In this document: positions 1 to 64,000 of the stretch, one piece after another
Position numbering within the stretch: the stretch's first letter is position 1
Layout: every line of letters starts with the position of its first letter
IMG/VR virus record: IMGVR_UViG_3300036766_000194
Coordinates: 186,001 to 250,000 of that record
DNA length: 64,000 nt
Direction: 5' to 3' (one strand)
Made by a program: the position numbers and the translations under genes
The notes under the pieces: model-generated
Seen by the model: the letters and a program-made list of their open reading frames with translations, nothing else
The model's database searches: none
Told to the model about the DNA's origin: nothing

Positions 1-728
1 GGAGTTGACCCAGGGAGCGCCGGAATCTGGGGTGTTTGTACAGAAGTCTTAACTCCTGCTGGATGCTCAGGGTCTAACCCACAAATGCAGACTTCTGTGG
101 CGCTGCGTTCGTTATTAGCAACACATTCATCGGAGTGCTTGTCTCCAGAAGCAACATTTGGAGTCTCCCGCTCATACGTCGGAGAACTCTTATCCATATA
201 AGTGTTAGGTTCCAAATAATTGATCCCTAGATTCGGCGCGGTGCGATTAAGATAATCTGTAGCCATACCTTTATTGAAGAGTTCTATCTCTCCGAGTTTC
301 TTGAGAGCAGCTACTTTAGCAGCAGCCGTTAGTCCCGATCCTAGGATCTTATCAATACGCCCGGTAACTTCGGCATCGGTGAGTTTCTTCTTCATCCCGT
401 CTGAATTATCCTTCATAGACTCTATGTCATGAAGTGCTTCTCCTAGGATGCTATCCTCATTCATAGCGTTTTTGCTACGTCCTGACCAATCGTCAGGTAC
501 AGAACTAACGAGCTTTTTCTTTCCACCTTTACCCCCAGCGGGGAGCATACTGTGATGAGAAGCCGACTCAGCTATTTCTTCCAGTATATCACCGTCAATA
601 TGGTCATGAGTGCGCTTCAGTTGCGTCTCTCCGGACTTAACCGCATCCTTGAGACCAAGATCTTTCCAATCCGGCTCCCGGTCCGAAAGAAACGCATCAA
701 TTATAGAACTGTACTCTTTTTTAGCCAT
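1..728 (-). CDS. Hypothetical phage protein, runs off the window start; probably head-associated
   Basis: Translated by hand from ATG at 728 (MAKKEYSSIIDAFLSD...); open to position 1. Missing from the ORF track because it has no stop in the window. Contains KVAA/KTS motifs like other head-module proteins. Confidence 0.8.
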   Translation of the reverse strand, partial: MAKKEYSSIIDAFLSDREPDWKDLGLKDAVKSGETQLKRTHDHIDGDILEEIAESASHHSMLPAGGKGGKKKLVSSVPDDWSGRSKNAMNEDSILGEALHDIESMKDNSDGMKKKLTDAEVTGRIDKILGSGLTAAAKVAALKKLGEIELFNKGMATDYLNRTAPNLGINYLEPNTYMDKSSPTYERETPNVASGDKHSDECVANNERSATEVCICGLDPEHPAGVKTSVQTPQIPALPGST

Positions 729-733
729 GTTGG

Positions 734-1057
734 TTACTCCAAACTTCCTAGAATTTCATCAAGAAAGCCCATAGGTGCCTGAGCCGGGGCAGCAGCAATA
801 CGCTCATGGTTATCAACTTCTTCAGCAGTCAGGCGAACGATGCTATTTCCTTTTACCTTCCAAAAATCCTTGGTAGAAGGACATTCGTATACATTACCTG
901 CTACTCGCTGTAATCCCATACTTGCTATCTTAACTTTGACCCCTGGTGCTATTGTAGTTGCCAAAGCAAAATGATTATTAGAAGGTATTTCTTCTCTTAC
1001 CTGAGTTCCGACTCCATGAGATTCAACGTGAATTAGTTTAGACATAGATTCCCTCAC
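734..1057 (-). CDS. Hypothetical protein
   Basis: ORF track; ends 5 nt before the next minus-strand start. Confidence 0.7.
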   Translation of the reverse strand: MRESMSKLIHVESHGVGTQVREEIPSNNHFALATTIAPGVKVKIASMGLQRVAGNVYECPSTKDFWKVKGNSIVRLTAEEVDNHERIAAAPAQAPMGFLDEILGSLE

Positions 1058-1127
1058 TTCATTTAGGGTCTTGAATTCAGTATCTTGAGGAGTAATCGTT
1101 TAACGACCCCTATTTAGAGAGGAATAG

Positions 1128-1745
1128 TTGACAATGATACCCAATATTCAAATAATTTTCGACAACACTGCCGCAACAGACGGGGCTTGGTTCTATGTAG
1201 GGAAGTATTCAAAATGGAGTCTTTACATAAAAAACGGAGTTGACGCAGCAGTTGTCACCTCGGTTGAGGCTTCTTCTGACCCCACAATTCAATCTAATAA
1301 CGTACAATCTCCTGCTTATCAACCCACTGCTCTAGCCTGGAAGCCTTTCACAGTATATGCTTTGAACGCTTTGGTTGTAGACTACCTTGGAAACGTACAA
1401 AAGGCCACTGTAGCGGGGACAAGTGGATCTAAACCTCCCACCTGGAACACAACCGGAACAACAGCAGATAACACCGTAACTTGGACTTATCAAGCTGCTC
1501 AGGGAAATTCAAACTATAACTCAGCACCAACATCTTCTGCAACCCCAGCAGGAGTTGTTATTTGCCCCACTGCAACTACAGCAGCAGTATTAACCACCAC
1601 AGGGTCGGGAACTGTTTTAGTTACAGGTGCCAACACCCTTTATGTACCTAGTGATGATCTTTATGTAGGATATATTCGCGTTCGTAAGGCTTCCAGCGGA
1701 TCACTAGAAACTATTGCTTATCTTTCTGGCGAAATAGATAGCTAG
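1128..1745 (+). CDS. Putative virion structural protein with one Trp-bounded repeat module (CBM5/12-like)
   Basis: Thr-rich; WKPFTVY...DYLGNVQ...GTSG..PTW...DNTVTW module also found in the sheath and baseplate proteins; AGAGAGG SD upstream. Confidence 0.75.
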   Translation: MTMIPNIQIIFDNTAATDGAWFYVGKYSKWSLYIKNGVDAAVVTSVEASSDPTIQSNNVQSPAYQPTALAWKPFTVYALNALVVDYLGNVQKATVAGTSGSKPPTWNTTGTTADNTVTWTYQAAQGNSNYNSAPTSSATPAGVVICPTATTAAVLTTTGSGTVLVTGANTLYVPSDDLYVGYIRVRKASSGSLETIAYLSGEIDS

Positions 1746-1811
1746 TATAAGAGTTTGAGCAGGGCAGACAAAGCCTTGCTGCTGGAGGGAAGTCAGCTTT
1801 TCTAAGAAAAC

Positions 1812-1833
1812 AACTTTAGATCTTTACTTATAG
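1812..1833 (+). promoter_or_regulatory. Putative phage late-type promoter motif (AACTTT-N11-TATAG)
   Basis: Similar [AT]A[CT]TTT-N8-12-TA[TG]AG motif on the minus strand at 10587-10609, 12620-12638, 32466-32486, 32971-32990, 35615-35634, 48697-48717, 49921-49940, 50550-50569 and 53823-53842, each just upstream of a gene start. Confidence 0.5.
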
Positions 1834-1844
1834 GGAGTTACACC

Positions 1845-2732
1845 ATGAAGATTAGCCGTGAAGAATTCAAAAAACAGATTCGTGCTCGCCGATTAGCCAA
1901 GGAAGCAATTAGCAAATATGCTCGTCTCCAAACTGTCGCCGAGAAGTACCCGCGTCATTTTAGTGCCGCAATTGTAGAGTTGGCGAACTCTTTCCACGAA
2001 ATTGGTGAAGGTCTCCATACAATGAATGAGAACTTGGGACTATCAGTTCCTTCCAAGACAGCTTCGTTGGAGATTCGCGTGGCGGCGGCTAAGATTTATG
2101 GTAATAATTTCCGCCTCATTGCCACCGAAAATCCAGAAGAATTAGCCGGAGCAATTAATGAGATATATTCTGAAATCAATTCTCTAGCAGAAGGCATTGA
2201 AAACCTAGCTGAGAACGCAGGGGTTGAACTTGTGGCTCCTATGGAAAGCGTAGAAGAATCTCACGAGGAAGAACTTGCTGAAGGACATACAACTTTAGAA
2301 GGTCCAGAGTTTATTCAAGAAGAATTACAAGAAGCGGAAGAAGCTGCTGAAGCAGGAGATATGGAAGAAGCTGCTGAAGAAGCTCATGACGCTGAAGAAG
2401 CTGCAGAAGTTGTAACCGCAGGATCTGAGGGTTGGGTCAACGACCGCGATGAAAATGGTCAACCGAAGGCTCCCAAGGAAGCTTCGAAGAATCATCCTTT
2501 GTTCATGAATCATGCCCACAATCAACTCACTCGAATGGGTTGGAAGCATTCAGGTACAGTTCCTCAAACTGGTGACACTCCTCTATTTCACTACTATAGT
2601 CACGATGATCATCCTGGTGACGTGATTCATGTAGCACGTCATGGGTTTGAGCATGAAAAGGATGATGGTAGTGTGAAGAAAGGTCCTGGGATTCCAAGAG
2701 AGCTGCAGACTTATTTGCTCCGAAATTTTTAA
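1845..2732 (+). CDS. Acidic head-associated protein with a small C-terminal domain
   Basis: ORF track; helical N-terminus, Glu-rich linker, C-terminal LTRMGW... domain after KEAS. Confidence 0.75.
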   Translation: MKISREEFKKQIRARRLAKEAISKYARLQTVAEKYPRHFSAAIVELANSFHEIGEGLHTMNENLGLSVPSKTASLEIRVAAAKIYGNNFRLIATENPEELAGAINEIYSEINSLAEGIENLAENAGVELVAPMESVEESHEEELAEGHTTLEGPEFIQEELQEAEEAAEAGDMEEAAEEAHDAEEAAEVVTAGSEGWVNDRDENGQPKAPKEASKNHPLFMNHAHNQLTRMGWKHSGTVPQTGDTPLFHYYSHDDHPGDVIHVARHGFEHEKDDGSVKKGPGIPRELQTYLLRNF

Positions 2733-2779
2733 TCTTGTTGTGAGAACGCCAGGAAACCGGAACTCATAACCTGGTGCAG

Positions 2780-3073
2780 TCACGGTTCGCTGGCAACTGC
2801 ATCCACCTTATTTCTCGCAATCTTAGACCTTACATGATGTTGATGTTTCCTGGAATTGGTTTTTTGCTTCTTCTTGGGCATGGGCGCACCCTCTGTATCA
2901 AGATCATTAAATACAGCGGTATGCTTGGCGATGTTCAAACCTTTTTCTGGTTTAATATTATTGGCGATGTCTTCCATGTCTTGCCTGGACTTACCGTACT
3001 CAATATGGAAGCGAATTCCATTGTCAGTAAATTTGGTTGTAATCAGGCTATTCGCTCCCCCAGGGGGCAGCAA
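2780..3073 (-). CDS. Possible hypothetical protein or gene remnant
   Basis: TTG start, no clear SD; in frame with the upstream DUF932 gene. Confidence 0.3.
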   Translation of the reverse strand: MLPPGGANSLITTKFTDNGIRFHIEYGKSRQDMEDIANNIKPEKGLNIAKHTAVFNDLDTEGAPMPKKKQKTNSRKHQHHVRSKIARNKVDAVASEP

Positions 3074-3124
3074 TCGCCCTCTTGGCCGCCAACCAGAACA
3101 CTCCCGTGAGTACGAAGAATAACT

Positions 3125-3853
3125 TCATGCTGCCTGAACCACCAAACCGAATTCACGACCGATTTGCTGGGTAGAAATAAGACGAGTGGTGAGAGGCATA
3201 GACTTCATAGCTTCGGTGAAGGCGTTATGGAGAGACCAGGCATTGCGAGGCTGGAACTCCAGGTGACGCGGCTCAAAGTACTCGTGGCTAACGTCATTGA
3301 AAAGCCTTACGGGAAGAATCTTTTTGACGAAGATATCGTGAATCATCGCCTTGGCTTCCAGGTCACCCAATTCGCGAGCCTGAAGATTATTTACTTCGAT
3401 CTTGAGATTGGCATAGTGCTCTTCAAACTTCGCAACGGCCAGGTTGAGTTCCTGAACCAGATTCAGTCCGGAAGTGTGACGACGATCCATGGCAACGAAA
3501 TCACCATTAAGAGCCAGATTGTCGCAAACGAAGACGCGGAGACCAGCGACGATTTGTAGAGCCATAGAGCGGTCGTTCGCTTGACGGAAACCCATTGCGG
3601 CGCAGGTATCGGGAACACCGTTGAGGGAGAGATCGAAAGTTCCAAAGAGGCGGGAACCGTCAGCGCGAATGGCATACTGCTCGCGCTCGATGGTGATGTT
3701 GCGCTTGCTCAGTGCCAATTCCATCGTCTCGACAAGCTCGATATGCGGAACGGGCTTGAAAGTTTCGGTGGCAACAGGCATGGGAATGTTGCGAAGTTGA
3801 TCGCGGGAAACCAGGGTGGTATCTTTGTGGGCGGAAAGGACTGCTTGACTCAT
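3125..3853 (-). CDS. DUF932/DUF945-family phage/plasmid protein
   Basis: P.ATETFKPVPHIELV and ANDRSMALQIVAGLRVFVCDNLAL motifs; strong SD (CAGGAGGA). Confidence 0.85.
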   Translation of the reverse strand: MSQAVLSAHKDTTLVSRDQLRNIPMPVATETFKPVPHIELVETMELALSKRNITIEREQYAIRADGSRLFGTFDLSLNGVPDTCAAMGFRQANDRSMALQIVAGLRVFVCDNLALNGDFVAMDRRHTSGLNLVQELNLAVAKFEEHYANLKIEVNNLQARELGDLEAKAMIHDIFVKKILPVRLFNDVSHEYFEPRHLEFQPRNAWSLHNAFTEAMKSMPLTTRLISTQQIGREFGLVVQAA

Positions 3854-3872
3854 CGGTAAATCCTCCTGGGTC

Positions 3873-3883
3873 TATTCTACCAG
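3873..3883 (-). promoter_or_regulatory. Putative second promoter class (CAGTAGAATA / CAGTATTA)
   Basis: Recurs upstream of gene starts at 38785-38794, 41161-41168, 44296-44303, 45960-45967, 46459-46468, 53518-53527 (minus) and 16234-16247 (plus). Confidence 0.5.
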
Positions 3884-3957
3884 ACAGGAGGAGAAAAGCT
3901 TAACGATCAGGTCATGTTGCAATTTATGTGCTCTACTCATCATTGATGAGTAGGTGA

Positions 3958-4689
3958 TTACCTATTAGCGCGGGAAGTGAAGAGATGATCAAAGTGAGGG
4001 TTGGTTATGTCCACGCGAAATTCTCCCAATATTTCCGGATCACGACGGTAAATGTGGCACTGCTTTGCCAACTTTCTCTTACTGAATCCTTGCCCACTGG
4101 CACTCGCCTTGTCAATCAGACCGTGAATGAAAGCTCCCAAAGCGGCTTCATCACCACTTTTAGAATCATTCAACTGTTTTGCTGCTCTACTCATAGCGCG
4201 GCGAATGTCGGGACGATGTAAATTGTATGCGTCGGACACCTTTTGAAAGGATCGCGTCTGTTCATACATCTTTATTACTTTAGAAAGTTCCACTCCACTT
4301 GTTTGGTCTCTCTTAACAGTGTTTTCAAGCCCCGCTTTGGTTAGAATCTCGTGCATGATTTCTATGGTAGGCTCTCCCAAGAGAAGGAACGTTCCCAGTT
4401 TCTTTATCGCCATGCGGATATAGAAAGAACAAGCCGTCTGGGTGGACTTATGTATCTCGGCTAAGATGTTCTGGGTCTTACTTAACATGTAATAGGAGAG
4501 GAGCAGTTCTTGATCTTCTTTGGAAAGGTAACGGATCATCTTGAGGAACTTGGCGAAGTTTTCTTGTATGTAGGTAAAAATATCATCTTCTGCCAAATCT
4601 CCTTGAGTTTCAAGTGAAATTGTAGTATTACCAGCTAACGCCTCTTCTTCGGTCAACAACATACTGCGTTGCGCCGTGATTGAGTCCAT
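3958..4689 (-). CDS. Sigma-70 region-4-like double-HTH protein (candidate phage sigma factor or regulator)
   Basis: LSKEDQELLLSYY..SKTQNILAEIHKSTQTACSFYIRMAIKKL resembles sigma region 4; second HTH RSFQKVSDAYNLHRPDIRRAMSRA. Confidence 0.6.
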   Translation of the reverse strand: MDSITAQRSMLLTEEEALAGNTTISLETQGDLAEDDIFTYIQENFAKFLKMIRYLSKEDQELLLSYYMLSKTQNILAEIHKSTQTACSFYIRMAIKKLGTFLLLGEPTIEIMHEILTKAGLENTVKRDQTSGVELSKVIKMYEQTRSFQKVSDAYNLHRPDIRRAMSRAAKQLNDSKSGDEAALGAFIHGLIDKASASGQGFSKRKLAKQCHIYRRDPEILGEFRVDITNPHFDHLFTSRANR

Positions 4690-4719
4690 GTATATGCTAT
4701 TCTCCGTATAATCAGTGAC

Positions 4720-5253
4720 TTACGTCACATCCCCTTTCAACAGATTGTTGGATTTTAGACCTTGAATCTTTGCTCTAGCAGATTGCGCGGCGCGGCGTTC
4801 TTGCGTCCAAGATTCTAGAGGATAGGTTTTCTTGAACTTGTAAGTCTTTCCCAAATTCCAGGGAATACTCCCCAGTTTAGGTCCTGTCTTTTTGCAGGAC
4901 TTGAGTCTGCGTGCCACCCACGCAGTCCGTTGCTTCGCTCGGGTTTCCTCACTCGCCTTGACGCCCTTACGATTATTCCGTCCACCCTCAGCCTGATTGT
5001 ACTCGGCCAACGTCCCCAACCAATTGATGAAACGAATTTCCAGGAAGTCCAATTCCTCAAGGGAGACCGCTCTCGCTATCTCTTTAATAGCAAAACTTTC
5101 CACTCCATACTTGCGGATCGCTTTATGCAGGACAGCTTGGCCTCCGCCATTGGCTGTGCAAACGTGATCCCGCCAGCGCGTAGCGAGGTCAAAGGTTGTC
5201 TGACCGACATAACGCTTTCCATTGGCAAGATTTTCTATGAGATAAATAACCAT
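4720..5253 (-). CDS. GIY-YIG homing endonuclease with NUMOD3
   Basis: VIYLIENLANGKRYVGQT...RWRDH; YNQAEGG; SEETRAK. Confidence 0.9.
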   Translation of the reverse strand: MVIYLIENLANGKRYVGQTTFDLATRWRDHVCTANGGGQAVLHKAIRKYGVESFAIKEIARAVSLEELDFLEIRFINWLGTLAEYNQAEGGRNNRKGVKASEETRAKQRTAWVARRLKSCKKTGPKLGSIPWNLGKTYKFKKTYPLESWTQERRAAQSARAKIQGLKSNNLLKGDVT

Positions 5254-5339
5254 TCCAATTTTTTCCCAGTAGACTTGTATTAAGGCAGGGTGTGCCCAAA
5301 ATTCTAATATCTATCTTATTCAATACTAGGGTTTTGGAA

Positions 5340-5576
5340 TTAATCACCGTATGTGTTTGTGAGAGAGTGTAGAGAAGTCATGTCCTTGCCTGCTCTTATA
5401 GGCTCTCCATCCATATAAGCAATCCACTTGCCACCCTGAGTATTAACACAAACTCTAAGTTCTCCATTGTCGTGTCCAATATTTTCACGATAGTACCAAG
5501 CTAAATTGTCGCCAGATTGTTTCTCATCTTTGCTAAAACTACGGTGAGACATAAGGTCGTCTACTGATATCATCAA
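5340..5576 (-). CDS. Hypothetical protein
   Basis: ORF track; packed in the operon. Confidence 0.6.
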   Translation of the reverse strand: MMISVDDLMSHRSFSKDEKQSGDNLAWYYRENIGHDNGELRVCVNTQGGKWIAYMDGEPIRAGKDMTSLHSLTNTYGD

Positions 5577-5790
5577 CAGCAGAGGTCTTTTTGTTCTCCA
5601 AGTTTACTGTAGAAATCATCTTCAGTCCGCATTCGGGACAAGCCATGTCACTGTGCTTATGCCAATCGTGTTCTTTTTTGTGAACGGGACACTGAACAGA
5701 GCGATAGAGAGGGATTCCCATATCATAATTGCAACAGTAATCAGCCGCCTTGTGGGGTCGAGCTAGCAGCATTCTAGAAAAGAATCTCAT
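5539..5790 (-). CDS. Small Cys/His-rich protein with leader MRFFSRMLLARPHKAA
   Basis: Start moved to ATG 5790 (AGGAG SD); CC, CPVH and CPECG motifs. Confidence 0.6.
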   Translation of the reverse strand: MRFFSRMLLARPHKAADYCCNYDMGIPLYRSVQCPVHKKEHDWHKHSDMACPECGLKMISTVNLENKKTSAVDDISRRPYVSP

Positions 5791-5798
5791 GTTTTCTC

Positions 5799-8700
5799 CT
5801 ATGTGCTGTACATTTGTTCTGCGGCCCAACTCTCAAAACGCATAGCAGGATAACTATCAGGTCCAGGAGTTTCCCCGCGCATGGCCCAACTAAATCTTTT
5901 ACCACTATGATCGGGGTCTAAATCGGGGAATACTTTCTTTGCTTCGGTCAAGTTAGGGAACATTTGATACCCGTGTCCGTTAGGTGTAATTTCTCCATCC
6001 TTAACGCCGACCACTTGAACAGCCATAGTGTCCCGGCTATAGCCCCTTGTTTCAAGGTCATTTAACCAATTTGGAGCAGCCCTTTTCCCTCCAGCAGCAA
6101 GGCTTTGTCTGCCGCTGAAGTTACTTGGGGCGGCGGAGATTAGAAAAGCTGACTTCCAACAAGCCTTCTTGCCGAACGGAACGCCAGCCTTATCGAATAC
6201 GTCTTGAAGATACTCGATTCCAACCTCTTTAGTTCCAAGCCTTGCTGCTGCCTGGGTCTTATCACGCCCTGGCTTTTCTCCAACGATCAACACCTGTGTG
6301 GAGCGGGTGACGCTTCCATGGGCAACAGCACCTAGATTCACCAATTTCTTGGTGATCTCATCGCGCTTTTCCGGAAACACCCCGGTAATACAAAAGGTTA
6401 TACCGGATAGAATTTGTTTAGGAGCTTCACCACTCTGGTCCTCCGAAGCGGGAGCATGTGGACTGAGCTTGCTCTTACGGCCAGCAATGACATCAGACAT
6501 TTGCTTCAAGTCGCCCACCATCTGAGAGCGCGAATACTTTGCATCGTTTAGTTTCGTGACAATCAGAGCCAGATTGTCACCCGTGTATTCCTCGGCCTTA
6601 GCGAAATCGCTCTTTTGGAAATCGTAGAAAAGTTTCCCCTGTGTTTGTCCCACAACACCAATGGCGCGAATAACACTCTCATCATCAGCAATGTTGGGAT
6701 ATGCGATAGCACCCTTACCATACCACAACATGCGATCCCCAACGAGGCTAAGTAGATCGGAGCGTGAGAAGTTATAAATACGCTTAGTCCAAACATCCTT
6801 CATGCCCGGAGTGCCCACAGAAACGTTGGCATCCGCAAGAGGCTCCCAATGATTACGAGGAGGAGCGTTTTCCCACATACCGTCGGAGAGTTGTCCCATT
6901 ATCTCCCCATACCACAACCAAACCTGTGTTTTGTTTTCGAAATGAATTTGTCCATGTCCATAGTACTCGTACCTTTTCGTAGACGAAAATTTGTGGTAAC
7001 GCCGATACTGAGCTTCCCAGTCAGGAAGTTCCATAAGACTATTCATACCTTCAGTATCTGTGAAATAAGAAGGATCTTGTCCAGGATTCTGTAATAACTG
7101 TTCAAACGCAGAGATAAGATCTTCCTTAGAAATAAAAGAATAATATCCTTCTGCCGCAGCCGCAGCTACATATCTAGGTTCTGACTCAAACACGTCCGCA
7201 AATTCTTGTAATGTTTTAGGAGCGATTTTTAATGGGGCTACTCTAATTGTACCCGCGCCTCCATACCCCCCTTCCCAAAAAATGGCGATGAAGTTAGCAG
7301 GCATCTTTTCAAGAATATCCAAAGATTTACTTATAAGATTCGGAGTCCCATACCAAGTTAATTGTGTTAAGTTAGGATAGTCTTGATCACTATCACCCTC
7401 ATCAGCTGTGAGTTTATTTGAACTAGTTAAAGGCTTTCCATGACGATCCCAAGGACCAGGATTATCCGCGTGCTCTCCGGGTGAAGTATCTCTATCAACT
7501 ATTTCATCAAACCCCTTGTTGCAAGAGTGACAATAGTATTTGTTAGGCAGATTATGACTCGGGTCTTCCAAATAAATAGGACTATGACCGCAAAGAGGAC
7601 ATTGTGAGTTTACAAGTTGACCACCGCTAATATCTGCTTCAGACACGGCCATAAAGTTAGAAAAATTTCCCGTATTACCACACCCTTGACAGACGTCTAT
7701 GTAAGATCCGTCTTGAGGAAGAACCTGTATCTGATCACTACCGCAGTTAGTACAATGCTTACCGCGTTTGGCGGATTCTTTATCCTCAGAAGTTATCATC
7801 AATTCGTCTGCGTCTTCAAGAATACCACCGGAATCGTGTACTAATTCCTCAATCTTACCTTTGTAGCTACGAGGGATAGTCAAGGTGTCACCTTCCCATT
7901 CTACATAACGTCCATATCTACCCATAACTGCGTTATAAGCCTTTTCACGCTCAGGTTCTGGTTCTATACGTCCTTCGCCAGCGGAAGTAACTGGACGCCC
8001 GTGACGGCGATTATACTCATCTTTATTTCGTTTTAGAGCTTCTTGTAGCTCAGGATCTTTGGGTGTTTCAGAATCGTCAAGTTGTTTCCCTAGATCAGCG
8101 CGTAGTTTTTCTAACTCTTCTTCATTACCACTTGTCTTATTTCTACTTTCTTCTTGTTGCTGTCTAGAAACAATCCAAAGAACTATTTGAGAAAGTGTTA
8201 TATCAGGCATCGCCGAAAGCTCTTCTTCCGTCCAGATTCCGCCTCCTCCTTCCTTGATAAAACGAATAGCTTCTTCACGAGGAACGTTAAAACCTAATTC
8301 TTTTTGCCACCATCTCACTGCATAATAGGCGATGAAAGGTTGAGATAGATCACTTAGACATTTCTTGGGCAATTGGTCATATTCTCCACCGTGAACACCC
8401 CAATTAGAACCCTCTGCTCCGTGCTTAACAGGAAGAATTTCAGGAGCAACAGTGCGTTGGGGTTGCTGTTGTTGCATTTGCCCTGGCTGAACGGTACGGA
8501 GAGAAGGCATCTTAGATTTATCTTGTAACTCTTGTTTAGCAGGATCTAACACTTGAACGGGACTCCCGCTCGTGTTAGGCTGCTGATTAGCATAGGGGTC
8601 CGTTGCGGACTGCTTTTCTTCTACAGCAGCTAAAGTAAGAGATGATGCTTTAGGTTCAGAAACTACTTCATCCTTACGTTTCTTTCGTAGAACATTCATT

Positions 8701-9893
8701 AGAAGTTGTACGAATTCAAAACTCTTTTCAAGTTCTGGATTTTCGTCAACAAAAGTTTCTACGTTGTTGACTAATTCACGAACATATTGCTTAAAGGCAT
8801 CATGAGAAAGTCCGGTTCTTTTCATCCACTCATCAGCATACATTCTACGGCTACTATGAGAAGATTTGGTATCCTCGCGAGCATCACGCAACATCAAACT
8901 GAACAGTAATTTGTAATTCTTAGCCTGCTGAGGCTTGTACTTCTTATCTATCCAATCATTAAAGAGTTTAGAGAAACGGGATATGTCTTCCCACTGCATA
9001 GTTTCTTCTACTTCTGGTTGTGTTGCGTGCTCGGGAATGTCAAGAATATTTGTGGTGAGATCACCCTCAGGATTTCTCATTCCTCCCCTACTAGGACTCG
9101 ATGTACTAGCAGACTCGTCCGTCTCCTTAAACATAGGAACAGTACCACCATAGGGCTTAACATCTTTGGAATGACATTTAGGACAATTTAAACTTTCTTT
9201 TGAACTTCCAGAAAAGAAAGTTTTTCCACAGTCTTCGCACTTGTATCGACGACCCGAAGGAGTATCTACACTCTGACTCAAACGACGGAGATTATCCACA
9301 GCATCACTATAGCGCCAAGAAAACAGAGTTTTTAGATATTCAGTGACTCTTTTTTCAAGAGGCTTGTCTTTATATTGTTGAAGAGGTTTCCAACTATTCA
9401 TAGCCTCTTCAAACTTACTAAGAGCATTACGGTCCCAAAGTTCCTTGATAATAATTTCCTGAGCAGCTTCTCGTATCAGTTCTTTATCATGAACATTGGT
9501 GTTACTATACAATCGGGATAGGTATGTCGTATTAAACCAACCATCCCAGTTCATCTTGGGATCAATAGGCATGCCCGCTTGTTTTAGTGCTTCATGGACA
9601 ATCACAGAAAACTTTAGACTAGCACAGAAACGAAATCTGGCCGCTATTCTGGCGAATAGAGGTGACAGCGGAACCATCGCTGCAAATTTTTCTGCGGTTA
9701 GATTTATAGGTTGCCCAGCTAAGTTAGTGACGCACAGAACGGTCTTATTGGAACTCGTAACCTTAGCGGTTACGCGGAACACAGGACCAGCTAGGGTATG
9801 AACGATGTCCCCAGTTTCTAACTTGGCGAGCTTTCTAAGATCTACCGCTTGTAGTTCAGCGCCTACTATTTTGTTCAAAATGTTAAAGTTCAT
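5799..9893 (-). CDS. 1364-aa mosaic protein: sigma-like helical region with a Zn-ribbon insert, further Zn ribbons, LigA-type BRCT domain
   Basis: CEDCG...CPKCH, CTNCG...CQGCG and CPLCG...CHSCN ribbons; LSGITFCITGVFPEKRDEITKKLVNLGA...GSVTRSTQVLIVGEKPGRDKTQAAARLG matches BRCT. Confidence 0.8.
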   Translation of the reverse strand: MNFNILNKIVGAELQAVDLRKLAKLETGDIVHTLAGPVFRVTAKVTSSNKTVLCVTNLAGQPINLTAEKFAAMVPLSPLFARIAARFRFCASLKFSVIVHEALKQAGMPIDPKMNWDGWFNTTYLSRLYSNTNVHDKELIREAAQEIIIKELWDRNALSKFEEAMNSWKPLQQYKDKPLEKRVTEYLKTLFSWRYSDAVDNLRRLSQSVDTPSGRRYKCEDCGKTFFSGSSKESLNCPKCHSKDVKPYGGTVPMFKETDESASTSSPSRGGMRNPEGDLTTNILDIPEHATQPEVEETMQWEDISRFSKLFNDWIDKKYKPQQAKNYKLLFSLMLRDAREDTKSSHSSRRMYADEWMKRTGLSHDAFKQYVRELVNNVETFVDENPELEKSFEFVQLLMNVLRKKRKDEVVSEPKASSLTLAAVEEKQSATDPYANQQPNTSGSPVQVLDPAKQELQDKSKMPSLRTVQPGQMQQQQPQRTVAPEILPVKHGAEGSNWGVHGGEYDQLPKKCLSDLSQPFIAYYAVRWWQKELGFNVPREEAIRFIKEGGGGIWTEEELSAMPDITLSQIVLWIVSRQQQEESRNKTSGNEEELEKLRADLGKQLDDSETPKDPELQEALKRNKDEYNRRHGRPVTSAGEGRIEPEPEREKAYNAVMGRYGRYVEWEGDTLTIPRSYKGKIEELVHDSGGILEDADELMITSEDKESAKRGKHCTNCGSDQIQVLPQDGSYIDVCQGCGNTGNFSNFMAVSEADISGGQLVNSQCPLCGHSPIYLEDPSHNLPNKYYCHSCNKGFDEIVDRDTSPGEHADNPGPWDRHGKPLTSSNKLTADEGDSDQDYPNLTQLTWYGTPNLISKSLDILEKMPANFIAIFWEGGYGGAGTIRVAPLKIAPKTLQEFADVFESEPRYVAAAAAEGYYSFISKEDLISAFEQLLQNPGQDPSYFTDTEGMNSLMELPDWEAQYRRYHKFSSTKRYEYYGHGQIHFENKTQVWLWYGEIMGQLSDGMWENAPPRNHWEPLADANVSVGTPGMKDVWTKRIYNFSRSDLLSLVGDRMLWYGKGAIAYPNIADDESVIRAIGVVGQTQGKLFYDFQKSDFAKAEEYTGDNLALIVTKLNDAKYSRSQMVGDLKQMSDVIAGRKSKLSPHAPASEDQSGEAPKQILSGITFCITGVFPEKRDEITKKLVNLGAVAHGSVTRSTQVLIVGEKPGRDKTQAAARLGTKEVGIEYLQDVFDKAGVPFGKKACWKSAFLISAAPSNFSGRQSLAAGGKRAAPNWLNDLETRGYSRDTMAVQVVGVKDGEITPNGHGYQMFPNLTEAKKVFPDLDPDHSGKRFSWAMRGETPGPDSYPAMRFESWAAEQMYST

Positions 9894-10576
9894 GTTTGAG
9901 CCTTCTTATGAGGATTCGGCATTGGGTATTTATCTAGATTACGCAATCTCGATTCACGAAGTTTAGCGCGGGTTTCAAGAGTGTGCGTTTTCCCAAAGAA
10001 ATGATTCTTTTCACCTTTCACTGAATCACGTTGTTTATTACAAGATTCTTGACTACGGGTTAGTCCTATATGAGAATCGCGAAGTTTATGTAAAGTTTCC
10101 TCACTAGCTTTTTTACCAAGACGACCATTATGGATAGCTTTTAGTCCTTCAGGAGTATGGTTAGGATGACTTCCTGTCATCTTTTTTGTGAAATTTTCAC
10201 GGATTTCTGATAGTGTCCACATTTTTCTAGAAGCAGTCGCGATCTTCTCTTTTGTTTTTGAAGTGTGAGGTCCCGTGAAACCTTCTCCGCCACGACAAAT
10301 ATTATAACCGATGTCGGGATGCTGAGATTTCAAACTTTTTATGAGCAACTTCTCGTACTCGCAGATTTCTCGATTAGTTTGACCTTCAAAAAGAGGGAAA
10401 ATGTGAAAATGCTCAGGACCGTATTTGCGGATAGCCTTATAAAGATGGGAACGCAAAGACACGTAGTGTTTTGCGTCGTAAAATTTCTGCTTCAGGTATC
10501 GGGTTAAGCAGGACCCTGTAGTCTTACCGATGTAGATTTTCCAAGTTACATCACAAACAATTAGGTATACAAACAC
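9890..10576 (-). CDS. GIY-YIG homing endonuclease with NUMOD3 repeats
   Basis: VYLIVCDVTWKIYIGKT; GYNICRGGEG; HTSKTKEKI, SEETLHKL, HTLETRAKL. Confidence 0.9.
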   Translation of the reverse strand: MFVYLIVCDVTWKIYIGKTTGSCLTRYLKQKFYDAKHYVSLRSHLYKAIRKYGPEHFHIFPLFEGQTNREICEYEKLLIKSLKSQHPDIGYNICRGGEGFTGPHTSKTKEKIATASRKMWTLSEIRENFTKKMTGSHPNHTPEGLKAIHNGRLGKKASEETLHKLRDSHIGLTRSQESCNKQRDSVKGEKNHFFGKTHTLETRAKLRESRLRNLDKYPMPNPHKKAQT

Positions 10577-10624
10577 GAAATCCCTCCTCTAAGGGAGGGT
10601 CTCATAGTTAGAAAACGTAAGTCG

Positions 10625-10843
10625 TTAATCTAAATTTACGTCGTTAGGATCCCAGCTCGTCTTTTCTCCTTCTTTTAATACAGACGAAAGGATGTCAGTG
10701 TATTCACTGTGGTCTTCAATAGCCTGGGGAGCTTTAGGTGCCCCATTCTGATCAGCCACAGACACTGCTATTTTCATACGCTTATGCTCACCTGTAAGCA
10801 GAGAGTTCATAGCGGTTGCGTCAACTTTTGCTATTTTTGCCAT
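10625..10843 (-). CDS. Small hypothetical head-module protein
   Basis: ORF with AGGAG SD. Confidence 0.7.
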   Translation of the reverse strand: MAKIAKVDATAMNSLLTGEHKRMKIAVSVADQNGAPKAPQAIEDHSEYTDILSSVLKEGEKTSWDPNDVNLD

Positions 10844-10917
10844 TCTAGTGCTCCTATGGGACTACGGGATGCCCCTCATTCTGGGGTCAAAAAGTCTAAA
10901 ATTTCGTAAGTTATGGA

Positions 10918-11247
10918 TTATGTTGGATAATAAATAGCTGTTAAGGCAAATCCTCCCAAAGTATTCGGGGGAGAACTAGAGTCTGTGAAGGGAGGATTCG
11001 GCATGTGGTGGATAACTTGGACTATGCCTTGTAAGTTGAAAGTCTTGTCGGCGAACAGCAAATAGCGATTGTTTACTGAGTCAAAAATGTAACTTGTTAT
11101 ATTTAACCCTTCTCCGTCTACATATACTTTTACATCTTTCGTAGGATCAAAAGAACCTGTAACGGCAGAAGAAAAGGGACCAGTTAAAGGAACACACTGA
11201 ATGACTATACGATTAGGATATGTCCCGGTTGTGGCTGCGTTAAGCAT
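10918..11247 (-). CDS. Hypothetical structural protein
   Basis: ORF track; beta-rich; overlaps the upstream stop. Confidence 0.7.
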   Translation of the reverse strand: MLNAATTGTYPNRIVIQCVPLTGPFSSAVTGSFDPTKDVKVYVDGEGLNITSYIFDSVNNRYLLFADKTFNLQGIVQVIHHMPNPPFTDSSSPPNTLGGFALTAIYYPT

Positions 11248-12607
11248 TAGATGTCCTCAAGAATGATGACTTCTTCTTAGGGGGTTTTTGAACAAGAGTT
11301 CTCTTGTAAGGAAGTCCTTTATGAAGGTGTGGTCCGGCAGGATGCTCTTCAATTTGTCCGGGCTTCTTCTTAGGAGCATTTTTCTCTTCCAGCAGCTTCT
11401 TATGCTTCTCTCGTATCAATTTACCTCGTTCTTCTTTTTCTTGCCATTTGAGAAATTCTTTATCTTCTTCCTCTGGTGTACTTGGTACAGTTACGATATC
11501 GGGCTTCTTCTCGGGCTTCTCTGGCTCTTCTACAGCCATTTCTTCCTCTTCACCAGGTTCTGTACGCTTTACAATACCCTGTTCTTTTAGAATACGTTCT
11601 CTTTCTCTCTTCTCCAATCCCTCTTGTAACTTTTGCTGTATCTGTTCATCCTTAGGAAGTAACTGGCGACGAATGGTAGGTGTGGGTTTACCCTCTTCTT
11701 CCCACTTTTCTTCCACTCTCTTTACCTCAAGTTTACGAATGATGTTATCCACGTTATGTTGAACAGACGGTAGAATGCGCTCAAACACTGATTTACAATG
11801 TTTGCAGATAACAAAATTACTACGAAGATCAAGACGTTTTGTAGGGGCTTGGAGCTTAGGGCGCGGTTCTCCTTCTAGCCCATCTCTCTGATGTAGATTC
11901 CACTGTGCTCCCCAGTAAAGGAAAGCAGGACAACTACAAGAAACACGTACATCAAGATTCTTAGCATCACCCGTTTCCTCCACCTTAGAAACATCAAAAT
12001 GAACACGAACTTCATGACCAGAAGGGTCTGATTCGGGGAGGTTACATTTTACATTGTAATCTAAGAATAGATCTTTGGGATCAGACTTACGGAGAATAGG
12101 AGTACAACCTGGACGATTCTTAACTGAAAAGGCATTCGTTTGTTGAACAAGATCGGGTAGAGACGCAGCAGACTTAGCAGCAAAAACACGACGATTTTCT
12201 AAAGAATCTAGAGCTTCTTCTATAGTCTTAAATTTTCGATGAAAAGGTGGATTGTAAGATTCAATCAAAACTTCTTTACTAGAGTTAGCTCCCTGTAAAA
12301 AGTCTATGATATGAGAACGGATCCGAGGGGTTAATTCTTTAAATTCTACAAAATAATCCCTAGAATACACAGCCACACGTATGCACCCAGCATCTAAAGC
12401 AGTCCTAGTGTTTGTATAACCCAATTCTTGAGCCAGGTTTGTATGTGGATCTACAAGTCTTGGTAGTAGAGGATGAATAGTTCCTTCTGTATCTATCCAA
12501 CCTCCATTCACATAGATAGAGGATTCTTCATCACGCGGGGTCAGACCGACCTTGTACGCGCCAGCAATAACACGTTTTAATGGGATGCGTATGTAGACTT
12601 TTTCCAT
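11240..12607 (-). CDS. SWIM zinc-finger protein with a charged C-terminal tail
   Basis: VRVSCSCPAFLYWG...ICKH SWIM motif. Confidence 0.75.
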   Translation of the reverse strand: MEKVYIRIPLKRVIAGAYKVGLTPRDEESSIYVNGGWIDTEGTIHPLLPRLVDPHTNLAQELGYTNTRTALDAGCIRVAVYSRDYFVEFKELTPRIRSHIIDFLQGANSSKEVLIESYNPPFHRKFKTIEEALDSLENRRVFAAKSAASLPDLVQQTNAFSVKNRPGCTPILRKSDPKDLFLDYNVKCNLPESDPSGHEVRVHFDVSKVEETGDAKNLDVRVSCSCPAFLYWGAQWNLHQRDGLEGEPRPKLQAPTKRLDLRSNFVICKHCKSVFERILPSVQHNVDNIIRKLEVKRVEEKWEEEGKPTPTIRRQLLPKDEQIQQKLQEGLEKRERERILKEQGIVKRTEPGEEEEMAVEEPEKPEKKPDIVTVPSTPEEEDKEFLKWQEKEERGKLIREKHKKLLEEKNAPKKKPGQIEEHPAGPHLHKGLPYKRTLVQKPPKKKSSFLRTSNA

Positions 12608-12639
12608 TCCCTAGTCCTTCACTAAGGGAATGAAAGTTC

Positions 12640-13062
12640 TTAAAGCAATTTGTCAAACACCCCGGCATTCATCAGTCTGTGTAATTCAGCCATAAATTTA
12701 CGTCCATGATCATCGAATTCAGGGTACGAACTTACATGACACATCTCATGAATTAGGGTAAGTTCCGTTTGATTAGGAGTGAGGTTATGTTTGGGATTAA
12801 TCTCAATGATAAATACCCCATTTTCATAAGAAGTAAATCCTGTATATTCGTCACTACCACCATAGCGAATTATCACTTTATTAGGCAATTTGGAAGAGAA
12901 GTATTTTTTGTTGTTATTCTTATACATTTCTTGTAATTCTATAATAGAAGGAGAATCAGAAGAACAAGCTGAAGGGGGTATCCTGCTGACAATATCAGTG
13001 TTTCCAATGCTAAGGACCATTAGAATTACTGTCGTAATTATAAATAATAAAATCTTTAACAT
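12640..13062 (-). CDS. SprT-like zinc metalloprotease with an N-terminal hydrophobic segment
   Basis: TLIHEMCHV...DDHGRKF. Confidence 0.8.
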   Translation of the reverse strand: MLKILLFIITTVILMVLSIGNTDIVSRIPPSACSSDSPSIIELQEMYKNNNKKYFSSKLPNKVIIRYGGSDEYTGFTSYENGVFIIEINPKHNLTPNQTELTLIHEMCHVSSYPEFDDHGRKFMAELHRLMNAGVFDKLL

Positions 13063-13070
13063 TTGTACCC

Positions 13071-13397
13071 CTATGTGTACCCTAGCGGATGAGGATTTCC
13101 TTCACCATAAAATGTGACAATTGTCTTGGTTAAATCACGTCCTAAATTTATACCATTGATAAGCATTTTACGCATAACAAGAGCCTTAACATAACGACGA
13201 TATTCGCTTATTGTCATGTCGCCTTTGTCATTGTTACAACTCCAACAAGCGGGGAGTAGATTATAATCCAAATTCCTACCTCCACGCGAGCGAGGTTTGG
13301 CGTGATCAATTGTATCGGCATAGTGTCCGCAGTACCAACAACGACCACGGCACTTATACATAGTGCGCATCCACTTAATTTTAGGCACGCGAGACAC
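13071..13397 (-). CDS. HNH endonuclease
   Basis: CWYCG...TIDHAKPRSRGG...NLLPACWSCNNDKG. Confidence 0.9.
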   Translation of the reverse strand: MSRVPKIKWMRTMYKCRGRCWYCGHYADTIDHAKPRSRGGRNLDYNLLPACWSCNNDKGDMTISEYRRYVKALVMRKMLINGINLGRDLTKTIVTFYGEGNPHPLGYT

Positions 13398-13408
13398 AAA
13401 AACCTTTC

Positions 13409-13834
13409 TTAGATGCTAACATCATCAACTTTTAGTTTTTTAACTTGAGGTTTAGCTTGAGGAGCCTTGGGCTTTTCCTTAACTTCAGGTTCTACCACTA
13501 CTACCCCAACGACTTCCGTAACAGGTTCAATGACTGGAAGTTCAATGACTGGAAGTTCAACAACAGCAAGTTCAGGGGCCGGGAGGGCTGATGGAGAGTC
13601 CTTTATATCATCAAAGAATCTGCCCTTAACTAGGGCTTCTATAGATATAGAAGACTGACCAGGCAACACCCTCGCTATCTGCTCATTCCTGTAAATGGTT
13701 AAATTGTTATTATTCTGGGCATCAAATACCAAAATATCCCCTGGACGCGTGAGGAATCCTTCGATGTTCCTGCCGTTTATATCATAACCACCCGACAAAT
13801 GAACAGCTTTTTTTACAACAAACGATTTTTGCAT
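13409..13834 (-). CDS. Hypothetical protein with a short (V/I)ELPV repeat
   Basis: ORF with GGAGG SD; 15-bp tandem repeat near 13527-13560. Confidence 0.7.
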   Translation of the reverse strand: MQKSFVVKKAVHLSGGYDINGRNIEGFLTRPGDILVFDAQNNNNLTIYRNEQIARVLPGQSSISIEALVKGRFFDDIKDSPSALPAPELAVVELPVIELPVIEPVTEVVGVVVVEPEVKEKPKAPQAKPQVKKLKVDDVSI

Positions 13835-13892
13835 GAAAATGATATTTGAGCCTCCGTAGAGTTAATACTCTAAAATAGGTTCTATAAAACAA

Positions 13893-13924
13893 AACGACCC
13901 TTGACTTTTCAGCCGAGGGTCGTT
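13893..13924 (-). terminator. Rho-independent terminator after the major capsid gene
   Basis: AACGACCCT/AGGGTCGTT stem followed by TTTTGTTTT on the minus strand. Confidence 0.8.
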
Positions 13925-13946
13925 AGGAAGTTATTCCCGCTATTGT

Positions 13947-14924
13947 TTAGCGGTCAGAAGTACCTACTCCAGAACCCGTACCAGTTGTTGCGCCACGGGT
14001 GATGAGCACGCGTTGAACTCCGCTCGGGTTGAATACGAGGAAGCCCAGGTTCTCGAAGATCGAGAAACCGATCTGACGAAGGTCAGGACGATCTGCCGAC
14101 ATAACCGTTAGAGGGATACGCTCAGGGATAACGCCAAGGAACTCTGCGTCTGCCAGAACATAAAATGTGCCGTAGCCAATTTTACGAGACTGGAGAAGCG
14201 TTGCGCCCCAGAGATAACCCATAACACCCGTCTTGAGCAGCTTGCGCTGAGTTTCACGGTCGATGTTAGCATCTGTCCACTTGAGCAAGTCAGCATAGTC
14301 GCGGGGGTTGAAGAAGACATAAGCGATAGACAGGTCGTGACGAGTAACCTGAGCAAAGCTATCTGCCATCTGGCTCACCGAGACTGGTGCTGTGATTGTC
14401 TGGTCGATGTTGTAGACGTAGTCGTTTACGTTGGAGCCAGCTGCAGCGTTAGCTGCTACTGCCACACCATCAAACAACTGGAATACATAAGCATCTTCCT
14501 GTGCGCCAACTTCTGCCTTAGCAAGGTTGAGCGCACGGGCGACCAAGTCAAAACGGCGTTCTTTGATCTGCGTGATCGGAATCATCGGGTTAGAGACGAT
14601 TTCGAACGTAGGAACGGTTACGCGCTTTGGCTTTGTGACGGAAACGATGTCTCCACCCTCTTCACCAACTACGAATGCCTCAACGAACGAGCCACCCTGT
14701 AAATCGGTGTTGACGGATCCACTGACATCAAATTCCTTGTCGTAGATCGGGAGTGCGCCATCAGGAAGCGTCTCGACCATGAGTGCCTTACGTGCGATAC
14801 TCATATAGTCGCGACGACGGCGGAGTGAAGGACCCAACGATGCGGCCAACTTCTGACGTCCACCTGCGGTCTTGAGCAACTGCCCAAGCATTGCGGTTTG
14901 CTGCTGTGTTCTAGAAAGATTCAT
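13947..14924 (-). CDS. Major capsid protein
   Basis: RRRRDYMSIARKALMVETLPDGALPIYDKE and VTVPTFEIVSNPMI motifs of a large-phage MCP family; follows protease, scaffold and decoration genes; terminator downstream. Confidence 0.85.
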   Translation of the reverse strand: MNLSRTQQQTAMLGQLLKTAGGRQKLAASLGPSLRRRRDYMSIARKALMVETLPDGALPIYDKEFDVSGSVNTDLQGGSFVEAFVVGEEGGDIVSVTKPKRVTVPTFEIVSNPMIPITQIKERRFDLVARALNLAKAEVGAQEDAYVFQLFDGVAVAANAAAGSNVNDYVYNIDQTITAPVSVSQMADSFAQVTRHDLSIAYVFFNPRDYADLLKWTDANIDRETQRKLLKTGVMGYLWGATLLQSRKIGYGTFYVLADAEFLGVIPERIPLTVMSADRPDLRQIGFSIFENLGFLVFNPSGVQRVLITRGATTGTGSGVGTSDR

Positions 14925-14948
14925 AGTAGTCTCTTTTCATCCTCTCTC

Positions 14949-15458
14949 TTAGAGCAAGCTCGCAACGCCAAGCCAAGGCTCGGTTGCGGTTGGAATGTGT
15001 GTGCATACGCCGACAGCAGGGTTTCCTGAGAGAGTACCCTTACGAGCACTCGAGGTATACTTGCCGATATTAGTGCTAGTGGTTCCGCCGCAATAAACAT
15101 ATGCTCCTACAACGAAAGTTGCAGAGGCATCGTAGGCTTCGGAATCAACGATTCCTTGCCAAAATGCGCGAACAACAGGGGCTTTCTTCGAACCCGCAGG
15201 TCCGATTGCGCCAGCGAACTCACCCGGACCGTTGAGCAGTGTTGCATAGGGCACTTGTGCCGCTGCCGTATCTGCATCGCACGGAACCGCGACTACGCCG
15301 CGCCCTGCAGTTGCAGAAGTTTTAAGGGCAACGATAATTCCACCCTTGTAACCTGCAGCCGAAAGAACAGCCTGGTCAGTTCCTGGATCGCCAGTCAGTG
15401 TAACATCCGGAACAGTAGTTCCGTCGTTCTGACCATAATAGATCAGTTTAAGTGACAT
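14949..15458 (-). CDS. Capsid decoration/stabilising protein
   Basis: Directly upstream of the MCP; start moved to MSLKLIYYG at 15458. Confidence 0.7.
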   Translation of the reverse strand: MSLKLIYYGQNDGTTVPDVTLTGDPGTDQAVLSAAGYKGGIIVALKTSATAGRGVVAVPCDADTAAAQVPYATLLNGPGEFAGAIGPAGSKKAPVVRAFWQGIVDSEAYDASATFVVGAYVYCGGTTSTNIGKYTSSARKGTLSGNPAVGVCTHIPTATEPWLGVASLL

Positions 15459-15610
15459 ATTTTTGGTTCTCCAATGTAGCTTTTGAATTTTGTATTTATC
15501 CCAGTCTAGCGGGTTGGAGACCCGGTAAGACTTTAGGATGAATACAATGACTACATTCATTATGAAAAAGTTAGTAAAGAAAGCATTAAACTAGCGAACT
15601 CCTAAACATT

Positions 15611-16216
15611 ATGTCCTTAGTGTATCTAATACATTGCACGCTTTCTAAAAAACCTTATATTGGGCAAACTATTCAATCTCTAAAAGATAGGTGGAAAGGG
15701 CACTGCTCCGATGCCCGAGCAGGGTCAAAAACTCATTTAGCTAATGCTATTCGCAAGTATGGAGCAAATGCATTTGAATTGTCCGTAGTATGTGAGGGTG
15801 AATTCACACAGCAAGAATTAGATAATCTAGAAAAACTCTGGATCATAGTGTTAAATGCACATGAAACGGTGGGAGGATATAATCAAACTTGGGGAGGAAC
15901 TAGTAATGCAGGATATTGGCATAGGGGCAAAAAGCGTTCTCCAAAAACCTGTGAAAAAATCAGAAAAGCTAAATTAGGAAACAAAAATCCGATGTTTGGG
16001 AAAAAGAATCCAAAAGGCTCTTTTTCAGCAACTAATAATCCTATGAAAGGAAAACGTAAATCTAAGGCATGGAAACAAAAAGTAAGCAAAATCATGTCAC
16101 ATCCAAGAACTCTTGAACATTACCAGGCTGTTCTATTAGGTAGAAGATCAAAAGGTCAGCACATCAAAAAAGAAGTTTGTAAAAAATATCAAATTTCTTA
16201 TCTAGACAAATACTAA
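15611..16216 (+). CDS. GIY-YIG homing endonuclease with NUMOD3, antisense to the head operon
   Basis: LVYLIHCTLSKKPYIGQT...RWKGH; GYNQTWGG; SPKTCEKI; NPMFGK. Confidence 0.9.
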   Translation: MSLVYLIHCTLSKKPYIGQTIQSLKDRWKGHCSDARAGSKTHLANAIRKYGANAFELSVVCEGEFTQQELDNLEKLWIIVLNAHETVGGYNQTWGGTSNAGYWHRGKKRSPKTCEKIRKAKLGNKNPMFGKKNPKGSFSATNNPMKGKRKSKAWKQKVSKIMSHPRTLEHYQAVLLGRRSKGQHIKKEVCKKYQISYLDKY

Positions 16217-16259
16217 CTTTTCTCCAATCCCTACAGTAGAGTATAATTGGAGGAACGTC

Positions 16260-16523
16260 ATGCCAACCGGATGCAAATGTGGTGAAAATAAAACTGCTGA
16301 TGTTGGAACTCTTTGGTATGTAGAAGGAAGAAACGCTTATTCAGCCGACGCTTCAGATCTTCAACACTCTGGAGAACGAGGAAAGAAATGCCCTGGATGT
16401 AACGGACCCATGCCACCAGTACGGCTGAACTTTCTTCCAAGATCTCAAGGGGGAGAAAACATAACCCACTGGATAGGTCGATGTCTTAACTGTAAAGCCA
16501 ATATAACTATTTGGAATGACTAA
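16260..16523 (+). CDS. Zn-ribbon protein; copy of the C-terminal domain of 55090..56055
   Basis: Identical to the C-terminus of 55090..56055 from GCKCGENKTA onward; own SD (GGAGG) and promoter-like CAGTAGAGTATAAT. Confidence 0.75.
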   Translation: MPTGCKCGENKTADVGTLWYVEGRNAYSADASDLQHSGERGKKCPGCNGPMPPVRLNFLPRSQGGENITHWIGRCLNCKANITIWND

Positions 16524-16525
16524 AA
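16269..16525 (+). repeat. 257-bp inverted repeat, copy A (partner 55088..55344)
   Basis: Compared base by base with the reverse complement of 55088..55344; no mismatch found. Confidence 0.95.
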
Positions 16526-16587
16526 TTGTGTATGACCAGATGGGTAAACTCGAGGACGCAATTCTTAAAGCTGAGGAGAATAGGTGA
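16516..16587 (+). CDS. 23-aa micro-ORF MTKIVYDQMGKLEDAILKAEENR
   Basis: ATG overlaps the previous stop; IVYDQMGK comes from a 26-bp match to 55467..55492. Confidence 0.35.
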   Translation: MTKIVYDQMGKLEDAILKAEENR

Positions 16588-16651
16588 TTCATATCTTCAA
16601 GACTTTCGACCAACGTCGGGAACGCCGTATTAAAACAAAAAGGAGCCGCTA

Positions 16652-16870
16652 ATGGACACTAATCGGCAGGCAATTCTTTTTCATCTCAAAAAGGGAGCAT
16701 CTCTAAAGATCGCTCTAAATAATCCTCAGGTGGCTTTTGTTTTCTATCCTGATGAAAAGTACGTCCCAGTGAACGCTGACACGGCTGCTGCTTTAATTGA
16801 AGAAGGGAATCTCATTGAAGTAAATCCTGGAGTTTTTGATCTTCTCAAGATTGCTTCAAACATAGTATAA
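16652..16870 (+). CDS. Hypothetical protein
   Basis: AAAGGAG SD. Confidence 0.7.
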   Translation: MDTNRQAILFHLKKGASLKIALNNPQVAFVFYPDEKYVPVNADTAAALIEEGNLIEVNPGVFDLLKIASNIV

Positions 16871-17196
16871 TGTTTTGGATACTTCTATTAGTTCAAAATG
16901 TAATACTTCCTCTACTCCTCGCCTATGGTGTGTTGAAAATGGACCAATATTGGCATGGGAAGCAGGAATTCAACCGCGCCTATGCGCGTGCTGTCAGTTT
17001 AGGTGTGGATAGTCGTAAACACCCAGAAAAAGTCACCTTGGAAGCTCTATTCATGGCCAGTGAAGCAGAGTTAGAATACGCAACAGAGAATATTGGGAGA
17101 GATGTAAACCAAATCTTCAAAGAATTGGAAGAAGAAATTTCTGACGAGTTAATGGAACACGTATTTCGTGGAAGATCAAAATCCTCGGGTGCTTAA
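16870..17196 (+). CDS. Hypothetical protein with an N-terminal TM helix
   Basis: TAATG coupling; hydrophobic N-terminus. Confidence 0.7.
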   Translation: MFWILLLVQNVILPLLLAYGVLKMDQYWHGKQEFNRAYARAVSLGVDSRKHPEKVTLEALFMASEAELEYATENIGRDVNQIFKELEEEISDELMEHVFRGRSKSSGA

Positions 17197-17366
17197 TGTG
17201 ACCGTCAGACTATGACTGTTATTACGTGGTGGGGATATTTTCTTCATTAGAAAAAGCACGGGAGTTTGCTGCTGAAAAGAATTCGGCCTACTCTGGTATA
17301 CACGAATATGTTTTAGATGAAGTTTTAGGTGAACCCGGTGAAGAAGTCTATCACTCCGTCGTATAA
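17196..17366 (+). pseudogene. Small phage protein with TGA at codon 2 (pseudogene or readthrough)
   Basis: ATG TGA CCG TCA GAC TAT...; downstream frame SDYDCYYVVGIFSSLEKAREF...IHEYVLDE is open to TAA at 17366. Confidence 0.5.
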
Positions 17367-17370
17367 AACG

Positions 17371-17399
17371 AAACACCCCGCCTTTTGAGCGGGGTGTTT
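17371..17399. terminator. Bidirectional terminator between the scaffold gene and the antisense island
   Basis: Perfect 11-bp stem AAACACCCCGC/GCGGGGTGTTT. Confidence 0.85.
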
Positions 17400-17438
17400 A
17401 AACTGAAGATGCCATCTTCAGGGTTGTATTAAACTCTG

Positions 17439-18845
17439 TTACTCGTCGCCAAAGAGCAAGTCAGCAAGAGATCCCTCAGTAGGTGCCCCGGCTGTAACCT
17501 TTAACTTCTTGATGGTTTCCTTCTTAGCAGCTGCCTTAGGAGTTTCCATGACAGGCTGTTGGTCTTCCTTAATGCGCTTCTGTCCGCTGTCTTCGGGCTT
17601 CTGATCTTCAATCAATTCTGCCCAAATGTCACCAGTGTGGTCGGATTCGCTATCGCGATCATCACCCTTGAGTTCAGATTCAAAGTGATTTGCTGCCTCA
17701 CCAGTAAAGGAGGGAACTACATCCACCCCGTCCACTGAAGTAGCTTCCTTGTAAGAGGCGAATAAGGTTGCCATCGAATCGTCACCTTCTACAGAAGCAA
17801 ACATCCCGGACATTTCATTGGAATTGTTGTCCATTGATGCTGCCATCTCACCTTCTTCAGAAGGCCCGAAGAAATCTTCTCCGCCTCCCATTTCATCCAT
17901 ACCCTCTTCCATCTCTTCGCCTTCATTTGCCAAGGAATCAACCTTGTCTTCAGGCTGAGAGAAAATAGAGTTGAGATCCAGTTCTTCCTGACCCTCTTCT
18001 AGAATAGTCTCTTCAATGTTTTGAATAGCCTGTTGTGCTTCTGCAATCTGCTCAGAAACCTGTTCTTTCTTTTCTTCTGTTAACATTGTTGCAGCTTCCT
18101 CTTCAGGAGCAGGTGCTGCCTCTTCTGTAGGTACCTCTTCAGCTGCTGGTGCTTCCTCAACTGGGGCTTCTTCAGCCTCCGGAGCGGCCTCAACAGGCGC
18201 AGCGTCTCCTTCATCAGCCTTCTTAGAAACTACATGTTCCTTGCAACCTACCTTACCGCATTCTGCACACTTGGAATCTGCCTTTTTTGCAGCGGCAGAA
18301 ACAGACTTCTGTTCTTTCTCACTGCCCTCACTCTTATCAACGGAGTCAGCGGGACGAGATTCCGACTTGCTTGCGTCCATTTCCTTTGGTTCAGAACCCT
18401 TGCGACCATCTTCGTACTTGTCAGGCTGAGGTCCTGCATCCTTACGATCGTCTGCAACCTTGCCAGCATTCTTGGCGTCACCCTTAACTTCTGTGGTTAC
18501 GGCACTCTTTTCCTTATTCAATTCGGATTCGGGAGACATAAGGTCATTAAGATCCTTCTTGTGTACCGACTCATACGTCTCAGCAAATTTGGACCAGTGA
18601 GCATTGATAGCGGTCTGACGTAGAGCCGCCTTCAATACTTTAGTGGACGCGCTCAATAGCGCAGACGCCAGGTGCTGTTGCACCTCAGCGGGAGCTTTAG
18701 GTAGCATGGTCTTGGCGATGGTCCAAGCACAGACTGTGCGTACACGAGCCTCTTTGCTTGCTGCCGTTACCACTTCTTGTGCCTGCTTTGCAGCGGCAAT
18801 ACGCTCTTTTATGGGGGACTTTTCGTTAAGATTCGCCATGTTCAC
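17439..18845 (-). CDS. Prohead scaffold/core protein
   Basis: Very acidic and low-complexity; lies between the protease and decoration/MCP genes. Confidence 0.7.
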   Translation of the reverse strand: MNMANLNEKSPIKERIAAAKQAQEVVTAASKEARVRTVCAWTIAKTMLPKAPAEVQQHLASALLSASTKVLKAALRQTAINAHWSKFAETYESVHKKDLNDLMSPESELNKEKSAVTTEVKGDAKNAGKVADDRKDAGPQPDKYEDGRKGSEPKEMDASKSESRPADSVDKSEGSEKEQKSVSAAAKKADSKCAECGKVGCKEHVVSKKADEGDAAPVEAAPEAEEAPVEEAPAAEEVPTEEAAPAPEEEAATMLTEEKKEQVSEQIAEAQQAIQNIEETILEEGQEELDLNSIFSQPEDKVDSLANEGEEMEEGMDEMGGGEDFFGPSEEGEMAASMDNNSNEMSGMFASVEGDDSMATLFASYKEATSVDGVDVVPSFTGEAANHFESELKGDDRDSESDHTGDIWAELIEDQKPEDSGQKRIKEDQQPVMETPKAAAKKETIKKLKVTAGAPTEGSLADLLFGDE

Positions 18846-18947
18846 TTTCCTTTAAGAAAGATTGGGGATATACAAACCCCTTCTTCTTTGTGTTCTAAAG
18901 TTAATTTATTATCAAAAAGCGGTTATCCGCTTTTTGAATCCCTGCTA

Positions 18948-19817
18948 TTACTTCAATTTAGAAGCTATTTCACTCATTTCCAGCATTAAATCTTCATGTT
19001 CACTAACACTAGCTGCTTTTGCGAACTTGGATTCCTTATCAGATTCAGCAGAAGCCGTAGTATAAGGAGTCTTAGGACCAATCCACTCTTCCATGACTGT
19101 ATTACGTTTAACCGCCCCTGGAAAAGCGGGAGTAGCAACCCAAGAAGCCTCAACGAATTTGACTCCACCATTTTTCATTGTCTTATGGCCACAAAGTTCT
19201 GCCACACGACGGGGAACGCCATTTTCATCGTTTAAAAAAGAACCTTTTTGAAAAGCCAAGTGATTACAGTAATTTCCATTATCGGTAACTCTTGCCCCGC
19301 AAAAAGAACAAATTACCAAGTCTGTAACACAACCCATGCTCAGATACTTGACTTTGCCTGAACGGATGTCGTCAATCAACTGTGTGTGTGCAAGGTCAGT
19401 GGCTACCAAGATGTCAACTAAATAAACCCACACTCCAGAAGCAATATTTATCTTACGAAGAATCGCATCCAAAATATGCCCCTTAGCGAATTTTGAGTTT
19501 TGAAAGTGTTCAACGAAGTTAAATGCTCCTACAAATGACTTATGAGACAACTTTAAGACTTCATTAGTCCAGGCATCGTCATTGTTGTTGACAAGATGGC
19601 TGCATTCTGGCTTGATAAAATAGTCATTAGGATCATCCTCTACCATGACAGAACTCATGATTGTGCAGTGTGATAAAAGATAGATACTTTTATCTGCTTT
19701 GGCTGCTATTTTTAAAAACGATGAGGAATTTGAGAAATTAGAATACAATGTATTCCAGTCTCTAATGTTGATAACTGGGTCGGCTACTAAGGCACGTGCT
19801 GTTTTGATAAAAGGCAT
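18948..19817 (-). CDS. Prohead (capsid maturation) protease with Zn ribbon
   Basis: NNNDDAW, FVEHFQ..KGHILDA, LSMGC (candidate catalytic Ser), CSFCG...CNHL, FVEASWVATPAFPGA; canonical gene position. Confidence 0.75.
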   Translation of the reverse strand: MPFIKTARALVADPVINIRDWNTLYSNFSNSSSFLKIAAKADKSIYLLSHCTIMSSVMVEDDPNDYFIKPECSHLVNNNDDAWTNEVLKLSHKSFVGAFNFVEHFQNSKFAKGHILDAILRKINIASGVWVYLVDILVATDLAHTQLIDDIRSGKVKYLSMGCVTDLVICSFCGARVTDNGNYCNHLAFQKGSFLNDENGVPRRVAELCGHKTMKNGGVKFVEASWVATPAFPGAVKRNTVMEEWIGPKTPYTTASAESDKESKFAKAASVSEHEDLMLEMSEIASKLK

Positions 19818-19877
19818 AGCTATAATGTGTGTTGTAATTAAATAATTACAGTATCAAGTAGTATAGGAGCACTACTT

Positions 19878-20807
19878 ATGCGTAAAACTGATATAAGAGA
19901 TATAAGATTCGATTGTTGGGTGGCTCTACGAGAAACTAGGAATGGATATTGGCTATGTAGGTGCGATTGTGGATTTGAAAAAGAGGTTCTAAAGAACAAT
20001 CTAGTACAAGGTCGTAGTCGTAGCTGTGGCTGTAACGCCCCCTACAAAGATCTAACAGGAAAGGTTTTTACACGATTAACAGTGATAGAAAAAGCTCCTT
20101 CACAGGTAACAAATAAAGAACGACACACTATGTGGAAAGTGCGTTGTCAGTGTGGTACAGAAAAGATAGTTTCTGGAAAAAACCTACAGTCTCATCACAC
20201 CAAAAGTTGTGGATGTTTAGGAAAAAGTGCCGTTTGGTTGCACTTAGATATAAGTGGAAAACGTTTTGGTAGGTTGAAAGTATTGGAAAAAGTAGGGGTA
20301 GAAAATGATAGAACTATTTGGAGAACTTTATGTGATTGTGGTGCTGAAAAGACTATTGCTGGTTCAGATCTCACATATGGAAATACAAAAAGTTGTGGTT
20401 GCTTAAAATACACCAGTAGAATGTTGTCTTTCGGTAGAGCGGCAAGAAATAATATGTATGAACACTATCGTTTAAACTGTGCAAAAAAACGAAATCTACC
20501 TTGGGACCTAACTAACGAACAATTTGACAAGTTAACACAGGAGAATTGCTACTATTGTGGAATGTCTCCTTCTAATCGTTGTAGGGGTTCAAAACTGGGA
20601 GGAGATTTTGTCTACAACGGTTTGGATAGAAAAAACAATGATCTAGGGTACGTTATAGAAAATGTAGTAACTTGCTGTAAACACTGTAACCGAGCTAAAT
20701 CTAGTCTTTCTTTTTTAGAATTTATAGCCTATATAAAAAGACTATGCACTCATTTCCAGAATTTTAGGGCAAAGGATCATGAAATGTTTTTAAGTATTCA
20801 TCCTTAG
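19878..20807 (+). CDS. HNH-type homing endonuclease with four CxCG/KSCGC repeat domains
   Basis: Repeats G..F.RL.V....W...C.CG......NL....TKSCGC; C-terminal CYYCG...NGLDRKNNDLGY..ENVVTCCKHCNRAK. Confidence 0.85.
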   Translation: MRKTDIRDIRFDCWVALRETRNGYWLCRCDCGFEKEVLKNNLVQGRSRSCGCNAPYKDLTGKVFTRLTVIEKAPSQVTNKERHTMWKVRCQCGTEKIVSGKNLQSHHTKSCGCLGKSAVWLHLDISGKRFGRLKVLEKVGVENDRTIWRTLCDCGAEKTIAGSDLTYGNTKSCGCLKYTSRMLSFGRAARNNMYEHYRLNCAKKRNLPWDLTNEQFDKLTQENCYYCGMSPSNRCRGSKLGGDFVYNGLDRKNNDLGYVIENVVTCCKHCNRAKSSLSFLEFIAYIKRLCTHFQNFRAKDHEMFLSIHP

Positions 20808-21918
20808 ACTCTGACCAAAGTGCTTCCATATCAACACCTTCCATTCGGGCCATTTCCTTCATACGAGGATCAGACATGAAACGTAATTTGACATCTTCTT
20901 CCTGCTCTGATATGAAATCCAACCAATTATCAGTAGCAACCTTTTCCATGGCTTGCTTAGATCTTAACCAGTGATTTATAAGATTTTGTTCACGACTGTC
21001 TAATTCTACCCAGGGACGGAAGAACAGCATTGAAGTTGGTTTGCCCGTTACTCCTAGCAATTTGCAACGACCTTTTGGAGTTAAAGCATTCCATGCCTGT
21101 TCTATGTTCTCACTAGAAATCTTTTTACTGGTTCCCCCACTGATTGTATCCTGTTTAATTTCTTCTTTAACATCTTCATCGAGATGACGACGCATATCGT
21201 TACGTGGCGGGAGTTTGGTAGGAGTCTCGTGGAATTCAACTTCTGAATCCCGAGGCTTAGAAGACGGAGTCGTGTTGAACTTATGTGCTACAGGAGGCTT
21301 ACCACGCTCACGACGTTTACGATTAAACAGCCAGGGTTCATCCTTAAAGCGACTGGGCATCTTATCAAAATGTCTCAATTGTCGAGTAACATTGGGAGCA
21401 AAGGTTTGAACATTTCGCGCAGCCGTCTTGCCCTTTAATCCTTGTAAGAATCCGTCTAATTCGAACAGTTCTCCCTGTTGAACGGGGATACGTTTCTCAA
21501 ATAATGTAAACCCCCAGTTGGTAACTTCTAACCTAAGACCAGGAAGATTTTTATTATTATAATGACTATACCCATCACATCGGTGGTATCTTCCACGGTG
21601 GTCTGAAGCGGTGGGAATCTTATACCAACCCATTTCTTCTATAGAATCTTGACTAGACCCATATCTTACATTTTCAGGTTCTGTACCTTTTTGAGCGTAA
21701 GGGAATCTGTCAGTAGATTCAGATGATGCGCGAGGATCCTGCGCTGCTTCAGGTCTGTTCAATTCTATACTGGTCTGATCTAGGGCTTGCTTTTTCTTCT
21801 TTTCATCTTCTTCACAAATACACTTAGCGGTAGGTTTTAGGCAAAAAGCGCAAGTATTATGCTTCCAAGATGTGCTTGTTTTATGTGTGGGAGCTACCGT
21901 TTGTTTTTTACTAACCAT
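20764..21918 (-). CDS. Mosaic hypothetical virion-associated protein
   Basis: ORF track; modules separated by KQA/KTAA/ISS/KVA motifs. Confidence 0.75.
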   Translation of the reverse strand: MVSKKQTVAPTHKTSTSWKHNTCAFCLKPTAKCICEEDEKKKKQALDQTSIELNRPEAAQDPRASSESTDRFPYAQKGTEPENVRYGSSQDSIEEMGWYKIPTASDHRGRYHRCDGYSHYNNKNLPGLRLEVTNWGFTLFEKRIPVQQGELFELDGFLQGLKGKTAARNVQTFAPNVTRQLRHFDKMPSRFKDEPWLFNRKRRERGKPPVAHKFNTTPSSKPRDSEVEFHETPTKLPPRNDMRRHLDEDVKEEIKQDTISGGTSKKISSENIEQAWNALTPKGRCKLLGVTGKPTSMLFFRPWVELDSREQNLINHWLRSKQAMEKVATDNWLDFISEQEEDVKLRFMSDPRMKEMARMEGVDMEALWSESKDEYLKTFHDPLP

Positions 21919-22000
21919 ATCACCCTCAAGAAATAAAGACGCAGCATGAGGTAGCTCCGCTGCGCCTTTTAACTAGCTAACTACTGTAGCATCACCCTTG

Positions 22001-22687
22001 TTATTTCCGCTGTTGGAAAAGAAGCGAGCGACCTGTAGCATCACCCTTGTTATTTCCGCTATCAATAAAGTCTCCGTAAACGCTGCCAGAGATATCAAAA
22101 ATGTCTGTAACGGTAATGCTGCAATCTTCTGCTACAGCTGCGGTTTCTACCTGATAGCCAGAGTTGTAAGAGTTCATCCAGCATCCTTCGTATACCGTAA
22201 CCACCGCATACAGCCCAGAATTACCCAGGTTGTTCAGCCCGCCTTCATTCGGTACATCTGCCTTAGAAGCCTTACCATGATTGCGTGTTTCTGAAGCAAG
22301 TTCAGAAAAAACTATTTCTGTCTTGATGTCAAAGGGCCATTTGTGATGCTTCAAAGATCTTACCAATCCACTAACTCCTGCTTTATAACCAAACATCTGC
22401 TGTAGGTTAGCAAGATAAAGAGCGGTACGAGTAACGCTAATGGTTGTTGGCTGCGTTACACCAGGGACTAGTTCCGCGATCTGATCACCATAACCAAGTC
22501 CACGAATAGTTTCAATATTCTTAGTCTCTGACACGCTGAAGGACGAAGTCACTCCTAGCTTTACAAACTTACCTACATCCACTGCGGGAGTGAAAATCTT
22601 AAACCGGGTACTAATGACCGATTCGGTCTGACCCGTTGTTCCTTGGCGGTAAAGATATCCGCCGATTGCGTTTGATCCGCTTGCCAT
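22001..22687 (-). CDS. Tail tube protein
   Basis: IRGLGYGDQIAELVPG motif; downstream of the sheath gene. Confidence 0.8.
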   Translation of the reverse strand: MASGSNAIGGYLYRQGTTGQTESVISTRFKIFTPAVDVGKFVKLGVTSSFSVSETKNIETIRGLGYGDQIAELVPGVTQPTTISVTRTALYLANLQQMFGYKAGVSGLVRSLKHHKWPFDIKTEIVFSELASETRNHGKASKADVPNEGGLNNLGNSGLYAVVTVYEGCWMNSYNSGYQVETAAVAEDCSITVTDIFDISGSVYGDFIDSGNNKGDATGRSLLFQQRK

Positions 22688-22741
22688 GTTGTTTCTCCTT
22701 GTTGCTACTAATTAGCAACGAAGTTGTTTTCTACTATTCCG

Positions 22742-25387
22742 TTATTCAGCTTCTGCTATGTTCAAACCGAAGAACTTAACAGATGCTTCCTTAGATGATT
22801 CTTTCTTTGCTGCCTTGGTAGCTTCTTCCTCAGCTTCTTCAGCCATGAGCATCTTGTTAAATGCTTTTTTAGCATCTTCAAAAAGAAGCATTGCGCTGTA
22901 GACGGCTTCAACTGAGTTACGGATAGCTGCCACATCATTCACTTTAGTTAAGGGTTTAAGTGATAGATACATCTTCTTGAGATCTTCCTCAGCATCTTCA
23001 CAAGCCTTCAACGCTTTGGTAACGGTCATCTCAGCTGCTAATTTCTCGGGCAGGACTGTTGCTGGACGCTTAATCCCTGTATTATCGTCACGCATTTTGT
23101 GCGCTTCGGCAACTTCAGGAACACGCTTACCTCCGTCACAAATTTCGGAGGTCTCGTCATTAGAAGTCCAAGCTCCCCCTATCGCAGCGGAAGCGAATTT
23201 CTTTACGAATAAAGATGCGTTCTTTTCAAGAAGATAAGCCGCACGATGAGGAGTATAACCTTCACCCTTCATATGCCATGCTAACGCCCAGGGATTATCA
23301 ATCTCTGGGTGCTTTTTCATCTTCTTAACAGTACCTTCCCATCCTTCAGGAGCAACCGCATTCTTATTAACAGAAGCTGCTTTTTCTTCCTGTGAAGCTG
23401 CATATTCCTTCTCACAAGCTCCACACATATCAGAACCCGCCATAGCCTTGTTACCACATTCACATTTTACAGGCTGACCATGACTCTTTGCTGACTTTTG
23501 TTCAACTGGACGATTCTTTAGAACCGAAGAAAGCTGTTCAATCCAAAGTACCGCAGACTTATCATCCATAAATTCGGGAACGCCCGCTAGAGCCTTAATG
23601 GCTGCTCCTATAGCCTTAGTTCCTAGGGATTGAGGATCCAGTCCACCTGTTCCAGACATATCTTCTGTAGGTAAACCTGATTCGGACACATCTTCAACAG
23701 GGAGGTCGTCTTCTACTGGGATATCGTCTTCAAGGATATCCTCAGGTGGTTCAACCATGTCTATTTCTTTATCTGCACGCTTTCTCACAAAAGCACCTCT
23801 CTTATTTAATCTCTTCTGACCTTCTTCAGAACGAAAGAAATCTTGAAGCGTTTCGGGACCATGACCTTCACTTACTATATCATTCGCTCCGCCACCACCA
23901 TAGGCTTCCCAACTACCATCTTCTTTTACTACCACAGCTTCTAAACCAGGGGTTTCATCGCCGTGTACGGGTCCCCAATAAACAGTTCCCATTTCCCTAC
24001 CTATTGGAGCATTGGTGTCTGCTTCAAAATCCAACGAGTTAAGAATCTGTTCATAATTGAGTGACATAGCTCTCTTTTTCTTAGCTATAACTGGAACGGC
24101 GATAGGAACGGTAGATTTAGGAGCAGATGAATTCTTGATAGGTTCTGATGCTGGAGAAGGAGATTCTGTTTCTGCTTTCTTTTTACGTTTTGGCATACAC
24201 TTCTTACAATATTCTTCATTACCAGAATGAAGTTTACCGCATAGCTCACACTTTGTACGATCATCATCCGAGGAGGACCCTACAATAGATTCACCCATTG
24301 GTCCTAAGTATCCTGCAATAGAGTCGGCTAAGTCAATTTCTCCCTTAGTACGAGCAAGTCTTTCTATACTCTTTAGGGCATTAGGATTTTGTTCTGCGTA
24401 ACTTTCTCCGTGGAGAATATCCTTAAGTTGTTCTTCAATAGCCCAACCATATCTAGAACTACAAATATCAATAAAATCTTGCATGTCATATCTAGTGAGA
24501 GAACCAGTAAACATGTCTTCTGCTTCAATCTCAGGTTCTTCATCTGCTACGGATGAGGTAACAACCCCACCAACTTCTCCCGGATCCACAGCTTCAACTG
24601 GGGCACTGAATGCAGAACTTGGACGAGGAATAGACGTAGGAGGAGTCTTTCCCACTAAAGGACTAGATTCAACAGTAAAACGGGCTTCAAACCAAGAATC
24701 TTTAGGCCAAGCATTCCAATGATTGCTAGCAGCTACAACAAATGCCCTCAATCCTACGTTATTCAAAGCCTTTACAACTTTATCGGCAAACTTACGTTCG
24801 TCCATACCGTGAGTATAGAAATACCCATGTTTTGCTATTAAAACTCTCTGTTGTGGGCTGTAACTTACATCAGCAATACCAGACAAAGCATCTCTTGCCT
24901 GTAGCTTTATCTTGGTGTTCATATCGGTTGCGGTTTTAACAGAAGCTAAAGCAGACCCTGGGCCTGTAATGGGCTTGGGTGCTGAATCTAATTTGAATTG
25001 GTCTACCTCTCTTGGGTCAAATTCATCAGTTTCTTCGAATCCATGTTTCATAAACCAACTAAAATCTATAGGTTGGCGACGCAACATCCCGTTAGCAAAG
25101 TCTACGTCAACTTCTTTACTTCCTAGACTATTACGAACCAAAACACCCTGAATACCACTTATAGATATTCCAGATTTATCAACAATAACAGTAACCTCAT
25201 CTAAGATCTTTTTAGGTTCTTCAAAATCATTAATCTCAGGCCAATTAGTAACCTTCATGTCAGCTATCAGAGGCTTAGACCCGTCTTCAAAAGGTTCTAC
25301 TCCCGTCACCCCATACCAGTCTGTCTTATCAAAAGGACGAAGTGCTTTGGAAGAAACCTTATTCCGTTCGTTGAAAAGTTTACTCAT
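22742..25387 (-). CDS. 881-aa mosaic virion-associated protein
   Basis: ORF track; short domains in low-complexity linkers; APEGWEGTVKKMKKHPEIDNPWALAW module. Confidence 0.8.
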   Translation of the reverse strand: MSKLFNERNKVSSKALRPFDKTDWYGVTGVEPFEDGSKPLIADMKVTNWPEINDFEEPKKILDEVTVIVDKSGISISGIQGVLVRNSLGSKEVDVDFANGMLRRQPIDFSWFMKHGFEETDEFDPREVDQFKLDSAPKPITGPGSALASVKTATDMNTKIKLQARDALSGIADVSYSPQQRVLIAKHGYFYTHGMDERKFADKVVKALNNVGLRAFVVAASNHWNAWPKDSWFEARFTVESSPLVGKTPPTSIPRPSSAFSAPVEAVDPGEVGGVVTSSVADEEPEIEAEDMFTGSLTRYDMQDFIDICSSRYGWAIEEQLKDILHGESYAEQNPNALKSIERLARTKGEIDLADSIAGYLGPMGESIVGSSSDDDRTKCELCGKLHSGNEEYCKKCMPKRKKKAETESPSPASEPIKNSSAPKSTVPIAVPVIAKKKRAMSLNYEQILNSLDFEADTNAPIGREMGTVYWGPVHGDETPGLEAVVVKEDGSWEAYGGGGANDIVSEGHGPETLQDFFRSEEGQKRLNKRGAFVRKRADKEIDMVEPPEDILEDDIPVEDDLPVEDVSESGLPTEDMSGTGGLDPQSLGTKAIGAAIKALAGVPEFMDDKSAVLWIEQLSSVLKNRPVEQKSAKSHGQPVKCECGNKAMAGSDMCGACEKEYAASQEEKAASVNKNAVAPEGWEGTVKKMKKHPEIDNPWALAWHMKGEGYTPHRAAYLLEKNASLFVKKFASAAIGGAWTSNDETSEICDGGKRVPEVAEAHKMRDDNTGIKRPATVLPEKLAAEMTVTKALKACEDAEEDLKKMYLSLKPLTKVNDVAAIRNSVEAVYSAMLLFEDAKKAFNKMLMAEEAEEEATKAAKKESSKEASVKFFGLNIAEAE

Positions 25388-25836
25388 AGTGTTGTATCCG
25401 TTAAGGACGGTACTACGCTTTGTGCTCTAAGACTCTGAATGGCCTGGCCTATACGAGAAGAAGGTCCTAAGGAAGCCATAACAGAATACCATATTTGAGC
25501 AGCCTTTGCAGGGTCAGTAGTTACAACTTGTAGCGGACCTTGAACAGGAACGGGTTGATTGGGTCCTGGTGAAGGAGGCAAAGCTGTCATGAATTGAGCA
25601 GTGTAATTTTGCAACTGAGTTGTGATACCAACTAAAAGTTGAGTCGTTGGAAATTGAAAAGAAAACGTACCAGGGGGATTAGGGTCTGTAAAAGTACCCG
25701 CAATATTAACTTGAGGATCACCAAAAGCTAATATCTTAGATTTATCCGTCGTATCATTCACGTCCCCAACGAACGAAGCCTGTAGAACGACGCTTATAAT
25801 ACCGTTTTGTTGAGTTATGACCGGATGAATTTTCAT
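25384..25836 (-). CDS. Hypothetical structural protein
   Basis: Lies between the sheath and tube region; ATGA coupling. Confidence 0.7.
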   Translation of the reverse strand: MKIHPVITQQNGIISVVLQASFVGDVNDTTDKSKILAFGDPQVNIAGTFTDPNPPGTFSFQFPTTQLLVGITTQLQNYTAQFMTALPPSPGPNQPVPVQGPLQVVTTDPAKAAQIWYSVMASLGPSSRIGQAIQSLRAQSVVPSLTDTTL

Positions 25837-25885
25837 TCTGCTATTCCCTCAGTTAATGAGGGGCCATTATGACCCCTCGTATATC

Positions 25886-28800
25886 TTACAGGTTTGTAGT
25901 AACCGTGAACGTTACGCTGATGTAAAGCAGGCTGAAGATAGGCTTAAAGCTAACCGTGATATCCAACAACGTCGGATCGTTAGGATCCGGAACCACAGAT
26001 AGATTCTTATAGCCGGAAATAATCTCCTGATTTACCAATATGCGTAACAGAGAGTTACATACAGCTGTTACATCATTGACGAGTGTTCCTACGAACTTAC
26101 GTCCAATAAACTGATCCAGAGCGGTGCGGAACTGTTGACGAACATAATCCGTAACCGTTGTAGATGTTGGTTCAGAAGTAAGAACATTAGAATTATCCGT
26201 AGACATATAATGACGAACCTTTAGTGCGCCATTGTTTTCCACCAGCAGGGTTAACCCATCAGCTGCCATTAAGTCCAGAGTAGGTTCATCAAGGCGTGTT
26301 CCGAGCAAGCGGCTGAAGCCAACAACTTGTTGATTTGTCAAAGTTGTTGCTACGTCATTCGCGGGGTTCACATTCAAACCTGCTAAAGCAGCTGCTAGGA
26401 AAGGACCATCTACAGCATACTCAGTTGCTGCAGCAGTAGATTGTGTAGCCTGTAGAAGAATTCCAGCCACAGAAGGAGCTACTGCGATAATACGGCTATT
26501 CTTAAAGCTGCGTGCTGCTTGACGTGCTGCTGAAGGAGTGGTATACTGGTCAAACCCAACGAATCCAATACCTTCCGCCTGAATACGGGGAGCAGCCTGA
26601 GTTATCAAGAAGCGACTCAAGAACTGCTGTACCGTAGAACTGGTACTGAGAGGTACGATTACCGAAGCAAATGAAGAGCTACCCGGTAACGGGGATGCTA
26701 AAGACTGGATTGCGTTGATAAATGACTGATCCGAAGCAACTGGAGTTCCGGTCTGTTTTGGAACTTGAATGACTCCAAACTGCTGTGCACCGTTTTCTGT
26801 TAACAGAGAAATACCCAAGGACACACGGTTGGTTGTGTTAGGAGTTCCGTAGACTTTGTAAGCATCTGAAGCATTGGTGTAGAGTTGAAGAGCAAAATCG
26901 CTGGCTTGTTTTGCTGTCTCAAAGGTTAGGTAGTAAAACTGTCCATTGTTAGGGTTGCTACCAGACTTATTAAATGTGGCAACAGTTGCTGTATCTGTAG
27001 GATTCATTCCAAATGTCGTAGACACAGAAGTTCTCAAACCACCTAGCACAATGACAGGAGTTACTCCCGTTACAAATGGAGAGTCCTTACTATCTTCCAG
27101 AAGGAAGGTAATTTTGTCTCCTGGAGCAAAAGAGTACGCTGGGCTAGGAAGTGTCGTATATCCGTAAGGTAGAGCATTACGAGGGTCTACGATTGTGAAC
27201 TTCACCGCAGTGTTAGGATCCAGGTAGGTTTCTCCTAAGTAGCTAGAGAGACCAAAAACGGGTCCGACGAACTGCCATGTAATAGCTGTGTAAGGAGACA
27301 CACTACCATCCACGGTGTTTCCAGCACTACCCCAAGTAGGTGCTGCTGCTCCAGAAGTACCCGGAACGATAACTTTCTGTATATTTCCGTTGGTATCAAC
27401 TACGGTATCATTGGTTGAGAAAGCTGTTAGGGCTGCCCATAGCTTTGAAGCAGCATTTACATATGCTGGTGTTGTTGCGTTTCCAGTACGACCTAATCCA
27501 TCGGCTGCTGTCTGTGTTGAAGTACGGCTGGAGGACACAACATAACGATTTGCTATTGCTGCAGTAACTTGAGCCGTTCCGCTAGAGAAAGCCACTAATG
27601 CGTGAGCGATTGACAAGTCAGTTGTTATACCTGCTCCTAATGAAGCCAGTATCTGACCAGCAAGAGGAGTGGTTACAATGTTTCCACTGAAGCCCGTGAC
27701 ACCTGTGAAGAGATTGATAATTCCACTTAATGTTAGAGCACCTGTAGTTGCAGATATGTTGACAAAAACTTGCTCTACAGTAGTAGGAGCTAGACCGTTA
27801 GAAGTCCAAGTAACTCCACTATCTGAGGTTGTGACTCCCGCAGTCGCACTGAATCCCCCTGGAATAGTTCCACCAGAAGTTCCAGCCACCGTTACAACTT
27901 GGATGCTAGTTCCAGTTATGATGATTTGACCCGCGACATAAGCGTGATTTGATTGCCAAGAAGCAAATGCTGTTGCGACTCCTGTGCTACCCGAGAAAGT
28001 TCCTGCGCTCGTATAAACTGTGTAAGCGGGAAGAATAGGTTGAGTACCATTGCCAACCATTGTGATGCTTGTGGTAGCGTTGGGTCCTGTTCCTGTGGTT
28101 GTAGCCGTAAATAGTAGAGAATCGGAGCCTGTTTGAGCCACAGAGGCTGTTGCCTGAGTTGCAGGGGTGACGATACGAGTATGACCATCCTGTTGAAAGG
28201 TCAATGTAAGGGTTTCATCAGGTCCACCAATACCTCCCTCGATGTCGGGGAAACTAAAGGGCCAAACGATTCCTGTGGTAGCGAAACTTCCATCAGTAAC
28301 CGAAGTTCCGGTTGATCCTGCGGCGGTTCCTGTAACCTTGATAATAGAACTTCCTGTTTCACTTACTACCGAATAAGTTCCTTGTCCAGGAGTGTTGGCA
28401 TTAACAACAGACAACGTAAATGTGTGGTCATTAAGAATCGTACGATAGCCACTTACATAAACTTTGCTGCTTGCTGCAGGAGGATTGTAAAGTGTAATTA
28501 CTCCTGTAGCTCCAACAAGACGGGAAACCGTAACTGCTCCTGCTGCTTGTGCAGAAGCAGGGTCGATGCCGACATACACTAAAATCTTGCTAGGATCATC
28601 GGTTACTTTTGCCAGACCACTACCGTCTACGGGAGTGAATGCAGAAGTAAATACAGCATTGACGCCGTCAGCAACTCCAGTAGCCGGAACCATGTAGACG
28701 TTTTCGTCTACCAAGGTTGTAGTTATCTGGGTAGCACTTAAAGGAGTGAATCCTGCTGTCTGCTTACCAATTGAGGTAACGGCAGCGGCACCCCAATAGA

Positions 28801-29941
28801 TTTTATTGTTAGCTAAAACATAGTCCACACCATTGATGTAGTCAGCACGTCCAGGACCAAGTCCTACACGATCTATTTGAACTATGTTATTTGCTGGTAG
28901 AAGATCAAAAGTATTCTGCCAGTTATTTGTATAATAAGTGACAGTTAAGGTAGACCCGAAAGTTACCCCAGTTGCTAACGTAACCAGACCGTGAGCACCA
29001 TCTACAGTGGTAACAGTTGCGGCTACTCCATTAACCTTGACTTGAACATCGGCAGTGTTTGTAGTTACGACTCCGCCGTTGGTCCCGTCTACTATAGGTG
29101 TAAAATGAGTCTTAAACACAGTGTTGGTAGAAGGCCCAGCACCACCCGAAAGGAAGGCAGCGGTATTAGCAACACCTACTGTGGTATCAATAGAACTTCC
29201 TGTTAGATACCCTTGAGAAGTAGGAATACCAGCAGCAATTAAATTGCTAATGTCCGTTAGGGTTCTGACCGATACGTTATCAGCCTTCAGAAGTTCAATG
29301 CTGATATTAGCGGTTCCTGCTCCTGTTACGGCTGTTACGTCAGACTTACCGTTAACCGGGGAAGTGGACAAAGTAAAAGTCACATTGACCAAATTACCCA
29401 GTTTACCAGGAGTATTTATACCAATTACAATGGAATGTCCTACAGCCGGAGTATAGGTCAGGCTTGCAAAAGAAGGGATTTGAGCGGAAAGATCCTCATT
29501 TACCTTGTGAGTGTCCGAACGCTTGAAGAAATACGTTACTAAAAGAACTGCTCCTGCTGGGATAATTTGTTGAGTCTGAAAAGAACCCAAGGTACCGTTT
29601 AGAGACACGACCGTTACCGGGATACCGTTGCTTGTTACCTGTATCTTAGTGTAATCGTTAGTTACAGTTCCAGAACCATCCCCCGTTGTTATAGGGAAGT
29701 AGGTTACTTGGAAAGTACGGGTAAGTCCCGTTGCCTGAGCCGAAATATCTTCGTTAACAGACTGGTCATCAGCGGAAGCCGAAGAACCACGAAAGATCTC
29801 TTGATCAGAAAAAACGAAATTCTCAACACCTTCTCCGATGAGTACGGGAATTCGCGCAGTGCCAAATAACGGCGCGGATGTTGGAGCTAATACAACGCTA
29901 GTGTATACTCCCGGAGGTGCGTATGATTGAAATAGTGCCAT
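25886..29941 (-). CDS. Contractile tail sheath protein with large inserted beta domains
   Basis: N-terminal YAPPGVY...RIPVLIGEG; C-terminal TDYVRQQFRTALDQFIGRK...DPTLLDITVSFKPIFSLLYISVTFTV. Confidence 0.9.
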   Translation of the reverse strand: MALFQSYAPPGVYTSVVLAPTSAPLFGTARIPVLIGEGVENFVFSDQEIFRGSSASADDQSVNEDISAQATGLTRTFQVTYFPITTGDGSGTVTNDYTKIQVTSNGIPVTVVSLNGTLGSFQTQQIIPAGAVLLVTYFFKRSDTHKVNEDLSAQIPSFASLTYTPAVGHSIVIGINTPGKLGNLVNVTFTLSTSPVNGKSDVTAVTGAGTANISIELLKADNVSVRTLTDISNLIAAGIPTSQGYLTGSSIDTTVGVANTAAFLSGGAGPSTNTVFKTHFTPIVDGTNGGVVTTNTADVQVKVNGVAATVTTVDGAHGLVTLATGVTFGSTLTVTYYTNNWQNTFDLLPANNIVQIDRVGLGPGRADYINGVDYVLANNKIYWGAAAVTSIGKQTAGFTPLSATQITTTLVDENVYMVPATGVADGVNAVFTSAFTPVDGSGLAKVTDDPSKILVYVGIDPASAQAAGAVTVSRLVGATGVITLYNPPAASSKVYVSGYRTILNDHTFTLSVVNANTPGQGTYSVVSETGSSIIKVTGTAAGSTGTSVTDGSFATTGIVWPFSFPDIEGGIGGPDETLTLTFQQDGHTRIVTPATQATASVAQTGSDSLLFTATTTGTGPNATTSITMVGNGTQPILPAYTVYTSAGTFSGSTGVATAFASWQSNHAYVAGQIIITGTSIQVVTVAGTSGGTIPGGFSATAGVTTSDSGVTWTSNGLAPTTVEQVFVNISATTGALTLSGIINLFTGVTGFSGNIVTTPLAGQILASLGAGITTDLSIAHALVAFSSGTAQVTAAIANRYVVSSSRTSTQTAADGLGRTGNATTPAYVNAASKLWAALTAFSTNDTVVDTNGNIQKVIVPGTSGAAAPTWGSAGNTVDGSVSPYTAITWQFVGPVFGLSSYLGETYLDPNTAVKFTIVDPRNALPYGYTTLPSPAYSFAPGDKITFLLEDSKDSPFVTGVTPVIVLGGLRTSVSTTFGMNPTDTATVATFNKSGSNPNNGQFYYLTFETAKQASDFALQLYTNASDAYKVYGTPNTTNRVSLGISLLTENGAQQFGVIQVPKQTGTPVASDQSFINAIQSLASPLPGSSSFASVIVPLSTSSTVQQFLSRFLITQAAPRIQAEGIGFVGFDQYTTPSAARQAARSFKNSRIIAVAPSVAGILLQATQSTAAATEYAVDGPFLAAALAGLNVNPANDVATTLTNQQVVGFSRLLGTRLDEPTLDLMAADGLTLLVENNGALKVRHYMSTDNSNVLTSEPTSTTVTDYVRQQFRTALDQFIGRKFVGTLVNDVTAVCNSLLRILVNQEIISGYKNLSVVPDPNDPTLLDITVSFKPIFSLLYISVTFTVTTNL

Positions 29942-30009
29942 GTGTCTTTTGCTCCCTTGAAGGAGATTGCCTTCTTAGTTGGACCTAATAAACTAAATTC
30001 TACTAACAC

Positions 30010-30140
30010 AAACGGTAATGCTGTACACATTCAAGAGCTTGTTTCATCCATGAATCTGCTTTGTCACCGATTCACATTCATTTAATAGTTCTTCTAAACA
30101 TCCTAATCGTCTATTACACTCACGACAGACCGACTCTTAC
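30010..30140 (-). pseudogene. Remnant of an endonuclease-VII-type homing endonuclease
   Basis: Frame-broken pieces CRECNRRLGCLEELL and DSWMKQALECVQHY. Confidence 0.5.
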
Positions 30141-30172
30141 GATTATTTCTAACAGATTTAGTTTCAGGTTCA

Positions 30173-30586
30173 TTAACGCTTATTAATAAGTTTAGCATCT
30201 CCATCATCATACTGAGGCTTAAAGCCATCCTTTTCTACTGTTTTCATAGCATCGGTACGACGAAACTTCTGTTTTGTATCAATGGGTTGGTATTCATTGG
30301 TACCCGTAGCAGTTAACCCAACAACTCCAGATTCCTGGCGAACTTTATTACGAACTTCTTGTCTCTCGTTAATTCGTGCCCATCTTGCATCTGCGTCACG
30401 ACCTACAACCACATCAATGGGAGCCGTATCCATGGTAGAAACCCCAAGAGATACTAAAGGAATGACAAAATCCATTCTTCCCTTACAACTAGGGCATTCT
30501 ATTGTTTTAGGAAGTTGTTTCTCAACGGATTGAATAACTTCCTTAACTATATCACACTTTTCACACTTGAAATCATATCTTGCCAT
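30173..30586 (-). CDS. FmdB-type zinc-ribbon protein
   Basis: MARYDFKCEKCD...ECPSCKG; AAGGAG SD. Confidence 0.8.
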   Translation of the reverse strand: MARYDFKCEKCDIVKEVIQSVEKQLPKTIECPSCKGRMDFVIPLVSLGVSTMDTAPIDVVVGRDADARWARINERQEVRNKVRQESGVVGLTATGTNEYQPIDTKQKFRRTDAMKTVEKDGFKPQYDDGDAKLINKR

Positions 30587-30599
30587 TAAGATTCTCCTT

Positions 30600-30867
30600 A
30601 AAATAAATATTGTTTAGGTGCTGGACCCTCTAAGAGAAGACCCTGTTGCTTGGCCCTTCCCTTACGACCTATCCACACTCTGAAATCCAAATTGATTCTC
30701 CCATTCTAACTATCTCTTTCTCTAGAGATTTTTGCTTTTCTTCTGTAGGGTGTTACCCTTCATAGAAGAATTTTCTAACTGAACTTCACTTAAATGCTGT
30801 TTGGTCTCTTCTGAATGAGACATACTATGGTACCATTGACTCTATTTGTAATTTTGTAGATTTGCAT
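30600..30867 (-). pseudogene. Decayed GIY-YIG/NUMOD3 homing endonuclease
   Basis: MQIYKITNRVNG start, then an internal deletion/frameshift into SHSEETKQHLS and further broken frames. Confidence 0.7.
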
Positions 30868-30876
30868 TGTTTATTT

Positions 30877-32454
30877 TCAGGCATAAGACTGAATAAACCC
30901 AAAAGCACCCAAAGCCTGAGAGCGAGGAACAATTTGTAATTTCCCTCCAAAATCAGTACCGTAAATTGTATTTGTGATTTGATAACTAACTAGACGAGTT
31001 ACCAGAGGAACAAATACTTTCCAGTCTGCTGACGCTTCTACCCGAAGAGAGTACAGATAACGAGGAGCCGTACCGGAAGGATCTCGCTGTTCTCCTTGAT
31101 ATTCACGAGTAGCTTCAAAAATCGTCACTCCATCACTTTCCATATTATTTCTACGCCATACGAGAAGTTCTTGTTTTAACATTTCAGTGAATTCAGAAGC
31201 GGTTTGTAAATCGTTTGCTTTCACTTCTAGGGTGAAATTTAAGTTTTCTTTACTTCCATACACATGATAAGTTTCTGTAAGAGTTGGGGATATAATGATA
31301 GCAACTTGATCTCCCACCTCTACTCTATCCCCAATAGCTAGTTGTAATCCGGGTATCACTGCTCCATTTAGTTCCTGCTTCATCGCTTTAGCTGTGAGTT
31401 GTCCTGTGTCTATACGAACTTCATAAAAAACGTATCCTCCGGTCGGTAGAAGAGTAGGTAACTGGACATTTCCTCCCGTAGTGGGAGAAATGTTAAAGAC
31501 ATCTCCTTGACTAGTACGAATAAAAACTTGTCCTGAGGCGAGAGTTTCTCCTGGTAATAGAGTAATAGGTAAGGTATTTTCAGGATTCATAGAACCGTAA
31601 GGAGCAGACATGTCTATTTTATAATTTCCTGTTGCTGTTATTGTAGATCCTGTGGGTGTCCACTCAGACAATTGAATCCAATCAGGACCACTGTAATAGC
31701 TAAAATCCAAATTTTCACGAAGTTGATATCCCGTTTGATCGGTAAGAATAACAGAACCTATTGAATTGGTGGGAACACTGACAAGTTCTTGACCTCCGAC
31801 AGTGGATTGGACAAGAGTTTTGGACTGAGAACGAACCGCCCAATAGTCTGTATTGGGGGTTAAAACTCCGGTGACAGGAGGAGAACTTATTTTTGTCCCT
31901 GTGATAACAAGATTCTGTACAGGAGTGTAGAGGGCTAGATAATCCCCATATGTCGTGTAGGAAATAGCTAAACTAGAATTTGAAGAATCACTCAACACTA
32001 AAGAACTCACATCTATACTGGAAGAGAAGTATACATTAGAACCAAAAGCGTTTGTTGTTTTCCCTTCACGCCATTTATATCTATGTATGGTTAATCCCAC
32101 TTCTCTAGTTTGTTCATCCACAGAATCAACATTGAGATAATAAACACCGGGGTCAAGGAGCAACCCGGTAGCGTCAGTCTCCGACACCCACTCTATAAAT
32201 TGTCCATCTTTATCTTCTACTTTTGCTAAAATAGCTCTGCCATGACGAGTACACATAAAGTAATCAGGCGATAAACGAGTTCCGGAAGTGGTCACACTCT
32301 TAACAATTAATTGAACGTCGCCTGTGTTGATTTGGTTAGAAGATGCAAAGGTTACTGCACCCAAAGTACTACGAAAACGTGGATTGCGGTTCATAACATC
32401 GCGGGTTATGCGCAACAAATAATTTATAAGTCCGGCCCCGGTGAGATCAATCAC
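30877..32454 (-). CDS. Putative tail completion/neck protein with an inserted domain
   Basis: Position in the neck module; conserved-looking N- and C-terminal halves. Confidence 0.6.
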   Translation of the reverse strand: MIDLTGAGLINYLLRITRDVMNRNPRFRSTLGAVTFASSNQINTGDVQLIVKSVTTSGTRLSPDYFMCTRHGRAILAKVEDKDGQFIEWVSETDATGLLLDPGVYYLNVDSVDEQTREVGLTIHRYKWREGKTTNAFGSNVYFSSSIDVSSLVLSDSSNSSLAISYTTYGDYLALYTPVQNLVITGTKISSPPVTGVLTPNTDYWAVRSQSKTLVQSTVGGQELVSVPTNSIGSVILTDQTGYQLRENLDFSYYSGPDWIQLSEWTPTGSTITATGNYKIDMSAPYGSMNPENTLPITLLPGETLASGQVFIRTSQGDVFNISPTTGGNVQLPTLLPTGGYVFYEVRIDTGQLTAKAMKQELNGAVIPGLQLAIGDRVEVGDQVAIIISPTLTETYHVYGSKENLNFTLEVKANDLQTASEFTEMLKQELLVWRRNNMESDGVTIFEATREYQGEQRDPSGTAPRYLYSLRVEASADWKVFVPLVTRLVSYQITNTIYGTDFGGKLQIVPRSQALGAFGFIQSYA

Positions 32455-32484
32455 GATGAAGTCCTCTATAAGGGGACAGAAAGG

Positions 32485-32961
32485 TTACTTTACGATCTTT
32501 ACGCGCTGAACGTCGTAATCCTGGTTTCCTGGAGGTGGCGGAGGAACAATAATCTGTACGGGTTCAATCCAACTATGAATGCTACGACGGACGTCCCACA
32601 CGCTGACTACTGCGTGAATCTTAGGATACCAAACATTTTCAAGTTCTATGCTGTAATTCTGGAAGTTATAATCAATAATTTCCCACCAGCTACCATCGTG
32701 GGCTTGGAATCTAGCCCCGGCGATCAGATAGGAAAAGAATGTGTTGTCTCCTTGAATGGGGGAAAGAGGATTAGGCAACTGCATTGTTCCCGGATTAGGC
32801 TTGAACTGTGAGAACGGAGTAACTACTTGATCATCGGGATCTCCAACCATACGTTGAAGAGCAGGCGTGGTTCCTGTGTGTTCTACTTCTAGCATACGGG
32901 CAGTCTTGATATTTGCTACTTCAGAAAGTTCTGCCGCAAGGATATTTGGGTTAGTGCTCAT
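32485..32961 (-). CDS. Hypothetical neck-module protein
   Basis: SD and promoter motif upstream. Confidence 0.7.
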   Translation of the reverse strand: MSTNPNILAAELSEVANIKTARMLEVEHTGTTPALQRMVGDPDDQVVTPFSQFKPNPGTMQLPNPLSPIQGDNTFFSYLIAGARFQAHDGSWWEIIDYNFQNYSIELENVWYPKIHAVVSVWDVRRSIHSWIEPVQIIVPPPPPGNQDYDVQRVKIVK

Positions 32962-32997
32962 AAAGCCTCTCTCTAATGTAGCTGAAAGTAGTTTTCC

Positions 32998-34272
32998 TTA
33001 GATAACTGGATTCTTATTGCCTTTTATACGATTAAATGTAACGGTTCTTCCATCCTGTTTATCTGGATTTTCCCAATTCTTTCCGGCATCAGGGTCATTA
33101 ACCATTTTAGAAATCGGTTCTCCTCCAGCATTCGGTTGAGATGTAATATCGTACACAGGATTATAAATAACAGGAGGAATCTGGGGATAAACCACAGGAA
33201 CTAGGTATCTAGTATCTCCTATCCTCAGCAAGGTAGTTGTAAAATCTTGCATGAGAAGAACGCCACGAGGAGACTTATAACGAACCTTATTAATGACCAG
33301 ACGTTCCCCATTACGACGAATGATAAGATCCCCGTCTTGAACTATAGGAGAAGGTCCAAGATAAGCAGTAGATTCACGTTCTACTTCTATACCGCCTTCT
33401 TGAAGAGTTCTCATAACTTGCGAATCTGGATCTATGTAAAGAAAGTCATAGGGACCAAAATATCCACCCACTATCCCTATTTCAAAACAACCGGAACATC
33501 CAGTGCGGGGTTGATTGAGTCCTCCTTGAAGACAACCGCAGGTAACTCCTTTGGTTTTTCTAAACATAAGGAAGGCAGGCTCACCGACTTGTTCGAAGAG
33601 CCAGTCATTTCTGCGCACCATTTCGCGCTGCATATAGTCCATGCGATCAATCTGTTGGGTGTCCACAATCTCAGTATTGGGTTCCCCTGGTGTATGAAGT
33701 TCTTGTCCATCGGCCCCTATTCCTACCACTGTATAGAAGGTGCGAGTTAGTCTCGTGTAGATGTCAACATAGTTAACTAATTTGCTGTATACAACCTGAA
33801 ATACTTGAACTTGGGTCAAATCTGGCATTGCGGGCAGATCACTCACCGCCCCACCCTGATGTAGAGTATTATCCCGTTGAATCCATATACTTTGATCTAA
33901 CCCCTGAACTTGAATAGGACGAAAAGACTTACCGTCCATAAGGATGGTTACATCCTGAGGACTATTTGTAACTTGAGCACGGCCCCTTACAATAGTAGAA
34001 TACGGTATGTCGGGAATATGAAGAACCCAATGCCCACCCTCACCCTTTTCTACAAAATCATTTGACGTTACAGTGTAAGTAACTTGTTGTAAGGTCGTCT
34101 CATCTCTGTAAAAATGAATAGTTAGAGGATAAGAATTGAGTTTAACCCAACTTGTTGGATAGTCAAATGCTCGATAGATATTATACCCTAAAACCGCTTT
34201 AGGATCATCTACCCAGTGAAGATCTCGGGCACCCACGTAGTTGGAGTTTAGAATTAGTAGATTTGAAATCAT
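32998..34272 (-). CDS. Putative head closure/neck protein
   Basis: RRNDWLFEQVGEP...CGC...CSGCFEIGIVGGY motif typical of large-myovirus closure proteins. Confidence 0.65.
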   Translation of the reverse strand: MISNLLILNSNYVGARDLHWVDDPKAVLGYNIYRAFDYPTSWVKLNSYPLTIHFYRDETTLQQVTYTVTSNDFVEKGEGGHWVLHIPDIPYSTIVRGRAQVTNSPQDVTILMDGKSFRPIQVQGLDQSIWIQRDNTLHQGGAVSDLPAMPDLTQVQVFQVVYSKLVNYVDIYTRLTRTFYTVVGIGADGQELHTPGEPNTEIVDTQQIDRMDYMQREMVRRNDWLFEQVGEPAFLMFRKTKGVTCGCLQGGLNQPRTGCSGCFEIGIVGGYFGPYDFLYIDPDSQVMRTLQEGGIEVERESTAYLGPSPIVQDGDLIIRRNGERLVINKVRYKSPRGVLLMQDFTTTLLRIGDTRYLVPVVYPQIPPVIYNPVYDITSQPNAGGEPISKMVNDPDAGKNWENPDKQDGRTVTFNRIKGNKNPVI

Positions 34273-34311
34273 GCAATGCGATCCTCTTGTAAGTTACTGA
34301 TAATAAAGGAC

Positions 34312-35199
34312 TTATCCTAGCAACCAACGCTGCTGTCTGAGGCCAGCACTAAATGGACGGTTAGCCGTAACCAATGGAGCCATAATAATAAACTTTTGGT
34401 CGTAAATCTGTCCAAGTGACTGATACAACTGTGACTTATTGATATCCAAACTGACACCATTAAGCGAATACGAAAATTCTTCTTCAGCCCATCGGCACCC
34501 TTCAGCCGTAAGACACATAGAAGCTGCTCCTAACGCAGCTACGTTACCCCAATCTACAGGAACAGAATCCAAAGTAAAGCTGTAAATATTCTTTGTGTTA
34601 TAATAATTCAACTGAGAAATGGTTAACTGTAAAAAGGTTATAATCATGTCATCGGGCCAGATAAATCCTACACGACTTGTAAAGTTTGCTACAACTTTTC
34701 CTGGAGTAGGAGGACGGAAGTGGTAATTACGATCTGGGTTGGTATCAAAAAGTAACTGACGAACTGCCACGATAGCCGGGGCATATTTAGGTAGGGTGGC
34801 GAGCTTCGGTGAGACTAATACAGACTGAGCTTCTAATGAACCAGAAGCAGGATTTATGAAAACAACTTGAAAGTCTTCATAGACTTGAACTTCTGGATCC
34901 CCTTGATTCTGAATTAGATACCATACCAATTTAAACTCTCCATGCCAAACGGAAGGAATGGTCAGGTTTATAAAGTAGGCTCCCAACCCTGCTCTAGAAG
35001 GAGAAGATTTGGGTTGAGTCATCATAGTCTGATTACCCTGCTCATCTAGTTGAAAAATCGTGTATGATATATTGAAAGGGTCAATGATATTATTTTGTGA
35101 ATCGCGTACAAGTAGACTCAGGTCACCCGTGCCTAATTGCTTCCCTTGGTTGAAGCACACACCGCCAGCCACTACACACCTCCCTGACAAAGAAGGCAA
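34312..35199 (-). CDS. Putative head-tail adaptor protein
   Basis: FSYSLNGVSLDINKSQLYQSL motif; position. Confidence 0.65.
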   Translation of the reverse strand: MPSLSGRCVVAGGVCFNQGKQLGTGDLSLLVRDSQNNIIDPFNISYTIFQLDEQGNQTMMTQPKSSPSRAGLGAYFINLTIPSVWHGEFKLVWYLIQNQGDPEVQVYEDFQVVFINPASGSLEAQSVLVSPKLATLPKYAPAIVAVRQLLFDTNPDRNYHFRPPTPGKVVANFTSRVGFIWPDDMIITFLQLTISQLNYYNTKNIYSFTLDSVPVDWGNVAALGAASMCLTAEGCRWAEEEFSYSLNGVSLDINKSQLYQSLGQIYDQKFIIMAPLVTANRPFSAGLRQQRWLLG

Positions 35200-35288
35200 T
35201 CCGGATCAAGAAAGGAGAAATAAGACTTCAAATTAGCATCTGGAAACCGATCCTCCATCACTTTCCGCAAATTCACCTGTATCTCCAT
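35172..35288 (-). CDS. 38-aa hypothetical protein
   Basis: GAGGGAG SD before ATG 35288; the longer ORF-track version is probably over-extended. Confidence 0.45.
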   Translation of the reverse strand: MEIQVNLRKVMEDRFPDANLKSYFSFLDPDCLLCQGGV

Positions 35289-35317
35289 AGAGTCTCCCTC
35301 TATAGAGCGGCGGAAAG

Positions 35318-35605
35318 TTAATATAGGATAGGATGATCCTGAACTTTCGCATCTGCTGAGAAGAACAAGTATCCCGGCCAGTTGCGATCGTAGCGGAGGA
35401 GATACAGATGGAAGTGAAGAACCCATCCACGGCCCTTCCAGAACGCCGGGGCATTGATGCCAAAGCCTAGAGGGAAAACGAAATAGAGGGATACCGGATC
35501 CCATCCTGACTTAAAACTCAATTTTTGAGACAACCAGGGTCCCAGCCCCCAAAGAGTTGTCCATCTCTTATCTGTTCCTTCGTTTATGAACCCTTGTCCA
35601 CCCAT
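35318..35605 (-). CDS. Hypothetical, Trp/Phe-rich protein
   Basis: GAGGTG SD and promoter motif. Confidence 0.6.
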   Translation of the reverse strand: MGGQGFINEGTDKRWTTLWGLGPWLSQKLSFKSGWDPVSLYFVFPLGFGINAPAFWKGRGWVLHFHLYLLRYDRNWPGYLFFSADAKVQDHPILY

Positions 35606-35632
35606 AAGTCACCTCTCTAATAGAGGAGACAG

Positions 35633-35815
35633 TTAGATAAATTCTTGTATTTCTGGTTGAATAACTAGACTAGGAAGGATTTTTTCATAAACACATTTTT
35701 CACAAATCTGTAATTTGAAGTGTTCAGAATCGTGTTCACTACCATAGCCCCAATCAGCACTTAATACTGCATACTCATATTGTCCTGGAATGCCAGAAGT
35801 TTCATAGATCATCAC
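35633..35815 (-). CDS. Hypothetical protein
   Basis: QICEKC motif; packed operon. Confidence 0.6.
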   Translation of the reverse strand: MMIYETSGIPGQYEYAVLSADWGYGSEHDSEHFKLQICEKCVYEKILPSLVIQPEIQEFI

Positions 35816-36001
35816 ACATGTTACATAAAATCTCTGCTACCTCTACAATCCTAACAGTCTTCTCGACTTCCTGGTGTCTCATTTTCTCTCTCCTTTTCGG
35901 CGGCTGGCCCGCAAGTGCAACCATAGTCTCGGAGGTGAGCTTCTTCCGCTGTTATATACCGCAGTTGACATTCTTGGCTGTGTTGCGGATTGATGTACGC
36001 T

Positions 36002-36217
36002 TCACTGGCGGACGTTCCCGCCTGGATGCGGGAGGATGGCGGAGAGTTCGTCGGCGCACCCATCCCAAACCTCTGCGCGTATTAAGCAGTTTGCTTCCGC
36101 CTCAGTTGCCACATAAACAGTACGGCGAATACGCCTCGATTCTTCGCGGGATATTACTGCCATGTCGCGCCACTTTCCTTCCAGCGCCGCAATCTCTTCC
36201 CGTTCGGCCAGCAGCAT
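36002..36217 (-). CDS. Hypothetical protein in a GC-richer patch
   Basis: ORF track. Confidence 0.5.
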   Translation of the reverse strand: MLLAEREEIAALEGKWRDMAVISREESRRIRRTVYVATEAEANCLIRAEVWDGCADELSAILPHPGGNVRQ

Positions 36218-36278
36218 CTGATACTTTCGGCGCAGGTTAAGAACGTCTTGGTACGAAACGCTCCATCCGTATTGTTCT

Positions 36279-36503
36279 TTAGTTGCAGCCTCGCCATCCT
36301 GGCCAACCGGCGGCGGCTACGCTAATTCCAGCCATCTGCACCTCGTGCCGTTCCTGCTCGGCCCGCAATTGATTCACTTGGCAGATAGCACAAAGTGGAT
36401 TCGCTTCCATATCGAAACGCTGATATTTTTTCGCATGCCCACAGGCCATCGCAGTCAGAAAGGCTTCCCTGGCGTCATTGATAAGTTTGACTTCAATTCT
36501 CAT
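36279..36503 (-). CDS. Hypothetical protein
   Basis: Start moved to ATG 36503, coupled to the upstream stop. Confidence 0.55.
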   Translation of the reverse strand: MRIEVKLINDAREAFLTAMACGHAKKYQRFDMEANPLCAICQVNQLRAEQERHEVQMAGISVAAAGWPGWRGCN

Positions 36504-36943
36504 GTTGTTCCCCTGCATTTTACACAACGATAGTGTTCATCATCTTCCACAAGAGTATTTTCGTATGGAAGATTCATGTCAGATTTAATCTTAGCAATAG
36601 CAGAAGGGTTACTAAGAATACACCTGTCTGCCGTTATGACATATTTTCTTGACTCTATTAAATAAGTCACTCTACCCCGAGGAATATCATCGTATTTTTG
36701 ATCTTTTGGTATTACATCGGCTCTTTGATATATTCCCCAAATAGTACCGTGGTCTCTAGGGTTTATTTTGAACCCACAAACTTCTGGTGCTTCAGTAACA
36801 GGTAATCCATCACCCAGAAGTCTACCATCATCCAAAAGCCAAAAAGGACCTACTTCGGGAATTCCCGCTTGTTTTGCAGATGAAATCTTTTGTCCTACTT
36901 CATACATATCCACTAATAATTTTTTATATTCTAGATTAGACAT
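36500..36943 (-). CDS. Hypothetical protein (GPFW...H...YDDIPRGRV)
   Basis: ORF track; coupled to MetAP. Confidence 0.75.
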   Translation of the reverse strand: MSNLEYKKLLVDMYEVGQKISSAKQAGIPEVGPFWLLDDGRLLGDGLPVTEAPEVCGFKINPRDHGTIWGIYQRADVIPKDQKYDDIPRGRVTYLIESRKYVITADRCILSNPSAIAKIKSDMNLPYENTLVEDDEHYRCVKCRGTT

Positions 36944-37647
36944 TATTTCACCGTCACCGTTCTTTCAAAATGAGCGGATACTCCCCCACCTTGGAGTTTA
37001 ACGGTCCACTTATTATTCTTGTCAATTACAGTGTATCCTTTATTGGAACTAAGCATTGGTTCAATAGCCAGACGCATACCAGCTTCCAACTTAACGGGCA
37101 CTCCTACGGGCTTATTAGGGACGTCAGGAGCCATATGAAGGGCTGTTCCTATCCCATGTCCACTATATCCCTCAATAACTGAGAAACCCTCCCGCTGAGC
37201 AACCGCGTAGATAGCTCTGGCTATGTCATGGGTCGTGTTGCCTGCCTTGGCTTGGGCTACTCCCGCTTCTAGAGCTTCTTTTGTGGTCTTTACTAGACGA
37301 CGGGCTACCGCAGAACCCGCCCGTTCTCCCACGATTACCGTAAGAGCACCGTCATCAAAATTTCCTTCTGCATCCTTCAAACCTAAATCTAGTTTGACTA
37401 TATCTCCGAATTGAAATTTTCTATCATCAGGAATTCCATGAATGACTTCCCCGTTGATACTGACACAGAGAACATTTGGAAATCCTTCTGTTGGAGCGTT
37501 TCCTCCTGGAGTATAGTGTAAAAACGCTGATTCTACCTTTTGTTGTCTAAGTAACCCCGATGCCAAAGAATCTAGGTTCTTTCCAGTAGATCCCTCCACC
37601 GTCAACGCTGCCAGAATTTCTAAAATAGACTGTAAGGGAGAATTCAC
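36943..37647 (-). CDS. map: Methionine aminopeptidase type I
   Basis: CVSINGEVIHGIP, DLG, DDGALT, GHGIG, AIEPM, AHFE: all five metal-ligand positions present. Confidence 0.95.
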   Translation of the reverse strand: MNSPLQSILEILAALTVEGSTGKNLDSLASGLLRQQKVESAFLHYTPGGNAPTEGFPNVLCVSINGEVIHGIPDDRKFQFGDIVKLDLGLKDAEGNFDDGALTVIVGERAGSAVARRLVKTTKEALEAGVAQAKAGNTTHDIARAIYAVAQREGFSVIEGYSGHGIGTALHMAPDVPNKPVGVPVKLEAGMRLAIEPMLSSNKGYTVIDKNNKWTVKLQGGGVSAHFERTVTVK

Positions 37648-38015
37648 TTTTTCCTCTTTCCTTCTGTTTTAAGTTGTTTTTCAATAGCAGCAAATAACCA
37701 CCTTAGCACCTTAATGTCTTTAATCCTCTTTTTATTTGTGTTGCTTATGGAAAAATCGGGGTAAACACCAGAAGGAGTTGGAATCTTTGCCATAGCATCA
37801 AGAACAGAAGTGTAATAATTTAGTAGTTCAAATCCCCCACGGACACTCTTTATCAGAGGTTTTAATTTTCTATCTCTACGGAAGAGATTTTCTATGGCTT
37901 TTATGGAATCTTCACGAAGCCGCTTTGTGTTTTCACTTTCAGTAATACAGGTAGAACACCCACCGCCACCCCCATCGCAAGAACCTGCTTTATAAGACAT
38001 AGCCCAATCACTCAT
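37644..38015 (-). CDS. Hypothetical protein
   Basis: ORF track; coupled. Confidence 0.65.
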   Translation of the reverse strand: MSDWAMSYKAGSCDGGGGGCSTCITESENTKRLREDSIKAIENLFRRDRKLKPLIKSVRGGFELLNYYTSVLDAMAKIPTPSGVYPDFSISNTNKKRIKDIKVLRWLFAAIEKQLKTEGKRKK

Positions 38016-38410
38016 TAATTTACCCTCTCCTTCTCTTTTGCCATCTCTAAGAGATGTTGGAGAAGTATGCCGACACGAAAAAGCTCGTCCATAGATGTGT
38101 AGGTTAAGAGGAGATAGAAAATTGTGTATTCAACACTGTGAAGTTCATTAGAAATCTTAAACTCTTCTAAGAACTTAGGCTCACGACTATAAGGCAGGTC
38201 AAGCACCTTATTTTCTAATAATTCAGTCAGCTTTTCATGATAATGAATAGACTTTTCTACATCTTGAACCCCGTTTTTCTTCTTCCAACGGGTGATATAT
38301 TTTGTTATCTGGGCTTCAAAATAACCCATCTTATTATGAGCTACTAAATCCCAATGCTGTAATCCCGAGCGGTAGTGATCCCCCGCCACTTGACGTTCAT
38401 TCGCTGCCAT
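38015..38410 (-). CDS. DUF3310/SaV-like protein
   Basis: QVAGDHY...QHWD...YFEAQITKYITRWKKKNGVQDVEKSIHY. Confidence 0.85.
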   Translation of the reverse strand: MAANERQVAGDHYRSGLQHWDLVAHNKMGYFEAQITKYITRWKKKNGVQDVEKSIHYHEKLTELLENKVLDLPYSREPKFLEEFKISNELHSVEYTIFYLLLTYTSMDELFRVGILLQHLLEMAKEKERVN

Positions 38411-38437
38411 TTAGACCCTCTTTTAGGATAATACTTC

Positions 38438-38779
38438 CTATTGAGAGTAATACTTTATAATTTCCTCAACGTCAACATATGGCCCCTTATGGCCTAGACT
38501 CTTTTCGGAATTCATCTTATCCTTAAAGAGTTTTACAACCCGTTCATTCGTAGGATTCCAAGAACACTTGATCACAGATTCCTGAAAGGTGACTGAAGAA
38601 ATAACGAATTTAGTAAGAGTGAAAGGGTGAAGCAGAGTCGTTTGTTTGGGTGACTGATCCAGAACAAAGTAGATAGACTCTCCATCCACTGGAGCCGAGA
38701 ACGACTTGGTTAGATACAAAGAACAGTATCCAAATTTGGGAATTTGGATATCTTCATCGGGCATAGGTAGCGTTTCCAT
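38438..38779 (-). CDS. Hypothetical protein
   Basis: ORF behind a CAGTAGAATA motif. Confidence 0.65.
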   Translation of the reverse strand: METLPMPDEDIQIPKFGYCSLYLTKSFSAPVDGESIYFVLDQSPKQTTLLHPFTLTKFVISSVTFQESVIKCSWNPTNERVVKLFKDKMNSEKSLGHKGPYVDVEEIIKYYSQ

Positions 38780-38913
38780 ACCCTTATTCTACTGTCTCTA
38801 TTGTATTTAGGTTAATTTTGAAGATCATCTTGGTATATGGATACACAAAATCTCTTTGATGGAACTACGAACTAGATACCTTGTGAGCTTTGTTTTAGAG
38901 GGAATAATTTCTA

Positions 38914-40308
38914 TCATATTTTAGCCAACTCCCTAATTTCGTCTAGGGTCTGAATACGCTTCATCTCCCCGTTGCGGAAGACCAGTTCAAGTTGGTCAAA
39001 AGGAACACCATTACCATAAGTATCCGGAATTGTAACCCAATGACCTCCTAGTTGCTTGAGAAGAGCCAGACGACCACCCTTGCTGGCCTTGCCTTTATCG
39101 GTGACTGGATCCTTGCTAACCGGGGTATCTACTCCGTCAATAACCGCATTACAAAGTTTAATGGCAACCTTCTGAGTATCACGATTGACCTTTTGAAGCA
39201 GACCGCCTCCCATGCCATTGACTATGTTTTCAGTGCTCCAGTGAAAGTTCCTAATAGCACAAAGAAGTCCCTGAATAGAATATAGGTCCATACCATCTCC
39301 CCAGAGTGTACCAATACAAGGGGCGAGAACTTTATAGGACTTGGAATTTTCACGAAATCCAAAACACTCCCCAAAGATGTCGAACAACTGGGGAACTTGG
39401 GTAATAGGATCACCTGAGTCGGGACGGGCTACAACTTTTCCCTCTCGATTACGGATAATATCCCGATATTGATGACCAAGGATTTCCTTACAGAAATTGA
39501 AGATGTTGTAGGAATCCCCCACGAGACTAATGATTCCCTTGGGATACTTTCTTAATGCCGCGCCAACTTGTTCCGCTTCTCCATTACGGCCCTTGATAGT
39601 AAACATGGAGTGCTCTGTGGCAGGAACGCTATACCCAGAAACTCGGGGGGCACCATAGTACTGATGGAGATAATCCATGGCAATTTTAGTATCGGTGCCT
39701 AGAAAATTAATCAAATGGGCCGCACCGCCGCGAGCCGCCGCCTGAGTTCCCGTAGCCCCTCTAAATCCAAAGTCATGAAGTTGAAAGGGGAGCGCCGACA
39801 GGTCATCTGCGGTTTCTAGCAAAAACCGATGATAAATTTCCTTTGCCATGCGGCTCTTTGTAGCAACTGCGGTTGTATACCAGACATGTTGAAGAACGGT
39901 TTCCGCCCATTGACCAATCCAAGGTACCCGCTTATCTGTGGATTTAATGGTGTAAAGAACATTGCCGACAGGAACGACGCTGCCTTCCTTAACGGCTCGA
40001 ATTTCCATTGGTAGACGTCCGTTGTAGGTATCTAGGATATACTTCCAGTCGTCGTAATGGTAGGGAAAACCTGCGCCAAAATGCTGCTGGGAGTTCTCAT
40101 ACTCTTCATTCAGATCGTCCAGAGTAAAGAATTCACCCTCGAATTCCTCCATTAAAATTCCCTGTAACCCGAAGAATTCCGTGTACGGATACTCTCCTCC
40201 GCGAGCTTCAAAATACGATAGAAGTTCCGTAATCTCTGGTCCGTAGAAATGTGTATCTTTGTAGCTATCCGCTTTACGAAGAGGATTGGGTTTAAACGGA
40301 GTGGGCAT
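38914..40308 (-). CDS. nadV: Nicotinamide phosphoribosyltransferase (NAMPT)
   Basis: DSYK, FFGLQ, LHDFGFRG, HLINFLGTD, SVPATEHS, SLVGDSY, RPDSGDP, WGDG, FGMGG-like NGMGGGLLQKVNRDT. Confidence 0.95.
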   Translation of the reverse strand: MPTPFKPNPLRKADSYKDTHFYGPEITELLSYFEARGGEYPYTEFFGLQGILMEEFEGEFFTLDDLNEEYENSQQHFGAGFPYHYDDWKYILDTYNGRLPMEIRAVKEGSVVPVGNVLYTIKSTDKRVPWIGQWAETVLQHVWYTTAVATKSRMAKEIYHRFLLETADDLSALPFQLHDFGFRGATGTQAAARGGAAHLINFLGTDTKIAMDYLHQYYGAPRVSGYSVPATEHSMFTIKGRNGEAEQVGAALRKYPKGIISLVGDSYNIFNFCKEILGHQYRDIIRNREGKVVARPDSGDPITQVPQLFDIFGECFGFRENSKSYKVLAPCIGTLWGDGMDLYSIQGLLCAIRNFHWSTENIVNGMGGGLLQKVNRDTQKVAIKLCNAVIDGVDTPVSKDPVTDKGKASKGGRLALLKQLGGHWVTIPDTYGNGVPFDQLELVFRNGEMKRIQTLDEIRELAKI

Positions 40309-40495
40309 ATGTTTTCTCCATATAACTTTTCAAACGAAGATGAACCGTCTGCTTTTCGTCCCATAAGGACGCTAATATCACATACAGGACCACGAGGACT
40401 CCTATGAATGATGGCAATGTCCACGCCCAATACTTGCCCTTTTCAATGCGCTCTGTTAGGTTCTGGATTCCTATCTCCTTAATCCACCGTTCCAA
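40292..40495 (-). CDS. Small membrane protein
   Basis: One TM segment. Confidence 0.5.
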   Translation of the reverse strand: MERWIKEIGIQNLTERIEKGKYWAWTLPSFIGVLVVLYVILASLWDEKQTVHLRLKSYMEKTYAHSV

Positions 40496-40573
40496 AATGG
40501 CTTTCTTCTTGGTCGTGCGGGAAGAAAGACGGTCAATTTCAACTTGTATATTCTTAATCTTTTTGTGCAGAAA

Positions 40574-40840
40574 TCATGATAAGGGTTTCTCCCCGTGTTC
40601 ACCATATGCTTTCATAGCTTTATTTCTCAATTTTTTATCCTGCTTACTCTGCCAATCCTTAACATGAGGAACAAGTTCTTCGGGTTTTGTGTCTGGATAA
40701 TCAGCGAAATTAATTAAATCCACAGCAACGGCGTGGGGGTTACCGACAAGAACCCAGTCATAACCTCCTTCTAAAGAGTTATTAAGGTCACGACCTACCG
40801 TACCAGCAAGGTCCGCTGGACGTTCAGGCTCCTGCTTCAT
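40574..40840 (-). CDS. Hypothetical protein
   Basis: ORF track; coupled. Confidence 0.65.
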   Translation of the reverse strand: MKQEPERPADLAGTVGRDLNNSLEGGYDWVLVGNPHAVAVDLINFADYPDTKPEELVPHVKDWQSKQDKKLRNKAMKAYGEHGEKPLS

Positions 40841-41090
40841 CTCGTTCCTTTTCTCTCCAGAATTCCAAATTAATTTCAGGGTGAACTTCCTTCGAGCCGA
40901 CAGGCCTCATATTTTTAGCATACTGCGGGAGCATAGATACTCTAGCCCCTGTATCATCTACAAAAACCACATGACCCATAGACGAGTCAAACTCGTGTAA
41001 GACTCGAAAGTACGCAGTGTAGACGGTCCCGTCCTTACGAGTTACCAAGGCTGCAAAGTAATCGCCTTCCTGTAATGGTAGTCTACTCAT
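40824..41090 (-). CDS. Hypothetical protein
   Basis: ORF track. Confidence 0.65.
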   Translation of the reverse strand: MSRLPLQEGDYFAALVTRKDGTVYTAYFRVLHEFDSSMGHVVFVDDTGARVSMLPQYAKNMRPVGSKEVHPEINLEFWREKERDEAGA

Positions 41091-41207
41091 GAATTTCAGA
41101 AAGAGTTAATACTTCATCTTTCTCTGGAGATACTTGTGGCATCTATCAGATACTCAATGTTAATACTGCCAAATCCTACATCGGCAGCTCTGAGGATATA
41201 GTATATA

Positions 41208-43115
41208 CTATCTTATCCCAATCTCCCAAAGGAATCTAGAGGGGGCTACGATAGTGGTATTAGGTCCCACCTGTATTAGCCCTGGTATACAAAGAATTAA
41301 CTGATCTTTAGCTCTTGTAATTGCAACGTAAAAAAGTCTGCGCTCCTCTTCCAATTCTTCCGCGTTTCCCATTGAAAATCTATGTGGTAGACTTCCCTCA
41401 TACAGACCCACAATATAACACCGTTTCCATTCTAGCCCCTTAGCTGAATGAATCGTAGAAACTGTTACTTTTCCCTCTTCACTCTTATCTTCAGTACGGT
41501 CCAGGGTGAGTTGGAATACAAGATCTTCAGTTGTCAGCCCAGTATTTTCGGTTAAGGTGGAAACCATCTCCTTTAACCGTTCAAGATTCTCTAATTTGGT
41601 AATAACTTTTTGATGATCCTTCTTATATTTCTCAGCAATGTATTCCCTATATCTGGTCATCTGGATAATCAAATCAATTGCTTTTACAGGGTCGTCTTTA
41701 GCTTCAATCACGAGCGTAAGAACTTGTATAAACATGTTCAGCTTAGGAAGTTTAGCCGCTGCTGCTTCAAGAAGATTGTCGTTGTAGTCCTTAGCTAAGA
41801 ATCTAAGTTTCTCCAATGCTCCCGGTCCTATTCCTCGCTTAGGAGCGGAGACGGCTCGTGATAGGGCCATGAAATCATTGGGATTAGTAGCTAGACGGAG
41901 ATAAGATAGGATGTCACGGACTTCTTCTGTAGCAAGCAACCCACGTCCACCACGTATAACGTAAGGTACTCGCCAACGAACAAGCTCCGTTTCAATATCC
42001 CTAACTTGCATAGCGGAGCGGACCAGGATACAGTTGTCCCGGTATAGAATTAGGTTCTTGCGTCGGTTGTCACTGTAGATCTCTTCTACAATTTTCTTAG
42101 CCAGATCACAAGGCATACTGGCTTTATAGGTTTTTACAGATCCCGTATGACCTAGAGTTTCTCTAAAACACTCCATCTTTAGCGGGAGGGTGTGGGTCAT
42201 TTTTGCTTGAACAGCGTTAGCCATTTTGACTACTTCAGGAACGCTACGATGATTCCTAGCAATGTGATATAATCTAGGTTTTATTCCGCGCCAGTCCTCA
42301 CTGTATTCTTTCAATAGACGCGGGCAAGCGCCATTGAAGGCGTAAATGCTTTGGCTCATATCCCCAACCGCATAGAGATTACGATTCTCTGGCCCTAGGA
42401 AAAGATTGACCACCTTCCATTGTATGGGTGAGAGATCTTGCGCTTCGTCTACGAGAACGTGCTCGAAGGCATGTTGTAGGGCAATGAGCCAGGGTAGATC
42501 AACTTCGCCACGTCTAACCACGATATGCAACATGTCATCAAAATCTACAACAGAATTAGCAGTTTTCTCTCGTTCATAAGCTGCCCAAAGTTCCTGAGCT
42601 TCTCTTTCCATAGCGTGATAGCCCGCATGAGAGGTTAAAGCTGCTGCGTGTACTTCTGCTGTATAGTCTTTACTGAATCCAACCCCACGAGCGCGATGAT
42701 AAGAGATTTGTTCAAGAACGAAATAGGGATTGATTTCTACCTGTGCCCGTTCTACAAGTTTCTTCATCATCTGGGACTGATCGTAATCGTCTAAAGGAGA
42801 AACTTTTTCTTGTAAACCAAACCCTTTAGGATTACGACGGATAGCAGACAAGGCTAAGGAATGAATAGTGGAAACGCGGGGGCAGAGATCATGAGGAGTC
42901 TCGTCATTTAAGCCGAGACGCTCTACCATTTCATCTGCGGCCTTGTTCGTAAAAGTTACCGCCAAAACACGCTTGGGAGGAACGCGCTGGCCCATCAGAT
43001 AGCGGACACGCTCAGTTAAGACACGAGTTTTACCGCTTCCCGCGCCTGCTATTAGACACGCGGGTTCGTTTAACGGATGTTCTACGGCTAGTTTTTGTTC
43101 TTCGTTTAGGTCCAC
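41208..43115 (-). CDS. uvrD: UvrD/PcrA-family SF1 helicase, lacking the C-terminal Tudor domain
   Basis: AGAGSGKT, VTFTNKAA, STIHSL, VDEAQD, VGDMSQSIYAF, NHRS, STIHSAKGLEW, EERRLFYVAITRA; start set at GTG (MDLNEEQ). Confidence 0.95.
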   Translation of the reverse strand: MDLNEEQKLAVEHPLNEPACLIAGAGSGKTRVLTERVRYLMGQRVPPKRVLAVTFTNKAADEMVERLGLNDETPHDLCPRVSTIHSLALSAIRRNPKGFGLQEKVSPLDDYDQSQMMKKLVERAQVEINPYFVLEQISYHRARGVGFSKDYTAEVHAAALTSHAGYHAMEREAQELWAAYEREKTANSVVDFDDMLHIVVRRGEVDLPWLIALQHAFEHVLVDEAQDLSPIQWKVVNLFLGPENRNLYAVGDMSQSIYAFNGACPRLLKEYSEDWRGIKPRLYHIARNHRSVPEVVKMANAVQAKMTHTLPLKMECFRETLGHTGSVKTYKASMPCDLAKKIVEEIYSDNRRKNLILYRDNCILVRSAMQVRDIETELVRWRVPYVIRGGRGLLATEEVRDILSYLRLATNPNDFMALSRAVSAPKRGIGPGALEKLRFLAKDYNDNLLEAAAAKLPKLNMFIQVLTLVIEAKDDPVKAIDLIIQMTRYREYIAEKYKKDHQKVITKLENLERLKEMVSTLTENTGLTTEDLVFQLTLDRTEDKSEEGKVTVSTIHSAKGLEWKRCYIVGLYEGSLPHRFSMGNAEELEEERRLFYVAITRAKDQLILCIPGLIQVGPNTTIVAPSRFLWEIGIR

Positions 43116-43508
43116 GCTTGAGTGCCTTTTCTTTATGTAATTTCTTCCAATCGGTATGATCCCAAACACACCCGTTAGTACAATACTGTTTTATTTTGGG
43201 CTTATAATTTGTACAACCAGGATAGGCGCAAATAATTTTCTTACAACCATCTACATCAAGATGTTCGGCATCCTAGTGACTGTTTTACCCCACTTATTAC
43301 AACGATACACAGTCCACTCGTCCGAAGCACCTCTATTGCCAAGAAATACCCAATGATGTAACATTTAGAACGCAGCCTTTTTGATATTCTCAGGACGAAA
43401 ATAATCATGGACGTAGAATACCGTGCCACCCCCATTCACGCCATCAAAAAAACTTCTGCTCAAAACTCACTTGACACTGAGGCAATATTTGATATATTTT
43501 TTCTTCCA

Positions 43509-44279
43509 TTAAAACGCAGCCTTCTGTTGAGAATTTTGAATCCTTTCCCATTGCTTCGGCCACCCAGTCTTATACCATACCCCGATAATGGCCTCAGCAT
43601 CTTCAGTGTTCAAAAAAGCATTACCAAATTCGCTGTTGTAGGAAGTTTTCTCATTCAGACTCCGCCATCCGATTATGAGACGTAGCAACCCATCTTCTCG
43701 TTTTACGGTTCCAACCAGAGGGTCAACTCCATGTTTGCAACTAGCGTTATCAAAGATCAGCAGATCTCCCGCTTGAGCGGCTACAACTTCTTCCGTTCCA
43801 TCAGGTAGATAAATACGAGTTCCACCACCATCGGTGTCGTTGACAAGAGTGAGTACCGCGACTTTATCGGGACGGATGCTACGCTTAATATCTAGGTTCC
43901 CGTTATCAATAGAAAAATCTAGCAATTCTCCATCATGATGTTTAGGAACAACTTCAGAAGAAGAGAAGTACTCCTGAACATTGAAAAGTATTCTTGCTTT
44001 AAGAGACAATCCGAGTTCTCCCAAGGCGCGTCGGTGAAGGTCTACTAGATTTTCCAATCTTACATTGAAGAGGTCAATGAAAGGAAGTTCCCCATTATAG
44101 TAGAGAGAAGTCGCATAGGCATGGGAAGTTCTATTGGGATGGGTATCGCTTAGATAAGCCGCATGACAGGCTAAGTTTTCTTGAGTATAGAAAGTCTTCT
44201 TAAAAGAGAACGTCTCCTTAATAATGTTCTCAATCTGATTTTGTGGTACGAAGTTCTTGATAAGATGGTAGTAGTTCAC
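43509..44279 (-). CDS. 2OG-Fe(II) oxygenase
   Basis: HHD...GGGT...GDLLIFDN...HGV...R triad pattern. Confidence 0.8.
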   Translation of the reverse strand: MNYYHLIKNFVPQNQIENIIKETFSFKKTFYTQENLACHAAYLSDTHPNRTSHAYATSLYYNGELPFIDLFNVRLENLVDLHRRALGELGLSLKARILFNVQEYFSSSEVVPKHHDGELLDFSIDNGNLDIKRSIRPDKVAVLTLVNDTDGGGTRIYLPDGTEEVVAAQAGDLLIFDNASCKHGVDPLVGTVKREDGLLRLIIGWRSLNEKTSYNSEFGNAFLNTEDAEAIIGVWYKTGWPKQWERIQNSQQKAAF

Positions 44280-44408
44280 TGTGCCCCCAAGGGGTTAATA
44301 CTGTAGAAGCAGGGATTGAGCAAGCTGTTAAAACTCCTCTTCTCGCAATATTAAATATCGAGGAGAGATGTCTCAATGAATAAGCTATTGAGTTATTTCA
44401 AAGTTATT

Positions 44409-44708
44409 CTACTTTAACTTCACCCTATCCGTATTACACAGCACCTGAAGCTCACACCCATAATGTCGCTTCTCAGCGCCACGAATAACAGGATGGTCGT
44501 AATAACAAATACCACACTTTTCACAAATGCGGTCTCCTCCCGCTCGATAATAGCGGAAGGCTTTATTCCAAGTGTTCTCATCTCCAGCTAGGTTATCACG
44601 CTCAACATCTAAGAGGTGGGAATTATTACAGAAAAAATTCAACTCCGCTCGTCTAACGTTGTGGTTATGATGGTGGTAGAAATTCTGACCTGGGTAATAT
44701 TCAGGCAC
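44409..44708 (-). CDS. Cys/His-rich hypothetical protein
   Basis: ICEKCG...HP...VLCN. Confidence 0.65.
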   Translation of the reverse strand: MPEYYPGQNFYHHHNHNVRRAELNFFCNNSHLLDVERDNLAGDENTWNKAFRYYRAGGDRICEKCGICYYDHPVIRGAEKRHYGCELQVLCNTDRVKLK

Positions 44709-45015
44709 AGGGATTCCCTTCTAACTCCATTTTAAACTTTTCATAATTGGTGCGAATTTCGTTGAAAGATTTTTCCACTCTCTTGAAATGACAACAACGA
44801 CAAATCTTCTCCGTCATACCATGAACATAAGCTAACGTAGATTCAGAAAAATTTACTGTCGCTTTATGAATTTCGCAGTCAACACAAAGGTCAGCCGCGA
44901 AGACTGCGCTACACTTAGGACAGCTAGGAACACGCCAAGCGTCGGTAGGCAAGTCAGCCTCAAACTCCCCATGCTTAAAACAAAACCATTTTTCACCTTG
45001 TCCGTATACGCTCAT
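44701..45015 (-). CDS. Cys-rich hypothetical protein
   Basis: Multiple CxxC motifs; AAGGAG SD. Confidence 0.65.
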   Translation of the reverse strand: MSVYGQGEKWFCFKHGEFEADLPTDAWRVPSCPKCSAVFAADLCVDCEIHKATVNFSESTLAYVHGMTEKICRCCHFKRVEKSFNEIRTNYEKFKMELEGNPCA

Positions 45016-45223
45016 ACAATCTCCTTACGGTAATTCTTCATCATCAGGAATGTTAAGTATTTTCCTAAGCAAAATTTCTTCTGGTGAAAGATGACCCTTA
45101 CCCTTATTGGGTTTAACTGATTTTCTTCCTTCATGCTTATCACACAATACGTCGTGCTGGTCGTTACAATGGGTAACTTTTCGTTCACAAAAGGAACAAT
45201 TCAAACCTTCTTTAATTTCAATC

Positions 45224-45952
45224 TCACAACCCCGGCAGATCGTATATTCCCGCCGCAGACGCAGCCTTTATCCACCACTTTCCCTCAGGACTCTCCCAAC
45301 TAGGAAGAGAACAATCGTGAGGATAAAACTCCATTTCTCTCCCAGTAAACAAAACCCTAAAATCATTAGCTATGATCTCTCCCGGAGAAGAATGCCATTT
45401 ACCTCCGGTGTATTTCTTGGAATAATCTTCTATCCCTCGGAGCTTCATGTATTCTTCTTTTAATTTTTCTTGATGAGTATCCGGGTACCCCATTTTACGA
45501 GCAACATAATCAAATACCGCATGACCGTACTCGTGGGGAACCAGGTAGCGCGTCATAGCAGGCATGATAGGAATACGCTTCGCGGCCAAAATTATGGAAA
45601 GGGCTTGACCGTAGGACCTTATTACCTTCCCATCATAGCGATTGATTTCTTCGTCCCACTCAGATCCGTCTTCCTTGTTATAGACAGAGTCTTCAAAAGT
45701 ACACCCATTTATTCTATCAACAAAGTCATGAGACAAAATCCATATGCCAACTCTAGCATCTTTTAAGGGGAATACTTTTTCGCATTGTGTGGCTAGACTG
45801 TTGACGAGTCCTATGTCGTGGGCATAAGCAGGATAAGGATCGACCTTATTATTACGAGGATATGTACCCGCTCCGCATTGATATACGGGCGTGGTTTCTT
45901 GACTTCCTAGCGGCCAATGAAGATCTTCAGGGGTTAGTAGAGTAACTTGCAT
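45224..45952 (-). CDS. Putative zinc metallopeptidase
   Basis: HEYGH motif with downstream EIIANDF. Confidence 0.65.
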   Translation of the reverse strand: MQVTLLTPEDLHWPLGSQETTPVYQCGAGTYPRNNKVDPYPAYAHDIGLVNSLATQCEKVFPLKDARVGIWILSHDFVDRINGCTFEDSVYNKEDGSEWDEEINRYDGKVIRSYGQALSIILAAKRIPIMPAMTRYLVPHEYGHAVFDYVARKMGYPDTHQEKLKEEYMKLRGIEDYSKKYTGGKWHSSPGEIIANDFRVLFTGREMEFYPHDCSLPSWESPEGKWWIKAASAAGIYDLPGL

Positions 45953-45972
45953 GAGTTACTAATACTGGAAAT

Positions 45973-46046
45973 TGGAGCACGGTGAGGGAATCGAACCCTC
46001 CTAGACGGTTTTGCAGACCGCCGCCTTCCCAATCGGCATACCGTGC
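45973..46046 (-). tRNA. tRNA-Cys(GCA)
   Basis: Cloverleaf; anticodon loop CT-GCA-AA; GGTTCGATTCC; encoded CCA. Confidence 0.95.
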
Positions 46047-46286
46047 TTAAAAATCGTTAACCGTTATCGGTTTTTGTATCCGAGTCTTACCGTTAATTCG
46101 GTCTGCCCAGAACTGTAAATTCTTTTCAAAATCTTTCCCTTTTTGAGGAAATATGTCCCAAAAAGCCATGTACGGATTATGGATGTCTTTTTCAAATCGG
46201 TCTTTCCCACAGAGCACGACCGCCGTGATCTTGTTAATGACCACGCCGCGCTCCCTTGCTTTCCGTATTCCGCCATCAAAGCTCAT
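46047..46286 (-). CDS. Hypothetical protein
   Basis: ATG overlaps the TGA of the upstream iscU-fragment ORF. Confidence 0.65.
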   Translation of the reverse strand: MSFDGGIRKARERGVVINKITAVVLCGKDRFEKDIHNPYMAFWDIFPQKGKDFEKNLQFWADRINGKTRIQKPITVNDF

Positions 46287-46453
46287 TTTATGCAAATCCC
46301 TCTGTTTTCTTCTAAAACGTAGAAATCAATATCGTCCGTCTTAGCCCAACGCCCTGCGTATCCGGTCATCTGCAACTTCATGACGTCGCCGCATTCCGGC
46401 GCACCCACCAGTCCCGTACCCACGTTGGGATCACTCTTGTCGAGTGAACCCAT
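46283..46453 (-). CDS. iscU: 56-aa chimeric ORF: IscU fragment (28 aa) fused to unrelated sequence
   Basis: MGSLDKSDPNVGTGLVGAPECGDVMKLQ then MTGYAGRWAKTDDIDFYVLEENRGICIK; hand-translated, below the ORF-track cutoff. Confidence 0.8.
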   Translation of the reverse strand: MGSLDKSDPNVGTGLVGAPECGDVMKLQMTGYAGRWAKTDDIDFYVLEENRGICIK

Positions 46454-46481
46454 ATCTCTATTCTACTGGAAGACAAGTATC

Positions 46482-46555
46482 TGGAGCTATCGGATGGAAT
46501 CGAACCATCACTTCGACTTTACCAAAGTCGAGAACTGCCACTATTCTACGATAGC
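46482..46555 (-). tRNA. tRNA-Thr(GGT)
   Basis: Cloverleaf; loop TT-GGT-AA; CCA. Confidence 0.93.
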
Positions 46556-46601
46556 ATTTTCAGGTATTTCTCCACTTTTTCTGCATTTGGATCCATAAAA
46601 C

Positions 46602-46675
46602 TGGAGCCTAGTGTCAGAATCGAACTGACATCCCCTGATTACGAAACAGGGATTCTGCCATTGAACCAACTAGGC
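46602..46675 (-). tRNA. tRNA-Thr(CGT)
   Basis: Cloverleaf; loop TT-CGT-AA; CCA. Confidence 0.9.
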
Positions 46676-46744
46676 AAATACCCCGAACGGTAATGTTTCT
46701 GAGAAATATCCTTTGAATCTCAAAAATATTACCGCCCGGTAACT

Positions 46745-46822
46745 TGGAGCTAACGGTGAGATTCGAACTCACGGGTTGCCTGTTTACAAGACAGGTGCGA
46801 TGGGCCACTCCGCCACGTTAGC
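46745..46822 (-). tRNA. tRNA-Thr(TGT)
   Basis: Cloverleaf; loop CT-TGT-AA; CCA. Confidence 0.93.
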
Positions 46823-46825
46823 AAA

Positions 46826-46900
46826 TGGTTCCCAGAACACGACTCGAACGTGTACAGCAAGTTCCAAAGACTTGCGTCCTACCGATTAGACGATCTGGGA
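46826..46900 (-). tRNA. tRNA-Gln(TTG)
   Basis: Cloverleaf, U1-A72; loop CT-TTG-GA; CCA. Confidence 0.93.
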
Positions 46901-47035
46901 GTAGAAAAACAAGCAGCGACTTCAAGATATTACGATTCAGTTGTGAGAGAAAAAGCCGCCGCGAACCGCTTACAGAGTGTAAGTTCGTTGGTACGTTCGT
47001 GTTCGGCGACAAGTGTTCATGGTGTTCTGTATATA

Positions 47036-47332
47036 TTATACCGTAGTTCTCTGAAAAAAGTTAATTAGCGATTTTCTTCTCTTTGCGCACTCCAGAGACC
47101 AACGCGGCGTCATAAAGAGGCCGCGAATCCAATCTTCCATCTCCTCATCCATAAAACTTCTCAATGGTACGATTTCTGAATGACCAATACCAAAGGTCAT
47201 GGCATGGGATTCAATTTCTTCTAAATAGCAACATTGGGCGGGGTTACGAGGGGCAATTGGTTTTTTATATTTCTCAGGAACAGGATGAGAAGACTTTGGC
47301 GGTCTATTTTTGATAAGAACCTCGCTACTCAT
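47036..47332 (-). CDS. Hypothetical protein
   Basis: ORF track. Confidence 0.55.
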   Translation of the reverse strand: MSSEVLIKNRPPKSSHPVPEKYKKPIAPRNPAQCCYLEEIESHAMTFGIGHSEIVPLRSFMDEEMEDWIRGLFMTPRWSLECAKRRKSLINFFQRTTV

Positions 47333-47347
47333 TTAAGGTTCTGGTAG

Positions 47348-48010
47348 CTACTCTTCTAAATCTAAGGTAGAATACTCCAGAGAGGCTGCGTGCGCAGCAG
47401 GCTCCCCAGCTAAAGCATTTGCTGCAGACTGTAAATCATTACGTCCTAGGACAAAACCGTGACGAAATAGCTCCCAAATGAACCCATTATTAGCGATAAA
47501 AAGTTCGTTGGGATGTTGGGGAGAAGAATAAGTTTCATACGGGATGTGAAAATTGTCAGTGGGCTTAGGAAACCGGACAATCATTGTCAATGCCCAACGT
47601 TTTGTATCGTCCCTTAGTATACTGACCCCGGAAGTTTCTTTAGTAATTTTATACCCGGTGGCGACTTCATAATCGGATTGAAATTTAGGATACTGCTTAG
47701 GAGGCATACTGGCGGATATAGAACATCCGTTATGGAGTAGGTAGTTTTCAAACTCACCACTAGGAAGAATGGTGACTTTCTTGTGACCTGGCCCCTTTTT
47801 CTTTTCTGGTAGAGGTTTTACCGCATGGTTGGAAGGTTGTAAAAATTGTTCCTTGAGTTTTTTGTCACCAAATTCAGACTTATCAAAACGAACGGTTACG
47901 ATGTCGCCATCTTGGGATACAACGGTTCCGGTACCAAATGCTGTACTAATAACGCCTTGTCCTGGTAGGTAGTCCATGTTAAGGGATGGAAAAGTAGATA
48001 TATATGGCAA
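47348..48010 (-). CDS. Protein with an N-terminal PcrA/UvrD-type Tudor-like domain (start possibly ATG 47977)
   Basis: GQGVISTAFGTGTVVSQDGDIVTVRFDKSEFGDKKL. Confidence 0.65.
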   Translation of the reverse strand: MPYISTFPSLNMDYLPGQGVISTAFGTGTVVSQDGDIVTVRFDKSEFGDKKLKEQFLQPSNHAVKPLPEKKKGPGHKKVTILPSGEFENYLLHNGCSISASMPPKQYPKFQSDYEVATGYKITKETSGVSILRDDTKRWALTMIVRFPKPTDNFHIPYETYSSPQHPNELFIANNGFIWELFRHGFVLGRNDLQSAANALAGEPAAHAASLEYSTLDLEE

Positions 48011-48062
48011 AGATTATTGAATTTCCCACACCCAAGTGTCAAAAATGCGATAGACCCATACA

Positions 48063-48290
48063 TTATGGACTGGAGGGAGATCCTTGTTCATTGTGTGAGG
48101 AATGCTGCGTGTTAGATATGTTGGAAATTGTGAAAAAATCTAAACAAATTTTGTAACGAATAGAATTTCGTAATTTTAGAGTTTTGCGAACGTGACAATT
48201 AGCACAATGCACATCACATAGAGCTATCTCTTCCAATAAGCTTTTTCGGCTTCCCAAGGTTAAAGAAGTTACATGTTGTTTTATCTAAAA
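48063..48290 (-). pseudogene. HNH-type endonuclease C-terminal remnant
   Basis: LLEEIALCDVHCANCHVRKT with no intact N-terminus. Confidence 0.55.
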
Positions 48291-48292
48291 CA

Positions 48293-48322
48293 AAAAGGTC
48301 CTAGATTTCTCTAGGACCTTTT
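48293..48322 (-). terminator. Terminator downstream of the tmRNA gene
   Basis: Perfect 12-bp stem AAAAGGTCCTAG/CTAGGACCTTTT plus T run. Confidence 0.9.
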
Positions 48323-48340
48323 CGTAGCCGTTATTTTATA

Positions 48341-48694
48341 GAGTGGACAAACTCCAGGCTGATGTTAAGCCGCCGCTGCCATCGCAAAGGTGGCTGTTGG
48401 CTGCATAGCAGCGAACGGCAGAACCTTGGATGTCATACGGGCAACAGTGTTTTTGACACTTATTGTCTGCGACCCGAATATCGTTCGGATTGCACCTACG
48501 GCGCGTAAGCAATTTCGATTCAGTCGGATCGGCGACTCCAGATCAGGCCCATAGAAAAACTTGGTGGACCTGCGGGGATTCGAACCCCGGTACGAAACGA
48601 CAACCAAAACGCCTTCTTCCCTTACGGGTATTTACGAGCGTCAATGTCTCAGCAACCAGACCGGGTAACGAACTTCTGTCCGGCACCAGTCGCT
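48341..48694 (-). ncRNA. ssrA: Two-piece (circularly permuted) tmRNA gene
   Basis: Minus strand order: T arm CGGGG-TTCGAAT-CCCCG, CAGGTCC-A-CCA (CCA end at 48562), 11-nt spacer, then GGGCCTGATCTGGAGTCG (starts 48550). The acceptor stem has G3-U70 and A73. A frame ending ...TFAMAAAA-TAA follows. Outer limits approximate. Confidence 0.9.
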
Positions 48695-48749
48695 GTCTAT
48701 ATATTACTTGAAAAGTTAAGAAAAGCTAGTGTCTTTCGCTTTTCTATTT

Positions 48750-48974
48750 CTATCGCCCAATCTTTTCTATTTTTGTTAGAAAAATAGAATTTAGAGCTTC
48801 ATTAACTGCCTTCATCTGTTCAATTCCCTGTTGGCAAGCATCTAGGCTCTCTTTACTTATGTTGAAGATGCCGAGGCTGCCATTGTCAAGTTCCATTTCT
48901 TGAATGATGGCTTTGGCAATTTCACGGGGATTAGGTGAAACGTTTAATTCCGTTGTCCGCAACAAACTGGGCAT
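48750..48974 (-). CDS. Hypothetical protein
   Basis: ORF track; overlaps the upstream gene end. Confidence 0.5.
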   Translation of the reverse strand: MPSLLRTTELNVSPNPREIAKAIIQEMELDNGSLGIFNISKESLDACQQGIEQMKAVNEALNSIFLTKIEKIGR

Positions 48975-49911
48975 GATCAGCGGGAGGGAGTTCCCACGGG
49001 AGCGTCTTTACTCCCGGATAATAATAATTATCTGTTGGTCCATACATATCCAGAGTATAAGCGCCCCGTTGATTAAGAAGTTCCTTACCGATTTCGGTCA
49101 ACAGCCAGGGAGAGTTCACTCCGTCTTTCTTTTCAATGACACCCTCACGACGCATGTGGGTAAGAAGAGAAGAATCGTGTAAGGAGGGAAAATACGCCTT
49201 GAGTTCTTTGCTTATACAACCATCCGGGCGCGTGGCAATGGCTTGGAGAATTCCGTGACCTTGACTGCCAGCACGATACAACTTGGAAACGGTCCTGTTA
49301 CGGGGTGTAGAAAATTCCTGAGTCGTGTGGTCCAGCTTTTTGAAGAAATTCATATTTTGGACATCGTCCATGTCATTATAACTTGTAAACTGGTGGCGGA
49401 TATTCTCAAGCTCGGAGTGAGTATCGGAGAAGTTGGCATAACCATTAGCGAAGCTACCCCCGATCATGTTGAGTTTATTGGAAATGGAATTCTTGTCCTT
49501 AACCCTGTTCAACTGAAGAACTTCTTTTCCCAGTTGTGTCAGCTGCATACCCAAGTCATATCTGCGCTTTTGTTCCAGAGTTTGGATATTCGGCATTGCG
49601 CGTTTCCTCCGTTTGTATTCTACTGGATTAGACGCTAAACGGCTATTTCCCATATGCTCTATAGGTTTAGCCTGACCACTTACATAGATTTTAAGTGATT
49701 CTGAATCGGATCCTTCGGCTAAAATTCTACGCAAGTTACTAAGGAATTGCCAACTTCCGTCAGGATACACAAACATCTTACCTGTATCTCCCTGCTTACG
49801 CCACATAGAAAATTCATCAGGGCTTGCTATTCTATCCCATCCGTGTTCCATCAACAGGATATCAGCATCCCTGTCCATAGCTCCTTTGTGTAAAAACCAA
49901 GCCTTAGCCAT
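48931..49911 (-). CDS. Mosaic protein starting with leader MAKAWFLHKGA
   Basis: Three modules separated by RLAS, KRA and YRA motifs; last module winged-HTH-like. Confidence 0.8.
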   Translation of the reverse strand: MAKAWFLHKGAMDRDADILLMEHGWDRIASPDEFSMWRKQGDTGKMFVYPDGSWQFLSNLRRILAEGSDSESLKIYVSGQAKPIEHMGNSRLASNPVEYKRRKRAMPNIQTLEQKRRYDLGMQLTQLGKEVLQLNRVKDKNSISNKLNMIGGSFANGYANFSDTHSELENIRHQFTSYNDMDDVQNMNFFKKLDHTTQEFSTPRNRTVSKLYRAGSQGHGILQAIATRPDGCISKELKAYFPSLHDSSLLTHMRREGVIEKKDGVNSPWLLTEIGKELLNQRGAYTLDMYGPTDNYYYPGVKTLPWELPPADHAQFVADNGIKRFT

Positions 49912-49958
49912 TATTGACCTCTATAGTGGAGTGGAAATTAACTCAACTGAGGAAGAAT
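49862..49958. repeat. 97-bp direct repeat, copy 1 (promoter motif + SD + first 17 codons)
   Basis: Identical to 50491..50587 (offset 629). Confidence 0.95.
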
Positions 49959-49973
49959 GATTTGTAGTCCAAC

Positions 49974-50237
49974 TTACGAAATCCCGTTTCTAGAATTTCG
50001 TAATCCCAAGTAACTAATAATATCACCATTCACCAAGCTCCGTGTATAAGGAGCAAGTTGAACTTCGTTCTGACCGTATTCCCAAACCAAATGGAGAATT
50101 CGAGAGTCAAACTCATCATGATCACGACTCTGAATCCCACGAAGAAGTTCGACATCCTTATCTGGAATTTCGACTATGCGAAAGTAGTTCAAACTATCCC
50201 CTTGATACATTCCTCGAAGTTCAACTGGAATTCTCAT
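49974..50237 (-). CDS. Hypothetical protein
   Basis: AAGGAG SD. Confidence 0.7.
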   Translation of the reverse strand: MRIPVELRGMYQGDSLNYFRIVEIPDKDVELLRGIQSRDHDEFDSRILHLVWEYGQNEVQLAPYTRSLVNGDIISYLGLRNSRNGIS

Positions 50238-50248
50238 TCAAAGTCTCC

Positions 50249-50374
50249 TTGATAAGGAGTCGCAGCACGTTCATCAAGAATTCGTCGGTACGCCAAATTC
50301 CAATCAGTATGCTTGATAAGGCCTCGCAGCATTTTCATCAAGAATTCGTCGGTACGCCAAATTCCAATCAGTAT
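50249..50374. repeat. Tandem duplication with 64-bp period (41-bp perfect core)
   Basis: 50270..50310 = 50334..50374. Confidence 0.95.
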
Positions 50375-50540
50375 ACTGACCAAGTTCCTCGAAAGTAGTG
50401 ACGGAACCGTCATCACCGACCCAACGAGTCGGCATACGACCAACAGAAGCAGCAACATATCCGTCGTTGCGACGCCAGACATAATAAACGTCAGCATCCC
50501 TGTCCATAGCTCCTTTGTGTAAAAACCAAGCCTTAGCCAT
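50304..50540 (-). CDS. 78-aa protein with the same MAKAWFLHKGAMDRDAD leader
   Basis: Starts inside repeat copy 2; its stop is created by the 64-bp duplication. Confidence 0.7.
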   Translation of the reverse strand: MAKAWFLHKGAMDRDADVYYVWRRNDGYVAASVGRMPTRWVGDDGSVTTFEELGQYTDWNLAYRRILDENAARPYQAY

Positions 50541-50587
50541 TATTGACCTCTATAGTGGAGTGGAAATTAACTCAACTGAGGAAGAAT
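50491..50587. repeat. 97-bp direct repeat, copy 2
   Basis: Identical to 49862..49958. Confidence 0.95.
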
Positions 50588-50604
50588 TAAGTACTTATAC
50601 AATT

Positions 50605-51618
50605 ATGCAGATTCCTATTCCTCCTTCTGGAGTTATACCTAACCACATTTTTGAAACCTATTGGAATTTTGCCAGTGAGCGTCAACGTGTGTTTTGGAAA
50701 CGCAAGAATGGTGAACCAGGTCCTTGGAGTGAAGATCCTATTCTGCAAACCTATAAATTTACCAATACTTACCGGGTACTGGATAGAGTCAGCCAGTACC
50801 TATTGAGGAATATCATCGTCTATCCGGAGTGTAGCGATTTGGATTGTACAGTCCACTCTTCTCCTGAGAACACAATCTTCCGTATTATGTTCTTTAAGCT
50901 ATTCAATCGTCCAGAAACTTGGGAAATGCTCAGCAGTGAATTAGGCGAAGAACCCCATATAGATAATTTTAACTTTACCATCTACGATGAAACTCTTACA
51001 TCTGCTCAAGATCGTGGAGAGAAAATTTATTCCAACGCATACATGATGACAGCTGCGGGTAGTAACGGGGATCGTCGTCACCGGATGTATTTGCGATTGT
51101 ATGAAAAGATGTTTCATGAGGATAAAATCCAGGACAAGATTTTAGAAGCCACTTCACTAGAGGCTCTCTACAATCTTATCCGTACATATCGGACCATGGG
51201 ACCATTCCTCGCGATGCAGTACGCAATTGACCTCAATTATTCTCCGTTCGTAAATTTCTTAGAGACAGACTTCATCATAGCCGGACCGGGAGCTAGAAGA
51301 GGAATCCTAAAATGTTTTGATAGCATAGGAAACCACAATGAAGCTGATGTTATAAGATGGGTTCAAGAAACTCAAGATGAACAATTTATGTCGCGAGGGT
51401 TAGAATTTAAAAAGATAGGAAATCGTCCTCTACAGTTAATTGATTGCCAGTCGTTATTTTGTGAGGTGGATAAATTTACAAGAGCAAGTAACCCTGAAAT
51501 CCAGGTTGAGACAGGATCCGGGGATGCTCAAAAACGAGCAAGGATTAAACAGAACTTCAAGGAAAACAGTAATAAGATTGAGTATGTGTTTCCCTCCAAA
51601 TGGGGAGTTAAGATATGA
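50605..51618 (+). CDS. aGPT-Pplase1 family (alpha-glutamyl/putrescinyl thymine pyrophosphorylase clade 1; amino acid:DNA transferase-like)
   Basis: YWNFASERQRVF...GPWSEDPILQTYKFTNTYRVLDRVSQYL, FKLFNRPETW, GPFLAMQYAIDLNY, AGPGARRG, IDCQSLFCEVDK; start moved to ATG 50605. Confidence 0.85.
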   Translation: MQIPIPPSGVIPNHIFETYWNFASERQRVFWKRKNGEPGPWSEDPILQTYKFTNTYRVLDRVSQYLLRNIIVYPECSDLDCTVHSSPENTIFRIMFFKLFNRPETWEMLSSELGEEPHIDNFNFTIYDETLTSAQDRGEKIYSNAYMMTAAGSNGDRRHRMYLRLYEKMFHEDKIQDKILEATSLEALYNLIRTYRTMGPFLAMQYAIDLNYSPFVNFLETDFIIAGPGARRGILKCFDSIGNHNEADVIRWVQETQDEQFMSRGLEFKKIGNRPLQLIDCQSLFCEVDKFTRASNPEIQVETGSGDAQKRARIKQNFKENSNKIEYVFPSKWGVKI

Positions 51619-51811
51619 TGACTTTTCTAGCCAGAGTATCTAGAGGACTTGTAGTTATCTTGAACCTTTATAGTGACTTTTATAGTGTTATTAGGGTTGA
51701 CGGTTTGGACTCTTCTAACAAAGCATCCCTACGGATTCTGGATTATTCTAGGAAGTACGGGAGGGTGTTATCTAATGGGTTGGGCTGACGAACGCCTAGA
51801 ATGGTTATGAA

Positions 51812-52183
51812 ATGATAGACCACAAAAAAGACTGGATTGGCGTGGACTTTGACGGTACACTAGCTTTCTATGACAAATGGCACGGTCCCACCCATCTGGG
51901 AGAGCCTCTACCCGAAATGGTGAGTCGGGTGAAGCAGTGGATAGCGGAAGATAAGAATGTTCGTATATTTACTGCTCGTTGTTATTCTCCTATTGATGAT
52001 GCCATTGCTCAACGAGAAGCAGCAATGGCCTTACTTGCTATGCAAGAATGGTGTCTAAAGCATCTTGGTGCTGTACTTCCTATCACTTGTGTTAAGGATT
52101 ATGGTATGACCGAATTTTGGGATGATCGTGCCGTACAGATGGAAAAGAATACCGGAAAACCTATAAAATCGCGAGGTGAGTGA
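51812..52183 (+). CDS. HAD-superfamily phosphatase-like protein
   Basis: IGVDFDGTLA, IFTAR, WDDRA. Confidence 0.8.
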   Translation: MIDHKKDWIGVDFDGTLAFYDKWHGPTHLGEPLPEMVSRVKQWIAEDKNVRIFTARCYSPIDDAIAQREAAMALLAMQEWCLKHLGAVLPITCVKDYGMTEFWDDRAVQMEKNTGKPIKSRGE

Positions 52184-52815
52184 GAATGTATCCCCAACGT
52201 ATTATAATAAATTTGAGGTCTACAAATGGAGGCGGCAAAACTTTTGCCGTCAAAAGTCTAATAAAGTATATGCAGGGAATTCCTATGTTCAGGGATGGGA
52301 AGATCTGGGCATATAACCTACAAAATCGTGTCTTCGTTTTGGGTCGTTATGAAACTCCAACCGGAGGATGTGATGGTATACGGACTCAAGAAGAAATCTA
52401 CGCAGGTATTCGTGAATTAGCAAAGCTAGGTAGCGTAGTATTTGAAGGTGTTCTTATATCCTGTATGTATGGGAAATATCGGGAGCTAGAAGATGAACTC
52501 AAGCCCACCCATAACTGGATCTGGGCTTGTCTTGACACGCCGTTAGAAAAGTGTATTGAACAGACTCTAAAACGTCGGGCGGAGAAAGGTAATACAAAAC
52601 CATTTGACCCAGAAAAGAGTCTTACAGGTAAATTCAGAGGAGTCATCACAACGCGAGCAACCTTAGAGAAGGAAGGTAGAGATGTCCGTACCCTTAACCA
52701 CCAGTTCACTCTGGCGAGTCTCTTAGACTGGCTAGGAGAACGTCCTCTAATTTACAGGTCTGTAGAACGCAGAGAAGCTGTTAGTCCCATTGATATTATG
52801 GGAGAGGTAAAATGA
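52180..52815 (+). CDS. P-loop nucleotide kinase of the type associated with base-modification clusters
   Basis: INLRSTNGGGKT, LGRYETPTGGCDGI, VVFEGVL, LDTPLEKCI. Confidence 0.75.
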   Translation: MRMYPQRIIINLRSTNGGGKTFAVKSLIKYMQGIPMFRDGKIWAYNLQNRVFVLGRYETPTGGCDGIRTQEEIYAGIRELAKLGSVVFEGVLISCMYGKYRELEDELKPTHNWIWACLDTPLEKCIEQTLKRRAEKGNTKPFDPEKSLTGKFRGVITTRATLEKEGRDVRTLNHQFTLASLLDWLGERPLIYRSVERREAVSPIDIMGEVK

Positions 52816-52930
52816 GAGTGATTAAGGAAACATTCGACACTAAATAGCTGCTTATGGCGTTAGACGACATATTGCTCTTCTTCCAACGTTTTCAAAGTCT
52901 TTACAGAAATCTTCCTATAAAGTCCCGACA

Positions 52931-53512
52931 TTACTGCACCAACTCGGGATGACGATACCCCGCCACCGTGAGAACCTTGGTAGCATAATCATCCCCGCTA
53001 ATAGTTCCGTCGTCAGTTCCCATTCCCAGATAGTGATGAAGTCCACCGCGCAATCCGTGAAGTCTTTTGTAAGAAGATAGAATCTTCGTTCCTTCTTCAA
53101 TTCCGCGTTCAGGGTCCATAAGATCTTCACAAGGGATGTTCCAAACTCTACTGTTAACCTGCATGTATCCGCAAGAATAACGCTTAGAAGACGCCTGAGA
53201 ATGACAACTTGACTCCACAAAAATGAGAGCAGACAATACTCTTGCCGGGATGTTGTGATCAACGGCCTTACGAGCCGTAATATAGATCAGATCCTCGTCT
53301 TCACAGCCATTAGCCGCATAAATATGACGAGAAACATCTTCAGCCATATGATATTTCTTCTGAAGTTTTTCCTGAGAAATTTGATTGATTATATCCTCAG
53401 GGGAGAAAGCCTTAACACGGAGGGGTTGGGGAACTTGAAACTCAGCGGTGATAAAGGACCCTGCTGTAGCTGAGAAAACTATAATTGAAGTTACAATAAC
53501 CAATATTCTCAT
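52931..53512 (-). CDS. Lytic transglycosylase (SLT) with N-terminal signal/TM segment
   Basis: ALIFVESS...GYMQV...LMDPERGIEEGTKIL. Confidence 0.85.
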   Translation of the reverse strand: MRILVIVTSIIVFSATAGSFITAEFQVPQPLRVKAFSPEDIINQISQEKLQKKYHMAEDVSRHIYAANGCEDEDLIYITARKAVDHNIPARVLSALIFVESSCHSQASSKRYSCGYMQVNSRVWNIPCEDLMDPERGIEEGTKILSSYKRLHGLRGGLHHYLGMGTDDGTISGDDYATKVLTVAGYRHPELVQ

Positions 53513-53574
53513 ACAGGTATTCTACTGTAGAAAGCAGACTTCGGTTAGTTTGTAAACCTATGTAGATACTGTAG

Positions 53575-53814
53575 TTACTTGCTTAATTCAGCCTTCAAAG
53601 CATCGTGACTCTGGCCCTTATTAACTTTTCCATCAATAATGTGTTTCCAATTATCTCCCGGTCCAGTCCATACTTCTTCATTTCCTCTAGTGTAGTGATC
53701 CCATCCAGAAGGTTCAGCATGTTGGAATTCAAAACCTAAAGGAGTGAGCAACGCCATATCTTCATCACGATCGCGAGCATCAGCCCAACGGAATAAACGG
53801 GAAGTAAGTCTCAT
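53575..53814 (-). CDS. Small protein with leader MRLTSRLFRWA
   Basis: Start moved to ATG 53814 (AGAGG SD, promoter motif). Confidence 0.7.
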   Translation of the reverse strand: MRLTSRLFRWADARDRDEDMALLTPLGFEFQHAEPSGWDHYTRGNEEVWTGPGDNWKHIIDGKVNKGQSHDALKAELSK

Positions 53815-53972
53815 GGGTGCCTCTATAATGAAAGCGAAAAATTGGTGCCTGCAATAACGAATTTTCGAACGAATAGAGTATTCATAGATAGACGGACGCT
53901 CTGTTCGGCGCAACCCGTCAAATCACAAAAACCAAAAATATTCTTTTTGTTTTTCAGTCATAGTCTCACCTT

Positions 53973-54046
53973 TGGAACGCCCGACGAGACTTGTACCCGC
54001 AACCTTCCCTTTTGAAGAGGGCTGCTCTACATTGAGCTACGGGCGT
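53973..54046 (-). tRNA. tRNA with UCA anticodon (opal suppressor or Trp-like; atypical)
   Basis: 7-bp acceptor ACGCCCG/CGGGCGT, U73, CCA; loop CT-TCA-AA; short variable arm; T loop TACAAGT and a D loop with a single G are non-canonical. Confidence 0.7.
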
Positions 54047-54053
54047 GTAGTTT

Positions 54054-54265
54054 TACCAAGATTCATATTCCGTTACGTCTAAACTATCGTTACACTTGTT
54101 ACAGCGGACTACAGTGTTTGGTCCAATTCCACTTGCCCCGCTCTGCGCTACAGTAATATTCTCTCCCTCACAATCAAACTGGTGGGTAAGAGGGATAAAT
54201 GGTCACGTTACCACTTCATGAGATCTGAACTTATAAAGATAGCAGGTTGGTTACAGGAACACCAT
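54054..54265 (-). pseudogene. Decayed small phage gene (...GIGPNTVVRCNKCNDSLDVTEYESW)
   Basis: Coupled ATG at 54265, but in-frame TAA (codon 5) and TGA (codon 21). Confidence 0.5.
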
Positions 54266-54408
54266 TACGAGAGAAATAGGATCAATTCGTATGAGCATTC
54301 CAGCAAAAGTAAATTGATAGATGCTTGTTTAAGAATTTCGTTAACAGCAAGTTGTAAATCAAGAGGTAACGGCGTTAATTGCCGTAACTCATCATCCAGA
54401 GATGACAT
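54265..54408 (-). CDS. 47-aa hypothetical protein
   Basis: AAGGAGAG SD; hand-translated. Confidence 0.45.
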   Translation of the reverse strand: MSSLDDELRQLTPLPLDLQLAVNEILKQASINLLLLECSYELILFLS

Positions 54409-54426
54409 TGTAACTCTCCTTAAAGA

Positions 54427-55065
54427 CTAGAACGACAAAATCCAACTAAAAATTAAATTGACTCCAGGCGGTAGTAAAAGAGGGGGTAGGGTCTTATAAT
54501 TTATTAGAGTAACTGAATTAGGACTCGGTCCTCCCCCATATGAAATGTCAGCGGGGTTCCAATAAGGAGCCGTAAGCATGTTGGTGGGAGTCTGCTTAGA
54601 TCCTCCTCCAATTAAGCCCATTTCTCTTATTCCCACACCTGTGATGTTATCTGTGGTTGCGTTAACAAGTGTTTGAAAATCCACAAGATTGGTAAACTTT
54701 GTAACCGGAGTAAAATTTATATTGTCTGTGGTCGTAACGAAATTTACAGTACTAAGCTGCTTACGCAATACCTGAGCGATGAGAGCCGTCTGACCAGGGG
54801 TTTCTGTAGGCTGGGTATCAGGACTCCAGGTGGGATCTCCAGTTCCTAGAGCCAGTCCCCAAACCGCATAGAGACAATCGCTTGATAGAACATTCGGTCC
54901 CGAAATGAGAGCCGTATTGGGGAGGTTATTCGCCATGAGTCTAGCAAACAAACTCTTAACTGTGTTGACTATAACATTGGGACTCTGCCACAGAATTTCT
55001 CCCGTATCTTGACGAATGATACGCGGTAGCCCCTTTACAACTGTGTTTTCGACATGCTCTAGCAT
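54427..55065 (-). CDS. Baseplate-module protein
   Basis: LALGTGDPTW and IREMGLIGG motifs common in myovirus baseplate/collar proteins. Confidence 0.65.
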   Translation of the reverse strand: MLEHVENTVVKGLPRIIRQDTGEILWQSPNVIVNTVKSLFARLMANNLPNTALISGPNVLSSDCLYAVWGLALGTGDPTWSPDTQPTETPGQTALIAQVLRKQLSTVNFVTTTDNINFTPVTKFTNLVDFQTLVNATTDNITGVGIREMGLIGGGSKQTPTNMLTAPYWNPADISYGGGPSPNSVTLINYKTLPPLLLPPGVNLIFSWILSF

Positions 55066-55087
55066 AGTGCTCCTCTAAAATAATACC

Positions 55088-55344
55088 TTTTAGTCATTCC
55101 AAATAGTTATATTGGCTTTACAGTTAAGACATCGACCTATCCAGTGGGTTATGTTTTCTCCCCCTTGAGATCTTGGAAGAAAGTTCAGCCGTACTGGTGG
55201 CATGGGTCCGTTACATCCAGGGCATTTCTTTCCTCGTTCTCCAGAGTGTTGAAGATCTGAAGCGTCGGCTGAATAAGCGTTTCTTCCTTCTACATACCAA
55301 AGAGTTCCAACATCAGCAGTTTTATTTTCACCACATTTGCATCC
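55088..55344 (-). repeat. 257-bp inverted repeat, copy B (partner 16269..16525)
   Basis: Exact reverse complement of 16269..16525. Confidence 0.95.
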
Positions 55345-56055
55345 TGGAGGACATTTGCAATTTGCGCCGCATTTGCAGTTGGGACCGCAATGACAGCTTG
55401 AACTGGCCTGAATCTTCTGTAGCAATCTACTTTTCCACTGTTGTTCCACGGGAAGTACTCCTGTCGGTTTACCCATCTGGTCATACACAATTACATATAA
55501 CGGTTTGGGTTGGGTTTTCAATTGTCTATTTCTATACATCTGGATGACCCGCTGAGCATCATTTATAGTCGGCTTGATCGGTATTGCTTTAGCAAACTCT
55601 ATTTTACGGACCTGTGGAGCACGTTGTATATATGTTGCCGAGGTTATCACCCGTTCTTGTGTCTCTTGAACAAACGTCTGGGGAAGTTTAAACAACCCCC
55701 TATAAGTTTGTAGAGTGGGATCGTGTCCTACGTCAGGTGTACTTGCCTGGGTTGAATTTTCCATAGACAAACCAGCAAAACAATTTAAAGCACGCGCATA
55801 AATGTCTGTGATAACATCTTTGTCATAGCGCAAACTAAGCATAAAAGTAGCGACTTCGTCAAGAAGAACTCCTAGAGCTTCTTGCGTAACCGTAACCATA
55901 TTCTTTGGTTCGTCCACAACAAGTGGGAATTTTAAGGAGAATCTTGTGAAGTTGGGTATTCCTAAATCTAATTCTATAACGACACAAGGGGTAGCATCAC
56001 GGATAATCGTGATTTCTAATTCTCCAGCAACAGGCGAAATGTAGGAAATCTTCAT
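55090..56055 (-). CDS. Mosaic protein with a metallothionein-like Cys cluster and a C-terminal Zn ribbon
   Basis: CHCGPNCKCGANCKCPPGCKCG; CPGCNG...CLNCK. Confidence 0.75.
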   Translation of the reverse strand: MKISYISPVAGELEITIIRDATPCVVIELDLGIPNFTRFSLKFPLVVDEPKNMVTVTQEALGVLLDEVATFMLSLRYDKDVITDIYARALNCFAGLSMENSTQASTPDVGHDPTLQTYRGLFKLPQTFVQETQERVITSATYIQRAPQVRKIEFAKAIPIKPTINDAQRVIQMYRNRQLKTQPKPLYVIVYDQMGKPTGVLPVEQQWKSRLLQKIQASSSCHCGPNCKCGANCKCPPGCKCGENKTADVGTLWYVEGRNAYSADASDLQHSGERGKKCPGCNGPMPPVRLNFLPRSQGGENITHWIGRCLNCKANITIWND

Positions 56056-56058
56056 ATA

Positions 56059-57294
56059 CTATACCATCAAAAATCCGTTAAATATATCACCGCCGGAAAT
56101 CTCCCATGCTTGATTGATACGTGGCGCAAGAACACCTGGTGGAACACCTCTATTAGTCCACACCACCGTACCATCGGTTGTTGTTCCGTCTACACTAGAA
56201 GAGAAAGCAAAGGCAGAAGTGTTAGTCCAGGTGATGTGGTTATCTACAACAGTTCCCGATAAGATACGACTGAAAGTTGGGACTCCTGTTCCCGATTTCT
56301 GGTCCCCTGTAACCGCTGTAACTGTCTGAATATTGTTATTCAAATCTCTTATCTTATCTCCAATATTGTAGACGTGAGAAGAGACCCAATAGGGGTAGGT
56401 GGTTCCTGCTGTCGTAACTTGCTGCACAAAACCATTTAAATCTAAGATTGAATCTCCTATGGCGGGACTTCCGGTAAATCCGTAAGCCTGACCACGGTTG
56501 TAGTAGGAGTTAATGGGCCAACCTGACACCATAGCTAATCCAGTATGAGGGGTGGTTGGTAGAAGGTCGGGAACCAAGAATAATTGAGGAGGAAAAGTAT
56601 CTCCTTCAATTTGACGAACAAAAATGCGTAAAGTATCCTGTATGCTTAGGATGAAAGCATCAATGTCTTCACCCGAACCGAACACAGTGGCTAGATTTAG
56701 TCCCACATGGGCTGGTTTAGCTAAGTTTATAGCCCCTGATAAAGTCTGTGTTATAGCTTGAAGTTGATTTAAATCTGAAATACTATTTAAAGATCCTCCA
56801 ACACTTATGCTTACGTTAAGACTGTTACGATCTGACTGATCATAAAACTGACCAATTAGCTTATACAGTTCTACTATCTTGATATTGAGTCCTGTGTATG
56901 CTGAGATCACCCTTTCTATCCCGTCTACCTTGGACCCTTCCAAATAAGCCTGTATTAACTGAACTAACATAGTACGATAAGCTATGTCAGACTGAGTGTC
57001 TTGAGGATAGATACGACTGATAGATAAGGGTTCTGACCAACGACGACGAATATCCGGAGGAGTAAGGTAACTTGGGTTTTTGTTTACCTGATCGTAGGCA
57101 TAATTGTATTCCAATTGAGCCAATTCTATAGCCACAGCACGGAGAATCTCTCCCCATATACTTTGGTCATTTCTAGGTGTGTAGTAATTAGCAGTGGCTT
57201 GTAACAACGAGTTCATTAGAGCATCTTCATATTGAAGAAGATCTTCTCGTGTTCTTATGTAAAGATTATCTGCTTGTTGGGTAGGTACGCTCAT
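56059..57294 (-). CDS. Baseplate wedge protein (gpI/gp7-like) with nested Trp-bounded modules
   Basis: YRTMLVQLIQAYLEGSKVDGIERVISAYTG; KPAHVG. Confidence 0.7.
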   Translation of the reverse strand: MSVPTQQADNLYIRTREDLLQYEDALMNSLLQATANYYTPRNDQSIWGEILRAVAIELAQLEYNYAYDQVNKNPSYLTPPDIRRRWSEPLSISRIYPQDTQSDIAYRTMLVQLIQAYLEGSKVDGIERVISAYTGLNIKIVELYKLIGQFYDQSDRNSLNVSISVGGSLNSISDLNQLQAITQTLSGAINLAKPAHVGLNLATVFGSGEDIDAFILSIQDTLRIFVRQIEGDTFPPQLFLVPDLLPTTPHTGLAMVSGWPINSYYNRGQAYGFTGSPAIGDSILDLNGFVQQVTTAGTTYPYWVSSHVYNIGDKIRDLNNNIQTVTAVTGDQKSGTGVPTFSRILSGTVVDNHITWTNTSAFAFSSSVDGTTTDGTVVWTNRGVPPGVLAPRINQAWEISGGDIFNGFLMV

Positions 57295-57297
57295 GAA

Positions 57298-60200
57298 TTA
57301 ACTCGTTTTGTAATCCAGCTGTATTCTTCCCGGTACGAAATATTCAGTGCTTGATATCTGTATATCCTTGGCTCCGCCTTCTCCAAAAACTTGATAAGTT
57401 ACAAAATAGGACTGTAATCCTGGATTTGCTATAGTAGAAGGAATAGTGATTAGAATTTTCTGAGCATAAGAAGAGCTTAGGGATTGAGTACTGCTTATTT
57501 GATCATTTGTTCCAATTATGTAGAAACTAGGAACAGTACTATTTACTAGGAAATCTTGAACACTTGTAGCTCTACGATACGCTTGTCCTTGATACAACAA
57601 TCCTACATAAGCAGTTGAGGATCCTCCTCCGGGGATAGTCGCATCGGGGAGAACAGCAGAATTGGTTATAAATGACTGTATGGGTAATTGTAAGTTTGTA
57701 AAAGAAGGATCCGAACTTAAAGGATTCCAGGTTGTCTGTGAAGGGACCACAATTCCTATGTCATAAGCTCCATCACTCTTAGCAAACTTTATCAAAGGAA
57801 GCTGTACATTGGTAACTCCTGTTACAGACTTAACCTGACGAACAACTTCGGACATGACCAACTTATTACCGGGTACATTGTCTAAAACAATGCTAATCAT
57901 GCTACGGATCTTGGCATCTATAACATCCGGAGATACCTGGGAAGAGATCTCCACCACCATTGTTATATCAACGGGGTTAGCAATCATTGACTTAACCAGG
58001 ACATCTGCTGCTGCGTGCTTTGTTACCGCAATTTGAGTTGCTAACTGATTAACAAAAGCAGGATATTGGGTACTTATTGAAAATGTCTCATTGATGAAGT
58101 AGCTAACTTTCACCGTAGACCCCGTAGGGATCTGTCCTGTAAGAATTCTTGCTAGGCTTGCTATTCCACTGGTGGAATTATATACTAGAGAAAAGTCAAT
58201 CCCTTCACGCATAACAACATCAATACCTGCTACGGTAAGTGTTACTTTTATGTATCGGTTATCGTGAGCAATTCCTGCTCCGGTTAACCCCGTTGCTAAG
58301 AGAGGATCGGTGTTAAAACCGTCCAAAGACAGTTGAGTGAAGTCATAAGACTCAGGCATCCACACGTTATGAATAAACCCCGAGTTTGCCAATTGGCTAG
58401 AAACAGTTCCATTAAGAGTTGTGTTTTCTTGATTTACAAATGTAACCTGTTCATATAGAGAATACTTGTAATATGAAACCACCAAAACAGGGGGATTGAC
58501 ACTGGCTGGGGCAGGAATGCTCCCTGTAGAAACCCTATTCAAACTCCAGTTGTTATAACGTCCAGTCCTAACCAAGGTGTAATCCACCCCATAAGTATAC
58601 AAGGTAGAAAGGTCCCCACTACGAACAACTAAGGAAGGTAACACCTGACCGTTGATGGTTTTTTGTAGAACTACGTTTGCTCCCGAATCAACGTCAACGG
58701 ACATTGCGTTATCAATAGAAACTATGGAAGAAGTTAACGAGACATTTTTAGTTGTCTGTAATAGGCTAGAAGACGGAATCAAAATCGTATCTCCTGCTAA
58801 CTGAGAACCCCCATTCAATAGAAAATCTTGGGTGCGTACTAGTTGTATTGAAGTAGGAGAAACCACCCCGGTATTCTGATTTCCAGTTACGCTATTCACA
58901 GAAATAATGGGTTGTAGGGTAGGAACATTGTTCAAAGGAGTATGAATTCTAGCAAACATTCCTATGCTATAGGTTCCAGCAGAAGCGGATTGTAAGGCAT
59001 TGACAGCCACTGAATTTGTAGCCGAAACACCTGCTATGACAAGAGGTTGCTGAGATACAAATACAGAATTTCCTACCAGTTGATAGGCTAATTCGTTGGG
59101 ATTCAAGAAAAGAAACCCATCTGTATTGTCAATGAAAGAATTCAAAGTACCTAAATAAAACGATTGACCACCTCGTTGTACAATAACTTCTACTGCCTGT
59201 TCTAAAGGAGAAGTTAGCTGAGAAAACCCACTTATAGAAAATTTCAAAATACTGCGATCCACAAGAGTCAAGGGAGTGTAAGCACTAAATGTCCCCTGAG
59301 GAGCAGTGTTTTGATATTGATAAATCGCGGTTTCTGTCTGCTGAGAATTGGACGAACCACGAACATATAAATCAACTGTACCAAAGACGTGTTTCTGTCG
59401 AATAGGATCCCAATCACGCAGCATCTCTAGATCCCCAGCGGCCACAACATTAGCAGCAACAATAGAAGGAATAGCACGAGCCTGAATTAAGTATCCATTC
59501 CGTGTTCCTGTATCAACTCCAGTAACAATACGGTCCTGAATCTGGGCTGCATAAACAGAATTGTTTTGGCTGTCAGTTCCAAAATTAGCCGGAACTAAGT
59601 TTGTTACACTCCAACCTTGAGGTCCCCCACTAACCACTGTAGTAATTGTTCCTACTCCTACATTTCCAATACTTCCAGTGGTTGTACACTGAGCGGGAAC
59701 TATCACCTGGTATCTTCCATATTGGGAATCGAAAAAACTGGACGCGGAGGCAGGAGAAATAGACGCACTTCCTGTAGTTACAAAATTTAACGCAGGAGTC
59801 TGAGAGTTTGGGCTAGTTGCTACAATAGCTCCTTGAGGGATAACTATAGATTGTAGAGGTTTAGTGTATGTGTAGAAAGTAAGATTAACAACCGCTGTTG
59901 TAGATCCCCCTCTCACAACACCTGCCTGCTCACCCAACATATCAAACTGCTTATTGATGAATGCCTGTGTATCAGAAGCCTTCATTCCATAAGCTCTAGA
60001 AATCTGCTGTTTTATAGGAGAATCAGAGTAAGAGTCACTAATTCCATCATTATTAGCATCATCAATCTGAGTAATAGCACTGATACTAGAAGCCATATGA
60101 CTGAACCACTCTCGAACAGACATGTTAGATAGTTCTACTGCGATAGGATCAATAACTAAGTCACGCAATTCGGAACGAGGAGTTAAGTCTAGTTGAGGAT

Positions 60201-61215
60201 AGGCGCGAGTAATTTGAGAGATCATTCTCCCTGCTATATCCTCCTTACGCTGTAATCCTAAAAAGTCTGTAGGATTTACCTTCTTTAGATTGACAAAACC
60301 ACAAGTAAGAGGACCATTCTGCTGAGACTCAAACACCACGTTGGTAGTGGGGTCTTGAATAACTGTAGAAAATAAGGCATAAAACTTGTCCGAATTGATA
60401 GCTGAGGTAGGGACAAAAATAGAACTATAATTGGTTGTTTGGGTTGAAGTAACAGTGGTTGCTGTGGTAGTGTTTCCACTAACGACCGTGGTGGTATTAG
60501 AAGTAACCGGGTCGTTTGATGTCCTGCTGATGGTTGTTACCAAGTCTCCAAATTGAGTATAGGGTATCGTAACCCCGGAAGAATCTGTTGATAATACAGC
60601 TCTTACACCTAAAAATCCGGTGAAAGGGGGAGTTGCCCATTCTAATTGACAAGATTGGGAACCCTTATAAGCTCTTAAAGCTGATGGAGGACTAATCTTT
60701 AAAGCTAGTCCTGAATTGAAGAATAGAAGAGTAAACTTAGAAGTCGGTGTTATAGCGATGGGCCCTAAACACTTCCAAATAACTGTTCCATCTGTGGTAA
60801 TAGAACTTGGTACAGTTCCCCAAGTAGGTGCTGTGAACCCCGTAATCCCTGCGATCAAAACTACCTGAACATTTCCATTGCTATCGGTAACTCTATAACC
60901 CACAGCAAGAGAAGTAGAAGTGGCCCATACTACGTTTGGGACATAATTTCTTCCCGTAATCTGTACAGTTGTTGAAGCTACACTAGTGTCTAGAGGTATG
61001 GTCCCAGAAAATGTGTTAAAAAATCCTGTAACAGGATTTGAAAATACCAGAGTCTGACTGTAGATAGAAATTTCTAAACGTATGGTATTAGCATCGGTTT
61101 GAACCTTAAAAGGTAAGATAGAAGTGTCAACAGACAGAGTGCTTACCCCTTCTGTAGAAGGTATGTAAGGCGACAAAATAGATATAGGTGTTAAGCTAGA
61201 AATCGGTGCTGACAT
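57298..61215 (-). CDS. Baseplate J/gp6-like protein (large)
   Basis: LDLTPRSELRDLVIDP, GVVRGGSTTAVVNLTFY, QCTTTGSIGNV, VTNLVPANFGTD, GTRNGY, GTVDLYV. Confidence 0.85.
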   Translation of the reverse strand: MSAPISSLTPISILSPYIPSTEGVSTLSVDTSILPFKVQTDANTIRLEISIYSQTLVFSNPVTGFFNTFSGTIPLDTSVASTTVQITGRNYVPNVVWATSTSLAVGYRVTDSNGNVQVVLIAGITGFTAPTWGTVPSSITTDGTVIWKCLGPIAITPTSKFTLLFFNSGLALKISPPSALRAYKGSQSCQLEWATPPFTGFLGVRAVLSTDSSGVTIPYTQFGDLVTTISRTSNDPVTSNTTTVVSGNTTTATTVTSTQTTNYSSIFVPTSAINSDKFYALFSTVIQDPTTNVVFESQQNGPLTCGFVNLKKVNPTDFLGLQRKEDIAGRMISQITRAYPQLDLTPRSELRDLVIDPIAVELSNMSVREWFSHMASSISAITQIDDANNDGISDSYSDSPIKQQISRAYGMKASDTQAFINKQFDMLGEQAGVVRGGSTTAVVNLTFYTYTKPLQSIVIPQGAIVATSPNSQTPALNFVTTGSASISPASASSFFDSQYGRYQVIVPAQCTTTGSIGNVGVGTITTVVSGGPQGWSVTNLVPANFGTDSQNNSVYAAQIQDRIVTGVDTGTRNGYLIQARAIPSIVAANVVAAGDLEMLRDWDPIRQKHVFGTVDLYVRGSSNSQQTETAIYQYQNTAPQGTFSAYTPLTLVDRSILKFSISGFSQLTSPLEQAVEVIVQRGGQSFYLGTLNSFIDNTDGFLFLNPNELAYQLVGNSVFVSQQPLVIAGVSATNSVAVNALQSASAGTYSIGMFARIHTPLNNVPTLQPIISVNSVTGNQNTGVVSPTSIQLVRTQDFLLNGGSQLAGDTILIPSSSLLQTTKNVSLTSSIVSIDNAMSVDVDSGANVVLQKTINGQVLPSLVVRSGDLSTLYTYGVDYTLVRTGRYNNWSLNRVSTGSIPAPASVNPPVLVVSYYKYSLYEQVTFVNQENTTLNGTVSSQLANSGFIHNVWMPESYDFTQLSLDGFNTDPLLATGLTGAGIAHDNRYIKVTLTVAGIDVVMREGIDFSLVYNSTSGIASLARILTGQIPTGSTVKVSYFINETFSISTQYPAFVNQLATQIAVTKHAAADVLVKSMIANPVDITMVVEISSQVSPDVIDAKIRSMISIVLDNVPGNKLVMSEVVRQVKSVTGVTNVQLPLIKFAKSDGAYDIGIVVPSQTTWNPLSSDPSFTNLQLPIQSFITNSAVLPDATIPGGGSSTAYVGLLYQGQAYRRATSVQDFLVNSTVPSFYIIGTNDQISSTQSLSSSYAQKILITIPSTIANPGLQSYFVTYQVFGEGGAKDIQISSTEYFVPGRIQLDYKTS

Positions 61216-61234
61216 TATGAGGTCGCCTTTTTCA

Positions 61235-61996
61235 TTATGACGTAGCCTTTAAAGAAAAATTTAACGGCATTGTTTGTCCTGAATACGATGACACGGTAGC
61301 TGAGATATTTACCAAAGTGGGATCGTTAGGATCCAAGTCGGCTGACACGCTGACAATGTCTTTTAAAATCTCAGGAAGATCTAGAGTTTGTATAGTACGT
61401 TGTGCTAATTGTATTTGTTTCATACTATCCAAGACCCTGGTTACTTCCGAAGCTATGTCCGAATCGGTTATCGTAAAACCGTATTTCTGACCAATAAAAT
61501 CCTTAATTCTACAAGTGAAAGAAGGATAAAACGCGCAACGAGATGTTAAGATAAATTTCAATGCTCTCTGATATAGTTTCAAATTTCCACCTATCTTAGC
61601 CAGAACCCCCCCACTGTTCTGTTCGAAGTTGTTCAATCTACCTATTCCATTACACTTTAAGCAAAATAGTTTTTGTGTTAGATAGCTAACCTCGATGAGG
61701 GGGTTAAAAAGTCTAACTTCTCTATTGAAAACAATCTTGTAGAAAATTACTCCTGCTTCCAGGATACGATTTGTATCCTTGATCACTTGATACCCATAAA
61801 TAGAATCATTTATGTTAACTAGATTTCCTTGTATATAAACTTTCACTTGGTCTGTTCCATTAATTGGCGCACGTTGATTTATAGCCGTGTTTCCCACATA
61901 ATTGAGGGTTCTCAAATCACTAGGACTTATGATATAGCGTTCATTGCTCTGAGAATGATCACAAACCATCAATGATGTGTTAAAATCGTATGACAT
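61235..61996 (-). CDS. Baseplate gp25/W-like wedge protein with Zn finger
   Basis: CLKCNGIG...LYQRALKFILT...DPNDPTLVNISATV. Confidence 0.7.
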   Translation of the reverse strand: MSYDFNTSLMVCDHSQSNERYIISPSDLRTLNYVGNTAINQRAPINGTDQVKVYIQGNLVNINDSIYGYQVIKDTNRILEAGVIFYKIVFNREVRLFNPLIEVSYLTQKLFCLKCNGIGRLNNFEQNSGGVLAKIGGNLKLYQRALKFILTSRCAFYPSFTCRIKDFIGQKYGFTITDSDIASEVTRVLDSMKQIQLAQRTIQTLDLPEILKDIVSVSADLDPNDPTLVNISATVSSYSGQTMPLNFSLKATS

Positions 61997-62656
61997 TTAA
62001 AATGTCCTATCCACGAATTTAAGGTCAATTGGAGCACCAGGTGTAGACCTGTTATGTTGCTCCAATTCCCAAGTAGTTGGAGTATCCAAAGGATGAACAC
62101 GGAAGTAAGGTTCTTTACTATTCTGTGGGTAATTCTCCGTCTTATCCTTCACTAAGACTGCTTGGTATTGTTTTTGAGCAAATAGACTTTCAATTTCCTG
62201 CAACAGAATAGGAATTTGAGTAACAGCATCTTTAGCATATTGGGCTTTATCTTCGTTCTTTTCAATAAGATTACGAAGATGATTCATGTGAAAAACTGCC
62301 TCATCTTGACGATTCAACTGTTCCTTGTAATATTTCTTGATTTCTGATGTAACTACCATAGGCATATGATCATTACGAGGAGCGGGGACGAAGTGCCCAT
62401 GGGGACCCGGTTGCCAAGATGCTTTGTCAAAAGTAGGAGACAAAATTTCATCGTTAGAACTACGATACCATTCTTCTAAAACTCCTGCTGTTTTTCTTAG
62501 TTGAGTAGCTCGTATTTGATAAGCCTGTTGTATTGCTGGAAATTTTTTTAAACGAACATTTAACCAACTCTTAAATACTTCTTTTTGAGTTTCAGAAAAT
62601 GTCCCAAGGAAATTGAAGGGTGGACCTGGGTAAGAATATTTGAATGAATTAGCCAC
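61997..62656 (-). CDS. Hypothetical protein
   Basis: AAGGAGG SD; abuts the next gene. Confidence 0.7.
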   Translation of the reverse strand: MANSFKYSYPGPPFNFLGTFSETQKEVFKSWLNVRLKKFPAIQQAYQIRATQLRKTAGVLEEWYRSSNDEILSPTFDKASWQPGPHGHFVPAPRNDHMPMVVTSEIKKYYKEQLNRQDEAVFHMNHLRNLIEKNEDKAQYAKDAVTQIPILLQEIESLFAQKQYQAVLVKDKTENYPQNSKEPYFRVHPLDTPTTWELEQHNRSTPGAPIDLKFVDRTF

Positions 62657-62669
62657 ACGTCCTCCTTCC

Positions 62670-64000
62670 TTACTTTACTGTCAGCAGCAGGTTATGAGAG
62701 AATACACGCTTCTTAGCATCACGACCTGCTGCGTAGTTTCTTCCTCCCACATACAGACGAGCAACTTGTTTCTTACCGATACAGGTAAATTTGGCAAAAG
62801 ACCATTCCAGTTTACCTTCTATATCAGTTAAGACCGAAGCTGAACCCATTTTATCAAACACCTCTTCTACAGTTAGAGGAGTGACCCGATTATCTTCTAA
62901 TGCTTTTAGAGATTCTAGTGTAGGAATAGGAGTTGACCCAGACAATTCAACCTCAGCCCCATTTTCTGCTACGATAAGATAGCAAACCTCTTCACTAGTT
63001 CCTGTCCATTCCACAGGGAACTTATCTACAGAAGAATTAATTGAAATAGTCTCTCCTGTCAAACAATCTAATAGACTCCCCACAGCTACACTAGACACTA
63101 CAACACCTTCTTGAACAAACATGTCTAGAGTTGGGCAACCCCCTCCTCCACCACCTGAAGAAGGAGCAGCAGGAACCGTTAGAGAAACCGTAGCAACGTT
63201 CACATTGTTCATATAAGTGACATCGCTTGTCACGAAACTATCTCCACTAAGATAGGTAATTACTCCATGTAAAGTAAGATTTAGAGTAGACGAAGAAGCA
63301 GTACTTATTACAGGCGGAGTTGCTTGAACGGTGTAACCAGAAATTCCAGAATAATTAGGAACTGTAGCAGTAACGGGGTTCAACTTAAATGCAGCGGTAA
63401 TACCTGAACCATTGAAGCTAGACCCTGTCCAAGTCGGGTTGTAAGTACCTGTTGAAGATACTTTCAAATAGGCAGCTTGAACAGTAGAAGCAGGGATAAC
63501 CCCAGCAGGTATGTTTACCGTTCCTAGATTAGTATAACCAGAAGGAGCGGCCCCTCCCATATCAATGACTGAAACAACTACATCATTTGCGTTGGAGGTA
63601 GTTACTGATCCTGTTCCGAATGTACTAGTTGTGGACCCGGTAAAATGTCCTTGAACATCTACCGATACTGGAACAAGCAGCCCACTTACTTCATTTGCTA
63701 TCACTCCAATAAGAGAATTAAATTGAGTTCCGGTTACTGACAAAGTGATTGTTGTAGTTCCTGCAGAAGTAATAGGCGCTGTCCAAATAAAGTTACACCA
63801 CTCAGAGGAAGGATCCACATACCCCACTTGACGAGTCCACACGTTACCACGTGTATCACTTATTGTAGGACTAATCAAGGTTCCCGGTCCCGCGTAGTCA
63901 AAGAAGGTTCCTGTAACCATCAACTGGTTACCAGAAGTAGTAGCGGAATTTAGAGTTACAGATAGGGTTCCTGGAGATCCGTTTTCAACATACCCTGTCT
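62670..64000 (-). CDS. Fibre/spike-like virion protein (5' end outside window) with a C-terminal Hint domain
   Basis: Frame open to 64000; Thr/Ser/Gly-rich beta region, then GGGGGG-CPTLDMF...VFSHN-LLLTVK. Confidence 0.75.
   Translation of the reverse strand, partial: TGYVENGSPGTLSVTLNSATTSGNQLMVTGTFFDYAGPGTLISPTISDTRGNVWTRQVGYVDPSSEWCNFIWTAPITSAGTTTITLSVTGTQFNSLIGVIANEVSGLLVPVSVDVQGHFTGSTTSTFGTGSVTTSNANDVVVSVIDMGGAAPSGYTNLGTVNIPAGVIPASTVQAAYLKVSSTGTYNPTWTGSSFNGSGITAAFKLNPVTATVPNYSGISGYTVQATPPVISTASSSTLNLTLHGVITYLSGDSFVTSDVTYMNNVNVATVSLTVPAAPSSGGGGGGCPTLDMFVQEGVVVSSVAVGSLLDCLTGETISINSSVDKFPVEWTGTSEEVCYLIVAENGAEVELSGSTPIPTLESLKALEDNRVTPLTVEEVFDKMGSASVLTDIEGKLEWSFAKFTCIGKKQVARLYVGGRNYAAGRDAKKRVFSHNLLLTVK

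Follow-up and report, generated by a model that had tools for sequence, protein, structure and literature searches.

A permuted two-piece copy of a baseplate-module gene fragment, and a second smaller case, in intergenic gaps of a jumbo phage genome

Templated insertions made by MMBIR/FoSTeS or by synthesis-dependent MMEJ (SD-MMEJ) have been described mainly in yeast, flies and human. In T4-type phages, recombination between promoter cassettes on either side of a segment gives rise to PeSL mini-circles, which contain complete ORFs (Arbiol et al. 2010, PMC2839356; PMC4122927). Free-standing GIY-YIG homing endonucleases, such as the Seg family of T4, have collateral effects (review PMC2988022), and in phage T6 SegB drives microhomology-linked amplification and rearrangement beside its own gene (PMC13096335). 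Ku is encoded by mycobacteriophages of the Corndog/Omega type (PMC4351075). The locus described here, a copy assembled from two pieces of one phage gene in a gap between two conserved genes, shares features with each of these systems.

The DNA analyzed (64,000 nucleotides, hereafter the window) corresponds to bases 186001-250000 of an IMG/VR virus record of 299,875 bp in total; positions below are those of the window unless marked as genome positions. The two ends of the record are identical over 127 nt, which indicates a circularly closed assembly, and an assembly k-mer of 127 was inferred from this terminal overlap. The source is a double-stranded-DNA jumbo phage of ~300 kb from sediment metagenomes. 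A BLAST search with the copy locus and the donor locus against 50,697 deposited phage records gave zero nucleotide matches. The genome is rich in tandem repeats. It includes two related arrays of ~33-nt tandem repeats at a distance of 79 kb from each other (genome 42481-42877 and 121439-121819), and near both of them stands a 90-nt cassette of promoter plus first codons whose two occurrences are 99% identical (genome 40383-40472 and 124093-124182). In two separate genes, stretches of 130 nt that are 95% identical (genome 60148-60277 and 100725-100854) code for a Hint/intein-like N-terminal motif, which suggests two related inteins.

The copy and its donor comprise the following features:

16269-16525, plus strand: piece A of the copy, 257 nt, an exact copy of the donor 3' end through 2 nt beyond the stop codon
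16524-16549, plus strand: piece B' of the copy, 26 nt, an exact copy of the donor codons for (V)IVYDQMGK, joined to A via AA
55090-56055, minus strand: donor gene of the baseplate module, coding for 321 aa, with a 411-aa gene on one side and a 212-aa gene on the other
55088-55344, minus strand: donor piece A, the C-terminal domain, the stop codon and 2 nt
55345-55466, minus strand: donor spacer of 122 nt between B and A, absent from the copy
55467-55492, minus strand: donor piece B, located by repeat finding and the exact-match scan

Repeat finding, a whole-genome exact-match scan and genome BLAST agreed that 16269-16525 is the reverse complement of 55088-55344 (257 nt, 100% identity) and that 16524-16549 is the reverse complement of 55467-55492 (26 nt, 100% identity). 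The pieces share two nucleotides, the AA at 16524-16525. Read along the donor gene, B comes first and A follows after 122 nt; the copy has them as A-B, i.e. permuted. The donor unit from B to A spans 405 nt, of which 281 are present in the copy, the 122-nt spacer (55345-55466) being the missing part. The initial annotation had reported a 26-bp match to 55492-55467 directly after the 257-bp copy, a donor order B...A that appears as A-B, and a junction through AA microhomology, and the coordinates bear out all of this. BLAST and the exact-match scan located the 26-mer at exactly two sites in the 299,875-bp genome, and it does not belong to a dispersed repeat family; the chance expectation for such a match is ~6e5/4^26, roughly 1e-10. 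At the outer junctions, the visible flanks showed no clean microhomology to the donor: the left flank ends in ..CCAACC, against ..CCTCCA in the donor, and on the right side a single extra T stands ahead of a shared CGA.

The donor gene itself is intact, so the event was one of copying and not of cut-and-paste. In the Logan contigs of sequencing run X1, the path from the end of A through B' into the downstream sequence lies on a 5.1-kb contig at 33x, which equals the flank depth. The left flank, the A-B' path and both donor flanks are each found on long contigs at 33-34x in this run, while piece A alone reaches 65.5x, i.e. two copies. Run X3, which comes from another study, contains the identical junction from A to B' on a 12.5-kb contig at 11x, and the junction also occurs on two IMG/VR contigs of metagenome 3300032173. 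Support by reads, on which the initial annotation had made its junction depend, was thus found at full flank depth, on long contigs, in runs of different studies and in another IMG assembly. Searches for an empty site or another allele, with the right and left flanks in viral contigs and with the right flank in metagenome contigs, found only the two contigs of 3300032173.

Of the genes next to the donor, the 411-aa gene has a weak baseplate match and the 212-aa gene a baseplate-wedge/tail-fibre-network match, and the gene order 411-321-212 is also found in a distant relative (L008). The 47 homologues of the donor protein share a conserved core that runs through ..KPLYVIVYDQMGxPTGVLPVxQQWKxxLL.., followed by variable C-termini that differ greatly in length. 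Three of them (P0002-P0004; 56-59% identity) end in an A-type domain, W..CPxC..THWxGxCxxCGA..T.FND. Because B is part of the conserved core and the A-type domain is native in homologues, the copy at 16.3 kb is the derived one. The initial annotation had named this gene as the source and set the direction from donor to copy; homologues that natively carry both B (YVIVYDQMG) and the A-type domain agree with it. Piece A begins within the third and final TGCAAATG unit of a Cys-rich linker and extends to 2 nt past the stop codon, so that the entire conserved domain was copied. This linker between core and C-terminal domain (55345-55420, minus strand) is a metallothionein-like Cys run (CHCGPNCKCGANCKCPPGCKCG) that the three TGCAAATG units encode; the linkers of the donor homologues are quite different from it. 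Pfam and PHROGs searches gave no match for the donor protein or for the protein encoded by the copy (p87, below). The donor unit 55088-55492 is intragenic. Apart from AA, its two ends have nothing in common, and neither repeats nor promoter cassettes flank it. The sequence after B' (LEDAILKAEENR) was also considered as the tail of a short-form donor allele, and this was rejected because short homologues end differently.

Two ORFs were created by the copy:

16260-16523, plus strand: p87, a chimeric 87-aa ORF made of M-P-T from the recipient and 84 residues of the donor C-terminal Cys-rich/zinc-ribbon-like domain
16516-16587, plus strand: a 23-aa ORF that reads B' in the donor frame, with its ATG inside piece A

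Piece A is fused in frame behind ATG-CCA-ACC of the recipient. Aligned to the C-termini of P0002-P0004, p87 retains the conserved pattern given above, and its domain is predicted to be Cys-rich and zinc-ribbon-like. An AlphaFold (AF2) model of p87 reached a mean pLDDT of 69.7, i.e. moderate confidence, and a Foldseek search of this model against the PDB found nothing at E<=1e-3. A word-based homologue search with p87 recovered only p87 itself and no other small homologue. The second ORF reads MTKIVYDQMGKLEDAILKAEENR, and the donor reads ...YVIVYDQMGKPTG... The initial annotation had presented it as a coupled 23-aa ORF in which the B piece keeps its original frame (IVYDQMGK). The donor frame is indeed kept, but a coupled gene is not supported, the ATG being inherited from the donor and the ORF having no ribosome-binding site of its own. 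For these two reasons, and because the frame of B' would be retained by chance in 1 of 3 cases, the ORF was not counted as evidence of function; it is probably incidental.

The copy sits between a conserved 203-aa gene (p203; 14949-15560, minus strand) and a conserved 468-aa gene (p468; 17439-18845, minus strand). In ~60 related contigs, p203 and p468 are either adjacent or separated by a GIY-YIG gene of varying lineage, and this variability marks the gap as a hyperplastic region and a homing-endonuclease hotspot. The small ORFs of the present gap were found in none of the ~60 relatives. The gap contains, in order, a GIY-YIG/NUMOD3 gene, a promoter-like/Shine-Dalgarno cassette, the copy, four small orphan ORFs and a bidirectional terminator. 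Two of these elements precede the copy:

15611-16216, plus strand: free-standing GIY-YIG/NUMOD3 homing endonuclease gene, 201 aa, identified with Pfam and PHROG
16204-16259, plus strand: promoter-like element and Shine-Dalgarno cassette (..CAGTAGAGTATAAT..GGAGGAACG..), resident, supplying the ATG at 16260

The 201-aa endonuclease matched Pfam GIY-YIG (E=6e-11) and NUMOD3 (E=6e-6), both above the cut-offs, and a homing endonuclease PHROG (E=6e-27). The 300 kb contain only 5 GIY-YIG genes, and one of them lies 44 nt from the copy's ORF, counted from the end of the endonuclease gene to the ATG. This closeness could merely reflect that both endonuclease and junk DNA gather in a dispensable gap. 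Three of the five GIY-YIG genes are clustered in the window, within 11 kb of one another (4720-5253, minus strand; about 10325-10573, minus strand; 15611-16216, plus strand). The cassette at 16204-16259 has 78-88% matches at genome 91.7k, 92.0k and 33.2k, and the layout CAGTAGAATA-N5-GGAGGAACG-N2-8-ATG stands ahead of at least 7 genes, the Ku gene included (window 16204-16262; genome 33187, 33253, 87829, 91691, 92055 and 99372). With this family present elsewhere in the genome, the ATG at 16260 belongs to the recipient. The cassette with its CAGTAGAATA-like box is probably a phage-specific promoter combined with a strong ribosome site. A scan of 15400-17500 for sigma-70 promoters and terminators found none within the copy and only the bidirectional terminator near 17371-17399.

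We also searched the genome for repair and recombination genes. A Ku homologue (Pfam Ku, 82 bits) is encoded at genome 87039-87833 (L076 4540-5334, minus strand) and an ATP-dependent DNA ligase (DNA_ligase_A_M, 43 bits) at genome 83858-84751 (L076 1359-2252, minus strand), the two genes being 2.3 kb apart; a RecA-like gene is located at 24963-25616. A search of five relatives detected no Ku in the portions of their genomes that are available; their records are 33-74% complete, which makes the correlation with Ku weak, and the association with Ku and ligase rests on one genome. The genome gave no PF21686 match for a LigD-type polymerase domain and no Pol-theta-like domain; a host enzyme could supply LigD-type polymerase activity. 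It likewise gave no RVT_1 match for a reverse transcriptase and no Resolvase or Phage_integrase match for serine or tyrosine recombinases. Models based on a DGR, a retro-copy, an invertase or an integrase were rejected, since these enzymes are absent and the repeats are 100% identical.

The copy is polymorphic in the population. A 150-nt in-frame deletion, which cuts p87 to 37 aa and removes the first Cys pair, is bounded by a short direct repeat:

16259-16265 and 16409-16415, plus strand: two CATGCCA heptamers, the bounds of the deletion allele (contig 3300032173_000512)

This allele is carried by contig 3300032173_000512, which runs from the endonuclease gene through A into B' and has one T>C change in its B' copy, and by one contig of run X3. 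In the latter run, the joint 16258->16409 was found at 8.5x alongside the full-length junction at 5.8x. Given these two alleles, the copy predates the split of the strains (about 99.5% identity), and it appears to be dispensable. A different arrangement was seen on contig 3300032173_000035, which leads from the donor gene through A and B' into the genes downstream of the gap, as expected from an inversion of 38.5 kb between the two A copies (16526-55087). The halves of this contig differ in their identity to the present genome (99.94-100% vs 99.2-99.5%). Either homologous recombination between the two 257-nt inverted copies produced a true isomer, or the repeat induced a misjoin; contigs built with k=31 do not discriminate between the present and the inverted arrangement. 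The present genome retains both ancestral adjacencies, p203-p468 and 411-321-212. In practice, a 257-nt exact inverted repeat of this kind can flip a 38.5-kb segment, or be misassembled as flipping it.

The initial annotation had advised looking for other permuted fragments in the full genome. We scanned the whole genome for composites, i.e. abutting exact matches whose partners lie <=600 nt apart. Outside two tandem-repeat arrays, exactly two strong composites were found, the copy described above and one more at 1763-1805. Both are located in the window and both are permuted (2/2), with no strong colinear composite outside the tandem-repeat arrays. The same scan of three related partial genomes (231, 187 and 170 kb) gave no such composite and almost no ectopic exact repeats. 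The second case consists of:

1763-1805, plus strand: second permuted copy, 1763-1791 (29 nt) and 1788-1805 (18 nt), in the intergenic spacer that separates genes of 205 aa and 295 aa
6085-6157, minus strand: donor of the second event, with piece 2 (6140-6157), a 26-nt spacer and piece 1 (6085-6113), a unit of 73 nt

The pieces of the second copy overlap by 4 nt, GGAA, which ends an imperfect 8/11 match between the switch points. Its donor lies inside a 1364-aa BRCT-containing gene, 4.3 kb from the copy and in inverted orientation. There, piece 2 precedes piece 1 by 26 nt, hence the permuted order, and the donor ORF is intact. A search for the other allele of this event through its flank found nothing. 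The internal junctions of the two events thus carry AA and GGAA, and in both cases the templates lie close together in intact donor ORFs (122 nt and 26 nt apart).

Other ectopic copies were observed in the same genome. A third recent one, at 50261-50509, is ~100% identical over 249 nt to genome 93086-93334, in inverted orientation, and is fused via a shared stretch of 16-19 nt (..DRDAD..) to a 97-nt duplicate, yielding a 78-aa chimeric ORF. It is part of a larger layout at 49862-50587 (minus strand), where a 629-nt insert stands between the two units of a 97-nt exact direct repeat (the promoter of a 326-aa gene plus its first 17 codons); the insert starts with the inverted copy of the gene at 93 kb and also holds a 64-nt tandem repeat. 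Such an order of repeat, insert and repeat is what circle integration by homologous recombination would give. All three ectopic copies are sense-to-sense with local transcription, which with n=3 is possibly chance (1 in 8). A further 31 nt are repeated exactly, in direct orientation, at an unrelated site (21572-21602) and immediately next to the Ku gene (genome 87007-87037), and may be another short templated patch.

Six features have to be explained: the pieces are permuted, they have one orientation, the spacer of 122 nt (or 26 nt) is absent, the overlaps measure 2-4 nt, the donors are intact, and the site is a break-prone gap. Templated break-repair synthesis with a microhomology-mediated switch would cover all six in one event, and we give this reading, by either of two routes, a probability of roughly 0.55. 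A double-strand break would have occurred in the gap between p203 and p468, where breaks are to be expected given that the gap is a homing-endonuclease hotspot in relatives, and would have been made by the neighbouring or an incoming endonuclease. For its repair, another copy of the genome would have served as template, with DNA synthesis priming at the baseplate gene. By route (a), one broken 3' end would copy A to just beyond the stop codon, dissociate, re-anneal 405 nt back via AA, copy 24-26 nt of B and return to the break. By route (b), each of the two 3' ends of the break would prime on a different strand of one opened donor region, at sites 122 nt from each other, and the ends would extend apart, one downstream through A and the other upstream through B, after which the new ends would pair via AA/TT and be sealed. 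Either route would account for the permuted order and common orientation of the pieces, for the loss of the 122-nt spacer and for a short microhomology at the junction. As judged from their sequences, the RecA-like protein, Ku and ATP-dependent ligase of the phage could plausibly provide strand invasion and microhomology end-joining in infected cells. The second patch at 1763-1805 (29+18 nt) would have been made by the same process on a smaller scale. We infer the break, the endonuclease that made it, the copying polymerase and the choice of route.

In sequence alone, a backward switch, copying across a transient tandem duplication and copying around a circle look alike. The initial annotation had inferred that a ~400-nt donor segment was circularised (or template-switched), then opened and inserted. 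Its bracketed alternative is the better reading; the opened circle is neither needed nor favoured. A circle would imply that ~405 nt of the baseplate gene, released by excision or produced by copying, were closed from the end of A to the start of B via AA, and were then either opened in the spacer, trimmed and inserted, or used as a rolling template from A into B. The permuted order is the expected product of such a molecule, and 405 bp is near the optimal length for closing a duplex ring. With Ku and a ligase among its genes, the phage could conceivably self-ligate a fragment, and T4-type phages have been shown to form mini-circles of about 400-1400 bp (PMC2839356). An opened ring should nevertheless deliver all 405 nt, and only 281 are present, with the 122-nt spacer lacking. 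The donor unit, unlike that of PeSL circles, is not flanked by repeats or promoter cassettes, the genome has neither a site-specific recombinase nor a reverse transcriptase, and the 73-nt unit of the sister event is too short to close as duplex DNA. No contig leads from the end of A through B into the donor spacer (..GGGTAAAC-CGACAGG..), a weak argument given that Logan consensus contigs drop rare variants. Overall, we consider a circle unlikely. The same A|B joint could have arisen in the donor itself by doubling of the 405-nt unit, with the joint stretch copied to the gap and the duplication later collapsed by homologous recombination. The many tandem repeats of the genome, together with the microhomology tandem amplification documented beside a homing endonuclease gene in phage T6 (PMC13096335), speak for this scenario. 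It is quite unlikely all the same: three events are required instead of one, an in-frame doubling of 405 nt would disrupt the baseplate protein, no trace was found at the donor in any data set, and the whole chain would have to recur for the 73-nt event.

Capture by ligation, in which Ku and ligase would join two physical fragments of a degraded genome copy into the break, by chance A and then B, has both enzymes encoded in its favour, and the overlaps of 2-4 nt fit NHEJ. Bacterial NHEJ captures DNA fragments into breaks, even two in tandem (PMC6379672), and the AA microhomology of 2 nt is minimal and suits ligation as well as priming. What makes this reading very unlikely is that fragments of 14-29 nt are implausibly small substrates, and that drawing two independent fragments of a 300-kb genome from a stretch of 405 nt (in the other event, of 73 nt), both times in matching orientation, would be a coincidence unless they came from one molecule. 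Another possibility starts from an inversion of 38.5 kb with a staggered break around A, which left a copy of A at each end and B' as templated filler at one joint; a later flip by homologous recombination between the A copies would have restored the gene order and kept A-B' in the gap. Inverted duplications at inversion breakpoints are a known product of staggered breaks, and contig 3300032173_000035 shows just the arrangement of donor gene, A, B' and gap-downstream genes that this scenario predicts. Both ancestral adjacencies are kept in the present genome, so two large events would be needed, and contig 000512 of the same sample runs from the endonuclease into A and B'. Contig 000035 itself may be a repeat-induced misjoin, the 257 nt being longer than the inferred k-mer of 127 and its halves differing in identity, and the 43-nt second event is not explicable in this way; we hold an initial inversion to be highly unlikely. 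The chance of an assembly or amplification artefact is close to nil. The data do stem from metagenome assembly, and the 257-nt exact repeat exceeds the inferred 127-nt k-mer, but the junction was found at flank depth on long contigs, in runs from different studies and in another IMG assembly, and a 26-nt piece cannot produce a graph misjoin.

The locus is a clean natural case in which a phage builds a new ORF, with a predicted promoter cassette, from a piece of its own structural gene; the case is confirmed by reads and polymorphic in the population. The footprint of two pieces, permuted order, missing spacer and overlaps of 2-4 nt points to repair synthesis with template switching and not to homologous or site-specific recombination. 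Its occurrence twice in one 64-kb window of a genome with Ku and ligase, and in none of three relatives, offers a lead on the plasticity of hyperplastic regions in jumbo phages. A bolder idea, which we regard as speculative and rather doubtful, is that this lineage routinely copies fragments of its own genes into variable gaps by phage-encoded break repair (RecA-like/Ku/ligase, or small circles), with breaks made by homing endonucleases and fragments landing behind cassettes of promoter, ribosome site and ATG as a form of gene birth. If so, structural-protein domains would become free-standing small proteins, and the permuted A-B order would be a diagnostic footprint.

Compared with the known systems, the events resemble MMBIR and SD-MMEJ in the multi-piece insertion, the nearby templates, the junction microhomology of 2-4 nt, the unchanged donor, the non-colinear pieces and the inferred break-prone site. 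They differ in being located in a phage genome, in having a template that is 38.5 kb (or 4.3 kb) off and inverted, in including one long piece (257 nt), and in that no Pol-theta-like or LigD polymerase domain was found here. As with PeSL, small segments move in hyperplastic regions, the size is ~400 bp, and the conserved promoter/Shine-Dalgarno cassette of the recipient, here a predicted one, ends up driving the newcomer. Unlike in PeSL, the donor unit is intragenic and lacks flanking repeats other than AA, and of its 405 nt only 281 reached the gap. The GIY-YIG/NUMOD3 gene in an intergenic gap between conserved genes, its variation in presence or absence and the microhomology rearrangement right alongside recall the Seg endonucleases, whereas what homing transfers from an allelic site is the endonuclease gene with its flanks, and not normally a fragment of a distant gene. 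End-joining by Ku and LigD is matched by the encoded Ku and ATP-dependent ligase and by overlaps of 2-4 nt; on the other hand, the genome has no LigD polymerase domain, and known phage Ku serves genome circularisation and not gene shuffling. The invertible segments Mu G and P1 C are similar in that the 3' end of a tail-apparatus gene is repeated in inverted orientation and that an alternative arrangement appears in one contig, but no invertase is present here, the identical repeats allow no protein switch, the segment is 38.5 kb long and the isomer is possibly a misassembly. The event is thus a microhomology-mediated multi-piece templated insertion, which is a known kind of event; what is unusual is that it is clean, that it recurs in one phage and that it produced a promoter-fused copy of a structural-protein domain.

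What the first reader, a model, noticed from the sequence alone, without database searches (positions are those of the whole stretch)
46283..46453. Host-type iscU fragment forming a new gene in the tRNA cluster
Seen: codons 1-28 (46453-46370, GC-rich) read MGSLDKSDPNVGTGLVGAPECGDVMKLQ. That is 20/28 identical to E. coli IscU residues 17-44 as I recall the sequence. They are fused to 28 unrelated codons, sit behind a class-2 promoter motif, and are coupled (ATGA) to the next gene. The piece holds only the first Fe-S ligand Cys and the GDVMK strand, which to my knowledge forms part of the IscS interface. Inference: a recent host-gene capture, possibly an IscS-binding mimic acting on Fe-S assembly or tRNA thiolation. 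It is also a host marker; I associate the GAPECGDVM variant with Acidobacteria, but this needs a search.
Basis: partly seen in the sequence, partly recalled or inferred. Interest (0 to 1): 0.75.

Follow-up and report, generated by a model that had tools for sequence, protein, structure and literature searches.

The report
Host iscU scrap heading a phage ORF
A 300-kb sediment phage carries a roughly 90-base scrap of a bacterial iron-sulfur scaffold gene (iscU) right behind one of its own promoters, where it forms the start of a 56-codon orphan gene; the scrap is real and hints at the host, but it most likely has no IscU-related function.

Summary
ORF56 (46283-46453, minus strand) exists, and its first 29 codons are a genuine iscU piece covering residues 17-45. 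It matches E. coli IscU at 20/28 and acidobacterial IscU at 27/29. The best DNA identity is 87% over 85 nt. DNA homology runs from 46455 to 46366 and probably resumes for 19 nt after an 8-nt deletion.

The ATG lies exactly 6 nt after a phage-specific promoter (TARCY box, 15-16 nt, GTAGAATA). Thirteen genes in this genome share that leaderless layout. The stop overlaps (ATGA) the start of ORF79, a small gene conserved in a distant relative.

The chimera occurs in only one phage species (five samples, at least 99.4% identical), so nothing can be said about selection. No transcript evidence was found. No close donor was found, so "recent" capture is unproven.

The piece keeps only Cys37, Asp39 and three IscS-contact residues. 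Published IscU deletions of residues 1-12 and 1-17, and K103E, abolish IscS binding. Neither fold model gave it a confident fold.

Most likely this is a host DNA scrap captured at the 5' end of a leaderless transcription unit. It is tolerated, and perhaps useful only as a translated leader for ORF79. The IscS-mimic idea is unlikely (about 6%).

The parts
46482..46555 (-). tRNA-Thr (GGT) with encoded CCA; its 3' end supplies the promoter's upstream box
   Evidence: ARAGORN; Rfam tRNA 61.2 bits
46485..46489 (-). TAGCT, the upstream (-35-like) TARCY box, 23 nt before the G of GTAGAAT; it lies inside the acceptor-stem 3' strand and discriminator base of tRNA-Thr
   Evidence: Of 104 GTAGAAT sites, the TARCY box lies at -22 in 25 and at -23 in 5, with 0.39 expected per offset
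46459..46466 (-). GTAGAATA, the -10-like element of the phage-specific promoter
   Evidence: The 8-mer occurs 47 times against 14.5 expected; aligned sites are shown
46451..46453 (-). ATG start, exactly 6 nt after GTAGAAT (leaderless layout); it aligns with the Val17 codon (GTG/GTC) of iscU
   Evidence: ATG at +6 occurs at 13 sites against about 1.6 expected, and all open ORFs of 45-693 aa; alignment to donors
46366..46455 (-). DNA segment homologous to bacterial iscU codons 17-45 (Cys37, Asp39, the GDVMK strand)
   Evidence: blastn gives up to 87% over 85 nt, with every alignment ending within a few bases of 46366 (46360-46377); PDB and Pfam matches; contigs of co-occurring bacterial iscU lie only on this segment
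46347..46365 (-). Probable continuation of iscU (codons about 49-54) after an 8-nt deletion, now read out of frame
   Evidence: 16/19 identical and collinear with L016 and L025; position-restricted p about 0.01-0.03. A bacterial iscU in run X2 reads AGATCAAT followed by CCGGATACGCAG, 12/12 identical to the phage
46283..46346 (-). AT-rich 3' tail of ORF56 with no detectable relative
   Evidence: No match in the rest of iscU, in donor loci or in the phage's own genome; no match to the upstream gene of the distant relative
46283..46453 (-). ORF56, the chimeric 56-codon ORF
   Evidence: an identical product is called in four independent assemblies
46283..46286 (-). ATGA stop/start overlap between ORF56 and ORF79
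   Evidence: Read directly from the sequence; the same ATGAGC overlap precedes the ORF79 homolog in L217
46047..46286 (-). ORF79, a conserved small phage gene of unknown function
   Evidence: The exhaustive phmmer search finds P0228 (80 aa); pairwise comparison gives 37% identity, E 3e-15
45973..46046 (-). tRNA-Cys (GCA), starting directly after the ORF79 stop codon; probably on the same transcript

Best explanation
A roughly 90-120-nt scrap of a bacterial iscU gene (Acidobacteriota type, codons 17 to about 54) was captured by illegitimate recombination. It landed at the very 5' end of a small leaderless transcription unit inside the phage's tRNA region: promoter, upstream ORF, ATGA, ORF79, tRNA-Cys. 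The scrap begins at the promoter's ATG. An 8-nt deletion, or the junction itself, puts the frame onto the ATGA stop that overlaps ORF79. The unit is probably transcribed and ORF56 is probably translated. The 56-residue product is not an Fe-S scaffold and most likely does nothing IscU-related. It is tolerated passenger sequence whose only plausible use is as a translated leader that delivers ribosomes to the conserved ORF79.

Shown: the homology and its borders, the promoter class, the overlap, and the orphan status of ORF56 against the conservation of ORF79. Inferred: the capture mechanism, leaderless expression, the lack of IscU-type function, and the coupling role.
For: The iscU homology and its sharp borders come. 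High GC and GC3 (0.72, against a genome GC of 0.434) mark the piece as foreign. All eight sites that are rare among donors are G/C to A/T changes, as expected for drift towards phage composition. Homology seems to resume out of frame after an 8-nt deletion, which looks like decay rather than design. The promoter class is well supported: 30 full promoters, 12 of them leaderless including this one. ORF79 is conserved, and in the distant relative an unrelated gene fills the upstream slot with the same ATGAGC overlap. ORF56 has no relative beyond its IscU part. All copies belong to one phage species at 99.4% identity or more. Only Cys37 and Asp39 of the cluster site are present. Of the IscS contacts only Gly38, Val40 and Lys42 remain, and IscU lacking residues 1-12 or 1-17, or carrying K103E, does not bind IscS (PMC2854127). 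AlphaFold2 gives a mean pLDDT of 54, with residues 1-20 below 50.
Against: Seven of the eight donor-rare differences are synonymous, and the eighth creates the ATG. If all of them arose in the phage, that is unlikely under neutrality (P about 0.001-0.02) and would suggest constraint on the peptide. The test is confounded, however. The true donor is unknown, and a bacterial iscU (L157) carries three of these variants together. The placement on a leaderless promoter with an intact 56-codon frame ending exactly on ATGA is tidy for mere debris. No expression data exist either way.
Confidence: 0.6

Rival explanations
1. Decayed auxiliary gene. The phage once carried a complete iscU, as some phages do. 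Deletions then removed codons 1-16 and everything after about codon 54, leaving a remnant fused to a promoter.
For: Full-length iscU or NifU-like genes occur in phages (PHROG 8429; GenBank phages; at least 600 IMG/VR stretches; PMC5332604). The 8-nt deletion with out-of-frame continuation looks like pseudogene decay.
Against: There is no nucleotide homology to iscU codons 1-16 upstream, and the promoter abuts codon 17. No further NifU_N signal appears in any frame of the whole genome or in the tail. The viral iscU genes examined are more distant (at most 76-82% nt) than bacterial ones (87%). This history needs three deletions where one insertion would do.
Confidence: 0.15
2. ORF56 is a selected micro-protein that mimics the IscU surface, binds host IscS or another ISC partner, and diverts sulfur flow between Fe-S assembly and tRNA thiolation.
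For: It keeps Cys37, Asp39 and the beta-2 contact residues Gly38, Val40 and Lys42. It has a genuine promoter and an intact frame. The donor-rare changes are nearly all synonymous. The phage invests heavily in tRNAs.
Against: IscU lacking residues 1-12 or 1-17, and IscU K103E, lose IscS binding, and the piece lacks all of those elements. It has no confident fold. It is an orphan of one species. The phage has no partner genes for sulfur transfer. The synonymous-change argument is confounded by the unknown donor.
Confidence: 0.06
3. Assembly artefact. Reads from abundant bacterial iscU were spliced into the phage contig.
For: Bacterial iscU contigs pile up on 46366-46444 at 10-50 times the phage depth, and Logan contigs of the phage break inside the piece.
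Against: Four independent assemblies, made with different assemblers and from different samples, give the identical 171-nt ORF and the same flanks. Separate contigs bridge each junction with the phage-specific variants: X2 record 16 covers 46404-47400 and L086 covers 46402-45200.
Confidence: 0.01

Closest known systems
Bacterial IscU Fe-S scaffold (Pfam PF01592, NifU_N)
   Same: Residues 17-45 match at 69% (E. coli) to 93% (Acidobacteriota), including Cys37, Asp39 and the GDVMKLQ strand.
   Different: Only 29 of about 128-140 residues are present. Cys63, His105, Cys106, the LPPVK motif, the N-terminal IscS-binding segment and Lys103 are all missing. The piece is fused to 27 unrelated codons.
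Full-length phage-encoded IscU / NifU-like auxiliary metabolic genes (PHROG 8429; marine viral genomes in PMC5332604)
   Same: Both are host-derived Fe-S assembly sequence inside a phage genome.
   Different: Those are complete genes presumed to act as scaffolds. This is a fragment that cannot build a cluster, and it is closer to bacterial than to viral iscU at the DNA level.
Leaderless mRNAs, for example lambda cI transcribed from PRM (my own knowledge, not tested here)
   Same: The start codon lies at the expected transcription start, 6 nt after the -10-like element, with no room for a Shine-Dalgarno sequence. This genome has 13 such genes.
   Different: The promoter consensus (TARCY, 15-16 nt, GTAGAATA) is specific to this phage. 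Transcription start sites have not been mapped.
Gene remnants and captured host fragments in phage genomes (morons, pseudogenised auxiliary genes)
   Same: Foreign composition, truncation, a probable frameshifting deletion and restriction to one lineage.
   Different: Here the scrap begins exactly at a promoter's start codon and stays in an open frame coupled to a conserved gene, so it is probably expressed.

Membership tests
IscU / NifU_N scaffold (PF01592) | Significant sequence match to the family model | tested here: met
   23.9 bits against a cut-off of 22, covering only profile positions 17-42 of 127; PDB matches at E about 1e-9
IscU / NifU_N scaffold (PF01592) | All three cluster-ligand cysteines (Cys37, Cys63, Cys106 in E. 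coli numbering) plus Asp39 and His105 | tested here: not met
   Only Cys37 and Asp39 lie in the matched residues 17-45. No further NifU_N signal appears in any frame of the genome.
IscU / NifU_N scaffold (PF01592) | Complete alpha+beta domain of about 125 residues, including the N-terminal segment and Lys103 needed for IscS binding | tested here: not met
   29 residues only. Published deletions of residues 1-12 and 1-17, and K103E, abolish binding. The AlphaFold2 model has a mean pLDDT of 54.
Phage auxiliary metabolic gene iscU (PHROG 8429) | Full-length gene matching the family profile | tested here: not met
   E 0.044, covering profile positions 24-46 of 141 only
This phage's leaderless promoter class (TARCY, 15-16 nt, GTAGAATA, N5, ATG) | GTAGAAT with ATG exactly 6 nt downstream | tested here: met
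   This is one of 13 such sites, against about 1.6 expected
This phage's leaderless promoter class (TARCY, 15-16 nt, GTAGAATA, N5, ATG) | TARCY box 22-23 nt upstream of GTAGAAT | tested here: met
   TAGCT lies at -23. That spacing is shared by 5 promoters and -22 by 25, with 0.39 expected per offset.
This phage's leaderless promoter class (TARCY, 15-16 nt, GTAGAATA, N5, ATG) | Transcript 5' end at or next to the ATG | not testable with these tools
   The one sediment metatranscriptome that was laid shows only bacterial iscU RNA and nothing on the phage flanks.
Viral decoy or mimic of a host protein | Retains the binding interface and binds the host partner | tested here: inconclusive
   Three contact residues are kept (Gly38, Val40, Lys42); Tyr3, Tyr11, Lys59-Gly64 and Lys103 are absent. 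The complex prediction gave no verdict.
Viral decoy or mimic of a host protein | Conserved under purifying selection among related viruses | tested here: inconclusive
   The only copies are at least 99.4% identical, with 0 SNPs in ORF56 against about 1.4 expected. No relative of intermediate divergence was found.

The most novel reading that the evidence does not exclude
ORF56 is an expressed, selected micro-protein born from a captured host iscU hairpin. It uses the Cys37 loop and beta-2 strand to engage IscS, IscU itself or another ISC partner. That shifts sulfur flow between Fe-S assembly and tRNA thiolation in a phage that brings its own tRNA set. It would be a documented case of gene birth from a 90-nt host fragment placed on a leaderless promoter.
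Probability: 0.06. Interest if true: 0.75.

Novelty: new member of a known kind. Interest (0 to 1): 0.3.

Why it matters
The finding has three modest uses. It gives a sequence-based link, though a weak one, between an uncultivated 300-kb sediment phage and Acidobacteriota-like hosts, for which few phages are known. It is a clean, datable example of how a scrap of host coding DNA can land on a phage promoter and become an open, probably translated frame, which is raw material for new genes. It also exposes a well-defined promoter grammar in this phage, with leaderless and Shine-Dalgarno classes, that could guide annotation of its relatives. If the peptide did target the ISC machinery it would be a new kind of phage counter-measure, but the evidence points away from that.

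Tried and rejected
1. Complex prediction of ORF56 with the IscS encoded next to the closest acidobacterial iscU (L009:88-1311) returned no verdict (score 0.00). It is not evidence either way.

2. The six-frame HMM match extended upstream through a TAG to profile position 10. There is no nucleotide support for it, so it was rejected as alignment spill-over.

3. The purifying-selection test on donor-rare sites (7 synonymous, 1 creating the start; P about 0.001-0.02) was not accepted. The donor is unknown, and a bacterial gene (L157) carries GGT/GGA/GGT together.

4. The search for a near-identical donor failed. Nothing exceeds 87% over 85 nt.

5. Transcript evidence: 13 metatranscriptomes hold only about 5% of the words. 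The sediment run that was laid shows only bacterial iscU RNA.

6. The search for a variant lacking the insert found no joints in three DNA runs.

7. Synteny in relatives: ORF242 homologs at 59-66% identity lie in other neighbourhoods without tRNAs. Their whole records are not held. IMG/VR has no ORF79 or ORF242 relatives.

8. The tail and ORF79 have no paralog in the phage and no match in donor loci. The second GC-rich island, at the 5' end of ORF79, is simply that conserved gene.

9. The host check through the permuted tmRNA was inconclusive. Four of 101 Acidobacteriota genomes score above the cut-off (G099, G087, G060, G077).

10. An antisense or decoy-RNA role was considered. No promoter of either type on the plus strand points into the piece, and the piece is in sense orientation relative to iscU mRNA, so the idea was dropped.

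11. No sigma-70 consensus promoter lies upstream of ORF56. The phage-specific motif is the relevant one.

Full report
**What the window is.** The window is bases 186001-250000 of a complete 299,875-bp phage record with direct terminal repeats. The genome is 43.4% GC. The finding lies in a minus-strand tRNA cluster: tRNA-Gln, three tRNA-Thr, then ORF56, ORF79 and tRNA-Cys.

**Check of the observation.** The 56-codon ORF at 46283-46453 reads as reported.
- Its first 29 residues match IscU/ISCU chains in the PDB at E about 1e-9.
- It passes the Pfam NifU_N gathering score, 23.9 against 22 bits.
- It aligns to E. coli IscU residues 17-45 with 20/29 identities.
- It aligns to an acidobacterial IscU with 27/29 identities.
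- The stop codon overlaps the next gene's start as ATGA.

**Borders of the foreign piece.** At the DNA level, homology to 80 bacterial iscU genes runs from about 46455 to 46366. The best identity is 87% over 85 nt (L042 Bryobacteraceae, L009 Acidobacteriota). It stops abruptly after CAG ATG A.
- The upstream extension suggested by a six-frame HMM match through a TAG has no nucleotide support.
- Downstream, the next 19 nt (46365-46347) match iscU 16/19 if 8 nt are deleted. A position-restricted shuffle test gives p about 0.01-0.03.
- A bacterial iscU contig from one of the phage-bearing sediments reads AGATCAAT followed by CCGGATACGCAG. That is the missing octamer plus 12/12 identical bases.
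- So the "unrelated" tail probably starts with iscU DNA read out of frame. The remaining 64 nt are AT-rich and have no relative anywhere.
- The island 46336-46455 is 59% GC, in the top 0.7% of windows in this genome.

**Donor.** By protein, the best matches in one genome per species are overwhelmingly Acidobacteriota (Acidiferrales, Terriglobia, Bryobacteraceae). The PECGDVMK variant also occurs in Dormibacterota, Planctomycetota, Myxococcota and others.
- No closer gene was found in 401 more Acidobacteriota genomes.
- None was found in a metagenome scan for the phage's rare synonymous variants.
- None was found among 80 viral-contig iscU genes, whose best is 76% over 88 nt or 81.5% over 65 nt.

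**Promoter.** GTAGAATA is over-represented, with 47 copies against 14.5 expected.
- Of 104 GTAGAAT sites, 30 have a TARCY box at -22 (25 sites) or -23 (5 sites), against 0.39 expected per offset.
- ATG follows at exactly +6 in 13 sites, against about 1.6 expected. Each opens an ORF of 45-693 aa.
- There is no room for a Shine-Dalgarno sequence, so these are most likely leaderless mRNAs. This is an inference by analogy with known leaderless genes.
- ORF56 is one of the 13. Its TAGCT box is the 3' end of tRNA-Thr (GATAGCTCCA).
- Its ATG aligns with the iscU Val17 codon. Either GTG mutated to ATG, or the scrap joined directly behind a pre-existing start codon.
- No sigma-70 consensus is present.

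**Conservation.** The exact ORF56 is encoded in four independent assemblies, and a fifth contig ends inside it.
- All copies are at least 99.4% identical over kilobases. The absence of SNPs in 171 nt is not informative, since about 1.4 are expected.
- ORF56 has no relative beyond its IscU half among 5.8 billion proteins.
- ORF79 is a real conserved gene. An exhaustive search finds an 80-aa homolog with 37% identity and pairwise E of 3e-15. On its contig an unrelated gene occupies the upstream slot and ends in the same ATGAGC overlap.
- The coupled two-gene layout is therefore old, and the iscU-headed ORF is new and specific to this lineage.
- ORF242 downstream has over 100 relatives, but in other gene neighbourhoods without tRNAs.

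**Could the peptide work as IscU or as an IscS mimic?**
- It keeps Cys37 and Asp39 but lacks Cys63, His105, Cys106 and LPPVK.
- Shi et al. 2010 list the IscU contacts with IscS as Tyr3, Tyr11, Gly38, Val40, Lys42, Lys59-Gly64 and Lys103. They show that IscU lacking residues 1-12 or 1-17, and IscU K103E, do not bind IscS (PMC2854127). The phage piece starts at residue 17 and ends at 45.
- AlphaFold2 gives no confident fold: mean pLDDT is 54, and residues 1-20 are below 50.
- The phage has no cysteine desulfurase or MnmA-type gene and only one sub-threshold radical-SAM match.
- The complex prediction with an acidobacterial IscS gave no verdict and is not used as evidence.

**A point in favour of function, and why I discount it.** Eight positions carry a base that is rare among donors. 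All are G/C to A/T changes. Seven are synonymous and one creates the ATG.
- If all arose in the phage, this is unlikely under neutrality (P about 0.001-0.02).
- But the donor is unknown, and a bacterial iscU (L157) carries three of these variants together. They may simply be inherited.

**Expression and artefact checks.**
- A sediment metatranscriptome and three DNA runs show many bacterial iscU contigs lying only on 46366-46444, at 10-50 times the phage depth. None of the RNA contigs touches the phage flanks.
- Expression is therefore untested. The pile-up explains why short-k assemblies break inside the piece.
- Separate contigs bridge each junction, and four assemblies agree, so a chimeric assembly is excluded.

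**Verdict.** This is a real host-type iscU scrap sitting at the start codon of a leaderless phage promoter, forming an orphan ORF coupled to a conserved small gene. It is most likely incidental capture that is tolerated, and perhaps used only as a translated leader (confidence about 0.6). A decayed full-length auxiliary gene is the main rival (0.15). The IscS-mimic reading is unlikely (about 0.06). It is a new member of a known kind, namely host gene fragments in phage genomes. Interest is moderate to low.

Noticed in passing
window 48365-48626 (-); ARAGORN call 48274-48654: The phage encodes a tmRNA that matches the permuted (two-piece) Rfam model RF04321 at 51.6 bits (cut-off 47). Four of 101 sampled Acidobacteriota genomes also score above the cut-off, so it neither supports nor contradicts the host guess.
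   Followed up: partly
window 53973-54046 (-): ARAGORN calls a tRNA with a TCA anticodon as tRNA-SeC, and Rfam tRNA scores it at 54.8 bits. This may be a selenocysteine or opal-suppressor tRNA in a phage.
   Followed up: no
whole genome G000; in the window at 38792, 46466, 49623 and 53525 (-) and 47367 (+): The phage has its own promoter grammar: TARCY, 15-16 nt, GTAGAATA. There are 30 full sites. Twelve are leaderless (ATG at +6) and nine are followed by a GGAG/GAGG Shine-Dalgarno (often GGAGGAAC) about 16-20 nt downstream.
   Followed up: yes
window 45224-45952 (-): ORF242 carries an HEYGH motif, which looks like a zinc peptidase signature. It has more than 100 unnamed relatives (down to about 32% identity) on contigs up to 454 kb, plus one on a 6.3-Mb contig. 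No Pfam family matches.
   Followed up: partly
L213-L216 (relatives carrying ORF242 homologs): The related phages encode an InPase + RelA_SpoT protein next to the ORF242 homolog. One 454-kb contig (L215) has a ClpB-like AAA ATPase with Hom_end_hint/Hom_end hits, which suggests an intein.
   Followed up: no
window 46047-46286 (-), ORF79: ORF79 also matches repeated stretches in three large proteins: P0226 (857 aa, 10 stretches, with Prok-E2_B and Phi_1 Pfam hits), P0227 and P0229. It may be a free-standing copy of a repeat module.
   Followed up: partly
window 46456: One low-depth contig (depth 2.7) in run X3 lacks one base in the 6-nt spacer between GTAGAAT and the ATG. It is either a strain variant or a sequencing error.
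   Followed up: no
window 46366-46444; L086: Short-k (Logan) assemblies of the phage break inside the iscU piece because it shares 31-mers with abundant bacterial iscU in the same sediments. This is a practical warning for binning and for depth-based analysis at this site.
   Followed up: yes
L218-L297 (IMG/VR): At least 600 stretches in IMG/VR viral contigs encode full-length IscU-like proteins. One is on a 178.6-kb contig from the same sample as this phage (L263). Whether these are true phage genes or host flanks of prophages was not examined.
   Followed up: no

What the first reader, a model, noticed from the sequence alone, without database searches (positions are those of the whole stretch)
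48341..48694. Phage-borne circularly permuted (two-piece) tmRNA
Seen: the T arm and CCA end come before the GGGCCUG 5' strand, separated by 11 nt. The acceptor stem pairs 7/7 with G3-U70 and A73 (Ala identity). A tag frame, a class-1 promoter motif (48697-48717) and a strong terminator complete a ~350-nt gene. Known: two-piece ssrA occurs in alphaproteobacteria, one cyanobacterial clade, some betaproteobacteria and jakobid mitochondria; the phage ssrA genes I know are one-piece. Inference: an independent permutation or an unusual transfer. No smpB is in the window, so it would use host SmpB.
Basis: partly seen in the sequence, partly recalled or inferred. Interest (0 to 1): 0.85.

Follow-up and report, generated by a model that had tools for sequence, protein, structure and literature searches.

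The report
Divergent two-piece tmRNA in jumbo phage
A 300-kb uncultured phage carries a real circularly permuted (two-piece) ribosome-rescue RNA gene; such genes are already known in phages, and this one stands out only for being very divergent and encoding an unusually long 30-residue tag.

Summary
On the minus strand at about 48286-48700 there is a permuted ssrA gene. It has a T arm, then the 3' acceptor strand plus ACCA, an 11-nt linker, then the GGGCCUG 5' strand. The acceptor stem pairs 7/7 with G3-U70 and A73. A tag frame and a very strong terminator follow. ARAGORN and Rfam RF04321 both call it (51.6 bits, cut-off 47).

The window is part of a 299,875-bp myovirus contig related to the Acidobacteriota jumbo phage Tunturi_5.

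Two-piece tmRNAs in phages were reported in 2022, when 53 of 133 unique phage tmRNAs were called two-piece. I also found about 40 more IMG/VR contigs carrying them, mostly beta-type.

This copy is the outlier of that set:
- It reaches no alpha, beta or cyano subtype threshold.
- It is only 41-50% identical to any other viral permuted tmRNA.
- It resumes at GUC (Val), as two other viral copies do.
- It encodes a 30-aa tag ending AAAA. This probably arose when a stop codon in the P5 loop was lost.

The promoter motif, P2, PK1 and an independent permutation are not demonstrated. No smpB was detected in the window.

Verdict: a real, probably functional, divergent variant of a known kind, of moderate to low interest.

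The parts
48286..48700 (-). Whole precursor gene (approximate): 5' leader, acceptor piece, linker, coding piece, terminator
   Evidence: ARAGORN 48274-48654; RF04321 48365-48626; folds. The 5' end is not mapped.
48697..48717 (-).
   Evidence: No sigma-70 match. The 21-mer is unique in the window. The TAATATATA core also lies ahead of the tRNA cluster at 47038, but two occurrences is about what chance gives.
48650..48695 (-). 5' leader hairpin of 15 bp, an extension absent from other viral permuted tmRNAs
   Evidence: Fold -21.3 kcal/mol, z = -2.4. It is a window-specific extra segment in alignment A1.
48593..48626 (-). Acceptor-piece strand of helix P2 (CGUAA ... GGCG ... CGU.UCG)
   Evidence: RF04321 alignment: 12 pairs with 3 mismatches. 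In the RNAalifold consensus of 15 viral copies, P2a forms 4 of 6 pairs in the window. Not better than shuffles.
48573..48589 (-). T arm (5 bp, loop UUCGAAU)
   Evidence: Pairs with compensatory changes across 15 viral copies.
48562..48572 (-). 3' acceptor strand CAGGUCC, discriminator A73, encoded CCA (3' end of the acceptor piece)
   Evidence: Sequence
48551..48561 (-). 11-nt intervening segment, predicted to be removed in processing; U at position -1 of the predicted RNase P site
   Evidence: Sequence. Other viral copies have linkers of 4-34 nt.
48544..48550 (-). 5' acceptor strand GGGCCUG (5' end of the coding piece)
   Evidence: 7/7 pairing with G3-U70
48532..48543 (-). D-loop analogue AUCUGGAGUCGC. 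It keeps the invariant GA..UGG..UCG positions but has C where all 7 aligned relatives have A.
   Evidence: Alignment A1 invariant columns; RF04321 alignment
48504..48531 (-). Coding-piece strand of P2 (CGA.CCG ... CGAA ... UUACG)
   Evidence: UUACG can pair instead with the local CGUAG to form a hairpin.
48469..48510 (-). Two adjacent hairpins (48510-48494 and 48493-48469) where PK1 is expected. No pseudoknot established.
   Evidence: Fold -16.0 kcal/mol, z = -1.4
48365..48457 (-). Tag reading frame: resume codon GUC 48457-48455, 30 codons (VKNTVARMTSKVLPFAAMQPTATFAMAAAA), stop UAA 48367-48365
   Evidence: ARAGORN. The resume context AUAAGU|GUC AA aligns with the GUC resume codons of L037 and L051.
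48369..48419 (-). P5-like 18-bp helix. Its 5' strand encodes ...LPFAAM, its loop has no stop codon, and its 3' strand encodes FAMAAAA.
   Evidence: Fold -28.3 kcal/mol, z = -2.6
48286..48325 (-). Intrinsic terminator (16-bp stem followed by a U tract)
   Evidence: Fold -24.4 kcal/mol, z = -8.0. The weak Rfam BjrC68 hit is only this hairpin.

Best explanation
This is a genuine permuted ssrA gene of a ~300-kb myovirus.

Proposed mechanism (inferred, not tested):
1. The gene is transcribed as one precursor.
2. Host RNase P cuts 5' of G48550. The 11-nt linker is trimmed back to the encoded CCA at 48562.
3. This yields an acceptor piece and a coding piece held together by the 7-bp acceptor stem and a weak P2 helix.
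4. Host AlaRS charges the RNA through G3-U70 and A73. Host SmpB and EF-Tu deliver it to ribosomes stalled on broken mRNAs.
5. Translation resumes at GUC and adds Ala plus a 30-residue tag ending AAAA. The ribosome then stops at UAA, is released, and the tagged protein goes to proteases.

For the phage, this would keep ribosome rescue running in a host whose mRNAs are being destroyed.

The gene sits in an ~11-kb accessory island with tRNA genes, which the closest sequenced relative lacks.

The long tag most likely arose when the stop codon in the P5 loop was lost. Reading then continues through the 3' strand of P5. That strand is complementary to Ala codons, so it again encodes an Ala-rich end.
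For: Shown:
- All tRNA-like-domain elements are in permuted order.
- RF04321 scores above its cut-off.
- The unconstrained fold recovers the T arm and acceptor stem.
- The same helices carry compensatory changes across 15 viral permuted tmRNAs aligned with it.
- The resume codon and its context match two other viral copies.
- A P5-like helix encloses the tag end.
- The terminator is very strong, z = -8.
- No tRNA is called at this site, and no second T arm or CCACCA follows the tag, so this is not a tRNA followed by a standard tmRNA.
- An identical copy occurs in a second sample (L033).
- The phage context is clear.

From the literature:
- Two-piece tmRNA is functional in Caulobacter (Keiler 2000, as cited in PMC9004378).
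- tmRNA and SmpB genes occur in huge phages (PMC7162821).

Inferred: processing, charging, tagging and the benefit to the phage.
Against: - The Rfam score is only 4.6 bits above the cut-off and comes almost entirely from the tRNA-like domain.
- P2 has 3 mismatches in 12 pairs and is no better than shuffles.
- No PK1 could be defined.
- One otherwise invariant A of the D-loop analogue is C.
- The tag is three times the usual 10 aa (PMC11915505) and starts with Val.
- Its Ala-rich end could be a by-product of helix complementarity rather than of selection.
- No promoter is established.
- No diverged homologue exists to test covariation in the non-tRNA parts.
- The two closest genomes, Tunturi_5 and LR745208.1, have no tmRNA.
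Confidence: 0.6

Rival explanations
1. The gene is a decaying or repurposed ssrA. The tRNA-like domain is intact, but the mRNA-like part no longer supports normal tagging. The RNA then acts mainly by binding SmpB, AlaRS or EF-Tu. That would damp host trans-translation, or release ribosomes without a working degradation signal.
For: P2 is weak and PK1 is undefined. The stop codon is apparently lost, giving a 30-aa tag. It has the lowest RF04321 score of all viral copies examined. A TLD-only phage molecule (DS6A) is known, and a similar molecule inhibits tmRNA (PMC4131195; PMC11915505).
Against: The resume-codon context is conserved with L037 and L051. The frame still ends in AAAA followed by UAA just after P5. 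The coding piece is kept with its own strong terminator.
Confidence: 0.2
2. This is a fourth, independent permutation event. The gene was rearranged within a phage lineage from a one-piece ssrA, such as those of the capsid-related phage G and cluster C mycobacteriophages. It was not inherited from the alpha, beta or cyano lineages.
For: It reaches no subtype threshold: beta 38 bits against 84, alpha 6 bits at an unrelated spot, no cyano hit. It is 41-50% identical to every viral permuted copy, with no nearest neighbour. Similarity scores to E. coli one-piece tmRNA are in the same range as to permuted copies. Capsid relatives carry one-piece ssrA.
Against: Similarity to phage G tmRNA is the lowest in the comparison. 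Beta-model scores fall in a continuum among viral copies. It shares the GUC resume codon with sub-threshold beta-like copies L037 and L051. It shares the short linker and the acceptor-stem sequence with beta-type L036. The nearest genomes have no ssrA at all.
Confidence: 0.12
3. It is a false 'permuted' call. Either a tRNA-Ala or attachment-site fragment happens to lie next to the 5' part of a standard tmRNA, or the region is really an 80-codon protein gene (48607-48365).
For: RF04321 does give a 53-bit false permuted hit where tRNA-Ala directly precedes a standard tmRNA (L024, L030). The tag frame is open for 80 codons.
Against: Neither ARAGORN nor Rfam finds a tRNA here. No second T arm or CCACCA lies downstream. 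The two acceptor strands match 7/7. No Pfam family matches either overlapping ORF. The frame runs straight through the T arm and acceptor stem.
Confidence: 0.03

Closest known systems
Beta-type permuted tmRNA (Rfam RF01850), as carried by many IMG/VR viral contigs (e.g. L049, L072, L036)
   Same: Permuted gene order, short intervening segment, tRNA-like domain and P2a. It has the same acceptor stem sequence as L036. beta_tmRNA is the best-scoring clan model.
   Different: Only the tRNA-like domain aligns, at 38 bits against a cut-off of 84. It has an extra 5' hairpin and an insert in the acceptor piece. It uses a Val resume codon. Its tag is 30 aa instead of the AND...LAA tags of 10-21 aa.
Sub-threshold beta-like viral copies L037 (111-kb contig) and L051 (266-kb contig)
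   Same: GUC resume codon with a matching upstream context. The tags open the same way: VNDNVA in L051 and VNDND in L037, against VKNTVA here. None reaches a subtype cut-off.
   Different: Their tags are 12-13 aa and end in QAA or LAA. Overall identity is only 44-48%. The stored flanking genes are not shared with the window.
Two-piece ssrA of OM43 phage Melnitz and pelagimyophages (Buchholz et al. 2022, PMC9004378)
   Same: A permuted tmRNA in a lytic myovirus with no smpB reported. The same proposed roles apply.
   Different: Those copies are alpha-type, marine, and linked to a glutamine riboswitch. No riboswitch is detected here, and the habitat and host lineage differ.
One-piece ssrA of Bacillus phage G and cluster C mycobacteriophages
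   Same: The phages belong to the same capsid clade (MCP 34% and 27% identity). In each case the tmRNA lies in a tRNA island.
   Different: Those genes have standard order and host-like tags (AKLNITNNELQVA in phage G). Phage G tmRNA has the lowest similarity to this RNA in the comparison.
Caulobacter crescentus two-piece tmRNA (Keiler, Shapiro and Williams 2000)
   Same: The working model: a single precursor, RNase P and 3' trimming, then two base-paired pieces that are charged and tag proteins (known from the literature, cited).
   Different: That is a cellular alpha-type gene with a canonical tag and experimental proof. Nothing here has been tested experimentally.

Membership tests
tmRNA, permuted form (Rfam RF04321) | Score at or above the curated gathering threshold | tested here: met
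   51.6 bits against 47, full model 1-213. The margin is small.
tmRNA, permuted form (Rfam RF04321) | tRNA-like domain with a 7-bp acceptor stem, a T arm with a canonical loop, a D-loop analogue and no anticodon arm | tested here: met
   One conserved A of the D-loop analogue is C.
tmRNA, permuted form (Rfam RF04321) | Alanine identity set: G3-U70, A73, CCA | tested here: met
   G48548 opposite U48568, A48565, CCA 48564-48562
tmRNA, permuted form (Rfam RF04321) | Gene order: 3' half of the tRNA-like domain upstream of the 5' half, with no second 3' half downstream | tested here: met
tmRNA, permuted form (Rfam RF04321) | Tag reading frame with a recognisable resume context and a hydrophobic or Ala-rich end before a stop codon | tested here: met
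   GUC resume codon aligned with L037 and L051. The tag ends AMAAAA then UAA. Its length (30 aa) and Val start are atypical.
tmRNA, permuted form (Rfam RF04321) | Helix P2 joining the two pieces | tested here: inconclusive
   12 pairs with 3 mismatches. P2a forms 4 of 6 pairs. Not better than shuffles.
tmRNA, permuted form (Rfam RF04321) | Pseudoknot PK1 upstream of the resume codon | tested here: inconclusive
   Two hairpins are predicted instead, z = -1.4. No homologues are available for covariation.
tmRNA, permuted form (Rfam RF04321) | Processing into two RNAs, alanylation, SmpB binding and tagging | not testable with these tools
   Needs RNA and protein experiments
beta_tmRNA (RF01850) | Full-length match at or above 84 bits, including the clade-specific helices | tested here: not met
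   38 bits, model positions 80-163 only
alpha_tmRNA (RF01849) | Match at or above 50 bits | tested here: not met
   6.4 bits, at an unrelated position 48664-48728
cyano_tmRNA (RF01851) | Match at or above the gathering score | tested here: not met
   No hit listed even at E up to 10. It may have been hidden under the better beta hit of the same clan, so its score is at most 38 bits.
Phage-encoded trans-translation pair (tmRNA plus SmpB, as in some huge phages) | An smpB gene in the same genome | tested here: inconclusive
   None in the 64-kb window by tblastn with E. coli SmpB or in the ORFs scanned. The remaining ~236 kb was not available.

The most novel reading that the evidence does not exclude
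This RNA founds a separate, phage-restricted lineage of two-piece tmRNA. In this reading it arose by its own permutation event, or diverged beyond recognition inside jumbo phages. Its elongated tag carries an internal LPFAA-like motif and a terminal AAAA. The tag gives tagged host proteins a fate different from that set by the host's own ssrA tag. It may work together with the opal-suppressor-like tRNA encoded 5 kb away, which would increase read-through to mRNA ends.
Probability: 0.1. Interest if true: 0.65.

Novelty: new variant of a known kind. Interest (0 to 1): 0.3.

Why it matters
Phage-encoded tmRNAs show that large phages take over ribosome rescue as well as tRNA supply.

This copy extends the known range of two-piece tmRNAs in three ways:
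- It is found in a non-marine jumbo phage related to an Acidobacteriota phage.
- Acidobacteriota genomes are recorded as carrying almost only standard tmRNA: 1589 standard against 5 permuted.
- Its sequence is far from all three recognised permuted clades.

It is also a concrete example of how a tmRNA tag can lengthen. Losing the stop codon in the P5 loop lets translation run into the complementary strand, which recreates an Ala-rich end. If the long tag works, it could help show what a degradation tag needs.

It also marks the sensitivity limit of current detectors. It passes RF04321 by less than 5 bits.

Tried and rejected
Searches for diverged homologues that found nothing new:
- Exact-pattern scans of viral contigs, genome contigs and metagenome contigs.
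- They found only the source contig, a 99.6-99.9% identical strain (L033) and unrelated permuted tmRNAs.

Neighbour-gene route:
- The search for related loci with the 326-aa protein and the hmdU kinase returned only the source contig.
- The neighbours have no tblastn match in phages.
- The 220-aa neighbour has two 61%-identical homologues on ~1-kb contigs, too short to reach a tmRNA.

Relatives:
- All of Tunturi_5 (7 chunks) and LR745208.1 (10 chunks) were scanned. Both have many tRNAs and no tmRNA.
- blastn of the gene against 50,697 phage records gave no match.

Other checks:
- Thermodynamic tests of P2 and of leader/tail pairing were not distinguishable from shuffles.
- Pairwise similarity to phage G, E. 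coli and viral permuted copies did not discriminate.
- Genome-wide stop-codon recoding was rejected. ORF lengths barely change, and TGA ends 11 of 51 long ORFs.
- A recurring promoter motif was not found.
- A paper search for the sample identifiers returned nothing.
- The alternative resume codon GCA at 48470-48468, which the RF04321 alignment places at the consensus resume codon, was rejected. It gives a 44-aa Cys-rich tag ending STL (my manual translation of the sequence). The homologous copies align the resume codon at GUC instead.

Full report
**What is there**

Read on the minus strand, the region holds, in this order:
- a 5-bp T stem with loop UUCGAAU (48589-48573)
- the 3' acceptor strand CAGGUCC (48572-48566)
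- A73 and an encoded CCA (48565-48562)
- an 11-nt spacer (48561-48551)
- the 5' acceptor strand GGGCCUG (48550-48544)
- the D-loop analogue AUCUGGAGUCGC

The two acceptor strands pair 7/7, with G-U at position 3:70. ARAGORN reports a permuted tmRNA at 48274-48654(-) with a 30-codon tag. Rfam's tmRNA_permuted model (RF04321) matches end to end at 51.6 bits, against a cut-off of 47. An unconstrained fold of the 415-nt precursor recovers the T arm and acceptor stem. The gene ends in a 16-bp terminator hairpin (z = -8.0).

**False-positive routes checked**

RF04321 gave a 53-bit 'permuted' hit in two metagenome contigs where a tRNA-Ala is directly followed by a standard tmRNA (L024 and L030). That route does not apply here:
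- No tRNA is called at the site.
- No second T arm or CCACCA follows the tag.
- The two acceptor halves are exactly complementary.

The two ORFs that overlap the locus, 80 and 82 codons long, match no Pfam family.

**Context**

The window matches positions of IMGVR_UViG_3300036766_000194, a 299,875-bp contig, at 100% identity. It encodes a major head protein, tail sheath, baseplate wedge, a terminase-like protein, NAMPT, a UvrD-type helicase and a 5-hmdU DNA kinase.

The closest isolate is the 309-kb Acidobacteriota myovirus Tunturi_5. Its major head protein is 70% identical, and 35 window ORFs have collinear hits at 25-70% identity. The tmRNA lies in an ~11-kb island (43.2-54.4 kb) with six tRNA genes. 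That island has almost no counterpart in Tunturi_5.

The genetic code is standard. A second sample holds a 99.6-99.9% identical strain with the same tmRNA (L033).

**What is already known**

Phage-borne two-piece tmRNAs are not new:
- Buchholz et al. 2022 (PMC9004378) described one in phage Melnitz. ARAGORN called 53 two-piece forms among 133 unique phage tmRNAs in 18,146 genomes, and 50 of the 53 came from marine or aquatic phages.
- Al-Shayeb et al. 2020 (PMC7162821) noted tmRNA and SmpB genes in huge phages.
- One degenerate pattern scan of IMG/VR returned 43 stretches. ARAGORN called permuted tmRNAs in nearly all of them.
- Of 19 loci run through Rfam (18 viral contigs and one metagenome contig), most are beta-type, with RF01850 at 87-185 bits and RF04321 at 77-163 bits.

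**How this copy differs**

- It has the lowest RF04321 score of all copies seen.
- It reaches no subtype threshold: beta 38 bits on the tRNA-like domain only, alpha 6 bits at an unrelated spot, no cyano hit.
- It is 41-50% identical to each of 30 distinct viral permuted tmRNAs, with no nearest neighbour.
- It has an extra 15-bp 5' hairpin (48695-48650) and an insert in the acceptor piece.
- Its tag is 30 aa, against a modal 10 aa in the 97,179-sequence database (PMC11915505).

All permuted genes in that database are assigned to the alpha, beta or cyano clades. Acidobacteriota have 1589 standard and 5 permuted genes.

**The tag**

Alignment with other viral copies places the window's AUAAGU|GUC AAA AAC ACU GUU GCC against two others:
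- L037: GUAAGU|GUC AAC GAU AAC
- L051: AUAUCU|GUC AAC GAC AAC GUU GCC

In most other copies the same position reads AUAAAU|GCA AAC GAU. This supports ARAGORN's GUC (Val) resume codon and shows that the tag opens in the family's usual way (VKNTVA against VNDNVA).

An 18-bp helix (48419-48369, z = -2.6) occupies the place of P5. Its 5' strand encodes ...KVLPFAA, which resembles the LPLAA and LPMAA endings of other viral tags. Its loop contains no stop codon. Its 3' strand is read as FAMAAAA, followed by UAA.

My inference is that a stop codon in the P5 loop was lost. Reading then continues into the strand complementary to the Ala codons, which recreates an Ala-rich end. The canonical-looking AAAA terminus is therefore weaker evidence of selection than it first appears.

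**What remains weak**

- P2 as modelled by Rfam has 12 pairs with 3 mismatches. In the RNAalifold consensus of 15 viral copies, the window forms 4 of the 6 P2a pairs.
- Duplex energies are not better than shuffles.
- Two hairpins stand where PK1 should be, and no pseudoknot could be defined.
- The proposed promoter motif is unique in the window and is not sigma-70-like.
- No diverged homologue was found in three collections, so covariation cannot be tested outside the tRNA-like domain.

**Origin**

Among viral copies, the beta model's score declines continuously: 185 down to 87, then 73 (L064), 52 (L051), 50 (L037), 44 (L026) and 38 here. The window shares its GUC resume codon with L037 and L051, and its acceptor-stem sequence with beta-type L036.

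Phage G and cluster C mycobacteriophages belong to the same capsid clade and carry one-piece ssrA. However, phage G's tmRNA is the least similar in the comparison. The two nearest genomes, Tunturi_5 and LR745208.1, carry none.

The most economical reading is a strongly diverged member of a phage-associated beta-like group, acquired together with the tRNA island. An independent permutation cannot be excluded, and I rate it at about 0.1.

**Mechanism and verdict**

By analogy with Caulobacter two-piece tmRNA, I expect one precursor, RNase P cleavage at G48550 and trimming to CCA. The two base-paired RNAs would be charged by host AlaRS and used with host SmpB, and would add a 30-residue tag. No smpB was detected in the window.

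My confidence levels are:
- about 0.95 that this is a true permuted ssrA homologue
- about 0.6 that it works as a tagging tmRNA
- about 0.2 that it is a decaying or decoy-like derivative

This is a new variant of a known kind, and its interest is moderate to low.

Noticed in passing
window 53973-54046 (-): A 74-nt tRNA with anticodon UCA (ARAGORN labels it SeC), with U73 and an encoded CCA. It looks like an opal suppressor, although the genome uses TGA as a normal stop (11 of 51 long ORFs).
   Followed up: partly
window 2782-3871 (-): A single in-frame TGA joins a 248-codon open frame (3871-3127) to a further 114 codons (3124-2782). This is a candidate read-through target for the UCA tRNA.
   Followed up: no
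L098 6933-7369 (phage G); L032 3170-3244 and 6252-6562; L087 7629-7705: Suppressor-like tRNAs occur beside tmRNAs in other large phages. Phage G has tRNA(UUA) 54 nt upstream of its tmRNA. L032 has tRNA(CUA) 3 kb from a beta-type permuted tmRNA. LR745208.1 has tRNA(UUA) but no tmRNA.
   Followed up: no
window 43200-54400: An ~11-kb accessory island holds five clustered tRNAs (45973-46900), the tmRNA, a 5-hmdU DNA kinase (50515-51618) and the UCA tRNA. It interrupts otherwise collinear homology with Tunturi_5.
   Followed up: partly
window 49862-49958 and 50491-50587; 50242-50374: An exact 97-bp direct repeat flanks ~530 bp between the tmRNA-adjacent 326-aa gene and the hmdU kinase gene. Between the two copies lie two overlapping 69-bp copies that are about 91% identical.
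   Followed up: no
window 16269-16525 and 55088-55344: An exact 257-bp inverted repeat with arms 39 kb apart. It could be real or an assembly artefact.
   Followed up: no
window 49022-49412 versus L033: The near-identical strain from a second sample lacks ~390 bp inside the 326-aa ORF immediately upstream of the tmRNA gene.
   Followed up: no
L024 1029-1244; L030 2468-2683: RF04321 gives an above-threshold (53-bit) false 'permuted tmRNA' hit where a tRNA-Ala is directly followed by a standard tmRNA.
   Followed up: yes
L084 11150-11459; L085 ~480-700: ARAGORN misses this permuted tmRNA, which has an unusual T loop (UUUCGAAUA) and the tag ADNDNFAPVALAA. Rfam finds it (RF04321 78 bits, alpha 65 bits).
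   Followed up: partly
window 48365-48607 (-): The tag frame stays open for 80 codons back through the acceptor stem and T arm. This is probably chance in a G+C-rich structured RNA. No Pfam family matches it.
   Followed up: partly

What the first reader, a model, noticed from the sequence alone, without database searches (positions are those of the whole stretch)
49862..50587. Reusable promoter+leader cassette placed in front of different cargo
Seen: an identical 97-bp unit (class-1 promoter motif, SD, MAKAWFLHKGAMDRDAD) starts two unrelated ORFs 629 bp apart. The 629-bp unit also holds an 87-aa gene and could excise or amplify by recombination between the repeats. Inference: leader duplication recruits new proteins into the proposed capsid-cargo pathway, much like a gene-cassette array.
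Basis: partly seen in the sequence, partly recalled or inferred. Interest (0 to 1): 0.7.

Follow-up and report, generated by a model that had tools for sequence, protein, structure and literature searches.

The report
Duplicated gene start making a chimeric phage gene
In a 300-kb sediment phage, the ribosome-binding site and first 17 codons of one small conserved gene were recently copied in front of an unrelated gene fragment, making a chimeric ORF; this looks like ordinary genome scrambling in a fast-changing region, not a dedicated promoter or capsid-targeting cassette system.

Summary
The exact 97-nt direct repeat is real (window 49862-49958 and 50491-50587, minus-strand genes). It has two copies in the whole 299,875-bp genome, about twice the flank depth, and the same layout in independent assemblies.

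It carries 47 nt of 5' flank with a Shine-Dalgarno sequence, plus codons 1-17. It holds neither of the two promoter classes I could define in this genome.

The 'leader' MAKAWFLHKGAMDRDAD is the native N-terminus of a conserved ~90-aa protein family ('N90'). Relatives encode N90 as a stand-alone gene between a divergent gene and a winged-helix-like gene.

- In this phage N90 has lost its stop codon. It runs in frame through a canonical internal promoter into that downstream gene, giving the 326-aa ORF.
- The 78-aa ORF is a chimera of the N90 leader and a body that is 99.6% identical over 249 nt to a 79-aa gene 143 kb away.
- The same 1.7 kb also holds a 64-nt tandem duplication. A sister strain carries a 399-bp in-frame deletion.
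- A third exact in-frame partial-gene copy (257 nt) lies elsewhere in the window, beside a homing endonuclease gene.

Best reading: recent ectopic copy-and-paste in a hyperplastic region. I found no evidence for a cassette array or a capsid-cargo role, although packaging could not be tested.

The parts
49862..49958 (-). Repeat copy R1: 47 nt of 5' flank (SD GAGG) plus the first 50 coding nt of the 326-aa ORF. This is the native context next to the N90 body.
   Evidence: N-terminus homologous to P0016 and P0020 from residue 1
50491..50587 (-). Repeat copy R2, 100% identical to R1. It heads the chimeric 78-aa ORF and ends 17 nt from the ATG of the divergent 5-hmdU DNA kinase gene.
   Evidence: unitig depth 64 against 34 in the flanks
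50304..50540 (-). A78: chimeric 78-aa ORF made of the 17-aa N90 leader plus a 61-aa body shared with the 79-aa gene at genome position 93 kb. Its stop is a TGA created by the 64-nt tandem duplication.
50261..50509 (-). 249-nt segment, 99.6% identical to genome 93086-93334 on the opposite strand. It overlaps R2 by 19 nt.
   Evidence: loose ends at 50261 and 50506 read into the 93-kb flanks
50242..50369 (-). 64-nt tandem duplication (2 units, 91% alike) at the junction of A and the 87-aa gene. Unit 2 keeps the old A C-terminus, the AAGGAG site and an ATGA stop/start overlap with the 87-aa gene.
   Evidence: depth of the shared unit about 4x
49974..50237 (-). B87: 87-aa ORFan with a strong SD. 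It is unique in the genome. The sister strain has an in-frame 3-nt deletion in it.
49642..49911 (-). N90 module: residues 1-90 of the 326-aa ORF, homologous to stand-alone 90-92-aa proteins. The model has a five-strand sheet plus helix; residues 1-12 form a low-confidence N-terminal helix.
49594..49647 (-). Canonical internal promoter (31.7 bits, rank 5 in the genome), SD GGAGGAA and the ATG of Met106. It is translated in frame as a disordered linker because the N90 stop codon is missing.
48931..49596 (-). C221 module: helical plus winged-helix-like domain. Homologues (P0010, P0002, P0011-15) begin at the position equivalent to Met106.
50605..51618 (+). Divergent neighbour, a 5-hmdU DNA kinase (PF18723). 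The 10-nt palindrome TAAGTACTTA (50588-50597) lies between it and R2.

Best explanation
The repeat is the scar of a recent ectopic partial-gene duplication in a hyperplastic region of a jumbo phage.

**Ancestral layout (inferred).** Two distant relatives suggest the order: divergent gene <-|-> N90 (~90 aa) -> promoter -> winged-helix-like gene C.

**What is seen in this lineage**
- A 532-nt stretch now lies between two identical copies of the N90 start module (47-nt 5' flank, SD and codons 1-17). The stretch holds the body of a small ORFan 'A' and the translationally coupled ORFan B87.
- A is therefore translated as a chimera, leader plus A body, which is the 78-aa ORF.
- N90 has lost its stop codon and reads in frame through gene C's own promoter and SD, giving the 326-aa fusion. 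Gene C can presumably still be expressed alone from that internal promoter.

**Proposed order of events (inferred)**
1. The A-B87 operon existed.
2. A 64-nt tandem duplication arose at the A/B87 junction.
3. The 97-98-nt N90 start module was duplicated, creating the chimera.
4. A 249-nt piece of the chimera, including 19 nt of the leader, was copied in frame into a gene at 93 kb. That gene has its own canonical promoter and lies near an Endonuclease VII-type ORF.

**Mechanism (inferred).** Illegitimate recombination or template switching during break repair, in a phage that has its own RecA/UvsX-like recombinase.

**What the repeat does.** It supplies translation start signals, not a recognisable promoter. 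The flanking repeats could in principle loop out the 629-bp unit, but no copy-number change is visible.
For: - The repeat is exact, has only two copies, and its unitig is at about 2x flank depth while B87 is at 1x.
- The same layout occurs in independent assemblies, each with strain-specific changes.
- The leader is native to N90. P0016 (92 aa, 51% identity) and P0020 (90 aa) align from residue 1, starting MSKALFLRKGAMD.. and MGNAKLLKKYALVD...
- In both relatives N90 sits directly beside a divergent gene and upstream of a C homologue, with no A or B genes between.
- C homologues start at the position equivalent to Met106, and a 31.7-bit canonical promoter plus SD lies just upstream of it inside the ORF.
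- In L008 the N90 stop codon is the TAG of that promoter's upstream box.
- The A body is 99.6% identical over 249 nt to the 93-kb gene, which has its own 19-bit promoter and a different N-terminus.
- The A body is not detectably related to N90.
- Unit 1 of the tandem duplication at both loci ends with the same CCTTATCAAG as the window locus's unit 2. At the window locus, unit 2 runs straight into the B87 SD and ATGA overlap, so the duplication arose there.
- A third exact partial copy of 257 nt makes an 87-aa ORF behind a canonical promoter, next to a GIY-YIG homing endonuclease. This shows the process is general in this genome.
- A RecA-like gene is present.
Against: - The order of events is inferred, not shown. 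No genome lacking the 629-bp unit was found, and the two relatives with the 'ancestral' synteny are distant (38-51% amino-acid identity).
- The alternative direction cannot be excluded: the 93-kb gene as donor, with the chimera formed by a crossover in the 19-20 nt shared stretch.
- Perfect identity of both patches could also reflect continuing gene conversion rather than recency.
- The promoter that drives the minus-strand genes was not identified, so the repeat may hold a promoter of a class I could not recognise.
- The N-terminal 12 residues are conserved yet modelled as a detached helix with low pLDDT. That would also fit a functional tag.
Confidence: 0.72

Rival explanations
1. The 17-residue leader is a portable capsid-targeting or processing signal, comparable to the T4 capsid targeting sequence. 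Its duplication recruits a new protein into the virion, with the unit behaving like a gene cassette.
For: - The N-terminal ~13 residues are the best conserved stretch between the N90 homologues (10 of 13 identical to P0016).
- AlphaFold models residues 1-12 as a low-confidence helix not packed on the domain. This is compatible with a tag that binds a partner.
- The duplicated piece stops just after this segment.
Against: - Only two ORFs in the genome carry the leader.
- The leader has no Glu, so it has no T4-type (L/I)-x-E or phiKZ-type x-x-E cleavage site (motifs from my own knowledge). The nearest L-M-E in N90 lies outside the repeat and is absent from the chimera.
- No S77 or S78 prohead protease was detected (the S77 search had no working positive control).
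- The locus sits among DNA-modification genes, tRNA genes and a tmRNA, not head genes.
- The fused partner looks like a winged-helix DNA binder.
- The chimera's body is also truncated by a frameshifting duplication.
Confidence: 0.06
2. A PeSL-like recombination module. The repeat is a regulatory and recombination site, and the 629-bp unit entered (and can leave) as a mini-circle by homologous recombination at the repeat, as shown for promoter-early stem-loops in T4-type phages.
For: - R-U-R is exactly the product of a single crossover between a circular R-U molecule and a genomic R.
- The unit carries ORFans and sits in a variable region.
- 97 nt exceeds the <50 bp of homology quoted for T4-type recombination (PMC2839356).
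- A RecA-like gene is present.
Against: - There are two copies only, against the many dispersed PeSLs of those phages.
- There is no terminator stem-loop (fold z-score +0.75) and no recognisable promoter.
- The repeat extends 50 nt into coding sequence.
- Both strains examined keep the unit at 1x depth.
- A circle would still need a first illegitimate event to create the leader-A junction.
Confidence: 0.12
3. An assembly artefact, or gene conversion between two old paralogues that share an N-terminal domain.
For: - De Bruijn assemblies can misplace short repeats.
- MAFFT can line up a few residues between the A body and N90, such as W, DG and RRIL-E.
Against: - The repeat unitig is at 2x depth and the unit between the copies at 1x.
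- Three assemblies from different samples agree.
- At 97 nt the repeat is shorter than typical read lengths.
- The A body scores -0.5 bits against the N90 profile, and 639 of 2000 shuffles do as well or better. Local alignment gives p = 0.4.
- The flanks on both sides of the repeat are non-homologous.
Confidence: 0.03

Closest known systems
Partial-gene (5'-end) duplication creating chimeric ORFs in hyperplastic or 'ORFanage' regions of large phages, that is, mosaicism by illegitimate recombination
   Same: - An exact short duplicated segment with non-homologous flanks.
- The new ORF is built from the start of one gene and the body of another.
- It is clustered with indels, a tandem duplication and ORFans.
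- It is variable between near-identical strains.
   Different: - Here three separate exact in-frame copies (97, 249 and 257 nt) coexist in one genome.
- Two of them lie within 1 kb of homing-endonuclease-type genes.
- One piece (MDRDAD) has been passed on twice.
PeSL mobile regulatory cassettes of T4-type phages (Arbiol et al. 2010, PMC2839356; Comeau et al. 2014, PMC4122927)
   Same: - Direct repeats carrying expression signals bracket an ORFan unit.
- Recombination between them could delete the unit or release a small circle.
- No dedicated integrase is involved.
   Different: - No sigma-70-like early promoter above chance and no terminator stem-loop.
- Two copies instead of many.
- The repeat includes 17 codons.
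- No deletion allele or circle was seen.
Integron gene-cassette arrays
   Same: Only the general idea of cargo placed behind a shared expression signal.
   Different: - No attC or attI sites and no IntI integrase.
- The cargo is not promoterless behind a common Pc.
- The fusion is translational.
T4 capsid targeting sequence (CTS) of the internal proteins (own knowledge: Mullaney and Black 1996)
   Same: A short N-terminal peptide shared by otherwise different proteins.
   Different: - No protease cleavage motif in the shared peptide.
- Only two carriers.
- The peptide is the conserved N-terminus of a small globular protein family.
- No T4-type prohead protease was detected.

Membership tests
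Segmental partial-gene duplication giving a chimeric gene | Exact or near-exact repeated segment with non-homologous sequence on both sides | tested here: met
   97/97 identical and the flanks are unrelated
Segmental partial-gene duplication giving a chimeric gene | A parental gene can be identified, in which the duplicated part is native | tested here: met
   N90 homologues P0016 and P0020 share the N-terminus from residue 1
Segmental partial-gene duplication giving a chimeric gene | Copy number of the segment is twice that of the flanks in sequencing data | tested here: met
   Unitig depth 64.1 against 34-36.6 in X1, and 29 against 11-11.8 in X2
Segmental partial-gene duplication giving a chimeric gene | An ancestral allele without the duplication exists in close relatives | tested here: inconclusive
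   Only distant relatives show the simple layout. Every near-identical strain found carries the duplication.
PeSL mobile regulatory cassette | Strong sigma-70-like early promoter in the repeat | tested here: not met
   Only a 9/12 match whose -10 box overlaps the ATG, and the count of sigma-70-like sites (3) is not above shuffles (mean 3.6). No match to the phage's own promoter classes.
PeSL mobile regulatory cassette | Stem-loop terminator in the repeat | tested here: not met
   Fold energy -11.3 kcal/mol, z = +0.75 against shuffles. No terminator-like site in the repeat and 0 inverted repeats.
PeSL mobile regulatory cassette | Many dispersed copies in hyperplastic regions | tested here: not met
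   Two copies in 299,875 bp
PeSL mobile regulatory cassette | Mini-circles or deletion alleles produced by recombination between copies | not testable with these tools
   Only Logan contigs with k=31 were available. Junctions inside a 97-nt repeat cannot be resolved, and depth shows no loss of the unit.
Integron cassette array | attC recombination sites and an adjacent IntI integrase | tested here: not met
   No inverted repeats. Neighbouring ORFs give no integrase hit in Pfam or PHROGs.
T4-type capsid targeting sequence | The leader ends at a prohead-protease site, (L/I)-x-E | tested here: not met
   The leader MAKAWFLHKGAMDRDAD has no Glu. The motif itself is from my own knowledge.
T4-type capsid targeting sequence | Shared by several virion-internal proteins | tested here: not met
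   Only two ORFs carry it
T4-type capsid targeting sequence | Products found in virions with the leader removed | not testable with these tools
   No proteomic data are available

The most novel reading that the evidence does not exclude
The conserved, structurally detached N-terminal helix of the N90 family is a portable interaction or targeting tag, and this phage is re-using it. The same phage places exact gene fragments in frame behind existing start regions three times (97, 249 and 257 nt), twice beside homing-endonuclease genes. This would point to an endonuclease-driven route by which jumbo phages make new small proteins from pieces of old ones.
Probability: 0.1. Interest if true: 0.65.

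Novelty: new member of a known kind. Interest (0 to 1): 0.3.

Why it matters
This is a clean, datable snapshot of how new small ORFs arise in a large phage. A start module is copied onto another gene's body, a stop codon is lost so that two genes fuse across a live promoter, and fragments are copied between distant loci, all within about 1.7 kb and all still at or near 100% identity. It also warns annotators that a shared N-terminus need not mean a shared signal peptide. It does not reveal a new cassette or cargo system.

Tried and rejected
- **T7-like promoter.** The flank CCACTATAGAGG resembles a T7-type promoter, but the motif occurs only in the two repeat copies, so it is not a promoter class of this genome.
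- **Recurring motif in the 5' flank.** I searched every 12-mer of the 47-nt flank with up to 1 mismatch in the genome and found nothing recurrent.
- **A body as a diverged N90 paralogue.** Local alignment gave p = 0.4, and the profile score was -0.5 bits with 639 of 2000 shuffles as good. A weak N90-like pattern in the 112-aa ORF 53575-53913 (p = 0.003) was not picked up by jackhmmer.
- **Family libraries.** Pfam, PHROGs, NCBIfam and PADLOC gave nothing for A78, B87, N90 or C221.
- **Atlas look-alikes.** The results for N90 and B87 were uninformative.
- **Fold searches on the 326-aa model.** Only weak MarR and winged-helix hits appeared (best E = 0.17), and nothing matched N90.
- **AlphaFold model of A78.** It was unreliable, with mean pLDDT 45.
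- **Closer relatives.** Searches of IMG/VR with the proteins or with DNA found none. The 5-hmdU kinase relatives L004 and L005 lie in a different context.
- **Degenerate leader scan of JGI metagenomes.** It returned only the sister-strain contig.
- **The 93-kb locus before the 249-nt copy arrived.** The zinc-ribbon ORF downstream had no homologue. Run X2 gave no contigs on the 93-kb flanks, which is not proof of absence.
- **Stop-codon recoding.** A tRNA with anticodon UCA is present, but TGA ends 104 of 360 ORFs. Read-through of A78 would add only 9 residues.

Full report
**Setting.** The window is bases 186001-250000 of a 299,875-bp IMG/VR virus record with terminal repeats, that is, a jumbo phage. 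It comes from sediment metagenomes. Around the finding lie a tRNA cluster, a permuted tmRNA, a 5-hmdU DNA kinase gene, an SLT transglycosylase and baseplate genes. The genes of the finding are on the minus strand.

**The observation.** The repeat finder reports two 100% identical 97-nt copies at 49862-49958 and 50491-50587, 629 nt apart. Neither half of the unit has any other match in the window with up to 3 mismatches, and shuffles expect none. The whole genome holds exactly these two copies.

Read on the minus strand, each copy has 47 nt of 5' flank ending in GAGG-N6-ATG, followed by 50 coding nt. The copies start a 78-aa ORF (A78, 50540..50304) and a 326-aa ORF (C326, 49911..48931). An 87-aa ORF (B87, 50237..49974) with an AAGGAG site lies between them.

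**Is the structure real?** Logan contigs of four sediment runs were laid on the region.
- In X1 the flanks have k-mer depth 34-34.5, the B87 unitig 36.6 and the 97-nt repeat unitig 64.1. That means two copies of the repeat and one of the unit between them.
- X2 shows the same pattern: 11-11.8 for flanks and B87, against 29 for the repeat.
- A 3,973-bp JGI contig from another sample (L006) is 99.7% identical and has the same layout. It also has its own differences: a 98-nt repeat, a 3-nt in-frame deletion in B87 and a 399-bp in-frame deletion in C326.
- A 26-kb ENA contig shows the same gene order.

An assembly artefact is therefore excluded for practical purposes. No excess or deficit of the 629-bp unit is visible.

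**Promoter claim.** K-mer enrichment upstream of ORFs reveals two motif classes.
- Class 1 is TAACCTTTTT-N12-GTAGAATA, often followed by GGAGGAAC and the start codon.
- Class 2 is AGTATTAA.

A weight matrix built from 29 class-1 sites gives more than 15 bits to about 43 positions in the genome. The repeat scores 0.7 bits on the plus strand and about -6 bits on the minus strand. AGTATTAA is absent from the repeat. The sigma-70 scan finds only a 9/12 match whose -10 box overlaps the ATG, and the number of such sites is not above shuffles. The 5' flank does not fold better than shuffles.

So the repeat carries translation signals, but no promoter that I can recognise. A 10-nt palindrome, TAAGTACTTA, sits just outside R2 next to the kinase ATG. 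It might serve both directions, but this is speculation.

**What the 326-aa ORF is.** An exhaustive HMMER search splits it into two modules.
- Residues 1-88 match stand-alone proteins P0016 (92 aa, 51% identity) and P0020 (90 aa). The match starts at residue 1: MSKALFLRKGAMD.. and MGNAKLLKKYALVD.. against MAKAWFLHKGAMD...
- Residues ~106-326 match 220-280-aa proteins such as P0010, P0002 and P0011-15. These begin at the position equivalent to Met106: MPTVQELESKR.. against MPNIQTLEQKRR...

On the relatives' contigs the order is divergent gene, N90, short spacer, C homologue. In L008 the N90 stop codon is the TAG of a class-1 promoter box that precedes the C homologue.

In this phage the same promoter is present inside the ORF, together with GGAGGAA and the ATG of Met106. 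It scores 31.7 bits, rank 5 in the genome. The N90 frame misses the TAG and runs through. AlphaFold models residues 81-101 as disordered. It also models N90 as a five-strand sheet plus helix, and the C part as a confident helical and winged-helix-like domain with weak MarR-type fold hits. C326 is thus an N90-C fusion, and C can probably still be made alone. This last step is inferred.

**What the 78-aa ORF is.** The stretch 50261-50509 is 99.6% identical to genome 93086-93334 on the other strand. A 79-aa gene lies there with its own class-1 promoter (19.1 bits), a GAGGAG site, a GTG start and a different N-terminus, VKTPLPVQVGTT. It then continues with [L/M]DRDADVYYVW....

This segment overlaps R2 by 19 nt. 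A78 is therefore covered almost end to end by two patches identical to other loci. Past the leader, the A body is not detectably related to N90.

**Tandem duplication.** A 64-nt tandem duplication (units 91% alike) sits at the end of A.
- At the window locus, unit 2 runs directly into the B87 ribosome site.
- In the pre-duplication frame, A would end with an ATGA overlap onto the B87 start. That is the signature of an old, coupled A-B87 operon.
- At 93 kb, unit 1 has the window-type ending, but unit 2 breaks off into small indels and unrelated sequence.

**Direction of events.**
- The leader is native to N90. DRDAD aligns with DNIID of P0016.
- The A body is natively coupled to B87 at the window locus.
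- The 93-kb copy contains 19 nt of N90-derived leader.

The simplest order is: A-B87 operon; then the tandem duplication; then duplication of the N90 start module, which creates the chimera; then a copy of 249 nt into the 93-kb gene. This order needs no chance 19-nt homology. The reverse direction, with the 93-kb gene as donor and a crossover in the shared 19-20 nt, is not excluded. No allele lacking either patch was found.

**A general habit of this genome.** A self-comparison shows another exact dispersed copy: window 16269-16525 equals 55088-55344 (257 nt, 100%). It makes an 87-aa ORF of three new codons plus the last 85 residues of a 321-aa protein encoded next to baseplate genes. This ORF sits behind a 27-bit class-1 promoter and immediately after a GIY-YIG homing endonuclease gene.

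The 93-kb copy lies about 650 nt from an Endonuclease VII-type ORF. The phage has a RecA/UvsX-like gene. Break repair that uses ectopic templates is therefore a reasonable, though inferred, mechanism.

**The cargo idea.**
- Only two ORFs carry the leader.
- The leader has no Glu-type maturation site.
- No S77 or S78 prohead protease was detected, although the S77 search had no working positive control.
- The fused partner looks like a DNA binder.
- On the other side, residues 1-12 are conserved and modelled as a detached, low-confidence helix. A role as an interaction tag cannot be ruled out.

**Comparison with known systems.** The closest described system in function is the PeSL cassette of T4-type phages. 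There, direct repeats with expression signals bracket ORFans and produce deletions and mini-circles (PMC2839356). This repeat fails the defining PeSL features (promoter, stem-loop, many copies), so it is not a member. It could still undergo the same loop-out recombination. It shares nothing with integron cassettes beyond the metaphor.

**Verdict.** This is a real and well-preserved example of start-module duplication and chimeric ORF formation in a hyperplastic region. It is ordinary in kind and modest in interest.

Noticed in passing
window 16269-16525 (+) and 55088-55344 (-): A second exact dispersed copy (257 nt, 100%). It makes an 87-aa ORF (16260-16523) of MPT plus the last 85 residues of the 321-aa ORF 55090-56055. 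The ORF sits behind a canonical promoter and SD (27 bits) and directly downstream of a GIY-YIG homing endonuclease ORF (15611-16216).
   Followed up: partly
L003 3052-3452 and 3982-4476 (genome 93052-94476): The 79-aa gene carrying the 249-nt copy has its own canonical promoter. A 7-nt and a 4-nt micro-duplication follow the copy. Downstream lie a 44-aa zinc-ribbon-like ORF and an Endonuclease VII (PF02945) ORF that overlaps the end of a peptide deformylase gene.
   Followed up: partly
window 49594-49647 (-): A top-ranked phage promoter plus SD lies inside the 326-aa ORF and is translated as a disordered linker. The stop codon of the upstream N90 gene has been lost, so two genes are fused across a promoter that is probably still active.
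   Followed up: yes
window 49021-49419: A sister strain (L006, runs X2 and X3) has a 399-bp in-frame deletion that removes most of the winged-helix-like part of the C module. The gene therefore seems dispensable.
   Followed up: partly
window 48365-48626 (-): Permuted tmRNA (Rfam RF04321, 51.6 bits, gathering score 47), about 300 nt downstream of the 326-aa ORF. ARAGORN also calls it.
   Followed up: no
window 53973-54046 (-): A tRNA with anticodon UCA, which would read UGA. TGA is nevertheless the stop codon of 104 of 360 ORFs, so there is no genome-wide recoding.
   Followed up: partly
whole genome, e.g. window 16212-16262, 49616-49647, 53529 region: The phage's main promoter class is TAACCTTTTT-N12-GTAGAATA. 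It lies either 5-7 nt before the ATG (leaderless-like) or is followed by a near-invariant TGGAGGAACG SD unit. This is the truly re-used promoter-plus-leader unit, with 30-40 sites. A second class is AGTATTAA.
   Followed up: partly
genome 60148-60277 / 100725-100854 and 40383-40472 / 124093-124182: Further dispersed repeats at 95-99% identity. The first pair lies inside two paralogous ORFs of about 1,400 aa.
   Followed up: no
window 50588-50597: A perfect 10-nt palindrome, TAAGTACTTA, lies exactly between repeat copy R2 and the ATG of the 5-hmdU DNA kinase gene. It is absent upstream of R1.
   Followed up: no
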